From the NCBI RefSeq assembly GCF_001194135.2, contig NC_068986.1, positions 4,975,424-5,022,996 on the forward strand: a DNA stretch of 47,573 nt. The letters run 5' to 3'. The position numbers were made by a program, and so were the translations under genes. This DNA is from Octopus bimaculoides (lineage: Eukaryota). Below, piece by piece: positions 1 through 47,573 of the stretch. The notes under the pieces were generated by a model, which was not told the DNA's origin, searched no databases, and worked only from the letters and a program-made list of their open reading frames with translations. Position 1 is the first letter of the stretch. Every line of letters begins with the position of its first letter.

Positions 1-38
<38 letters not shown>
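1..38. repeat. (CT)n microsatellite
   Basis: Directly visible. Confidence 0.95.
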
Positions 39-41
<3 letters not shown>

Positions 42-704
42 TTTTAAGATATCTCCACTTTGTCTGCACGAAATCAAACCTAATATATTCATGGAATGAC
101 TTATCAAAACAAATGACCAACAGCCGAGAAGGCAAAATTAATAAAGCTTATCTAATGATTAACTTTGCTTCTAATTCAGGAAAGCTGTCTGTTTTAGTGA
201 TATAAAAATAGACAGAAAAGTGTCACCTTTAAAACTATCTTAATTAGATTCTATTATTTGGTGTGAACTGGAAACAAAAATAATTGAATAACCTAAAGTC
301 TCGGACTAATAGCTCGTGTGTGGTTTACACATACCTTCTATACTGGGTCTATCATCATACTTTATTTTATCAGGAAATTCCATTTTATTTGCTTTTGATA
401 ATCAGTTTCCAAACTTTACTATCATAACCCATGGCGGCAAATTACTAATTCTTCATGAATTGCTACTCCCCCAACCACCACCATTTAAAAAAACAAAAGA
501 CAATTTTTCCAAAAATGGAATGCACTTTACATTTGATAACATTCCTTGCTTTCTAATTTCTCCAGTTTTATTTTCAGGAAATAACCTGGGGTATATACAC
601 ACGCAAACACGCACATATAGCTGTAAGTACATACACATGTATGAATGAATATATGTTAGTGTGCGCGTGTGTGTGTGTGTGTGCATGTATGTATGTATTT
701 GTAT

Positions 705-805
705 ATCATCATCATCGTTTAACGTCCGCTTTCCATGCTAGCATGGGTTGGACGATTTGACTGAGGACTGGTGAAACCGGATGGAAACACCAGGCTCCAA
801 TCTAA
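705..805 (-). mobile_element. Truncated SINE-like repeat with (GAT)n / RTE-type tail (family E)
   Basis: catcatcatcgtttaacgtccgctttccatgctagcatgggttggacg... is near-identical to 6610-6708. Strand inferred from the (GAT)n tail. Confidence 0.85.
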
Positions 806-847
806 TTATGTATATGTATGTATGTACGTATGCATATATATATATCT

Positions 848-1195
<348 letters not shown>

Positions 1196-1412
1196 AATTT
1201 ATATACACAATTTCATTCCCCTCTTCAATTTCTTACCAAACCCTATTTCTCTCTGACTCTGACGCTGAAAACAAACACCAACGGCGACAGCAGCAACAAC
1301 AGCAGTCACCAGTCAAATTTCACACATGTATGTGTGTGTGTGTATATAAATATATATATATATATATAGGTCAGTAAATAGTGGGGTTGTGTTATATATA
1401 TATATATATATA

Positions 1413-1765
1413 CACACTGAATCGTGGCAAGGTATGGACGGTTTTCGGAGGACCGAAGAAATTATGTGTAAATGGAGAATTATACGAGGTACAGTACTAT
1501 ACAAAATACCGAAAGGATCTTCACCTCTTATATTACACCTTTCTTCCTCCTTTAACGCCGATGTGATGTAATTTCCTGGGAGAGAAATACTTTTGCGGCT
1601 GAAGATAGCTTTGTATTGTAAATTATACACTGATATAAAGCTTGAAACACGTGTACCGCAGATTCCTTTGTATTTTTGGTGTTATTTTTGGGATTTACAA
1701 TTTATTCTTTCACCTCAACCACGAGCTGGCATACACAGGTGCTTACAATTGTCAAGTATTACCTC
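1413..1765 (+). mobile_element. About 350-bp CpG-retaining hammerhead-bearing element between (TA)n tracts (Penelope-like or retrozyme-like)
   Basis: CpG density above background, (TA)n on both sides, contains the hammerhead at 1594-1660. Class assignment is inference. Confidence 0.55.
1594..1660 (+). ncRNA. Type I hammerhead ribozyme, apparently intact atypical variant
   Basis: Stem I TGCGG (1594-98) / CCGCA (1656-60); core CTGAAGA (1599-1605); 10-bp stem II AGCTTTGTAT/ATATAAAGCT closed by U.U at 10.1-11.1; GAAA (1644-47); palindromic stem III ACACGTGT (1647-54); GUA cleavage triplet, predicted cut after 1655. Confidence 0.8.
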
Positions 1766-1821
1766 TATATATATATTTATATATATATATATATATATAT
1801 ATACATACACACATATATATA

Positions 1822-1912
<91 letters not shown>
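1766..1912. repeat. (TA)n/(TG)n microsatellite
   Basis: Directly visible. Confidence 0.95.
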
Positions 1913-1915
<3 letters not shown>

Positions 1916-1924
1916 CGAAGATGA

Positions 1925-2107
1925 TGGCTGCCCACTAATGACTAAGGAAGACCATTACAGACCATTGCCCATACAAAATGCCACCAATGCCCATGCATGA
2001 GGTTATTGCATCAGTAGTCAGCTTCATCTGGGTTCACAGCCACAGCTCCCTCTTACTCAACCGGGTATCTGATTGTTGCTTCATCAGTGATTGCACAGCC
2101 TAAAATT
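1925..2107. mobile_element. Unclassified interspersed repeat, copy 1
   Basis: Shares atgac.aaggaagacca...gcccatgcatgaggttatt.catcag.agtcagcttca...tgcacagcctaaaat with 42563-42770. Confidence 0.7.
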
Positions 2108-2109
2108 TT

Positions 2110-2455
2110 AGGTCCAATAAGGTTTGCACAACACTTCACAGACCCTCTCTACTCTAATGACATGATCCAGAAACATACCATAGCAAGATATCCACTGCCA
2201 ATATGTCTCACATGATTTCAAGGGCAAACAAAAGATCCCCAAAATGTTTACTGTCATTCCCTGACCATCTAGTTTTATATCAGAGTGACCTTCTGTTAAG
2301 AGACATGATTTAACAAAAGCCAAGGAGTGCTCACTCCCAGTGGTCTTCCAGTGCATCAGACACCAACCTAGAATCTCTGAGGGCCAGTTGTATTGCTAGA
2401 TAATTGTTGAAGGTACACTAAGATCATCTGTCTTTTTATGAAGTCTTGTTTTTTT
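2110..2455 (-). mobile_element. Possible highly decayed RTE-type LINE 3' fragment
   Basis: Weak by-eye resemblance to the RTE C-terminus; many stops. Confidence 0.25.
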
Positions 2456-3271
2456 CCAACTGAATTTCTATTAAGCCTCTTCACTAGATAAGCCAAGTGG
2501 ACGTTCCAGTTTAATCACCAATAACCCAACCATGCAACAGGGTTCCATGTTACTAATATTTGTGAAATATCTCACAAATGACCTGACACAAAATTTATGT
2601 ATACTTATATACATACACACGCATAAGTGTATATTTATATCTATGCTCGCGAGATTTAATCTTGAGCAGGTAGAGGAGTAAATGTAAGGATGAGCAAGTT
2701 AGGCAAGTCGATATACAAAAAAATATTGAATACATTTAATACTAGCATACACAGAATAGAAATGATATCAGGAATTAAAGGAGATGAATAAGAGTTTTAC
2801 AAGTCCTATCATCGGATAATACCAGCCTCCATCTTCAGGGAAGAATTTTATGCTTGAGGGTTTAAGGTGTTGACAGAAAGGAGATTAAAGATGGAATGTG
2901 TGTGTGTGTGAGTGTGTGTTTGTAGTATGCTTGTATCTCCTTGTCTTGCCATAACTAATAGTTGTGATTTTCATATGTTGTTGATTTCTCATATTCTGTG
3001 AAAACCTACCTGGCCATAGGAAATATTACTTTGCATGGAAACAGATGAGGGTTGGTGACAGGAAAAACATCTGGCCATAGAAAATCTGCCACAGAGGTAT
3101 GGAAAGTGAACATTAAAACACTGATGATGATAAGTGATGATTCCTCAGCTATTGTTTTGTGCTGTGACCATCATGCCTCATCAAAGTTTTTGTGTAACAT
3201 ATCCATGAATATTTTACATTTTATCAAATATTTTAAAAGTAAAAAATTTACCTGTGCAATCCTTTCAGAAT

Positions 3272-4122
3272 TACATGGTGTTTGGGATAAATTTCACAAT
3301 ATTTATTTTCACTTTTTTCAGGAACAGCTCAATGTTAATGGCGTTGGAGAGCATAAATATTAAAGGTGTCATTGAGAAAAAGTTAGCTGAGATAGAGGAC
3401 TGGAAACTATCTCGATATTGGAAAAGAGTTACCTGCATCATTATGATTCATGTCAAAATGATGACATCATGACTGCTGCTCAATGCTCCATGAACATCGT
3501 AAAGGTTGTAAGACATGACATGGACAGCTGCAACAGAGACTACAAAGCCGAGGTCAGCAGGAAGGGACAGAGTGAATGTTCTGGCTATGTCCTCATGACA
3601 GAATTCATCCAACATCTTTGAACAGAGCCTTAATTCAGACAGCTATGTGAAGCTGTTGGGACTACCTGCAGAGGTAGGTAGGCCAAATATGTGGCAGCAG
3701 GATTTGGCCTCTTGCCATACTTTTGGAAAGAGTAAGAAGTGGTTGTTGAAGAATTTCTATGACTTCACCAGCCCCAATTTCTGATCCTCCAGTTAACTTG
3801 ACTGTAATCCCATGGATTACTATGAACACAGTTGAGTAAGATATCAATCACTCTACCAGCAAGAAACACCAAAGCTGAGCTGATGACCAAAATCAAGGAG
3901 GTTTGAAGATCTTCCCAGGGACACAGTGAGGAATGCGTGCCAAGTTCCAGAGCTGTTTTGAGACCATAGTGGAAGTTTATAGTGGTTACTTTAAGTAAGC
4001 TGTTATCTTCTAGCCATAATCTAGTTGATATTTTTGATTTTTTAAAAATACTTTTATTTTCAGATAGGATATTTTCTTTATCCTTTTATGAAAACTGTCA
4101 AATTTATCACAAACATCCTATG
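3272..4122 (+). mobile_element. Internally deleted Tc1/mariner (DD37D/maT-like) relic with degenerate ~29-bp TIRs
   Basis: Left TAcatggtgtttgggataaatttcacaat matches the reverse complement of right actgtcaaatttatcacaaacatcctatg. Decayed C-terminal transposase YVWQQDLASCHT..KKWLLKNFYDFTSPNF...DCNPMDYY...LPRDTVRNACAKFQSCFETIVEVYSGYFK* (about 3687-3997, frameshifted). Confidence 0.8.
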
Positions 4123-4525
4123 TTTTATTGTGTCTGGAGAGAGTCATTCTCTTCTAGTGCCTTATTATTTAACACACTCACAGGTTCAATTTCCACTCAT
4201 TTACTTATTTATTTTTCCTAAAATTTTGCTGCATCTTGCAACCTTTTCAATAGTCATTGACTCTGTCCAGTATTTGAACTGTGTTCTTTTTGTTTGTTTT
4301 TTGCACATGTCTATTGTAATTCCCAAATTTGTGTGCATGTATATTGTAACTTCCAAACTGAGAACTGTTGCTTTAGATTATGTCACTGAAAGGAATAAGC
4401 AAGAATTTGTTTCTAAATCTTACCATATTGTTTCTATTACTATAACAATAAATATAAAAACTCATGGAAACAATATGTGCATTAAGGCAATATGACACTC
4501 AGAGAGAAAGATCTTTCTCATCTCG

Positions 4526-4740
4526 TTAACCCTTTTGTTACTATATTTCTATTGAAATAAATTACCTTCATTTCAGTTAATTTTTTAAATAATGAAGAAT
4601 TTAGTAAAATAACTTTGCCATTATTAAGTTAGTGTTTGAAACATAAAGTAATATGAAATTTTGATGGAAGTCTTTAATTTAGACCGTTTTAAAACAGAAA
4701 GTTTGCATTATAGAACCAGGATGGCCATGGGCATTAATTA
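4526..4740 (-). mobile_element. piggyBac-type MITE, partial, inverted relative to 12825 and 27096
   Basis: Starts TTAA-cccttttgttac; interior is the reverse complement of 12825-13053. Confidence 0.7.
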
Positions 4741-4814
4741 AACAATTTTGTACAATAGTAGCTTTACCTCTCAACTACTGTGCCCTATATTCATAATTTT
4801 TGTTTAATAAATAA

Positions 4815-4972
4815 GCATGGCTATGTGGTTAAAAAGCTCACTTTGAAATCACATACTTTTGGGTTCAATCCTGTCGTATAGCACTTTGAACAAGTATCTT
4901 ACACTATATCCGAGGGGCCAACCAGTGCCTATGGAGTAAATTTGATTGATGAAAATCATGTGGAAGCCTGTT
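4815..4972 (+). mobile_element. tRNA-derived SINE head (family A), followed by (TACA)n(CA)n to 5087
   Basis: ggctatgtggttaaaaagc (A-box-like), gggttcaatcc (B-box-like); homologous to 46327-46490. Confidence 0.8.
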
Positions 4973-5044
4973 ATACATACATACATACATACATACATAC
5001 ATACATACATACATACATACACACACACAAACACACACACGCAC

Positions 5045-5088
<44 letters not shown>

Positions 5089-5106
5089 CGGCCACTAAGG
5101 AAATTA

Positions 5107-5556
5107 TCTCCTTTGTCAGTCATTAAGACAGTGCATTTGTGGCTATTGAGTCGTTTTGACTGTTATTTCTAGTAATGCCGGTACCACTTAGTATCCTTTG
5201 TCACTTTCGTGATGTCTATAAATTTGCATTTAGGTTGTTAAATTGCTAATAAGCCACCCAATTTATTTATAGTTTCCACTTTAACCGTTTTTGAAATCAG
5301 TGTAAGGGTTCAACTGTTTTCATATAAGCTGACAAAATGAGTTGAGTTTAACGTTAGGCACGGTAAGAGCCACTGAGAATCATGATGTTCTGTATCAAAA
5401 TTCGAAATCACCATTGATCTGGCTATGTCTGCGAGGGAGCTTGTCTCCCTTGTCAGTCATTAAGACAGTGCATTTGTAGCTATTGAGTCGTTTGACTCTT
5501 ATTTCTTGCAATGCCAGTATCATTTAGTACCCTCTGTCACTGTAATAACGTCTATA
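5107..5556 (+). mobile_element. Partial tandem repeat (period 337 bp, about 1.3 units) containing a hammerhead; retrozyme-like or pLTR-like
   Basis: 5107-5220 is repeated at 5444-5556 (tgtcagtcattaagacagtgcatttgt at 5114 and 5451), with the hammerhead motif between them. Confidence 0.6.
5368..5424 (+). ncRNA. Decayed type I hammerhead (3-nt deletion in core)
   Basis: Stem I AGCCA/TGGCT; CTGA with NGA missing; stem II GAAT..TGAT/ATCA..ATTC with G10.1-C11.1; GAAA (5404-07); stem III ATCA-ccat-TGAT; AUC site, cut after 5419. Confidence 0.65.
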
Positions 5557-5949
5557 TATGGTAGTGTGAAATGGAGACACTTACACACTTGGTAACTACT
5601 AGCCTTCTATAAAAAAAATTTATCTGGTAGTGGGCTTCCACACAGTTTCCATTTACCAAATTCCACTTCCATATTACTGGTCAACTCAAGGCTATAGTAG
5701 AAGACTTATCAAAATTGGTATATTGGTATCAAATCAAGACCCAATCTTAACTACACAGTTATGCTTATGCCTTCAAATTTGTAAGACGACATAGTGTTAG
5801 TTGAATTATCTCAGTTAAAGTAAGAGTGATAGCAAAATCAGCCCCTTCCAGATTTGTACTCAAAAATGCAAACATGGAAGTTAAAGAAAACAGCTTTCGT
5901 CATCAGTACAGAAATACTTCAGTTCTCAATAACTGCATTAACCACTAAC

Positions 5950-6055
5950 CCTCGACAAAGGGGAGACCCACAATGGAATACTGTCCCCTGTTGCTGCTAC
6001 ATGCACAGATAACTTAGAAAACATCCAAAGGAAGGTTATCTGTTTGATTGGCATT
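5950..6055 (+). mobile_element. CR1/L2/Jockey-group LINE 3' scrap
   Basis: RPTMEYC... and LENIQRKVICLIG resemble the RP.LEYC...LE.IQRRA.R.I motif C-terminal to the RT domain. Confidence 0.5.
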
Positions 6056-6587
6056 GTTAATCAATCAGTTAGCCATTATTGCATTTTCAACTCCAATACT
6101 GAAACATTATGTATCTTCAGTTAAACAAATATATAGACATTTCTTGTTTGAAATAAAAAGCTTTTTACTTTTGGTTTCTTTTAATATTTGGTATATTTGA
6201 AAGAGAGTTAATTTGAAGTAAACAATTCTTCAAACTTAGGCTATAATCAGCAATTGATTCTCCTTTGAAATTATTTTTTTAAGGTGAGATGAAGGAATAT
6301 CTAGAATTTCTCTGTATGTTTAGATATTTTTATGGAATTTTTTTGTGGCTGTTATGATCCTAGTTAAATCCTGTCCAATCAAATATCTATGAGGTGAATG
6401 ATGAAACATTTGAGAAAAAATTGAACTAACATTAGTTTCTGTTTCATTCCAAGACATTACCATTTTACTTAGATATTTGTTGCATATTGTAGTTTTTCTG
6501 ATTTACAACTTTTAGCATATGGTCTTCATTTTATCAAAGGAAATTTATTGAGAAACATTTAACAGCTAATTCAACTACACAAGTAAC

Positions 6588-6620
<33 letters not shown>

Positions 6621-7059
6621 GTTTAATGTCCGCTTTCCATGCTAGCATGGGTTGGACGACTTGACTGAGGACTGGTGAAACCGGATGGCAACACCAGGCT
6701 CCAATCTAAATTTGGCAGAGTTTCTACAGCTGGATGCCCTTCCTAATGCCAACCACTCAGAGAGTGTAGTAGGTGCTTTTACGTGTCACCTGCACGAAGG
6801 CCAGTCAGGCGATACTGGCAACGGCCACGCTCGAAATGGTGTCTTTTATGTGCCACCCGCACAAGCCAGTCCAGGGGCACTGGCAACGATCTCGCTCGAA
6901 AATCCTACGGAAGCCAGTCAGGCGGTACTGGCAACGGCCACGCTCAAAATGGTGCATCTCATGTGCCACCCGCACAAGAGCCAGTCCAGGGGCACTGGCA
7001 ACAATCTCACTTGGCTTGCCGGGTCTTCTCACGCACAGCACATTTCCAAAGGTCTCGGT
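6588..7059 (-). mobile_element. Family E SINE-like repeat with (GAT)n tail and an internal 113-bp duplication; interrupted by a MITE
   Basis: gccagtcaggcg at 6800 and 6913; homologous to 24280-24580. Confidence 0.85.
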
Positions 7060-7467
7060 AAATTTCATTTTAGAAGTGTTTTGTAGAGCAGGCAAGCACT
7101 GTTGGCTTAAAGTAAGTTCTCAATGAGCCATATTTACAGTCAAGTTCAAATAACAGTTGTAAGTTTTCCTTTATGCCCTTGAGAAAGGGATACATGTTAT
7201 GCAGCTTTAGTCACTTTTCCTACCGTTCATGAATGTGAAACCTTGCCAAAACACATTAGCTGAGCCAGAGGAGGAAAGGCAGAGTTCATGATGTTTTTTA
7301 GGTCCACTGAGATTAGTGGAAAGAAGGGAGGAAGTTATCCTCAGTTTGGAGACCAGGTTAAAAGGCATGCAGTGAACTTTGCTAAAGGCACACGAGTTCT
7401 CACTGAGAACTTACCTTAAGCCAACAGTGTTTGCCTGCTTTATAAAACATTTCTAAAATAAAGTTTA
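7059..7467. mobile_element. MITE with ~67-bp TIRs and a probable TA target-site duplication
   Basis: 7061-7127 aatttcattttagaagtgttttgtagagcaggcaagcactgttggcttaaagtaagttctcaatgag pairs with 7399-7465; TA at 7059-60 and 7466-67. Confidence 0.8.
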
Positions 7468-7859
7468 CATTTATGAAGTTGCTTGTGTAGTTGATTTAGC
7501 AGTTAAATGTTTCTCAACAAATTTCCTTTGATAAAATGAAGACCATATGCTAACATTGTAAATCAGAGAAACTACAATATGCAACAAAAGTCTTAGTAAA
7601 ATGATAATGTCTTGGAGTGAAACAGAAACTTAATGTTAGTTTCATTTTCTCTTAAATATTTCATCAATCACCTCATATCATATATTTGATTGGACAGGAC
7701 TTATGGTGGTGTTAAACAAGTTAATAGATTAAATCTATCTCTTCACCACGAACAAGAATGGTCCTTAGACAGGCTCCTATTCAGTTTCTATCTATAATAT
7801 TTAGTCAATCTGAAGCTACATTAGAAGATACTTGCCCAAAGTGCTATAAAAAAAAGCAA

Positions 7860-8105
7860 AGTAAAGTTTTATTCTCGAGTCATACTAACTCATAACAGCC
7901 AGTTTCCATGGCATATATAGTCCCCATCTGGATGGGACGCCAGTCCATCACAGGATTACCCATTCTTACCAGATGAGTGAACTGGAGCAATGTGAAATGA
8001 AGTGTTTTGCTCAATGACACACTGCATCACCCAATCCAGGAACTGAAACCACAATCTTACAATCATGAGTCCAACACCCTAACCACTAAGCCATGTGCCT
8101 CCACC
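7860..8105 (-). mobile_element. tRNA-derived SINE (family C)
   Basis: actggagcaatgtgaaatgaagtgttttgctcaa...accactaagcc; reverse of 12228-12482, similar to 37835-38062. Confidence 0.8.
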
Positions 8106-9825
8106 CAGGCTGGTATGCAATGGGAGCAAACCAAAAACCACATAATTGTGAAGCTAACTTCTAAACCACACAGTCAGACTTTATACATATATGTGTCCAA
8201 ATAGTTTAACTGACATCTCCAAAATACCATTTCAATGTCAAAATAAGTAGAGACAGGATAAAATATAAAATTAAATGGATTATTCCTTAATTTAGAATTT
8301 TTATCTGAAAATGTATTTGATCTTCCACTAATACAACTCCAACTAATAGATGGCTAAGAAGTGTTGGAATGGCACTAAATTAGAATTACAGAGACATTTC
8401 AAAGAGACTCTTTAGGTTTGCTTAAAAGTTCATTTAAATGATACAAAACTCAATCTTCTTTTTAAAATGGATTAAATTACTTAAAGTTAATTTTGTAGAA
8501 TATTCTTAGATAAAATCTTACATACCAAGCTTCTGTCCAATTACACACCTGGAGTTCTTATAGTGCAGAAGGACAGAACAGAAAGATTATGTAGATTGTT
8601 ATGGTTAATATGGTTCTAGAAAAAAAATAAAGATGTTGCAAGAATACAAAGAATGGCAGGGAGCTCTATGATTACCAGTTTTAGAAGGAAAATTACAATT
8701 AATGTTTGAGGCAGATTTTAAGAAGTAAACAATGTCAGGAAAATAAGTGAAGAAACAAAGATAGATTTGAGAAGTGAGCTAAGTGAATGAGTTTTAAAGA
8801 ATAGAAGCAAGTCTAAATAATAGATTCTGCAAATCTTTTACTTCAACTGAATGGACATTAAAGAATAGAGCAATCTCTAATCTTTCACAATACCGGATAA
8901 TTTAATAATAGTTCCTACAAATGGCTGTTTTAATCATATTGCAGCGCATCACAGCCAATCTTTCAACTGAACCAAGGAAACTATGTTTCCATTAGTCTTT
9001 CAATTGCTGATACTATCTGTTGATCACAACTTCTGTTAGAAGTTTCATCGTGTTTTCTGGTGACAAAAAAAAAACAAAAAAAAACAGAATTTGAACACAG
9101 AAAGCACAGAGCTTCACAGAGCTTTCTGTTTGATACTCTATCAGTTCTACCAATTCACTGTTCTGGACTAATATTTTATTTATCAAATCCAAAAGTATGA
9201 AAGGCAAAGATGTCCTAGGTGTGATTTGACAGCAGAGCACAAAAAATTTTAATACAAGTAGAAAAAATGTGAAACTAATCCACATTTAATAAAAAAAATG
9301 GTTTTTGGTAGCATTCAGGTTGTGTTAAAAGTAAGACTGGATAAAGAAACTTGCTTTGAGATGAGTGACTGTCTAGTCAGCAGAATGTTTGTAACATATT
9401 CTTGAAGAGATCATTCAGAATTTCAAAATTGCTTGTAATAGGAAACTCATTTATGATGACCAGCTGGGCTTCATTGCAGGATGAACCTAAAGAACTTCAG
9501 ATAACTTTGAAAAGATTTAGAAGCCATGGAAAAATTAATCTTCTACCATAACCTCAAAATGACCAATATCTTAGGAGTGGAATTTTATAGATTAAAAACT
9601 GTACTGAAGTCCATTATAAATACAGTGAAATAAGTGATCCATCTTTAGAAAATCTGTTCACAAATTGAGACATTAAATAATTAATTAAATAAATAAATAA
9701 GAAGCAGAGAACACATTATCGCACTAACATCATAGAAGGACTATTGGTTGTTATGTTGGACAGGAATAAACAGGGATTCAATATGTAATCAATGCAGATA
9801 ATAAATACAAAATTGTGTGTGTGTG

Positions 9826-10070
9826 TGTGTCTGTGTCTTTATGTTTGTGCTCGTCCCATATCATTGCTTGACAACTGGTGTTGGTTTGTTCCCATCCCTG
9901 TAACTTAGCAGTTTGATAAATAAGAGAGAGAGAAAGAGGGAATAAGCACCAGACTTTGAAAAATAAGTATTGGGGTTGATTTGTTTGACTAAACCCTTCA
10001 AGTCAGTTTCCCAGTATGGCCACAGTCCAATAACTAAAACAATTAAAACAAGTAAAAGGTGAAAGGTTGT
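9826..10070 (+). mobile_element. SINE 3' body (family D)
   Basis: gcttgacaactggtgttggtttgtt...taacttagcagtt...ccagtatggccacagtc; similar to 21630-21830 and 42862-43052. Confidence 0.8.
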
Positions 10071-10480
10071 AGGCAAAAGGGAGGGGTCCATCAGAAAATT
10101 AGCTACAAGCTACAATATTAGGAGACGGTGCATGACGAATGATGTTTAATGAATGGTGTTTAACTCACAATCATAAAGTCATAAGTTCAATTTCTCAACC
10201 AGGCAGAACATTGAGTTCTTGAGCAAGGACCCAGTGCTTACATTCAATTATACCTCTTCCTTTCTCCCTCCAGTGGTCATATCTTGGATGTGCTATTGAG
10301 TCAACTATGAGAAGGCTGAGAAGGTATCTATGTTTATTCATGACCATATAAACACCTAAAGCAATTAGCAAAAGTATAGTACATGCTACCAACCCATACA
10401 TAATGATGAGTAACAGTTGACTGTACAATAACCAATTCATTCGATGTATTAATGTTGCTAATATTAGGAACAAATGTAAG

Positions 10481-11330
10481 ACGGCAGGCTGGCAGAATCG
10501 TTAGCATGCCAGGCAAAATACTTAGCGGTATTTCATCTGTCTTTGTGTTCTGAGTTCAAATTCCGCTGAGGTCAACTTTGCCTTTCCTCCTTTCAGGATC
10601 GATAAATTAAGTACCAGTTGTGTACTGTGGTCGATCTAATCAACTGGCCCCCTTCCCCCAAATTTCAGGCCTTGTGCCTAAAGTAGAAAGGAAAAGAATT
10701 GTTAGCACACCGGACAAAATTCTTAGCAACATTTTCTCTCTCTGCACGTTTTGGGTTCAAATTCCAACGAGGTCAACTTTGCCTTTCATCCTTTCAGAAG
10801 TCAATAAATTAAGTACCAGTTGAACACTGGGGTCGATGTAATTGACTAACGCCCTCCCTCAAAATTCCTGACCTGGTGCCAAAATTTAAAGCCAATATTA
10901 TGAACAACCTTAAGGCAAGAAACTAGCGGAATTGTTAGCATGCAGGACTAGACACTTAGTGGCATGTCATCTATCTTTACCTTCTGGGTTCAAATTCCAT
11001 TGAGGCTAACTTTGCCTTTCCTTTTTTCAGGGTCAATAGAAAAAGTACTAGTTGAACACTGGGGCCAATGTAATCAACTTACCCCTCCTTGAGATCACAG
11101 GCCTTGTGCCAAAATTTAAAGCCAATATTATAAACAACCTTAAGGCAACAAACCGGGAGAATCATTAGCATGCTGGATTAGATGCTTAATGGAATTTTGT
11201 CCATCTTTATGTTCTGAGTTCAAATTCTACCGAGGTTAACTTTGCCTTTCATCTTTTCAGGATCAATAGATGTAATTGACTTACCATTTCCCCCAAAATT
11301 GCTGGCCTTGTACCAAAATTTGAAGCCATA
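10481..11330 (+). mobile_element. Four head-to-tail copies of a tRNA-derived SINE (family B)
   Basis: Repeated gttagcatgc...gagttcaaattcc...aactttgcctttcatcctttc...gccttgtgcc units starting near 10481, 10700, 10912 and 11142. Confidence 0.85.
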
Positions 11331-12227
11331 AATATCAAAAACTTTGGTATCAGCTATCGATTTCTCAGATTACTCAGTAAACATGATCTGTTAAGTTAAT
11401 GCTATAATTAATCCTAGAAATTGATATAATTATTGTAGGATGTTATTTTATATGGAAATTTGGCTACAATTGCTATCATGTCAAGTAACCATGCAGATTA
11501 CCTCCTATTTCATTCAATAGATCTTGTGAATGGGATAGGGTATAAGTCTAGCACTTCTACATAGTAGTTAGCAATAACCTGTTCATTTAATCATAGAATA
11601 TGACTTTAGAGAAGTGAGACTTTATGGCAATTCTTTATCAATGTTGATATTGAATAAATACAATATTGGGTAGTTATTTAGTATACAATGGTAGATGGGT
11701 TGCTTAGTGTAAATAGTAGACTGGGCAGTTTAGTAAAAGTGTGATAGGAGTGATGGTCCAAAGTCTGCCTTTGAGTTCCCTTCATTCTTCCACCTTCCCT
11801 TTCTTGGTTTGTAATTTTCCTGCCAGACAATACTTTTGTATCATATGCTGATGGGATTCATTTTGATCCATATTCCAGTAACACATTTGCACCACAAGGC
11901 TTAGTTATATCTTTCACTCTCTTCTTCCTGTACATTAGGGGTATACACGTTCTCATTTCTAGCTGCACTCATTTCTATGCAGATGATACTTCTGTTGTGT
12001 AATGAAAGATAACACATTCATTACACAAGTATTATCCACATACAGTCTAAACATCTCATACCAGACGTGCAATGCTTCCATGAACAGAGACTTTAAATAT
12101 TGTAAACATTCTTTAATAGCAGCATGACAGCTTGGTCTTCTTCAACAGCATCAAGGCAACACCACTGCATATAATAAAGAAACAGACTTAACTTACACTC
12201 ACTCTGTGAATGTTTGACCTTTTAGCA

Positions 12228-12482
12228 GTGGTTAAAGCATCAGGCTAACAATCATGAGGTTGTGAGTTAGATTCCAGGATGGAGCAGTGTGTTGTGTTCT
12301 TGAGCAAGACACTTTATTTCACGTTGCTCCAGTTCACTCAGCTGTAGAAATGAGTTGAGAACATTACTGGTGCCAAGCTGTATCAGCTTTTGCATAAGTG
12401 ACCTTGCCTGGACTTGTACCTCAGAGAGAAACTCTGTAGGTGCAATCCCATGGTTATTCACGACCAAAGGGGGTCTTTACTG
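12228..12482 (+). mobile_element. tRNA-derived SINE (family C)
   Basis: gtggttaaagc...gtgagttagattcc...gtgttgtgttcttgagcaagacactttatttcacgttgctccagttcactcagctg. Confidence 0.8.
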
Positions 12483-12824
12483 TTTACCTTTTTATTCTAT
12501 CAAATGTGATGCTTATTTATTTACATTGTTTTAAATTAATCATGCATTATCCTATAACTTTGAGATTTCAATGATGCAATTGTTTAATTTTACAATGACA
12601 TGGTAGGATAGGTGTGAGAGGCCAGACTTGGCTGGTTTGAACATAAAACAGGTAGAATATTTGGGTCAGATATGGCTGGTTTGAATGCTAAAGAGCAATA
12701 CCATTGCATATGATAAAGAAACAGACTCAACTTGCACTTACCTTGTAAATGCTAAACCTTTTAGCAGTGTAACGATTGCAGCATGGAAGACATAGCCATT
12801 CAGAAACACACACAGAGACTTCAC

Positions 12825-13053
12825 TTAACCCTTTTGATACCAACCCACCTGAAATAGCCTCTGGCTCTATAGTACAAATGTCTTGTTTTCAAAAGTTCTG
12901 AATTAAAATCTTCCACCAAACCTTAGTCACAATTTATGTTCCTAACACTAGCTTAATGATAACTAAGTTATTTTACTAAATTCTTTGTTATATTTAAAAT
13001 AATTGAAAGAAACACAGAGCATCTCAAAATAAATACAGTAACAAAAGGATTAA
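12825..13053 (+). mobile_element. piggyBac-type MITE with TTAA at both ends
   Basis: TTAA-cccttttgatac ... gtaacaaaagga-TTAA. Confidence 0.85.
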
Positions 13054-13438
13054 ACATTCATTTGCAATAGGGTGTCAAAATTATCATCGTTTGAAACTGC
13101 AACGTTTTCACAGACAAAATATTCTGCTGTATTTTTTTGTTAGTGAATAGGTTGTTGTTTTGAGAATGTCTTACAAACAACAATCACTAGAGTTTCAGCA
13201 CATGATCTCAGATCAAAACAATTGTTATGCAAGTGCATCTCTGTAATAACTAATGTAATCAAGTTTATTATGAACCTAAGGATTCAAACCTTTGACTTGT
13301 ATAGCAGCCTTATATACATCTCTGCCAAAACAACATTCCAAACTTTCCACTGCTGCTACTACCACCACCACCATCATTACTACTACAACTACAACTACTA
13401 TTATTACTACTACTGATTATAATAATAGATGCAGTACC

Positions 13439-13670
13439 AATGCCCTGATGCATTACCAGGCAATGGCTCTCATGGCTTCTGAAGAAAATTCTAACTGGGC
13501 CCCACTTGGAAGGTCATACACTGTTTATCTTGATAAGAGCTCACCATGTCAAGCACATATGGTTATGATGTAGGTGCCTTATGTACCCTTATCAGGCAGG
13601 TAGTAATGATAGGTATACTGGGCTTCATATATTTGTACCCCAGTATCACTTTGATGGCATGCACTGCTCT
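13439..13670 (+). mobile_element. Internally deleted copy of (TAA)n-associated element X, fused to a Dong-type LINE
   Basis: Matches both ends of 15005-15545 but lacks its central ~310 bp. Confidence 0.8.
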
Positions 13671-14946
13671 GGAGAAAGAAATGACAGAACAATTTAAGGT
13701 GGAGTACTTGTGCAGACTGAGACTGATCCTTAAGTTGAAATTAAACAGATGGAATAACAGTTTCACTCCTTAGATATGGGGCAGGGGTAATCGCATATGA
13801 ACAGTAGACAAACTAAACAGCTTAGACAGAAAGATAAGGAAGTTGCTAACTAGACATGGATACTCCACCCAAAAAGTGACACTGACAGACTATATGTACC
13901 AAGAAAAAGATGGGGAAGAGGACTCACTGGATGTGAACACAGCACTAAAGCAGAAGAAAACAACATAGCATGGTATGTAAAAAATGCCATAGACCCACTA
14001 TTATTAGAAGTAAGAAGGTCAGGCTTGTGTAGGATGAAAGATTGAAAAGATAAAGCACTGTACAAGGAATTGAGAATGAATGAAACTGAAAATAGGTGGA
14101 TAAAGAAAAGAATGCATGGTCAATTTCATAAGGATGTTGAAGATAAGACAGACAGAGAAAAAATATGGCTGTGGATGACTAAAAGTGATTTAAAACCATA
14201 AACCATAAACAGAGGCTCTAATCTGTGCTGCCCAAGAGCAAGCACTAAGAACAAACTATATAAAATACAGAATAGACAACACATCAGAAAGTGATAAGTG
14301 CAGAATCTGTGGACAAAACGGTGAAACCATATGGCATATTACCATCCAATGTACGCCACTAGCCCAGAAAGAATATAAGAGATTCCATGACAATATAGCC
14401 AGGCTTGTCCATTGGATACTTTGCAACAAGTGTGGACTTGACAGAGCAAAAAATTGGTACGACCACAAACCCGAAGGCATCGTCAAAAACAAAAATGCAA
14501 AGATCCTATGGAATTTTATGATTCAGTGCGACCATGAGATAGAGAATAGGGAGCCAGACATATTCTTAATTGAGAAAGAAAATAAACTATGCTGGATCAT
14601 AGATATAGCATTCCCAGCTGACAACAAGGTGTGTGATAAGGAAGAAAGAAAAGTTGAGAGATATGACAGGTTAGCTTGAGAAGTTAAGCAGTTGTGATCG
14701 ATGAATAAGGTAGCAGTAGTACCAATAATTGTCGGAGGCCTGGGAACAGTGAGCAAAAACTCTCAAGAAGTACGTGGAACAAATAGGGGCTGCAATAAGG
14801 GTGGAGCACTTGCAGAAAACAGCACTGCTTGGAACTGCCCGAATATTCTGGAAGGTGCTCGGAAAATAAGAAGTGTTACCTTAGTTCCCTGGTAGTGAAC
14901 AACTGACACTGTAGTAGATCTCCAGCGTTAGAAGCTGTGCAAAGGC
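13669..14946 (+). mobile_element. 5'-truncated, decayed R4/Dong-clade non-LTR retrotransposon (post-RT region, CCHC knuckle, RLE endonuclease)
   Basis: EKEMTEQFKVEYLCRLRLILKLKLN; LHPKSDTDRLYVPRK..GRGL; KRMHGQF; EALICAAQEQALRTNYIKYRID; CRICGQNGETIWHITIQC (14299-14352); EPDIFL..IIDIAFPAD...ERKVERY; VVPIIVGGLGTV. Ends in (TAA)n; stops and frameshifts present. Confidence 0.9.

Positions 14947-15004
<58 letters not shown>
14947..15004. repeat. (TAA)n array
   Basis: Directly visible; the known target type for Dong-like elements. Confidence 0.95.
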
Positions 15005-15007
<3 letters not shown>

Positions 15008-15545
15008 GCCCTGATGCAATACTAGGCAGTGGCTCTCATGGCTTCTGATCTTAACTGATTGGAAGTGTTATCATGTACATTGTTTTGACTTAGTATAAAA
15101 GATGGGCTACAGAAAATATTCTGCTCAATACTATAGATTTGCTTGTCAGTTGTTTGATCTTGACCAGTTAAGCATGTACCTTAGTGGCTGACGATATGTG
15201 CATCTCTGATTATGGGCAGAAGTAGTGGGGGAGTATCATAGCCATGTGTTGAGAGGAATTCTTTGGGGTTTGAATAATTCACCTCTGGAAACATGGGTGT
15301 TTCATTCATCATCCTTAAACAACCCTTATTCAGGGACCTTTTGAGTGGGATGGGCTACTCCACCTGATGAAAATTCTGGGCCCCATGCGCTGTTTATTTT
15401 GATATGAGATCACCATGTCATGCACATATGGTTGTGATGCTTGTGCCTGGTGCACCCTAATCAGACAGGTAGTCATGAAGGGTATACTGGGCTTCGTATA
15501 TTTTACCCAGTGTCACTTTGATGGCATGCACTGCTCTCTCACTCA
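15005..15545 (+). mobile_element. About 540-bp non-coding element X between (TAA)n arrays
   Basis: Begins aatgccctgatgc, ends gcactgctctctcactc+aata. Other pieces at 13439-13670 (+) and about 37408-37520 (-). Confidence 0.8.
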
Positions 15546-15629
15546 ATATTATTAATAATAATAATAATAATATTAATTATAATAATNNNNNNNNNNAATA
15601 TTATTAATAATAATAATAATAATATTAAT

Positions 15630-15690
<61 letters not shown>
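15546..15690. repeat. (TAA)n array with a 10-N gap (15587-15596)
   Basis: Directly visible. Confidence 0.95.
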
Positions 15691-15696
<6 letters not shown>

Positions 15697-16575
15697 TATA
15701 ATGATACCACTACTTAAACTCGCCTTGTTTAGGAGAACCACTATAAATGCTACTTCTACTGCTGCTGCAGCTGCTATTACTCAATCTTGTCCTGTTTAGA
15801 GGAATCATTCTTTGAAAATCTTCCATCTTCTAAGTTTCATTCTATTCATTCTGAATACAGTGCCAGTGGAATAGAGGAAGAATAAGAAAAGAAAAATAAA
15901 CAAAAGACTGCTAAGTACCAAAATACTAAAATACCAAAAATCACTGTCAAGTGACCAGCTATAAGCACCCAGCCAGAACGACTGACCAATGCAGAAAAAA
16001 AAAAGTAAAAAAAGTTTTTAAAAAACCCCAGAACCAGCAACCCTACAGATTAGATGCAGTGTTACATTTTCAGTGAGCAGGTCACAGTTTCCATCACAAC
16101 AATTTTGACACCATATTATAAACAATAAATGTTTTAGTGAAGCTAACAGTCTTTGTGCATGTCTTCCATGCTACAATCTGTTTAAACACTAGACTGCTTC
16201 CTCAGTAGTCAGAAAATATTTCAGCTCTTAACTGTTCCATTTCTGACTCTCCACAAAAATCTAGTGCAATTCACTCAGGAGTAATATTTATATCAGTAGT
16301 TTCTAACTGAGGTGCTGCAACACCATAGGGTCATAGACAAAAGTATTGTGGCATTTTTTTTTGTTTCTTTTATCTGAATAATACAATTCAGTATTAACTA
16401 TTCAGTTTTTGTGCAATATGGAGTTGTGTATCTTAAACATGGGGAGATAGAGTGATGAGATCAGAGGAACACTTCAAAACCTTTGATCTATATATTTGGA
16501 ATGTTGCAACTAATGTTATAGCTACTGCTGCTGCATTCATGTCATCTTTGACTGCATACAAAATAAAAATGATAA

Positions 16576-16716
16576 GGCATGGCTGTGTGGTTAGAAGTTT
16601 GCTTTCAAACCATATTGTTCAAGGTTCAGTCCTAATGAGTGTGTTCTACTATAGCCTCTGACCAACCAAAGCCTTGTGAGTGGATTTGGTAGGAGGAAAT
16701 TGAAAGAAGCCTGTCA
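16576..16716 (+). mobile_element. Family A SINE head, ending at a 10-N gap (16717-16726)
   Basis: ggcatggctgtgtggttagaag...ggttcagtcc...gaaagaagcctgtc. Confidence 0.8.
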
Positions 16717-16726
16717 NNNNNNNNNN

Positions 16727-16900
16727 TGACTGTGGCCATGCTGGAGCACCACCTTTTAGTCTAAGACTTATTCTTTGTAAGCCTGATACTTATTCTATTG
16801 GTCTCATTTGCTAAACTGCTAGTTACAGGGACATAAACATATCGACATCGATTGTCAAGCAATAGTGGGGGGGGGGACAAACAGACACAAAGATACACAC
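16727..16900 (-). mobile_element. Family D SINE body
   Basis: tgactgtggccatgctggagcacc...gattgtcaagc...gggggacaaacagacacaaagatacac. Confidence 0.8.
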
Positions 16901-16958
16901 ATAGATATATACATATATACACACACACACATATATATGTGTGTGTGTGTGTGTGCGT

Positions 16959-17548
16959 GTGTATAAGAAGGGATGGCCACTAAGTGGACCTTCTTATACA
17001 CATGTAATACAATTCTTCTGAATTTTCAGATTTTTTTATATGCTAGGCCACTTGGTTTTAAATTGAATTAATATTCAATTTATCACCCACTATATATAAA
17101 TAATAATTTAAACAATTATGTTCTCCAGCTGGCAACATATACTGCAGTGAATTATTCTCTGCAGAATTGTTTCCGGAATTTGGCGTGCCAGAGCTGAGAC
17201 ATTTTGAAAAATAACCCCAATGTAATCGGTAGAACTGTACGTAAGTCTTATTTTATGAAGACAATTCGTGTATAGTTCTGCAAATTATATTGATTCTAGA
17301 ACGATTATGCTGAAGAGAGCACGGATGTTGTTACGTAAGTAAAACGTTAATGTTGAAACTGGTACACAATTAATTCTTTATTAAGTATATATCTCATTTT
17401 GTCTTACCCGCTTATGTTCTGGTGGTTTGCGAAATTTTTTTTCTGAAGAACATTATTTTTCTTTGTGGTTGGGTCGTTGATGACCTCTTTCTAGCATATC
17501 GGATGTCCACTTAGTGGTCATCCCTTCTTATACACATGTAATACAATT
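16959..17548 (+). mobile_element. 590-bp CpG-retaining element with nested inverted and direct terminal repeats and an internal hammerhead
   Basis: 31-bp inverted repeat 16959-16989 / 17505-17535 (1 mismatch); 26-bp exact direct repeat 16989-17014 / 17523-17548. Confidence 0.75.
17304..17370 (+). ncRNA. Type I hammerhead-like motif, slightly decayed
   Basis: Stem I ATTATG/CACAAT (5 of 6 pairs); CTGAAGA (17310-16); long imperfect stem II 17317-17354 with GTAA loop; GAAA (17355-58); ACTGGT (one C>T from palindrome ACCGGT); GUA site, cut after 17364. Confidence 0.65.
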
Positions 17549-18289
17549 TTTCTACCTTCTCTCTCTACAACAGTCTTTCTTTTCTACTTCTGTCTTTTCT
17601 CTCTATAACAGCCTTCCTTCCCAACCTTTACATTCACTACAGTAGCAAACATTCCCAACTTCGTACTTTTGCTTTCTCCAAAATAGTCCTTTTTCCTAAC
17701 AGTAACCTTCCTCTCTATCTGAGTCTACTATTCCTAATCCAGATCAATTTTTGACTTCCTTACTGACATCATTGATAAGTTGTTTTTGGTTTGTCTTTTA
17801 CTTTGATTGTAGGCATGGTGAGGTGGTGGGAGGTAGATAATTAAGAAGCTCGCTTCACTGCCATATGTTTACAGGTACAATCTCACTGTTGAATTTATGT
17901 TATTTCCTGGATCCAATCTGGTTACATTTTCTTTATTCCTTATTGAGAAAAGGTTGTCTGTTGTGTATCCCTGTGAGTCACATAGTCACACACAAATCAA
18001 GATGTTCCATATGACATACTTAAATGTCCATCATCAGGACATTGTGTGCATTAATATAAATTTGATGCAGTAACGTACATTATACTAAAACTGCAAAGAC
18101 TTTGTGCCATTATATGTAAAAAAAAAAAGTGGGATCTAACTATTCCTTTTAAAAATCATCAAATTGTGATTTTATATCATCTAGGACTTTAAACTAATTT
18201 GTAAAATTCCCATTTGCCCAATCGTTTTTTTTTTTTTCTAATTATTTACTAGATTCTAAAAGTAACAGGTCAAATATCAATAGATATCT

Positions 18290-18730
18290 ACTAAAATGAA
18301 ATACGCACATTCAAAACAACTGAAATGAAAGATCAGGATTCAAAACAAGTAGAATGAAGGATCAAAATTCAAACCAACTGGATGAAGTATCAAGATTCAA
18401 AACAATGAAAAATGAAGTATTAAAATTCAAAATAATTAGGATGAAGGATTAGAATTCCAAAAAACAGAAATGAAGTGTGAGGATTAAAAACAGAGGGAAT
18501 GGAAGATCAGGACTTGAAACAACATGAATGAAGGATCAGGATTCAAAACAACTTGAATGAAGGATCAGGATTTAAAACAACTGGACTGAAGGATCAGGAT
18601 TTAAAACAAATTAAATGAAGTGTCATGATTCAAAACAACTGGCATGAAGGATCAAGATTCAAAATATAGAGATGAAGGGTCAGGATTCAAAACTACTAGA
18701 ACGAAGTGTCAGGATTCTAAACAACTGCAA
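18290..18730 (+). repeat. 29-bp minisatellite, about 15 diverged units
   Basis: Consensus by eye GAATGAAGGATCAGGATTCAAAACAACTG. Confidence 0.9.
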
Positions 18731-19574
18731 TGTAAATTGAACTGCTCCCACTTCCAGTGATTTAGTACTCAACAGACAAAGCCACGAAAGTAATTAGTTT
18801 TTTGTAAACTATCAATCCCTATTTATTTTCTGCTGTTTGCTTTATTTTTTGTTTTAGCACTTGAAAATACAGAAGTAGAATTTTAAACTAATTTGAGTTA
18901 CTTCTTCGTTTGCCTCTATCATCAACTTAATATTCTGTCATGTTTCATTCTTTGGTATATTGTAACTTCATTAATGATATTGTTTAATTAGACATGCTGT
19001 CCATGGCTACTAATACTATACATTTTTTCATATTATTATTTTTGACATTACAAAACAAACCAGTAATTACTACACATATTTTTCATTTTAATTTTGTCAT
19101 TTATTTGCTCTTATATTTAGCTTGTATAAATCAGGTAATCTTCTAATTAGAATTTTTATATGTTTTTGGCTTAATTTTTTAATGTTATTTGACTATCATC
19201 ATAAGTTTAATCATGTTTAGGACATTTATTATGGGATAACTGTTAAACAAAGAATATCACCAATAGATGTTATGTATATTAATGCATCCTGTTCAGCAAG
19301 ACATGTGAAAACATTTTAGAATATGAATACTAATTATAGGATGGGAGTATGTGGAGAAGGGCTGGTAGAAGTAAAGAATGATCAAAGCAAGCATAAACAA
19401 CAACATGTCTGAGATAAACGTTTTTGTGTTTTTTTTTATTTATTATTATTATTTTCTATTTTTCTGAACATGATGGAATAGCTTTGAAAAATTCTGCATA
19501 CAGCATATCTCCATAAATCATTTGTTTGTTCGTTTTATGTTCATTTTCCCATGCTAGCATGAGTTGGGCAAATA

Positions 19575-19797
19575 TATAAAGGGATGCTGAGAAGTTCCTG
19601 GCTTTGGGTAAAAGAAAATACAGAAGGATCTGTTAATTATGGTTTTATTCAACATATTCCTCTCTCTCACATTCACACACTTATTGCAGTAGTCCTTCAG
19701 TTTTTCTAAGTCCTGTAAAAGAACTTGGAAGTTTGGGCCTTCAACCAGACCTTTTGAGATACCCTTAGAGCCAGGAAATTTTCAGCACCCCCTTGTA
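19575..19797. mobile_element. mariner-type MITE (~220 bp)
   Basis: TAtaaagggatgctgagaagttcctggct ... agccaggaaattttcagcacccccttgTA; an inverted homolog lies at 28400-28612. Confidence 0.85.
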
Positions 19798-19967
19798 TTA
19801 TTGTACCATTGTTTTATGGCTGTATTCTCTTCCTGTTACTAATTCTTAACTACTTTACAAGTAAGGGATCTATTCCATGCATCTTTGAGGGTAAAGGATA
19901 TGTCAGGAAGAGCAACACTGCTTTGAGAAAAATAGTTGTTATATATATATATATATATATATATCAT

Positions 19968-20753
19968 GTCTCCTTTTTTCAGCAACAGCTTGATGCATTG
20001 GTGAAGTCAACTGCGTTGGAGAGCATAAGGATTAAAGTTGTTGCCTGTATCATGATGATCCATGCCTGTATCATGATGATCCATGCCTGCATCATGACTG
20101 TTGCTCAATGCTTTGTGAACACTGTAAAGGCTGTAAGACATGACAGCTGTAATGGAATCTACAAAACCATGGCCATCAGGAAGGGACACAGCAGGCGTTC
20201 TGACTGTGTCCACATGCCAGAACTCATCCAACAATTAATGAACAGGGTCTTAGGCTCAGTTCAGATAGCTATGTGAAGCTACTGGAGACTGTGGTCAAAC
20301 CCTAGCTGGAGAGGGTTGCTGCTGGAGGGCCATATGTGGGGCAGCAGGATTCAGTTTCTTGCCATACGTCTGGAAAGAGTCAGAAGTGGTTGTCGGAAAA
20401 TTTTTGTGACTCCACCAGTCCCAATTTCTGGCCTTCTAATTCCTCCACTTGTAATCCCATGAATTACTGTATATAGGTTGTGGTTGAGAAAGACACCAAC
20501 TACTCTGCCTACAACACCAAGGATGAGTTGGTGGCCAAGATGAAGGTGGTGTTAGCTCTTCCAGGGACACAGTGAAGGCCACACATGCCAAGTTCTGGAG
20601 CCACCTTGAGAACATGGTAGGAGCTGAGGGTAGTTACTTTATGTAAACTGTTATTTCCCAGCTACAACCCAGTTGATATTTTTTTTGATTTTTTAAAATA
20701 CTTATATTATTGGATGGGATATTGTGTTTTCATTACCTTTTAAGCACCCTGTA
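19968..20753 (+). mobile_element. Second DD37D/maT-like relic, 5' end lost
   Basis: Homologous to about 3310-4120 (PYVGQQDSVSCHTSGKSQKWLSENFCDSTSPNFWPSNSSTCNPMNY); ends caccctgTA; has a local 21-bp duplication near 20044-20085. Confidence 0.8.
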
Positions 20754-21429
20754 TATGTACATAGACATGCTCACACACACTGGGCTTGTTTTAGCTTTTC
20801 ACCTACCAAATCCACTAACAAGGCATGGTCAACTCAGTGCTATAGAAAAAGACGCTCACTCAAGATAGTATAGAGCGGGACTGAACCTGAGATCAGGCAC
20901 ATAGCCGTACCTACCTCTTTGTCTTAAATAATTCCACTAATGAATTCTTTCATCAATTATGTAACAAGTACTCTGAAGGTTTCATTTTACTGAGAAGGTC
21001 AGAACATGATCAAAACTTGTTCAGAGTTGTCTCCCATACAAACTAAGATAATAATACCAATAATAATATTAGTTAATGATTAATATGTTTTTTCCTCATC
21101 GCAATTATTTCTAGTCAAACTTTTAGTTCTCCATGCAGTAGATATGTTAACACTAACTTTTCTAACTTCTGCTTAGGCTAATTTGGCTAACATTTTCTCT
21201 ATTTACATTTTATTTATGCCACTTTCTTTTACCAACATATGCATAAATATAACAATACATCTGCTGTAAGATGGCACTAAGCTTCAAGTTTGTATTTCTG
21301 ATCCATCAAATCCTGCTCATTTCATTTGTTGCTCGAAATATCAGTGCTTTGCAATCATGTCTATTTTGCATTATCATAGAATCTGTCACAGCCTACTTAA
21401 TGTTTCTAACAAAACTGTTGATTTTTCAA

Positions 21430-21830
21430 CATGCGTGGTTAAGAAGCTCGTTTTGCAACTATGAGGTTTCAAGTTCAACCCCACTGCACAGCACTTTGGT
21501 TAGTGACTTTTACAATAGCCCTGTACTGACTAATGCCTTGAGAGTGAATTTAGTAGATGGAAACTGTGTGGAATCCTATTGTGTGTGTGTATGTTTGTGT
21601 GTGTATATGTGTCTATGTTTTTGTGTCTGTGTGTCACCCCCATCAGTGTTCAATAACTAGTGTTGTTTTTTTTTTTTACATCTCTGTAACTTAGCAGTTC
21701 AGCAAAAGAAACCAACATAATAAGTACCAGACTCTAAAACTGTACTGAGATTCTTTTGCTTCACTAAAACCTTTCAAGTTAATACCCCAGTATGGCCACA
21801 ATTGAATGTTTGAAACAAATAAAAGATGAA
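21430..21830 (+). mobile_element. Composite SINE: family A tRNA head, internal (TG)n, family D body
   Basis: Head and body are colinear here, suggesting A and D are parts of one SINE split by a variable microsatellite. Confidence 0.7.
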
Positions 21831-21844
21831 AGAGATATGTTGAA

Positions 21845-23020
21845 AGCTGCAAGAATGAAGTGCCAAAGTTCAAGACAACTGGAATGAGGAACCAGGATTC
21901 AAGATAAGATGAATGAAAGGGCAAGGTTTTAAAACAACTAGAATGAAAGATCTGATTCAAAACAACTGGAATGAAGGATCAGAATGTAAAAGAACTAAAG
22001 AGAAGAATTAGGATGCAAAACATGTAGAATGAAGGATCAGGGTTTCCAGAAAATAGAATGAAGGATCAGATTTCAAAACAACTGAAATGAAAGATCAGGA
22101 TACAAAATAAATGGAATGTAGGATCAAGATTCAAAACAAACTAGAATGAAGGATTGAGATTAAAAATATCTGGAATGAAGTATGAAGATTCAAACAAGTA
22201 GAATGAAATGTGAGGGCTCAACACGACTAGAATAAATGATCAGGATTCAAAACAACTACAATGAAGGATCAGGATTCAAAACAACTGGAATGAAGCTGAG
22301 GATTCAGAACAATTGCTTTCAAGCGTTAGGATTCAAAGCAACTGGAATAAAGAATTAGGATTCAAAACACCTGGAATGAAGCATAGGAATTCAAAAGGAC
22401 TGAAATGGAGGATTAGGATTCAAAACAACTAGAATGAAGGATCAGGATTCAAAACAGCTGGGAGGAAGGATTAGGATTCAAAACAACTGGCATGAGTGGA
22501 TTGAAAGATCAGGATTCAAAACAACTGGAATTAAGTGTGAGGATTCAAAAAAAAAACTGAAATGAAGGATTAGAACTTAAAACAATTGGAATAATGGATC
22601 AAGTTTTAAAACAGCTAGACTGAAGGATCAAAATTTAAAACAACTAGAGTGAAGGATCAGGATTCAAAACAACTGGGATTAAGGATCAGAAGTCAAAACA
22701 ACTGGGATGAAACATGTGGCTTCAAAACAACCAGAATGTCGGGTCAGTATTCAAAGATGGAATAAAGTGTCAGGATTCAAAACAAGTAAAATAAAGGATC
22801 AAGATTTTAAATGACTTCAATGAAAAATCAGAACTCAAAACAGTTAGCATAAAGGATCATACTTCAAAGTAACTTGAATGAAATGTGAAGATTCGAAACA
22901 ACTGGAATAAATGATCAAGATTAAAAATGACTTTGAATGAAGGCTCTCGGTTAAAAATTACTGGAATGAGGATTTGAGATTCAAAAGAACTGGGATGAAG
23001 AATCATGATTCAAACAATTT
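21845..23020 (+). repeat. 29-bp minisatellite, about 40 diverged units
   Basis: Same consensus as 18290-18730. Confidence 0.9.
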
Positions 23021-23308
23021 AAACTGCTTTCGTTTTTATTGACTTAGTATTAGTAATTAACAATTTGTAAACTGTCAATATTTACTTTTAACTGTTTACT
23101 TTGTTGTCATTTTTATTATTGTTGTATATTCATTTATTTATGTATTTAGCACTTGAAAATACAAAAGCTGGGCTTTAAAGTAATTAAAGAGTGACTTCTT
23201 CATTAGCCTCTATCATCACCAAGCTTAACACAACGTACATCATACTTCTAATGTCCCAAACACAGTCTACCTAGCACAATATACATAGATACATAATACA
23301 TGCATACA

Positions 23309-23339
<31 letters not shown>

Positions 23340-23894
23340 TATACTTTACCTAAGACTTCTAACACACTTTACATAAAACTCTCAAAACAATCTGTCTCCC
23401 AGGCAAAGAGAAAATGTTTTTGTTACCAACTAAGTCAATAGTTCAATAGCTTTTAAACTTCCTCCACCAGGATGAAAATATCAAACCTTGTAAAGTCATT
23501 ATTTTCGTTTTCTTTTTTTACATCAGAATATTCTGGTTTAAATTAAGACTTTTAACATTATTATTCTGTTACTCTCACAAAACAAACTGAAAGATCAATA
23601 TTGAAAATTAATTTGGTTAAAATATTCATTCCCACAATCTCTTTTATTACTCATAACATAGCACAAACTTTCCAAGCTGTCTTCACTTTTTATTTTTTAT
23701 TTTTTTTTTTTTTGTTACTGTCTCTGGAAACTGAAACACTTTTAGATATAAACCACTTTATAGAAACAAATAATTCAAAACTTTATCCATTTAATATCAT
23801 TTTGGATACGTTTCTATACGTTGCAAGAGAACTGCGATGTGAAGCAGATTCAGTGGAACTTTACAATAACAGTTGACATTAAAAATATAATTCA

Positions 23895-24055
23895 AACATG
23901 CTGTGTGGATGCAGTGTTTACTTCATGACCATGGGGTTTGGAGTTCAATTTCACTATATGGTACTTTTCACAAGTGTCTTCTATAACTATGTCAGACCTT
24001 GTTTGTGAAATTGGTGAATTGGTAGACAGAAACTCTATGGAAGCCAGTCTGTATG
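23895..24055 (+). mobile_element. Family A SINE head
   Basis: gctgtgtgg...ggagttcaatttcact...caagtgtcttctataact...gaaactctatggaagcc. Confidence 0.7.
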
Positions 24056-24073
24056 TGTGTGCATACTCCGTAT

Positions 24074-24110
24074 TCTTTCTGTTGAAGAGCGTAGCTCGAA
24101 ACATCAAAGA
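24074..24110 (+). ncRNA. Minimal type I hammerhead-like motif, decayed
   Basis: Stem I TCTTT/AAAGA; CTGTTGA (A6 substituted) plus an extra A; stem II GAGC-gta-GCTC; GAAAC-ATC (probably from palindromic ACGT-C by CpG decay). Confidence 0.5.
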
Positions 24111-24203
24111 CTTTCCGTATTCCCGAGCGTCATACTAATACATCCTTTTGTTATTTACACCACCTGTCCTCGTCTGTTGTTGTTTTTTCGTACATTCTCC
24201 CAT
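24074..24203 (+). mobile_element. Penelope-like terminal fragment with a minimal hammerhead-like motif, ending at (TA)n
   Basis: gaagagcgtagctcgaaacatcaaagac...tacattctccc-atatatat; reverse copy at 37144-37252. Confidence 0.6.
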
Positions 24204-24224
24204 ATATATATATGTGTGTATACC

Positions 24225-24275
<51 letters not shown>

Positions 24276-24580
24276 TATCATCATTCAACGTTTTTTGTCT
24301 ATGCTGGCATGGGTTGGACAAGTTAACCAGCGCTGGTAAGCTGAGGGAATGCACCAGACTCCAATCTGATTTGCCATGGTTTCTATGGCTAGATGCCCTT
24401 ACTAATGCCAACCAGTCTGAGAGTGTAATGGGTGCTTTTACATGCCACCGGCATGGGTGCTAGTTGTGTGACACCAATATCTGCCACAACTATGATTTCA
24501 CTTGGCTTGATGGGTCTTCTACTCAAGCATGACATAATGCCAAAGGTCTCGGTCATTTATCATTGCTTCCACGAGACCCA
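24225..24580 (-). mobile_element. Family E SINE-like repeat with long (GAT)n tail
   Basis: (cat)n...ttcaacg...catgggttggac...ctagatgcccttactaatgccaacc...caaaggtctcggtcatttatcattgc. Confidence 0.8.
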
Positions 24581-24585
24581 CCACT

Positions 24586-24699
24586 CTTATATATATGTAT
24601 ATATATGTATATGTATGGATATATGTACATATGTGTGTGTGTGTGTATGTATACATGTACATATATGTGTATGTATGTGTATGTATGTATGTATATGTG

Positions 24700-24771
<72 letters not shown>

Positions 24772-24830
24772 TATGCATATATATTTATAAGTATGTATTT
24801 GTGTGTATGTATATACATGTGTTTATATTC
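24586..24830. repeat. Compound (TA)/(TG)/(TATG) microsatellite
   Basis: Directly visible. Confidence 0.9.
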
Positions 24831-26621
24831 ATGAATTCTTACATTCCACATCTTTGATGGAAACTGTTTGAACAAAAACAGTGATACTATGCTAACATTC
24901 CCTTTTAACAAATTGCCAAACACAAGAATAAAAAGAAGAAAAATCTTTTCCTTGAATAACAGGGAAGAAAATAACAGGAAAGGCAACCACCGTAAAAATA
25001 ATATCTCAATATTAGGTGTTTGTTCAACAAATCTGAAACTAATGAAGAAACAAGCAAATATAGACAGTCGCCTGGCACATTGTGAAATGAAATCTTTGGG
25101 CAGAAATCATATGCAATAAAAATGTCTGAAAGTAAATTAACATAATGATAAAAGGTTTTGATTTTTGAATAAGAAATAATGCAAGTTGATTGTATCTACT
25201 TTTATCTCGTATTTCAATATCTCAAGGTTAGGGTCCCTTCTTCAGGAAGTCCTCAACTTGTATTATTTCTTATAATTCACATAGTTTTAGCTTTTTTAAA
25301 AAAATTAAAAACATTTATCTAGTTCAGAAAATGCTTCAGGCAATCTATACTACTTTTATAAACAGATGATAGAATGTAATTTGAGGGAGATTTAGTAACT
25401 GTTTTTTGACAGTAGAACTGATTATAGTTATGAAGAAAAACTTAAATTTTTTCTTAAAACTTTTACTATCTTACCACAAATATTCTATATCAATGACATT
25501 CATTGAAGTTTTGTAATAACACAGGACTCTTCTAACCCTCCTAGATGGTCTGTACTCAGCTTTAAAAATTGAACCCAATATTAATGTTTTTTTTTGTTTG
25601 AGATAATCAACAATGTGTTCAATATTATAGAATGTTGAATCAAATATACAGCCCATATATATATATATATATAGAAGAGTGATAAAATGTGTCTGTGAAT
25701 TAATAATCATAAAACTTTACAGTCAAACTACTTCGTGTTGTTTGATTCCTTCACATTTCAATAAAAACAGAAATAGATATTATATTTTAGTATTGATTGA
25801 AGTGTTGCAGTGTATTCATGTAACTATTGGCAATAAAGCAAATAAGACACACTGTTGCATTCTTGTTGTTGTTTAACCCCAGGTCAACTTTGGCATAGCA
25901 GACCTATGATCAAAGGTGTTCTAGAGTTGTGATTAGGTGCATATATCATCATCATCATCATCATCATCATCATCGTTATCATCATCATCATTAATGTCCA
26001 TTTTCCATGCTGGCAGGGATCGGACAATTTGACAGGATCTGGTGAGCCCCAGAACTGCATTGTGCTCTTGAAAATACCCTTCATTGTCTCCCATTACACC
26101 AATTTCCACTTAATACTTTGTCTCTCATAAGAATGATGCAATAAATACCAGACAAGGTACTGTGATTGGCATACCTACTAAAACCCTTGAAAGCTGTACT
26201 CAAGTATGGTAACAGTCCAAAGACGAATGAAAAAGAATCACATTTTCTTTTTTTGAGATGATAAAGTGTAATTTTAGAGTGATTAGCTGCTATTTCTGGC
26301 AAACTGAGGGACACATAGGGGGTTCTTTATTGGTTTGAGTTATGTTGTTTCTGTAACAACTTCCATTAAGTAGCTTCTCAATTAACTAGCATTGGAATGA
26401 TGAATTGGAAAAACTGGTACAATACCAAACATGATATCATTCAGTATTTTGTTATGACTCTTTACATTCCTAGTCCAAATCCCACCAAAGATTCTTTTAC
26501 CTTTCATCAATCTTGGGCTATTAAAATAAAGCACCAGTCATGTATTCTTAATGACCAGTATAGTCAATTCTACATGATAGAATTGACTGTACAAATTACC
26601 AGAGATGTGTGCTATTGTCCC

Positions 26622-26840
26622 AATATTGGTTTCAAATTTTGACACAAGGTCAACAATTTTGGGTGGAAGGTTAAGTCGATTACATCAACTCCAGTGTTCA
26701 ACTATGCTTATTTTATTTACCTCAAAAAGATGGAAAGCAAAGTTGACTTCAACAAAATTTGAACTCAGACCATAAAGATGGATTAAATGTGGCTAAATAT
26801 TTCACTTGGCATGCTAATGATTCTGCCTACTTGCCACCTT
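26622..26840 (-). mobile_element. Family B SINE
   Basis: Reverse complement of the 10481 and 26867 copies. Confidence 0.75.
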
Positions 26841-26866
26841 AGCCTGTTGTGCCAATATTACAAATC

Positions 26867-27084
26867 AAGGCAGCAAGCTAGCAGAACATTAGCCCATGGG
26901 GGGAAATGCTTAGTGGCATGTCATCCATCTTTACATTCTGGGTTCAAATTATACCAGGGTCAATTTTGCATTTCATCCTTTTGTGGTCGACAAAATAAGT
27001 ACCAGTTGATCACTGGAATTGATGTAATTGATTTACCCCTCCCCTAAAATTGCTGACCTGATGCCAAAATTTGAAACCAATATT
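26867..27084 (+). mobile_element. Family B SINE flanked by a 15-bp direct repeat (candidate TSD)
   Basis: ccaatattacaaatc at 26852-26866 and 27077-27091. Confidence 0.8.
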
Positions 27085-27095
27085 ACAAATCATCA

Positions 27096-27326
27096 TTAAC
27101 TCTTTTGATTCCAATCCACTAGAGATCACAGAAAGTTCTCTGATACAAGCTCCCTGTTTTAAAGTGATCTAAATTAAAATATTCCACCAAAATTGCATGT
27201 TAATTTATGTTCCAGACACCAGCTTAATGACATTAAAGTTATTTTACTAATTCCTAATTATTTTCAAAACTAATTGAAACAAGAGCAGGGTATTTCATCA
27301 AAAAGATATGGTAACAAAAGGATTAA
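27096..27326 (+). mobile_element. piggyBac-type MITE with TTAA ends
   Basis: TTAA-ctcttttgattcc ... gtaacaaaagga-TTAA; homologous to 12825-13053. Confidence 0.85.
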
Positions 27327-27489
27327 CATGTTTTTTTTGTAATCTTCATGTTTATTGTCATAAATAAAAACATCATAATCATAAATAGAATCATAATACT
27401 GTGAAGAGTATAGATTATGTTTAAGTTATACGCAAACTAAAAAGTTATAGACAAATCATAGCTAAGTTAGTGACAACTATATTCAATGT

Positions 27490-27812
27490 AGGTGCTGGTG
27501 CCATATAAAAGAACCTATGTCAGTGCCACATAAAAGTGTTTATGCTGGTGCCATGTATAAGTGTCCATGCCAGTACCACATAAAAGCACCTATGCTGGTT
27601 CAACATAAAAGTGTCCATGTGGGTTCCATGTAAAAGCACTAGAGCTGGTGTCACATAAAAGCACCCAGTACATTCTGTAAAGGGGTTGGCATTAGGAAGG
27701 GCATCTAGCTGTAGAAACCATGCCACAACAGACAATCAAAGTCTGGACAGCTCCTGTCAAACTGTCCAAACCATGCCAATGTGGAGAATGGACGTTAAAA
27801 GGTGATGATGTT
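27490..27812 (+). mobile_element. Family E repeat with internal ~23-bp VNTR
   Basis: About 7 units like gctggtgccacataaaagcacc, then ggttggcattaggaagggcatctagctgtagaaacc...ggacgttaaaaggtgatgatg. Confidence 0.75.
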
Positions 27813-28399
27813 GAGACTATCAATAAGCTAATTAAAAATAATCATGTGGTGAAGTAAAGACAAAATTAATTACTCAATGGCTAATAATGTTTTAATCATT
27901 TCAGTAATAATGGGAGAAAAATCTAGACAAGATTCAGTGTTATTAGACCTTCCCAGTCAGCAAAAATAAAGATGCTGCCATACTTGCTGAAGTAAGAATA
28001 TATGAATCATTGAATTGATGTGCAGTATTGTAACTCGGGAGGTATAAAGAATGAGCATATCTTACAAAGTTAAACTACTATTGTTAATTACTGAGACACA
28101 CCTTCTATATGTGTGTTAACATATTTAATGCAGTGAGTATAAAAAATATTATTAAAAATATTTATGTTAGTCCAATGACTAATATTTTGATAGCTATTTC
28201 AACAAATATGGGATGCAACTCTGGATATGTTTTGGTCTTATTAAACCTCTTTTATAAAGCATAGATTTCACTGTGCTTTCTGATATATTGGCAAGAGAAT
28301 CCCAAGTAAGATATGCAATACTGTTCATGAAAAGACATGAAAAACTAGCATATTTAAAAAAATAAACCAGAGTTTTATTTATTCATAATACATTAGATA

Positions 28400-28612
28400 T
28401 ACAAGGAGGTGCCAAAAAGTTCCTGGCTTTAAGGGTATTGTGAAAGGCTTGATTGGAGGCCCAACCTTCCCAACAGGGCTAAGGAAAACTTAAGGACTGT
28501 TGCAATAAGTGTGTGAATCTGAGAGGGGAATATGTTAAATAAAATCATAATTTACTGATCCTCCTATGTTTTCTTCTACCCAAAACCAGAAACTTTTCTG
28601 CACCCCTTCATA
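28400..28612. mobile_element. mariner-type MITE, inverted homolog of 19575-19797
   Basis: TAcaaggaggtgccaaaaagttcctggct ... accagaaacttttctgcaccccttcaTA. Confidence 0.85.
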
Positions 28613-30180
28613 TAGCATTTTTGGTAAATTTTCCAAATAATATACAAGAATAAAAGGTGAGTCTTTCATTATTTATTTTAATAAAGTTACTGTCTTATCG
28701 GCTGACCGTTAATCTCCTTCCTATTGACTTCCATTCTTTCTAATTCTTTTAAACCTTTTCATTTGTTTCTATTTCTTCACCCCTTCACATTCCTTCACCC
28801 CTTTCATATTCCTTCGCCCCTTTCACATAAGCTGCCAATTGCACTCTCCTGTTTTGCTCATCTGTCTTGTGATCTCTATTTCCCTGTAATCTCTTTAACC
28901 CATGCTCCATATAACAGATCATTAGAGTCCACCATCACCAATGATCTTTCTCAAGATTTCAGTTGTTAATTGTGAGCTTGACACAAGTTTAACTTCTTGG
29001 AAGAGATACAGTAGATGTAGACACACATACACACAACACATACACATATATTTCTTTCATTTCTATCTTAATAAAACCACCATCTGAACCAACAGTATCT
29101 TGTTTTCAAAACAAATGGTTCTTATATCTTATATATTTCCCAGACAGTTCTTCCTCTCACCTTTAATGCCTCAAGCCAAGCCATTCCAAGAACCATAATT
29201 TTATTTAACATTATTAACACTTCATACTGCAATTCTTCAATTAGTTCAAACATTTTGTTTCTAGTTATATTGATGCACCCACAAAATACTGACTATCTCT
29301 AAAGGAAAAAGTGTGCAAAATATATTGGCGGGTCATAAGTTGTGTGTACACATACCCATACTAATGTGTGCCTTCCTTCACACATACATAACATTTTCTT
29401 TATATATATATCACTGTCTCTGTCTATAAAACACATGCACACCTTTAGGCATCAACTACCAACAACTGTGTATCTATCACTCTGACTCTTTCATTACCAA
29501 CTTCTCAACCAACCATTTAATCACACTGTTTCTTGCCACACTCATACTGCCATCTCTTCCTCAGTCTTAGTTGTCGTTCTTCTTCTATTCCCACTTCCAG
29601 ACTGTGAACAGGAAGGGAATGATCACTAAGTGGGAAACAACTTTTAGAATCATGTTTATCTTGAAAAGAACAGAGACTACATAGAGCAGACAAGTTTCTT
29701 TTAATTTTGCAGGGGACAAAGCAAAGGCAGTCTCTCTAATGTTGATGGTATAAAATTCACCCAGTACAGCATTTAGAGCATATATATATAAATTATTTCG
29801 GACGTTAAATGATGATGATGATGATGTATGTATGTGTGTATGTATGTATGTATGTATGTATGTACACATGCATGTACACATGCATGTATGTATGTATACA
29901 CAGTCACAGATTGGTGTATAAAGAAAGAAAAGAGTACTCTTTTCATAGGAATTTCACTTTGGTATTGTTTCTATGGATGGATGCTCTTCCTAACACCAAC
30001 CATTTTATGGAGTGTCCTGAGGGTATTTTATCATAGTATCATTACTAAACATGTTGCAATATCCTTAATCTAACAAAAGTGTTCTTTCAACCCAATGTTG
30101 TCACCATTTAATCACTAGCCACTTAAATATTTCTCTGTGTGTGTGCATGTGTGTGTGTGTGACCATGATATATATTATAC

Positions 30181-31552
30181 AGAAATAATTCAGAGGTATC
30201 AAACTGATGGACTTGGTCATAAAAGTTACAGAAAGGGTTACAGCTCAACTAATTAGGAAGGGAGTTACCCTAGACAAGATGCAGTTTGGTTGTGTGCCAG
30301 GGAGAAGCACTACTGATGTTATCATCCTAGCAAGGCAACTGTAGGAGAAGCATTTAGCTAAAAATAAACCATTGTACTTGGCATTGTCAATATGAAGAAA
30401 ACATTTGACAGGGTCCCTTGCTCTTTCATTTGGTGGTTTCTGCAGATGGGTGGCCACCAAAGCCATGTACAGGGATACTGTCAGTAAGGTGAAAATTAGT
30501 AATGAGTATAGCAACAAATTTAGTGTGCAGGTAGGAATTCACCAACGCTCAGTTCTCTGCATCTGCCTGTTTATCATAGTCTTCCTGACCATAACAGGGG
30601 AATTTAAAACTGGTTACCCATGTGAGTTTCTCAATGCTGATGACCTTGTCTTATAGCTGAATCTCTTGTATGATTAGAACAGAAATTTCAGGTATGGAAG
30701 CAAGGCCTGAAAGCAAGGCCTGGAAACAAAAGCTTTAGAGTTTATTTAGCAAATACCAAAACCTTAGTAAACAGAAAAGCAGACAAATTACTAATCCCTC
30801 CAGAGCGATGGCCCTGCTTAATATGTAGAGAAGGTGTAGGTAGAAATTCCATAAGAGGTACAGTGGAATCACAGACAGGTTAACAGAGAAAGTAGTCTCT
30901 GTGTGTGGCAGATGTGCAGGAACTATAAACACTAAGAACACACAGGAAATTGATTTCTCCAATGCCCGGTGGGATCCTTTGAGATAATAGGTAGTTTCCA
31001 TTACCTAGGTAACCTAATTAGCAGTGGCAGAGGATGCTCTGAAAGCATAGTTGCTTGAATTAGAACCAGTTGGGCAAAGTTCAAAGAGCTATTACCTTTG
31101 TAAAGGTAGATTGTACAATGCTTGTGTGCAAACAACTAGAACCAGTTGGGCAAAGTTCAGAGAACTATTACCTTTGTAAAGGTAGATTGTACAATGCTTG
31201 TGTGCAAACAGCTAGAACCAGTTGGGCAAAGTTCAGAGAACTATTACCTTTGTAAAGGTAGATTGTACAATGCTTGTGTACAAACAGCAATGCTACATGG
31301 TAAAGAAATGTGGACTATGATTACAGAGGAAATGTGAAGGCTTGAAAAACGAAGCCAGCATTCCCTACTGGATGTGCAATGTCAGTGTACATGTATAATG
31401 AAGTGTAAATGCAATGGGACCAAAATTGGATATAAGAGGCATTACATGTAGTATACAAGAGAGAAGATTGTGATGATGTGGTCATCTGATGTGTATGAAT
31501 GAAGTCAGCTGCATAAAGAAATGCTGATCTCTAAATGTGGAGATGACAAAGG
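30181..31552 (+). mobile_element. Decayed RTE-clade LINE (RT domain to C-terminus) with an internal 76-bp triplication
   Basis: RGIKLMD..IKVTERVTAQLIR; MQFGCVPGRSTTDVIILARQL*EKHLAKNKPLYL; KTFDRVP; VGIHQRSVL..LFIIV...EFKTGYPCEFLNADDLVL; RWPCLICREGVGRNSIR; FHYLGNLISSGRGCSESI; MLHGKEMW. Confidence 0.92.
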
Positions 31553-31649
31553 ACCAGGATTATTAGTGATTTGCTGTGCTTAAGACAGCCAGTCTTACTT
31601 TAAAAAGTTGAGGCCATAAAGGTATGTCGTTTATATCCTGCCCTTGCAC

Positions 31650-32350
31650 ACAATCTGACCCTAACATACCTTTCCCCTACAACCCATCTTCTTGATGCCT
31701 TCCCCAACCCAGCTACACCAGTTCATTACTCACTGTATTCCCTTTCCTTCCCCTCTATTTTTCAATTCTCCCTTTGCACACAATGTGTCCCCTGTTGAAT
31801 CTCTTCCCCACAACATTTCCTCCCCTAACATCCCCTCCCTCTATTTATGTCCACTCACTACATTCCATTCCCTCCCCTCTGCCACCCACTCTCCTCTTGC
31901 AATCTCCCCCCCCCCCGGACTTACCTCCTCCACCACTTACCCTACCCAATCCTTGACTCCAACTCATTTATATACCACACCCTGTAACTTGAGTGTACCC
32001 TATCCATGACATCTTCACCATCTTCTCTCCCTCTCTTGTCCCTCTCTCCTCTCACTCTCCTCTCTCTCTCTCTCTCTCTCATCAACTCTCTTCACACTCT
32101 TCTCTCTTGCTTCTCTCTCTTCCCTCTCTCCTCACTCTTCTCTCTCTCTCTCATCAACTCTCTTCACACTCTTCTCTCTTGCTTCTCTGTCTTCCCTCTC
32201 TCCTCACTCTTCTCTCTCTCACCTTGCTCGTCTCTCTATCCTCCATCCCCTCCATCTCCTCTCTTGTACTGAGGTAGTCATATATCTCCTTTATTACAAA
32301 ACACCTATTTCTGTCCCTCTATGCATGCTCTTATCTCTCTAATCTAGCAC
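31650..32350. repeat. Long polypyrimidine tract with a 72-bp tandem duplication near 32060-32220
   Basis: atcaactctcttcacactcttctctcttgc at 32081 and 32153. Confidence 0.8.
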
Positions 32351-32391
32351 AAAGCCACCTCCTTCAATACTAGTAACCCCTACAGTTGAGG

Positions 32392-32640
32392 GATCTTGTC
32401 CTGCAAGTATTTGGTGACCTCACTGCTGCTGGGTCCATGTAAAAAGCACCTAGTACACTCTGTAAAGTGGTTGGCATTAGGAAGGGCATCCAAACATAGA
32501 AACCATGCCAAATCAGACAGTAGAGTTTGGCGCAGTCATCTGACTTGCCAGCTTATGTCACATGGTCTAATCCATGCCAGCATGGAAAGCAGACGTTAGA
32601 TGATGATGATAATGACAACAACAATGAAGATGATGATGAT
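32392..32640 (+). mobile_element. Family E repeat with (GAT)n tail, followed by (TACA)n to about 32720
   Basis: gtaaaaagcacctagtacactctgtaaagtggttggcattaggaagggcatcc...ccatgccagcatggaaagcagacgttagatgatgatgat. Confidence 0.8.
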
Positions 32641-33068
32641 ATACATACATGCATGCATACATACATACATACATACATACATACATACATACATACATAC
32701 ATACATACATACTTACATACACACATTACAAAGAAAGGAAAACATTTTTCTCTATGATAAAAAAAGATTTCTAGAAATTCATATTTCTTTCGGTTGTTAT
32801 CACTCCTTCTGACATATCTGGAAGTCAATTCACAGAGATAAGTTTTGTTTTGGTTGTAGGCATGTTTCCTATGTTACAGCATATATTTGTGTGAATTGTT
32901 AGCAAATATCTTTGGGCAACGTTGTGTTGATTTGCTGATCAGTCATTCATAATAACAGAGAGAAAAAGAAACAGAGAGAAGGATAGATAAACGTATAGAT
33001 AGATGAAGAGAGTAAGTGTGTTTGTGTGTGTGTGTGTATGTGTATGTGTGCGTGTGAGAAAGAGAGAA

Positions 33069-33114
<46 letters not shown>

Positions 33115-33584
33115 AAAGAGTAATTAGAATTGAAGTCTAAATAATTTGATGGTCTGGGTTTTGAATAATAAAATAATGGGAAATTTTCTACTTTTTTTAA
33201 TTCTTTAAAATTTGAATATATTTTATTCTGAAGTTTATGCCGTTGGAGAGTTAAATTACAGTAGTATTATCCATGACAGAGTGAGACTGTTGTGTTGTTA
33301 TTACACATACAGATAAACTAAGCTGCATCCAAAGAAACACAATTCAATTGATAAGCATGAAGTCACCCACCAATAAATTCCAGCCTCTGGTCCAGACATG
33401 TTTGTCCTCTCTGCCCTTTCTATTGCTAAGCATGATTGATGGCTGCTGCTTCTCATACATGATTGATCTTACACCATGTCCACTCAGACACTCTTCACTG
33501 AATTGTCCCACCTTCTCTTATTCCCATACTATCTCCACCACCCCATAGTCCATATTAACTGCTTTGACCAATCCTTCTTCTCCA

Positions 33585-33720
33585 GAATATCAACCAGCAG
33601 GAGGCTTACCAGTAGACCAAGAATGAGATGGTTGGATAATATTTGTAGAGTCAGTTGGTTATGCTACTGAATGCAACCATATCAGTTGCTTCTGATAGGA
33701 CCCTATAAAAGCGATGCCTG
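33585..33720 (+). mobile_element. RTE LINE extreme 3' scrap
   Basis: SRRLTSRPRMRWLDNI resembles the RTE C-terminal RGRPR.RW.D motif. Confidence 0.45.
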
Positions 33721-34124
33721 AGAAATCTACTCCCATGACCCTCCCAGAGATAGTGGGCTGAGAATATGGATGGATGGATAATCTGGAAAAGGAGGCTCTC
33801 AGAGATTCATTGAGAATACAGCTGACGCTCTCCTCAAATAATTATAAGCTGATGACAGCAAGAAAAATATCCTAATATCCCATTTTCAAGCACTGAAATC
33901 TAAGGCCACCTGTGACAAATTTCAGTAATGGAAATGAGATACTGTGATGTCCTTTTCATAGAATAATATTTCTCAAGACGCTTTTATGAATGCAGACACC
34001 TTTATCACAGTCTAATCCTTCTCAGGGCCCGATGGATGTAAAATCTTTCTTGAAAGATAATTATCCTCAAAGCAATCATTATGATGGGTTTGTTTCTGAT
34101 TTCAGACTCTGCCTTCTCTCTCTC

Positions 34125-34181
<57 letters not shown>

Positions 34182-34189
34182 GCTTTTGC

Positions 34190-35010
34190 ACAATGGGCTG
34201 GGGTGATCCGAGATTAGCAGTCCCAAAGATGTCATTGTGCATAGAGAGCCAACCAGCTCCACCAGTGTGCCCACCCACCATCACTAGCAGTCCCATTCCA
34301 GCCCCTCTGCATCCTCCAAGGTAACATTAAACCTCTGGAGATCTTCTTTAATCACGTCCACCATCTCTTGCAAAGCCTGCCATGGGACCAGTTCCAGCTC
34401 ACAGAAGCTGCATTGAATGAGTGTAAGACCCTAATAAGATGATCTGGCTGGAGGCAGAGGACATGTCCATACCAACATATGACAGATGGTTATGAGGTGG
34501 GAGGCTGTAGGCTGATGTGTGCATGCTCTTGGCTCTTCATTGGAAACATGATGGTACTACCTGATGTTCTTGGTGGTTTTCAGGGTTCTGATGTCAAGGA
34601 TGTCAAACCTCTTTACCAGGGTCTTCATGAAGGACCATGTTTCTGCTCCATAGAGGCGAACAGTGAGGACCAGCATGTAGATGTGGAGCTTCATCTTCTC
34701 TAAGATAAAGCAGTGATGTCAAAGGGGCTTCCATTGGGAGTGTGTGACCCTGATGGCCCTGATGACCCTGATGGCCCTGGTGGCCCAGCCACATTTGCGA
34801 TTGATCTCTAGGGTCAGGTCTCTATTGTTGATGACTATGGACCCCAAGGTTGATGAAGCTGACAAACTCCATGATGTCGGGGCGAATATGAAGTGGGGGA
34901 GGGTTTAGACCATCACCAACATGCATCGTCTTGGTCTTCACCCAACTCACCTGAAGCCCGAGCTTTTCGGATTCCTCTCAGTATATGGTCAGTGTATCCC
35001 TGAGCTGGTC
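34190..35010 (-). mobile_element. Decayed RTE-type LINE 3' half ending at (CT)n 34113-34180
   Basis: EESEKLGLQVSWVKTKTMHV; EFVSFINLGSIV...LEINR; MKLHIYMLVLTVRLYGAETW; HHVSNEE; DVIKEDLQRFNVTLEDAE. Confidence 0.8.
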
Positions 35011-35654
35011 GACTGACTCTGCCTTCTGGTTATCTCTAATTCTGGATCCTAAATTTGGGTATTCGTTTTTTATTTTTTAGTCAGGAAGTAAGGCAGTGCC
35101 TATAACCTTTTATAGGGAGGGTCTCTGAAAGTAGAGGGGAATATATTCTCAAATTGGAGACCTGGCATAAATACAGCATAGTGGATTCTGCTAAAGGTAA
35201 TCAAAGACCAGGTGATAAACCAAGCAATGAATGATAAAATCAGTCAAATACACAAGTAGGCTATGGTGAGAATTAAATTCAGAAGAGCCAGAACAAGTAC
35301 CACAAGCTTTCCAATTCAGCATTCTTACAGTTCTGCCAGTCTACTACCTTCAATGGTATTTTATTTATTAATCTTGAAAGAATAAAAGGCAAAGATAACC
35401 TTCACTGGATTTGAATTTGGGTTGCTCAAGTGTATATTTTCATCTCCATGTTACCACCATGCTTACTAAATATTAGATTAATTTTAAAATTGTCCTTGAG
35501 TTAATATGTATGTATAACGTAAATTTTGATTAATTAAAATTTCAGAGTTGTCTACATTTTGCTTAAACATTACTCATTAAGTCTATATTTTCCTTACATT
35601 ATTGCAAAGGCAATTTTAACAATACAGAGAGTTATTTTTATTTTTGGTTGTTTG

Positions 35655-35685
35655 TATTTGTGTGTGTGTACGTGTGTGTGTGTGT

Positions 35686-35760
<75 letters not shown>
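35655..35760. repeat. (TG)n microsatellite
   Basis: Directly visible. Confidence 0.95.
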
Positions 35761-35763
<3 letters not shown>

Positions 35764-36392
35764 CTGTATGTCATTCAACACAGAGACAATGTAGAGCATA
35801 TTTGGTTTAGGTATTGCTTCCAAATGTACTCCCTTATACATTTAGTATACCTTTAATTCATTTATCCCTTATATTCGATACCATATTTTATGATCTCTTA
35901 TACTTATCCTCCTATAATGAAGGAAATAGTCCTTGTTATTACTTTAATATATATGATGTACTTCTACTCATATAATAATTTAATTCAGTTATATATTCAT
36001 TATAGAATGTTGCTTCATGATCTTTTTAACAATTTGCTTCAGAAATGTCTTATTAATTCTTTTTATATATAGTATCTCATTATTAGGTTTTAAGTTTAAT
36101 TTCTATCCTTATTCTATATATTGATTTAGAGTTTCTCAATTTAATATATTAAATTTGCTAAGTTATAAATTACTACTTCCCGCATCCTTCAATTCTAATT
36201 TTCACCCCTACAGCTTATATTACTTATCTCTTTTGGTTTTTCATTATATTCCTCTTTATCTGATAATCTAAATAAGTATTGACCACTCTTATCATTCTTT
36301 CTGTCAGTGACTACCCCTTTCCCATCAGTCATTCTCTTACCAGCAACTCTGTGACATACCCTTTTATGTAGATAAGGTTAGATATATGGTTC

Positions 36393-36830
36393 CAGTACAT
36401 TGAGAGTCTAGCAGAATATTTGACTTCAATTGATTTAATACCATCAACTAGAATACAGTTGACAACTCCCTGGGGATTTAATTCTAAATAGTTGAAGATT
36501 ACATGCTATATAAAGTCTTCTAATTATAAGTAGCTACATCACTCTTTTTATCTTGACCCCTACTATTCCCTCTGCTACTCTCTAAATTATAGTAGGCTTA
36601 GCAAGATATGTATTCTTTTCTAAACTTATTCTGTCATAGATATAACAATAGGAAACAATGTAAATATTTTAGTTTCCATTATTGATGTAAATTTGTTTAT
36701 AAAAATGATTTACCCTTTATGTTTGATGCCTATGCAGTCATCTGAAGAGAGCAGTTTTTTTCAAATTGATATAATGTTCTCATTAATTAAATGGAGCTGC
36801 TTGAAACAGCTGGAATGAATTGACACCTGT
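36393..36830 (+). mobile_element. Possible Penelope-like element 3' end (endonuclease C-terminus, then hammerhead)
   Basis: Frame ending ...RIQLTTPWGFNSK* loosely resembles the PLE GIY-YIG terminal L.T..P.GLN motif; hammerhead about 250 bp downstream. Confidence 0.35.
36738..36818 (+). ncRNA. Type I hammerhead-like motif with a U16.1>G lesion
   Basis: Stem I TCAT/ATGA; CTGAAGA (36742-48); long stem II GAGCAGTTTT/GGAGCTGCTT plus AATTGAT/ATTAATT; GAAA (36803-06); ACAGCTGG (one change from palindrome ACAGCTGT), then A. Confidence 0.65.
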
Positions 36831-37143
36831 ACACCTTTGTTACTTTTATATATTCTGTTCACCTAACTTAGAATCTGCACTTCGGAAATACTATAGAAAG
36901 CACCTTTATATAAAAAGTACATGTCTGAATTACCAAGTGCAAATATTTTCACTTAGGTGGGTTGAGTTGTCTGTACAGACAACAGGAATATTAAGTACAA
37001 ACACCCTTACACAGATTCTTGATATTCAATATTCAAATAATATTGTTAAAGTGTGAGGACTATATCAAACTAGCAAGGTGCCTCAATTTAAGTACCCAAT
37101 TCAACTGAACCTTAATGTTATATATATATATATATATATATAT

Positions 37144-37249
37144 GGGAGAATTTACGAAAAAAACAACAGACGAGGACAGGTGGTGTAAACAACAAAAGGA
37201 TGTATTAGTATGACGCTCGGGAATAGAGAAAGTCTTTAACATTTCGAGC

Positions 37250-37252
<3 letters not shown>
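37144..37252 (-). mobile_element. Truncated copy of the 24074 Penelope-like fragment, (TA)n on both sides
   Basis: Reverse complement reads gtagctcgaaatgttaaagactttctctattcccgagcgtcatactaatacatccttttg...ctccc. Confidence 0.75.
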
Positions 37253-37294
<42 letters not shown>

Positions 37295-37407
37295 TGTATG
37301 TATGTATATATCTATATCGATATGTGTGTGTGTGTGCATGCACACATGTGAACATTTATGTGTGTGTGTGTGTGTGTGTGTGTGCATGTATATATGTATG
37401 TATGCTA

Positions 37408-37520
37408 TGATGATCCCCCACTACACCTGCTCATGATCAGAGATGCACACATTGTCAGCTGCTTAAGGACATGCTCAAATAGTTATGGTCAAACACCTGA
37501 CAAGCAGAATATTTGCTATA
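37408..37520 (-). mobile_element. Internal fragment of element X
   Basis: Reverse-complement homolog of about 15135-15235. Confidence 0.7.
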
Positions 37521-37834
37521 AGGATATTTCTGCTTCAGTAACTCAGTGTTGAATCTGTCTGAAATGTAATGGAAAATAAGTCAGTTTCAAAACATTGATG
37601 TCCAGGTTACAAAAAGCAAAGTTTTAAAGGAATGATTGTCATTTCCTTTGATTTCTAGATAGAAGCAAATAGGAAATAACAACTTACTGACCAAAGACAA
37701 AAAAAAAATAAAATCTTGTTACGGTGTTATTTAATCAATAAAACAACCCACTCAATTAGCATAAAAGTGGTTTAGTATTTCACTGACATGTGTACCCTTA
37801 ATATAATTCTTAAGGACAATAAGCTAGTTCCTTT

Positions 37835-38062
37835 CTGAGTCATATGGACTCATACGGTTGGTTTCCTGGATTCTGTGGTGTATATACTACCTTCTAGACA
37901 GGATGCTAGCCCATTGTAGGAATACTCATTATTGCCACCTGCATGGACTGGAGCAATGTGAAATGAAATGTTTAGCTCAAAAACACAATGCATCACCCAG
38001 TCCAGGAATCGAAATCACAATCTTACAATCATGAGTCCAACACCCTAACCACTAAGCCACAC
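37835..38062 (-). mobile_element. Family C SINE
   Basis: Closely similar to 7860-8105 (caatcttacaatcatgagtccaacaccctaaccactaagcc). Confidence 0.8.
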
Positions 38063-38129
38063 ATCACCACTTAAGAAGAATCAATGTATAAAATGTTTAT
38101 CATCAAAGCAGGGTCTTTGAATAGCAACT

Positions 38130-38305
38130 GTCTATCTGACAGGCTTCCAAACTGTTTCAATCTGTCCTAATTTCATGCACAAGGCTTCGTTTGACTCCCA
38201 GGCTATGGTACACTTGCCCAAAATTCCATACAGTGACACAGAACCTGAGTCCACTACTTAAAACCACATGATTGTGAGGTGAACTCTTTACTATTTGGCC
38301 AGAAC
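38130..38305 (-). mobile_element. Family A SINE head
   Basis: acaggcttcc...gtacacttgcccaa...agaacctgagtcc...aaaccacatg. Confidence 0.6.
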
Positions 38306-38789
38306 ATGGTTATGGTCCAATGTAGAAATACATATACAAACAACAAATAGATAATAGCACTGTTGTTGTTGTTGTTGTTGTTGCTCTGATCAAGCAGTCC
38401 TGTGGTACACAGACAGTTGGCCAAATAATTGGAAATGTGACCCACGGGTCTGAGTTGGCCTTTTTTTCTTCCAGTGACTCCTATAAATATGTAATGTGGG
38501 TTTGTGGATGAGATTAAATCTAATTGCTATGCATAATAACTAAGAGCAACCCATTAATTATTATTTTTATTATTATTATTATTATCATCATCATCATCAT
38601 CATCATCGTCGTCGTCGTCGTCGTCGTCGTCATCGTCATCATCACTACTACTACTACTACTATCATTATTATTTGGCCAGTGATACAGTATTCCAAGCAA
38701 CAGCTGTCTCTTGGTGATTAATCTTAATAATCATGTTATTGATTACTATCGTTAAAATGTATTTTTATTAAAAACTAATTTGTTCAGGT

Positions 38790-38935
38790 ATCTGCTTCAT
38801 CGTCATCGCCGTCATCACCACCACCACCACCATCATCATCATTATCATTGTCATTGTTATGATCATCACCATCATCACCATCATCATTGTCATCATCTTC
38901 ATTGTCATCTTCATTGTCATCTTCTTCATCATCAC

Positions 38936-38968
<33 letters not shown>

Positions 38969-39065
38969 TCTCATCATCATCATCATCATCTTCATCATCA
39001 TCATCGTCATCATCAGCATCTTCATCATCATCATCGTCATCATCGTCATCATCATCATCATCATC

Positions 39066-39110
<45 letters not shown>

Positions 39111-39125
39111 TTCATCATCATCATG
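38790..39125. repeat. Long degenerate (CAT)n array
   Basis: Directly visible; yields poly-H, poly-S, poly-I, poly-D and poly-M ORFs. Confidence 0.95.
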
Positions 39126-39399
39126 CACTTGTTTTCTATGCATTTCTTCCTTGTCATACTGGAGTTAGCTTTTGACTCTCAGTTACTTTTCAACTGATCC
39201 AGTGTATGGATCTTTTTTGTTAATATTTCCTTTCTTTTTATTTTATTTTATTTTATTTTATTTTTTTTATATGACTACAGATGAATGTAACCATATACAC
39301 ATACAAAACACAATACAAAAACTAAAATCTGACATACACATGTAGAAATATATATTTGTACACACACACATAATGAAACATTCACAGATTCTTATTACT

Positions 39400-39441
<42 letters not shown>

Positions 39442-39596
39442 GTCATCGTCATCGTCATTACCATCATCATCATCATCATTTTCTTCATCATTATTATCTT
39501 TCATTGTACAATATAGGTATAGTGTAATTGTTTTTGTTGTTGTTTTCTTTTTCAGCATTTCTTGAGCATGTTAACTGTCAATTTCAACAAATGGCT

Positions 39597-39720
39597 TTAG
39601 GCAGAGAGTACCTTTCTAAGAATATGTGCTGTTCTAAAGATAGCAGATCTTTGGAACAGTTCTATGTCTTTTCTTATGTCCAACCACACCATGTGGTACA
39701 AGAATTTTTTGAGAACTGAA
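39597..39720 (-). mobile_element. Extreme 3' fragment of an RLE-type (R4/Dong-like) LINE
   Basis: 39668-39597 reads DIELFQRSAIFRTAHILRKVLSA*, matching the Q(K/R)..L.GTAHILR.VL terminus of such elements. Confidence 0.55.
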
Positions 39721-40464
39721 CCTAATGTTTCAATAACTCACACATCTTTATCCCTTACAATTAGGCTTCCTCACAGTCTTGATATTTTTACTTTTCAGTC
39801 ATCATATTTCCACTTCTACTTCAAATGTTTTTGTCTAAATCAGTGTTTCTCAACCATTTTTTAACCTATGTATCTTTTGGACCATCCTAACCATTTGATG
39901 CTTAAAAGATTATAATATATACTCTTTTTACTCTTTTACTATTTTACTTGTTTCAGTCATTTGACCCCAGGACTTATTCTTTGGGAGCCTAGTACTTATT
40001 CTTTCTTCAATCGTCTCACAAATATTTCTTATCTGGGACTCAATCTGCTATTTGTTGATTTCATTGAAAATTAAAAACGAATTTTTTATTGCTGTTATTG
40101 TTGTTGTTGCTGCTGCTGCTGCTGTTTTTCATAATGGTTAGCTTTTAGTGGTTCTACAAGAAGATTTTAGTTTCTTTGTATATAATTTCCTCACTTTACT
40201 TACATTAATAATGTCAAAAGAAAGGGAATGAACATTACTTAATTTTAATTTCTTCTCCCCACCAATAAACCCCTCAAAATAGGTACCAGTTATATATTTG
40301 GGATACTTTAACTTGTCAATATCCCTTGCAGTCATTATCTTCTCTCAGCTTCAGCAACTTTATATCAGAAGCTCAATTCTTAAATTAGGATAAAAAAAAC
40401 TTTACACATTATCTTCCACAAGTAAATTTTCAGACAAGAATATATATGTGTGTGTTTGTGTGTG

Positions 40465-40506
<42 letters not shown>

Positions 40507-40889
40507 CGCATACATTTTTTGTTCATGTTTTTCAAATATCCTAAAATATAAGTCTGTATTTTTTCTATCCTGTTATATGTTAGTTAGGTATCTTCTGCCA
40601 TAAATATAACTATATTTATAAAAATATTCTCCAAATATTGGTAAATAGAGACACTGCAGCTGAAATAACTGATTTTTGTCTAGCTGTCAGCCTGTCAATT
40701 TTAACACGAGAAACGTCTATCTTTTTCCCTTTAAAAAAAGTCTCTTTTAAACGCAATTTCAGGTAGAAAGAGACAGAGATATACAGAGAGGGAGGAAGAG
40801 AGGGGGGAAAGTGGGGGAGAGAGAGAGTGTGAGAAAATACACCGAGTTTTATATGATTGCATTAGAGAAGCAGATGAAGAAAAAGAATG

Positions 40890-41045
40890 CAGAGACAGAC
40901 AGACAGATAGATAGATTGACGGACGGACGGACGGACGGACGGACGGACGGACGGACGGATGGACGGACGGACGGACGGACGGACGGACGGACGGATGGAT
41001 AGACGGACAGACGGACAGATGGATGGATGGATGGATGGATGGATA
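40890..41045. repeat. Compound tetranucleotide array (GACA)(GATA)(GACG)n(GATG)n
   Basis: Directly visible. Confidence 0.95.
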
Positions 41046-41229
41046 GTAAAAAGGAGAAGGAGATGAATAAAGAGAATAAAGACATATAGATATGAGAGAG
41101 GAGTGAAGGGGAATTAAGAAATAGATTAGAAATAAATACATTGACCATAGGAAGGTAAAAGAGCGACAAATAAGAGAAAGAGAGAGAGAGAGAGAAAGAA
41201 AGAAAGAGAATGGAAAAGTAAATGATAGA

Positions 41230-41328
41230 TAGTGATATATATACACACACACATATGTGTGTGTGCATATTATATATATATGTGTGTATATATTACATAT
41301 ATGCTTATGTATACTATACATATATGCA

Positions 41329-41376
<48 letters not shown>

Positions 41377-41452
41377 GCATATGTATATCATATATATATC
41401 ATATATATATATGCATATATATATATATACACACACATAAATGTATATTATA

Positions 41453-41522
<70 letters not shown>

Positions 41523-41616
41523 GCATATGTATATCATATATATATCATATATATATATGCATATATATATATATATACACACACATAAATGTATATTATA
41601 TATATGCATATTTATA

Positions 41617-41659
<43 letters not shown>

Positions 41660-41660
41660 T
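41230..41660. repeat. TA-rich compound microsatellite with a 146-bp higher-order duplication, then (TG)n
   Basis: aatatgcatatgtatatcatatatatcatat at 41372 and 41518. Confidence 0.9.
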
Positions 41661-42562
41661 GCATATACGAAAAGAGAAGAGAGAGAATGAGGGATAATAT
41701 TTTATTTCATTAATTTCAAGTTGTAACATATTTAATATATCTTGACATCATTTACACTCAGATATTTTTGAAATCTAAACGAATATTCTGCTTACTGTTC
41801 AGATAAAAACAAAAATCAAAACGTATTTCAAGCAAAAGCAAAAAAAAAAAACAATAATAAATTAGAATAAAATAAAAGAGAAAAAAGAATTAGACAAAGC
41901 CAAAAGAATATTTATTCATCATGTCAAAGTAAGAATGATGTTGGAGAGGAAAAAATACTGATTCTATATTGTAGGAAATTAATTTTAGTCCAGCCGTAAC
42001 TTCATTTAGGTGAGAAGGTTATATTTAAAGTGTTTACCATTATTTTCTTCTTATATCTATGTATTTATTTATTAATTTTATATCACAATTGGTGAACAAC
42101 AATGCTGTTGGTTGCAGGTTTCCAATGGGCCAATCATAGATTCACTGCATTTATGATGGCAAAATAGTGAAGGGGAAGTTTTTGGCAATTTGGTACAGAA
42201 TAAATATTGGAATAATATAGATTTTCTCTGTTTTTACATCGTTTGCTGAAATATTTTTGTTAAAGAAATCCACATATCATCATTAACATCATCATTGTCG
42301 TCGTCATTTTAACATCCTTTTTTTCCATGTCCACATAGGTAGGACAGTGTTTATCAAGGTAGATTTACTAAGGCTGGATGCCCTGGGTAAGGCAATATTT
42401 TGCCAAGGTCAGACATGTTCTCACAGAATATTGGAAATGAATGACACTGCTTGTATGACTGATATTCATTTAAAACTTGGAGAAGCAAACACACATACAC
42501 TTGAACATTGTATATACATACATACACACATACATACATGCATACATACATACATACATACA

Positions 42563-42770
42563 CTTATGACCAAGGAAGACCATCACTGTCCACCTATGGC
42601 TGAGGAAGGCCATTGCCCATGCAAAATACAAACAGTGCCCATGCATGAGGTTATTACATCAGCAGTCAGCTTCACCCACGTTCACGTCCATAGCTTCCAT
42701 GCATGCTGTGACACCCTCCTACATGCCCAGGCATCAGATAGTCACTTTGCCAGCAACTGCACAGCCTAAA
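42563..42770. mobile_element. Unclassified interspersed repeat, copy 2 (see 1925-2107), followed by (ATGTACGT)n and a family D body at 42862-43052
   Basis: Shared blocks with 1925-2107; both copies end tgcacagcctaaaat. Confidence 0.7.
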
Positions 42771-43364
42771 ATGTACGTATGTACGTATGTACGTATGTAC
42801 GTATGTACGTATGTACGTACATATGGATGTATGTATGTATATATGCATGCATGTATGTAAGTACGTGTGTGTCTTTGTCCCTCACCACTGCTTGACAACC
42901 AGTGTTGGTTTGTTTACATCTCCATAACTTAGCAGTTTAGCTAAAAGAGAACAATAAATAAGTATTTGTCTTAAAAATAAGCACTGTGACTAAACCCTTC
43001 AAGGCAGTGCTCAGCATGGTCACAGTTCAAAAACTGAAACAAAAAAGCATAAAAAATAAAATGATTCTTGGATGACCTGTTTGAGTATCATATTTGGATT
43101 TATCTTTGTTTTAAGAAAGGTTATGTCAAAAGTATTCAATTCCAATCCTTCTGTAAAACTAGGTATTTCAAATTTCCAGATCTTAACTCAACAGAAGAGA
43201 CCCAGCACTTGTGATACAGCGGAATCTCAGAATGTTGATTATACATTTGATTATTGTTTACTGAGAGGGGAAAGGCTGGGTGTTCATGATACTCTTATAG
43301 TGTCATATTTTAGATGCTCCACACATCAAAAAAATTTTTTAAATAGCACTCCATCAGTTGTGAT

Positions 43365-43662
43365 GACAAGAGTTCAAGTTGATCCAATCAACGGAACAAC
43401 TTGCACGTGAAATTAATGTGCAGGTGGCTGAGCACTCCACAGACACCTGTACCCTTAATGTAGTTCTCAGGGAGATTCAGCATGGCACATGATGTGACAA
43501 GGCTGGCCCTCTTTGAATTACTGGTACAACTAATTTTTGCCAGCTGAGTGGACTGGAGCAATGTGAAATAAAGTTTCTCGCTCAAGGACAAAACAAGACA
43601 CCAAGAATCGAACTCGTGACCTTCTGATCATGAGGTGAATAACCTGACCACTAAGCCACGTG
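43365..43662 (-). mobile_element. tRNA-derived SINE related to family C with a different 3' part
   Basis: ...gagtggactggagcaatgtgaaataaagtttctcgctcaaggac...gaatcgaactcgtgacc...accactaagccacg (reverse B-box gagttcgattc). Confidence 0.8.
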
Positions 43663-43784
43663 TCTTCACACATACATACAGAGACAATAAAGAGCTCTTG
43701 TTCAGTCAATCATCTGCTAGAAATAGCAGCAAGGTCCTTCTCAAACCACATTCTAACAGCTTTAAAATTCCTCCTTATCATCAT

Positions 43785-43985
43785 CATCATTTAACATCTG
43801 CCTTCCATACTGACTTCTGTTGCACAGGAGCCGGCAGGCTAGATGACTGCACCAATTCCTACCATCCTCTTTGGCATGTTTTCTATGGCTGGTTACCCTT
43901 CCTAATGCCAGCCACTTTACAGAGTGTCCTAGGAGCTATTTACATGGCACTAGCATCAGCAAGGTCACCAAGTAACTAGCAAGAA
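43785..43985 (-). mobile_element. Family E repeat
   Basis: catcatcatcatttaacatctgccttccat...ggctggttacccttcctaatgccagccactttacagagtgt. Confidence 0.7.
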
Positions 43986-44019
43986 AAACTCCTTAACTGA
44001 GAGATGAGTAATATTGACT

Positions 44020-44158
44020 TCAAATTTTGGCACAAGGCCAGCAATTTCAAGGGAGGGGATAAATGGATTACATCAATGACAGTGTTCAGCTGATACCTAT
44101 TCTATCAACACCGAAAGGATGAAAAGCAAGGTCACCTCTGGTAGAATTTGAACTCAGA
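44020..44158 (-). mobile_element. Family B SINE fragment
   Basis: ttcaaattttggcacaaggccagcaatttc...gaaaggatgaaaagcaaggtcacctc...gaatttgaactcagaa. Confidence 0.75.
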
Positions 44159-45921
44159 AAGGGATGAGTAATATTGATGGAGGTGGTTTTGCACCAGATG
44201 ATGAGCAATTAGAGTATGACAGAGGGATAAAAACAGGTACCTTGCAGTAGAGGAAATAGATGACTACCCCATGATACAACAAAAAAAGATATAGAATAAT
44301 GTCACCCTATATTACAAAAAAGACAAATGTGAGTGATTATAGCTAAATCAGGGTCTTAACAACAACAACAACATCAAATCAAATCCATTCTCATCCTTAA
44401 GGAACATGTTATATTCATTTCAAGATTGATCAATTGTGGCGAGGTTTAGAAAGAGTTTCCCAGATTTGAAATAACTCTCCTGAAATTTTATACAAATGTC
44501 TGATCATCTTATTCTCAGTAAAACAAGAAAAATGGATGTAAAAATATTTACAGAAAAACAAAATTAATCTCCATAAATAACAGTAAAATTACCATTTGTA
44601 TTCAAATTAACAAATCCTTGTTGCAATAAAACAAAGAAAACAAGTAACTATTCTTGATTAAATTGAATACGTATCAAGGAAAGTTTATATTTTTTTTTCT
44701 CTCCTTCTTTTTAACTTGCATCACAGAAATGCAGCAAATCAAAATTAAGCATTTCTAAAGATGCTAAAAATAATTAAAATATATAACGAAATTTTTGCCA
44801 AACCTCTTGCCTTTAAACATTTATCAAACCTTAAATAAACGTGTAAGTGTGTGTTTGTGCATATGTATGTACATGCATGCAATGTATGTATATGTATGCA
44901 TATGTATATGTGTAAGGCATGTGTATGTATATGTGAATGAGTTTCTATGTGAATGTGTTTGTGTGTGTGTGTGGGTCTGTGTGTGTGTGTGTGAGAGAGT
45001 AAGTGCTCATGTTTGTGTGTACTTGTGTCTATTTTTATAGGCGTGCACATGTGTGCACATGTGTGTGCAATTATATATGAGCACATGAGCATATATGCAT
45101 TTGTGTGTGCATGCATATGCGCAACACTGTGTACATGTCTGAGTATTTTTTTGTTTTGTTAAAAAACAATTAGATTTTTAAAAATCCTTTTCTTAATGTT
45201 CTAAATCTTATTACAATTGTTATTGTTGTTGTTGTTATCGATGTTGTTGTTATTGTTGCTTGCTACTGCTGCTATTGTTGTTGTTTTGATGTTTTAGATA
45301 TTTTATATCAATCTTTTATTCATCCATTTATTCTTCTTTACTTTGAAGAATTTTATAGCACTACCCGCTGTGTCTGATTCTAGGAGCAATTGAAATTTTT
45401 CCATTTTTTTTTAATTTAGTTATTTTTTTTTTTGCCACTTTACTTAAACGAAAACAAAACTAGACAACAAAGTCAAATAAAAGTTATATTATTACAAAAG
45501 TTCTTATTTTAACAGTAAATTCGTAATATTGAATTTTGAGAAAAATCATTTTCACTGAAACCATTTATCAACTGCTGTTTCCAATATTTCAGCTACAGGT
45601 GTGTAAATATCAACGATTATATTACATTAACATAGCTTTATTTAGAAAAAAAAAGCAGTATTCCAGTCACAACTATAGTTCATTTCAGAGGTAAATTGAG
45701 ATTTACTGGGGTGTTTTCACTGGTTTTAATGTATCCCTAAATCAAATAAATGAAAAAGAGTTAAAAATAATAAAATAGGGAAAGTATAAATATAGAATAT
45801 ATTTGATGTAGCTAATCATTTAATGTCTGCGTTGAAGAACAACTTTGTATCTATTTTCTATCTCTCTCAGTTAAAGGAACAATTTCCAAACTCACAGCTT
45901 CTCTTTTCCTTTCTATCTATC

Positions 45922-45990
<69 letters not shown>

Positions 45991-46048
45991 GAAACTTTAT
46001 TGTTTCTAAATCTCTCAACAAGAGACATACAGTTACAGTACTTTAAAG

Positions 46049-46302
46049 TAAAGATTATTTGCCAGTATAATGTGGCAGTCCTGCTTGGGATAGATGTTAC
46101 TGTTGTTTTAGCCCCAGGAAACATCATTTCCAGCTGGCTATACGACACACACATCTGTGTCCTTATATTTTCGAAGATGGGAGCTTAGCACTCCCGTTCA
46201 GCACAAAGCAATATCTGCTTTGTGATGAACAGGGGTGCTAAGCTCCACTATTCGAAAATACAAGGACACAGATGTGTGTTGTATGCTGGCAAATAATCTT
46301 TA
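46049..46302. mobile_element. Foldback / palindromic MITE-like element
   Basis: Arms 46140-46210 and 46216-46284 (about 70 bp, 5-nt loop), plus outer arms 46049-46069 and 46282-46302. Confidence 0.8.
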
Positions 46303-46326
46303 ATATATATATATAATATATATATA

Positions 46327-46490
46327 GGCGCAGGAGTGACTGTGTGGTAAGTAGCTTGCTTACCAACCACATGGTTCCAGGTTCAGTCCCACTGCGTGGC
46401 ACCTTGGGCAAGTGTCTTCTACTATAGCCTCAGGCCGACCAAAGCATTGTGAGTGGATTTGGTAGACGGAAACTGAAAGAAGCCCACCGT
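46327..46490 (+). mobile_element. Well-preserved tRNA-derived SINE head (family A)
   Basis: ggcgcaggagtgactgtgtggtaagtagcttgc (A-box-like), ggttcagtccc (B-box-like), ccttgggcaagtgtcttctactatagcc; runs into (TA)n. Confidence 0.9.
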
Positions 46491-46491
46491 A

Positions 46492-46544
<53 letters not shown>

Positions 46545-46698
46545 GTACATGTAGATGAACGTATATACATACATGTACATATATATGCATATACTCATAT
46601 ATTGTTTGTATCACGACAGAACGCACGAGTTACCTTTATACAGTTAGTTTTAACTATTTTTCTAACGCGACTCTCTCTATTTCTATCTCCCCCTCTCA

Positions 46699-47023
46699 NN
46701 NNNNNNNNNNNNNNNNNNNNNNNNNNNNNNNNNNNNNNNNNNNNNNNNNNNNNNNNNNNNNNNNNNNNNNNNNNNNNNNNNNNNNNNNNNNNNNNNNNNN
46801 NNNNNNNNNNNNNNNNNNNNNNNNNNNNNNNNNNNNNNNNNNNNNNNNNNNNNNNNNNNNNNNNNNNNNNNNNNNNNNNNNNNNNNNNNNNNNNNNNNNN
46901 NNNNNNNNNNNNNNNNNNNNNNNNNNNNNNNNNNNNNNNNNNNNNNNNNNNNNNNNNNNNNNNNNNNNNNNNNNNNNNNNNNNNNNNNNNNNNNNNNNNN
47001 NNNNNNNNNNNNNNNNNNNNNNN
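46699..47023. other. Assembly gap (325 N)
   Basis: Run of N. Confidence 0.99.
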
Positions 47024-47026
47024 TAT

Positions 47027-47071
<45 letters not shown>

Positions 47072-47321
47072 AACACACATGTGTGTGCTTCAGAATGAAG
47101 TGTTAGATGAGTATAGACCAGCAATAAGAAAAAGAGATGACCAAGGAAAATGATGCTATGAATTTCATTAACATACAGCTATTGTTGTTATAAGATGCAG
47201 TGGATTCATAGTTGAGTGCCTCAATAATATTCTACAGCTTCATCAGAGCCTTAAATAGGAAATGCAATTTATTTGGGTAAAAGAATTGAGTTCTGCACCA
47301 AGTTATTAGTCTCACAATACC

Positions 47322-47324
<3 letters not shown>

Positions 47325-47373
<49 letters not shown>

Positions 47374-47493
47374 CGCGCGTGTGCGTGCGTGTGTGTGTGT
47401 GTGTGTGAGTGTGTGTGTGAGTGTGTCTCTGTGTGTGCATGCGTGTGAACACACGTTTGTGTGTGTAGACATATATATATGGATAGATAGATT

Positions 47494-47547
<54 letters not shown>

Positions 47548-47560
47548 CAGACAGACATAT
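47325..47560. repeat. (TG)n(CG)n and (GATA)n microsatellites
   Basis: Directly visible. Confidence 0.95.
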
Positions 47561-47573
47561 ATATACATAGACA

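What the first reader, a model, noticed from the sequence alone, without database searches (positions are those of the whole stretch)
1594..1660. Apparently intact, atypical type I hammerhead ribozyme hidden between (TA)n tracts
Seen: every hammerhead element in the correct order and register. These are a perfect 5-bp stem I abutting the core on both sides, CUGAAGA, a 10-bp stem II, GAAA, an 8-nt perfect palindrome ACACGUGU as stem III, and a GUA cleavage site. Established: type I hammerheads with palindromic stem III occur with Penelope-like elements and retrozymes and can cleave as dimers; 10.1-11.1 is normally G-C. Inference: this is a U10.1.U11.1, long-stem-II variant in a young (CpG-retaining) ~350-bp mobile unit that inserts in TA microsatellites, and it may still self-cleave if transcribed.
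Basis: partly seen in the sequence, partly recalled or inferred. Interest (0 to 1): 0.85.

Follow-up and report, generated by a model that had tools for sequence, protein, structure and literature searches.

The report
Solitary retrotransposon-type hammerhead motif in octopus
A complete hammerhead self-cleaving RNA motif really is present in a 353-bp CpG-rich insert between (TA)n tracts of an octopus genome, but it looks like an ordinary, solitary copy of the dimer-dependent hammerheads carried by Penelope-like retroelements, and its two "atypical" features are already known from other animals.

Summary
At 1592-1662 (+) the window has a type I hammerhead. Its parts are a 7-bp stem I, CUGAAGA, a U.U mismatch followed by a 10-bp stem II, GAAA, the palindrome ACACGUGU, and GUA with cleavage after 1655. 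It is the only good hit in the window. Controls with scrambled cores on 129 kb of real octopus DNA give about 0.0005 hits of this quality per window. The host unit (1413-1765) has CpG o/e 0.93 against 0.26 for the window and lies between (TA)10 and (TA)45.

The architecture matches the "minimal" hammerheads of Penelope-like elements (PLEs): long helix II, short helix I, palindromic helix III, activity as dimers. A U10.1.U11.1 mismatch is already documented in active natural hammerheads, including about 60,000 axolotl retrozyme copies. So this is a probable new member of a known kind, not a new variant.

Family membership, mobility and catalysis remain untested. No second copy was found in the window or in 81 kb of O. 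vulgaris DNA. No Rfam hammerhead model matches. No PLE reading frame lies next to it. The collections I could search hold almost no octopus non-coding DNA. A solitary copy has no dimer partner in cis, so it is probably inert in place.

The parts
1393..1412 (.). Left flank, (TA)10 microsatellite. A further (TA)13 lies at 1343-1368, separated by a 24-nt unique spacer.
   Evidence: TRF; sequence
1413..1765 (+). 353-bp CpG-rich unit that carries the hammerhead. It is a putative solitary retroelement fragment: a 3' end or pseudo-LTR of a Penelope-like element (PLE), or a retrozyme-like monomer.
   Evidence: CpG o/e 0.93 against 0.26 for the window. No protein homologue in six frames. Its fold is not unusually stable.
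1592..1598 (+). Stem I, 5' strand (UUUGCGG)
   Evidence: Pairs with 1656-1662, 7 bp including one G.U
1599..1605 (+). Conserved core box C3-A9, CUGAAGA
   Evidence: Sequence; one of only 16 CTGANGA sites on the + strand of the window
1606..1643 (+). Helix II hairpin. It has a U1606.U1643 mismatch at 10.1/11.1, then 10 bp (1607-1616 with 1633-1642, one G.U), and a 16-nt loop 2 (1617-1632) that can form an inner 4-bp hairpin.
1644..1647 (+). Conserved core box G12-A15.1, GAAA
   Evidence: Sequence
1647..1654 (+). Helix III as the 8-nt palindrome ACACGUGU. A monomer forms 2 bp plus an ACGU loop. A dimer forms an 8-bp intermolecular helix.
   Evidence: The cofold puts the dimer at -46.9 kcal/mol against 2 x -17.0 for monomers, with the 8-bp helix III formed.
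1655..1656 (+). Predicted cleavage site: GUA(17), then the cut, then C1.1, between 1655 and 1656
   Evidence: Inferred from hammerhead numbering; not tested
1656..1662 (+). Stem I, 3' strand (CCGCAGA)
1766..1856 (.). Right flank, (TA)45 microsatellite. (TG)29 follows at 1856-1914, then the tail of another repeat, which has a second copy at 42562-42775.
   Evidence: TRF

Best explanation
The window is Octopus nuclear DNA. The 353-bp unit at 1413-1765 is most likely a solitary, fairly recent insertion of a retroelement fragment into a pre-existing (TA)n tract. The fragment would be either the 3' end or pseudo-LTR of a 5'-truncated Penelope-like element (PLE), or a monomer of a PLE-derived non-autonomous 'retrozyme-like' element. 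It carries a type I hammerhead of the PLE 'minimal' class.

**Inferred mechanism, by analogy with the family.** In a multimeric or tandem transcript of the parent element, two hammerheads pair through the palindrome ACACGUGU. This builds an 8-bp helix III. Each core then cleaves after A17 (1655), leaving a 2',3'-cyclic phosphate and a 5'-OH, which trims the transcript to unit length.

The copy seen here has no partner in cis and only a 2-bp helix III as a monomer. In place it is probably a passive relic. Its U.U pair at 10.1/11.1 is a known, tolerated variant.

**Shown:** the motif, its statistical excess, the CpG excess, the (TA)n flanks and the thermodynamic preference for a dimer.
**Inferred:** retroelement origin, recent insertion and catalysis.
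For: - The motif is complete and in register. It is the only strong hit in the window.
- The chance rate at this quality is about 0.0005 per window from decoy cores on 129 kb of real octopus DNA. It was 0 in 400 shuffles. Only 7% of decoy hits were palindromic.
- The architecture matches published PLE minimal hammerheads, which have helix II of 7-8 bp, helix I of 4-5 bp and a palindromic 15.2-16.2/loop 3. Most occur as single motifs in truncated PLEs and act as dimers (PMC4209133; PMC6765202).
- U10.1.U11.1 is known in active natural hammerheads and is the best-tolerated mismatch (PMC3088659). It also occurs in axolotl HHR_Amex2, which has a 2-bp helix III plus tetraloop, sits in a 350-bp unit and cleaves efficiently as a dimer (PMC7229834).
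- The predicted dimer forms the double hammerhead and is about 13 kcal/mol more stable than two monomers.
- CpG o/e is 0.93 in the unit against 0.26 in the window, like the young SINE copies in the same window.
- The unit has (TA)n on both sides. Hydra- and Naiad-clade PLEs insert into (TA)n, show strong 5' truncation, and occur in molluscs, with Naiad families in Octopus spp. (PMC8557442 and its preprint).
- The organism is Octopus. The SINE-derived reading frame hits only O. bimaculoides and O. vulgaris proteins.
- GIY-YIG remnants of PLE type occur in 2 of 4 sampled O. vulgaris loci.
Against: - No second copy of the unit or of the hammerhead was found in the window or in 81 kb of O. vulgaris DNA. 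No family alignment exists, so no covariation test was possible.
- No Rfam hammerhead model matches, even at E<=10.
- The G10.1-C11.1 pair, described as highly conserved in PLE hammerheads (PMC4209133), is absent.
- No reverse transcriptase or GIY-YIG reading frame lies next to the unit.
- The unit as a whole does not fold more stably than shuffled sequence.
- Insertion cannot be proven, because no target duplication can be read in (TA)n and no empty orthologous site was available.
- The region is so rich in microsatellites that unique DNA between (TA)n tracts is common. A 24-nt example lies at 1369-1392.
Confidence: 0.6

Rival explanations
1. The motif is a chance resemblance. On this reading the unit is ordinary non-coding or other transposon-derived DNA, and a hammerhead-like arrangement has arisen in it at random. 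It has no ribozyme ancestry or function.
For: - It is a single copy with no relatives found.
- No Rfam hit.
- The most conserved helix II pair is missing.
- Stem II is AU-rich, and such stems arise easily in DNA of 35% GC.
- At about 0.0005 per window, or roughly 4e-5 when the palindrome is also required, a genome of a few gigabases is still expected to hold a few to tens of such chance motifs.
- A weak chance-level hit does occur elsewhere in the window, at 17310.
Against: - Several independent features agree, and my descriptor did not demand them: an 8-nt palindromic helix III, a 10-bp helix II, a 7-bp helix I, a CpG-rich unit that looks like a transposon, and (TA)n flanks that match a known PLE target.
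- No decoy core reached the observed quality in 129 kb x 719 decoys.
- Genuine PLE hammerheads number in the thousands in several animal genomes (PMC4209133), which is more than the expected number of chance motifs.
Confidence: 0.3
2. The motif is a once-canonical PLE hammerhead that has been inactivated by mutation. On this reading the U.U pair is damage rather than a functional variant. C11.1 to U would be a CpG transition at C11.1-G12, and G10.1 to U a transversion.
For: C11.1-G12 is a CpG in every canonical hammerhead. The window is strongly depleted of CpG (o/e 0.26). G10.1-C11.1 is reported as highly conserved in PLE hammerheads (PMC4209133).
Against: The unit keeps 12 CpGs, three of them inside the hammerhead, so little CpG decay has occurred. 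Two separate hits at exactly the two paired positions would be needed. U.U is a documented natural variant (PMC3088659, PMC7229834).
Confidence: 0.07
3. The unit is a host-domesticated ribozyme or another functional gene. Possibilities include a conserved intronic hammerhead, a small RNA gene, or a coding exon using the 88-codon open frame on the minus strand.
For: The minus-strand frame is open across 1413-1680. The high CpG content could reflect protection from methylation rather than youth.
Against: No Rfam family matches and no tRNA was found. No protein homologue appears in any of the six frames. Structural stability is not above background.
Confidence: 0.03

Closest known systems
Minimal hammerheads (min-HHRs) in the pseudo-LTRs of metazoan Penelope-like elements (PLEs) (Cervera & de la Pena 2014, PMC4209133; Lunse et al. 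2017, cited in PMC6765202)
   Same: Both are type I. Both have a helix II that is longer than usual, a short helix I without a defined loop 1, and a very short helix III with palindromic sequence that implies action as a dimer. Most published examples are also solitary copies in truncated elements.
   Different: This motif lacks the highly conserved G10.1-C11.1 pair. Instead of a single bulged nucleotide after A9, it has a symmetric U.U. Its helix II is longer still (10 bp, with a 16-nt loop). No PLE reading frame or second pseudo-LTR lies nearby, and no family has been shown.
Axolotl retrozyme hammerhead HHR_Amex2 in the ~350-bp non-LTR retrozyme Rtz_353 (Cervera & de la Pena 2020, PMC7229834)
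   Same: Both have a U.U mismatch at the base of helix II and a 2-bp helix III capped by a tetraloop. The unit size is about 350 bp in both. The axolotl motif cleaves weakly as a monomer and efficiently as a dimer.
   Different: The axolotl units form tandem arrays of about 60,000 copies. They have a short helix II and loop 1-loop 2 contacts. The octopus unit is solitary and its helix II is a long hairpin. There is no sequence homology to speak of.
PLEs that target (TA)n: the Hydra clade and Naiads (Craig et al. 2021, PMC8557442)
   Same: Both show (TA)n on both sides. Strong 5' truncation is usual in these clades. Hydra families are reported in molluscs and Naiad families in Octopus spp. Some Naiads carry hammerhead 'half-cores' 35-50 nt apart, and here the two core boxes are 38 nt apart.
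   Different: No reverse transcriptase or GIY-YIG reading frame accompanies this unit. Naiads are reported to lack canonical hammerheads, and those of cephalopods are described as old remnants, whereas this unit looks young.
Schistosome Sm-alpha / Sj-alpha SINE-like retroposons bearing a hammerhead (cited in PMC6765202)
   Same: Both are short, dispersed non-coding retroposons carrying a type I hammerhead. That Sm-alpha/Sj-alpha units are a few hundred bp long is my recollection, not checked here.
   Different: The schistosome elements have canonical, highly active hammerheads with loop-loop contacts and a Pol III promoter. No convincing A or B box is seen here.

Membership tests
Hammerhead ribozyme (general definition) | Conserved core boxes C3-U4-G5-A6-N7-G8-A9 and G12-A13-A14, in the correct order | tested here: met
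   CUGAAGA at 1599-1605 and GAA(A) at 1644-1647
Hammerhead ribozyme (general definition) | A15.1-U16.1 pair followed by H17 (not G) at the cleavage site | tested here: met
   A1647-U1654 and A1655; the triplet is GUA
Hammerhead ribozyme (general definition) | Three helices around the core (here in type I topology) | tested here: met
   Helix I is 7 bp and helix II is 10 bp. Helix III is 2 bp in a monomer and 8 bp in a dimer.
Hammerhead ribozyme (general definition) | G10.1-C11.1 pair at the base of helix II | tested here: not met
   U1606.U1643 instead. This is a documented, tolerated natural variant (PMC3088659; PMC7229834), so it does not exclude membership.
Hammerhead ribozyme (general definition) | Match to a curated covariance model (Rfam Hammerhead_1, _3, _II, HH9, HH10) | tested here: not met
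   No hit at the gathering threshold on the whole window, or at E<=10 on 1400-1800. The 38-nt helix II insert and the U.U pair would be penalised by models built on short-helix-II hammerheads.
Hammerhead ribozyme (general definition) | Mg2+-dependent self-cleavage at the predicted site | not testable with these tools
   Requires in vitro transcription of monomer and dimer constructs
PLE minimal hammerhead (Cervera & de la Pena 2014) | Long helix II (7-8 bp) and short helix I (4-5 bp) without a defined loop 1 | tested here: met
   10 bp and 5-7 bp (PMC4209133)
PLE minimal hammerhead (Cervera & de la Pena 2014) | Palindromic 15.2-16.2 and loop 3, giving the ability to dimerise | tested here: met
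   ACACGUGU. The cofold dimer forms an 8-bp helix III, at -46.9 kcal/mol against -34.0 for two monomers.
PLE minimal hammerhead (Cervera & de la Pena 2014) | One extra nucleotide between A9 and 10.1, followed by G10.1-C11.1 | tested here: not met
   U1606 does follow A9. But the register with a 5' bulge pairs for only 2 bp. The stable register is a symmetric U.U, then A-U.
PLE minimal hammerhead (Cervera & de la Pena 2014) | Located in a pseudo-LTR of an element that encodes reverse transcriptase plus GIY-YIG endonuclease | tested here: inconclusive
   No such reading frame lies near the unit. Published min-HHRs are mostly solitary, in truncated PLEs.
PLE minimal hammerhead (Cervera & de la Pena 2014) | Belongs to a consensus family within the genome, with covariation in the helices | not testable with these tools
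   There was no access to an Octopus genome. Only 81 kb of O. vulgaris could be fetched, and it held no copy. The JGI metagenome collection lacks even the octopus SINE.
Metazoan non-LTR retrozyme | Tandem repeats (from a dimer to multimers) of a 170-400-bp unit, each with a type I hammerhead | tested here: not met
   The unit size fits (353 bp). But the copy is solitary, with no second copy in 47.6 kb. Monomeric derivatives are described in PLE/retrozyme families (bioRxiv 10.64898/2026.07.22.740005).
Metazoan non-LTR retrozyme | Canonical hammerhead with a 6-bp helix I, a 4-bp helix II and loop 1-loop 2 contacts | tested here: not met
   Helix II is a 10-bp hairpin with a 16-nt loop, and no loop 1 is present.
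Metazoan non-LTR retrozyme | Expressed as linear and circular RNA of unit length | not testable with these tools
   No transcriptome data were available
PLEs that target (TA)n (Hydra and Naiad clades) | Insertion into a (TA)n microsatellite | tested here: met
   (TA)10 on the left and (TA)45 on the right. This is consistent with the preference, but it does not prove an insertion.

The most novel reading that the evidence does not exclude
The unit could be one copy of a still-active short retroelement family in Octopus that targets (TA)n. One version has it as the 3' end of a Naiad- or Hydra-type Penelope-like element (PLE). Its working ribozyme would be a hammerhead with a long helix II and a U.U pair.

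Standard descriptors miss such a motif because they limit the spacing between CUGANGA and GAAA. That would mean PLE clades reported to 'lack canonical hammerheads', or to carry only 'half-cores' 35-50 nt apart (PMC8557442), do in fact carry complete ribozymes.
Probability: 0.1. Interest if true: 0.5.

Novelty: new member of a known kind. Interest (0 to 1): 0.25.

Why it matters
If the family is real, it adds cephalopods to the animals whose genomes carry dimer-type hammerheads on Penelope-like elements (PLEs). It also gives a second natural lineage, after axolotl retrozymes, that uses U.U at 10.1/11.1. And it suggests that hammerhead searches with a short limit on helix II under-count PLE ribozymes, which bears on the claim that Naiad PLEs have no hammerhead.

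It does not open a new mechanism. Hammerheads in animal retroelements, their palindromic helix III and their dimer dependence are well established. If it is a solitary relic or a chance motif, it has no wider consequence.

Tried and rejected
1. **Rfam.** The gathering threshold on the whole window and E<=10 on 1400-1800 gave no hammerhead.
2. **Self-BLAST of the unit in the window.** No second copy.
3. **Six-frame translation of the unit against 5.8 billion proteins.** Nothing. I then ran a control with the abundant octopus SINE frame, which gave only 8 hits. The database therefore holds almost no octopus non-coding DNA, and the negative result says nothing about copy number.
4. **Exact look-ups of three window ORFs.** None is on record.
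5. **Pattern scans of public collections.** The hammerhead pattern found nothing in JGI metagenomes, GTDB genomes or IMG/VR. The octopus SINE 21-mer is also absent from the metagenomes, so these negatives are uninformative too.
6. **O. vulgaris DNA.** I fetched 81 kb through four annotated proteins. It held no copy of the unit, no descriptor hit and no Rfam hammerhead. Two O. bimaculoides proteins were not on record.
7. **Reaching octopus PLE reading frames.** A GIY-YIG remnant found in L001 gave no candidates as a query.
8. **Alternative register.** A single 5' bulge followed by A10.1-U11.1 pairs for only 2 bp, so I rejected it.
9. **Retrozyme-like compact fold of the whole unit.** Not supported: z = +0.5 on the plus strand and -0.54 on the minus strand.
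10. **Other identities for the unit.** tRNA, NUMT and coding exon were all rejected.
11. **Full-text search for the sequence strings.** Only unrelated hits.
12. **Supplementary files of PMC8557442.** These hold the PLE consensus sequences but are not available here. Lunse et al. 2017 is not held either.

Full report
**1. The observation**

The sequence at 1592-1662 (+) reads UUUGCGG-CUGAAGA-U-AGCUUUGUAU-(16-nt loop)-AUAUAAAGCU-U-GAAA-CACGUGU-A-CCGCAGA.

| Element | Coordinates | Detail |
|---|---|---|
| Stem I | 1594-1598 / 1656-1660 | 5 perfect bp, extended to 7 bp by a U.G and a U-A pair |
| Core box 1 | 1599-1605 | CUGAAGA |
| 10.1/11.1 | 1606 and 1643 | U.U mismatch |
| Stem II | 1607-1616 / 1633-1642 | 10 contiguous pairs, one of them G.U |
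| Core box 2 | 1644-1647 | GAAA |
| Helix III | 1647-1654 | 8-nt palindrome ACACGUGU |
| Cleavage site | 1653-1655 | GUA, cut predicted between 1655 and 1656 |

In the centroid fold of the 67-mer, helices I and II form as drawn.

**2. Is it more than chance?**

- A descriptor that I wrote finds this as the only hit on either strand of the window. The descriptor requires the two core boxes, A15.1-U16.1, H17 and three helices, and allows a mismatch at 10.1/11.1.
- A still looser descriptor adds one weak hit at 17310.
- Dinucleotide shuffles give 0.06 relaxed hits per window, 0.0125 with stem I >=5 and stem II >=4, and 0 in 400 shuffles with stem II >=8.
- Shuffling destroys real genomic texture, so I also kept the real DNA and scrambled the motif. 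I ran 719 permuted 'decoy' cores on the window, and then on the window plus 81 kb of Octopus vulgaris DNA. Hits per 47.6-kb window were 0.044 (relaxed), 0.011 and 0.0005 at the three levels. There were none at the observed level (stem I >=7, stem II >=10).
- Only 6 of 85 relaxed decoy hits had a palindromic helix III.

The motif is therefore highly unlikely to be chance in a single window. In a genome of a few gigabases, though, a few to a few tens of chance motifs of this grade are expected. Statistics alone cannot settle the question.

**3. Context**

- The window is a draft eukaryotic assembly, rich in microsatellites, with N gaps and about 35% GC.
- A SINE signature that I remembered from octopus is present.
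- A SINE-derived reading frame at 6685-7083 hits only Octopus bimaculoides and O. vulgaris proteins. The organism is therefore an Octopus.
- The hammerhead lies in a 353-bp non-repetitive unit (1413-1765), bounded by (TA)10 on the left and by (TA)45 followed by (TG)29 on the right.
- The right-hand microsatellite continues into the tail of another repeat, which has a second copy at 42562-42775 and is there also preceded by a microsatellite. The (TA)n tract therefore probably existed before the unit arrived.
- The unit has 12 CpGs, with o/e 0.93 against 0.26 for the window. The only other non-microsatellite stretches this rich in CpG are a SINE-like copy at about 6600-6900 and a segment at 17100-17500.
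- The CpG excess fits a recent insertion into old, CpG-depleted DNA. It does not prove one.

**4. What the unit is not**

- It matches no Rfam family, either at the gathering threshold or at E<=10 on 401 nt.
- It contains no tRNA.
- It has no protein homologue in any of the six frames.
- Its overall fold is not unusually stable on either strand.
- No reverse transcriptase or GIY-YIG reading frame lies nearby.

**5. Search for relatives**

- There is no second copy in the window.
- The public DNA collections open to pattern scans contain neither the hammerhead nor the very abundant octopus SINE.
- The protein database returns only 8 hits for that SINE.
- All of these negatives are therefore uninformative about copy number.
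- I fetched four 20-kb pieces of the O. vulgaris chromosome assembly through annotated proteins. They hold no copy of the unit, no hammerhead by descriptor and none by Rfam.
- They do hold two GIY-YIG endonuclease remnants of the type found in Penelope-like elements (PLEs).
- An attempt to use one remnant to reach octopus PLE reading frames found nothing.
- The key test, a multi-copy family with covariation, could therefore not be run.

**6. Comparison with what is known**

[quoted passage not shown] They are thought to act as dimers and have low activity in vitro. Most occur as single motifs in truncated elements. They also report a conserved extra nucleotide after A9 and a highly conserved G10.1-C11.1 pair.
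- *How the octopus motif compares.* It shares the first group of traits but has a symmetric U.U in place of 'bulge plus G-C'. The bulge register pairs for only two base pairs, so I rejected it.
- *The U.U mismatch.* It is not new. Perreault et al. found natural hammerheads whose stem II starts with U10.1-U11.1. They note that this mismatch supports more cleavage than any other mispair, citing Ruffner et al. 1990 (PMC3088659). The axolotl HHR_Amex2 family has about 60,000 copies in a 350-bp retrozyme. It has a U.U at the base of helix II and a 2-bp helix III with a tetraloop, and it cleaves 22% as a monomer and efficiently as a dimer (PMC7229834).
- *Dimer prediction.* ViennaRNA cofolding of two copies of 1592-1662 predicts exactly the double hammerhead, with an 8-bp intermolecular helix III. 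The dimer is at -46.9 kcal/mol against -34.0 for two monomers.
- *Target preference.* PLEs of the Hydra clade carry canonical hammerheads, almost all insert into (TA)n, and they occur in molluscs. Naiads also prefer (TA)n, are heavily 5'-truncated, and have families in Octopus spp. Naiads are said to lack canonical hammerheads, although some have core halves 35-50 nt apart (PMC8557442 and its preprint). In this motif the two boxes are 38 nt apart.

**7. Most likely explanation**

The unit is most likely a solitary retroelement fragment that inserted into a (TA)n tract. It would be either the 3' end or pseudo-LTR of a 5'-truncated PLE, or a monomer of a PLE-derived non-autonomous element. It carries a dimer-type hammerhead of the PLE minimal class.

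By analogy with that class, the ribozyme would work in multimeric transcripts of the parent element. Two motifs would pair through ACACGUGU and cut after A17. The solitary copy here lacks a partner in cis and is probably inert.

I put 0.6 on hammerhead-lineage retroelement origin. The remainder is 0.3 on chance resemblance, about 0.07 on a canonical hammerhead damaged by mutation, and about 0.03 on some other function.

**8. Novelty and interest**

If real, this is a new member of a known kind. Neither 'atypical' feature is new, and hammerheads are already known to be very abundant in animal genomes that carry PLEs.

The most novel reading still open is that (TA)n-targeting PLEs of octopus use long-helix-II hammerheads that standard descriptors miss. 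I give this a probability of about 0.1.

Overall interest is low to moderate (0.25).

Noticed in passing
window 16966-17550: A CpG-rich segment of about 520 bp (12 CpG per 350 nt, o/e about 1.2) is bounded by direct repeats of about 50 bp. The repeat core is CTTCTTATACACATGTAATACAATT, preceded by the near-palindrome GGATG.CCACT.AGTGG. It looks like another young insertion with a long target duplication, or an LTR-like structure. It contains a weak hammerhead-like hit under the relaxed descriptor at about 17306-17391 (+), which is most likely chance. It has no sequence similarity to the unit at 1413-1765.
   Followed up: partly
window 46330-46500 (+), 16570-16760 (+), 20750-20970 (-), 860-950 (-): These are copies of a tRNA-derived octopus SINE with an internal (TA)n/(TG)n microsatellite. 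The microsatellite appears to seed many of the (TA)n/(CA)n tracts in the window, which would make abundant targets for any element that inserts into (TA)n.
   Followed up: partly
window 6564-7100, 700-815, 24226-24320, 25936-26030, 42270-42775: A second repeat family starts with (ATC)n followed by GTTTAAYGTCCGCTTTCCATGCTRGCATGG. The copy at about 6600-6900 is CpG-rich (o/e about 0.7). Its spurious 133-aa reading frame matches 'uncharacterized' proteins annotated in O. bimaculoides and O. vulgaris, so some annotated octopus proteins are repeat-derived.
   Followed up: partly
window 18256-18720 and 21786-22950: Two arrays of a 29-bp minisatellite lie about 3 kb apart.
   Followed up: no
window 10418-11270, with related arms at 26707-26984: A tandem repeat with a period of about 200-230 bp (3-4 units) has an inverted, related copy about 16 kb away.
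   Followed up: no
window 1369-1392: A 24-nt unique spacer (GGTCAGTAAATAGTGGGGTTGTGT) is isolated between (TA)13 and (TA)10, just upstream of the unit. It could be a short PLE 'tail' extension of the kind described in PMC8557442, although those are 30-40 bp. It could equally be ordinary interruption of the microsatellite.
   Followed up: no
window ~11976 (+): A reverse transcriptase motif of LINE type (FYADDT) appears in a degenerate reading frame. It is a remnant of a non-LTR retrotransposon and is unrelated to PLEs.
   Followed up: no
L001:14223-14336 (+) and L003:13262-13426 (+) (O. vulgaris GCA_951406725.2): [quoted passage not shown] They occur in 2 of 4 randomly sampled 20-kb loci, so PLE-related debris seems common in octopus. 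No hammerhead motif was detected near them.
   Followed up: partly
L002:7027-7103: A mir-9/mir-79 precursor (Rfam RF00237, 62 bits) lies in an O. vulgaris locus that I fetched for other reasons.
   Followed up: no
window 38500-39200 and 40870-41050: Long trinucleotide arrays (ATC/GTC) and tetranucleotide arrays (GACG/GATG) create spurious reading frames rich in His, Asp or Met, and account for the highest CpG peaks in the window.
   Followed up: no
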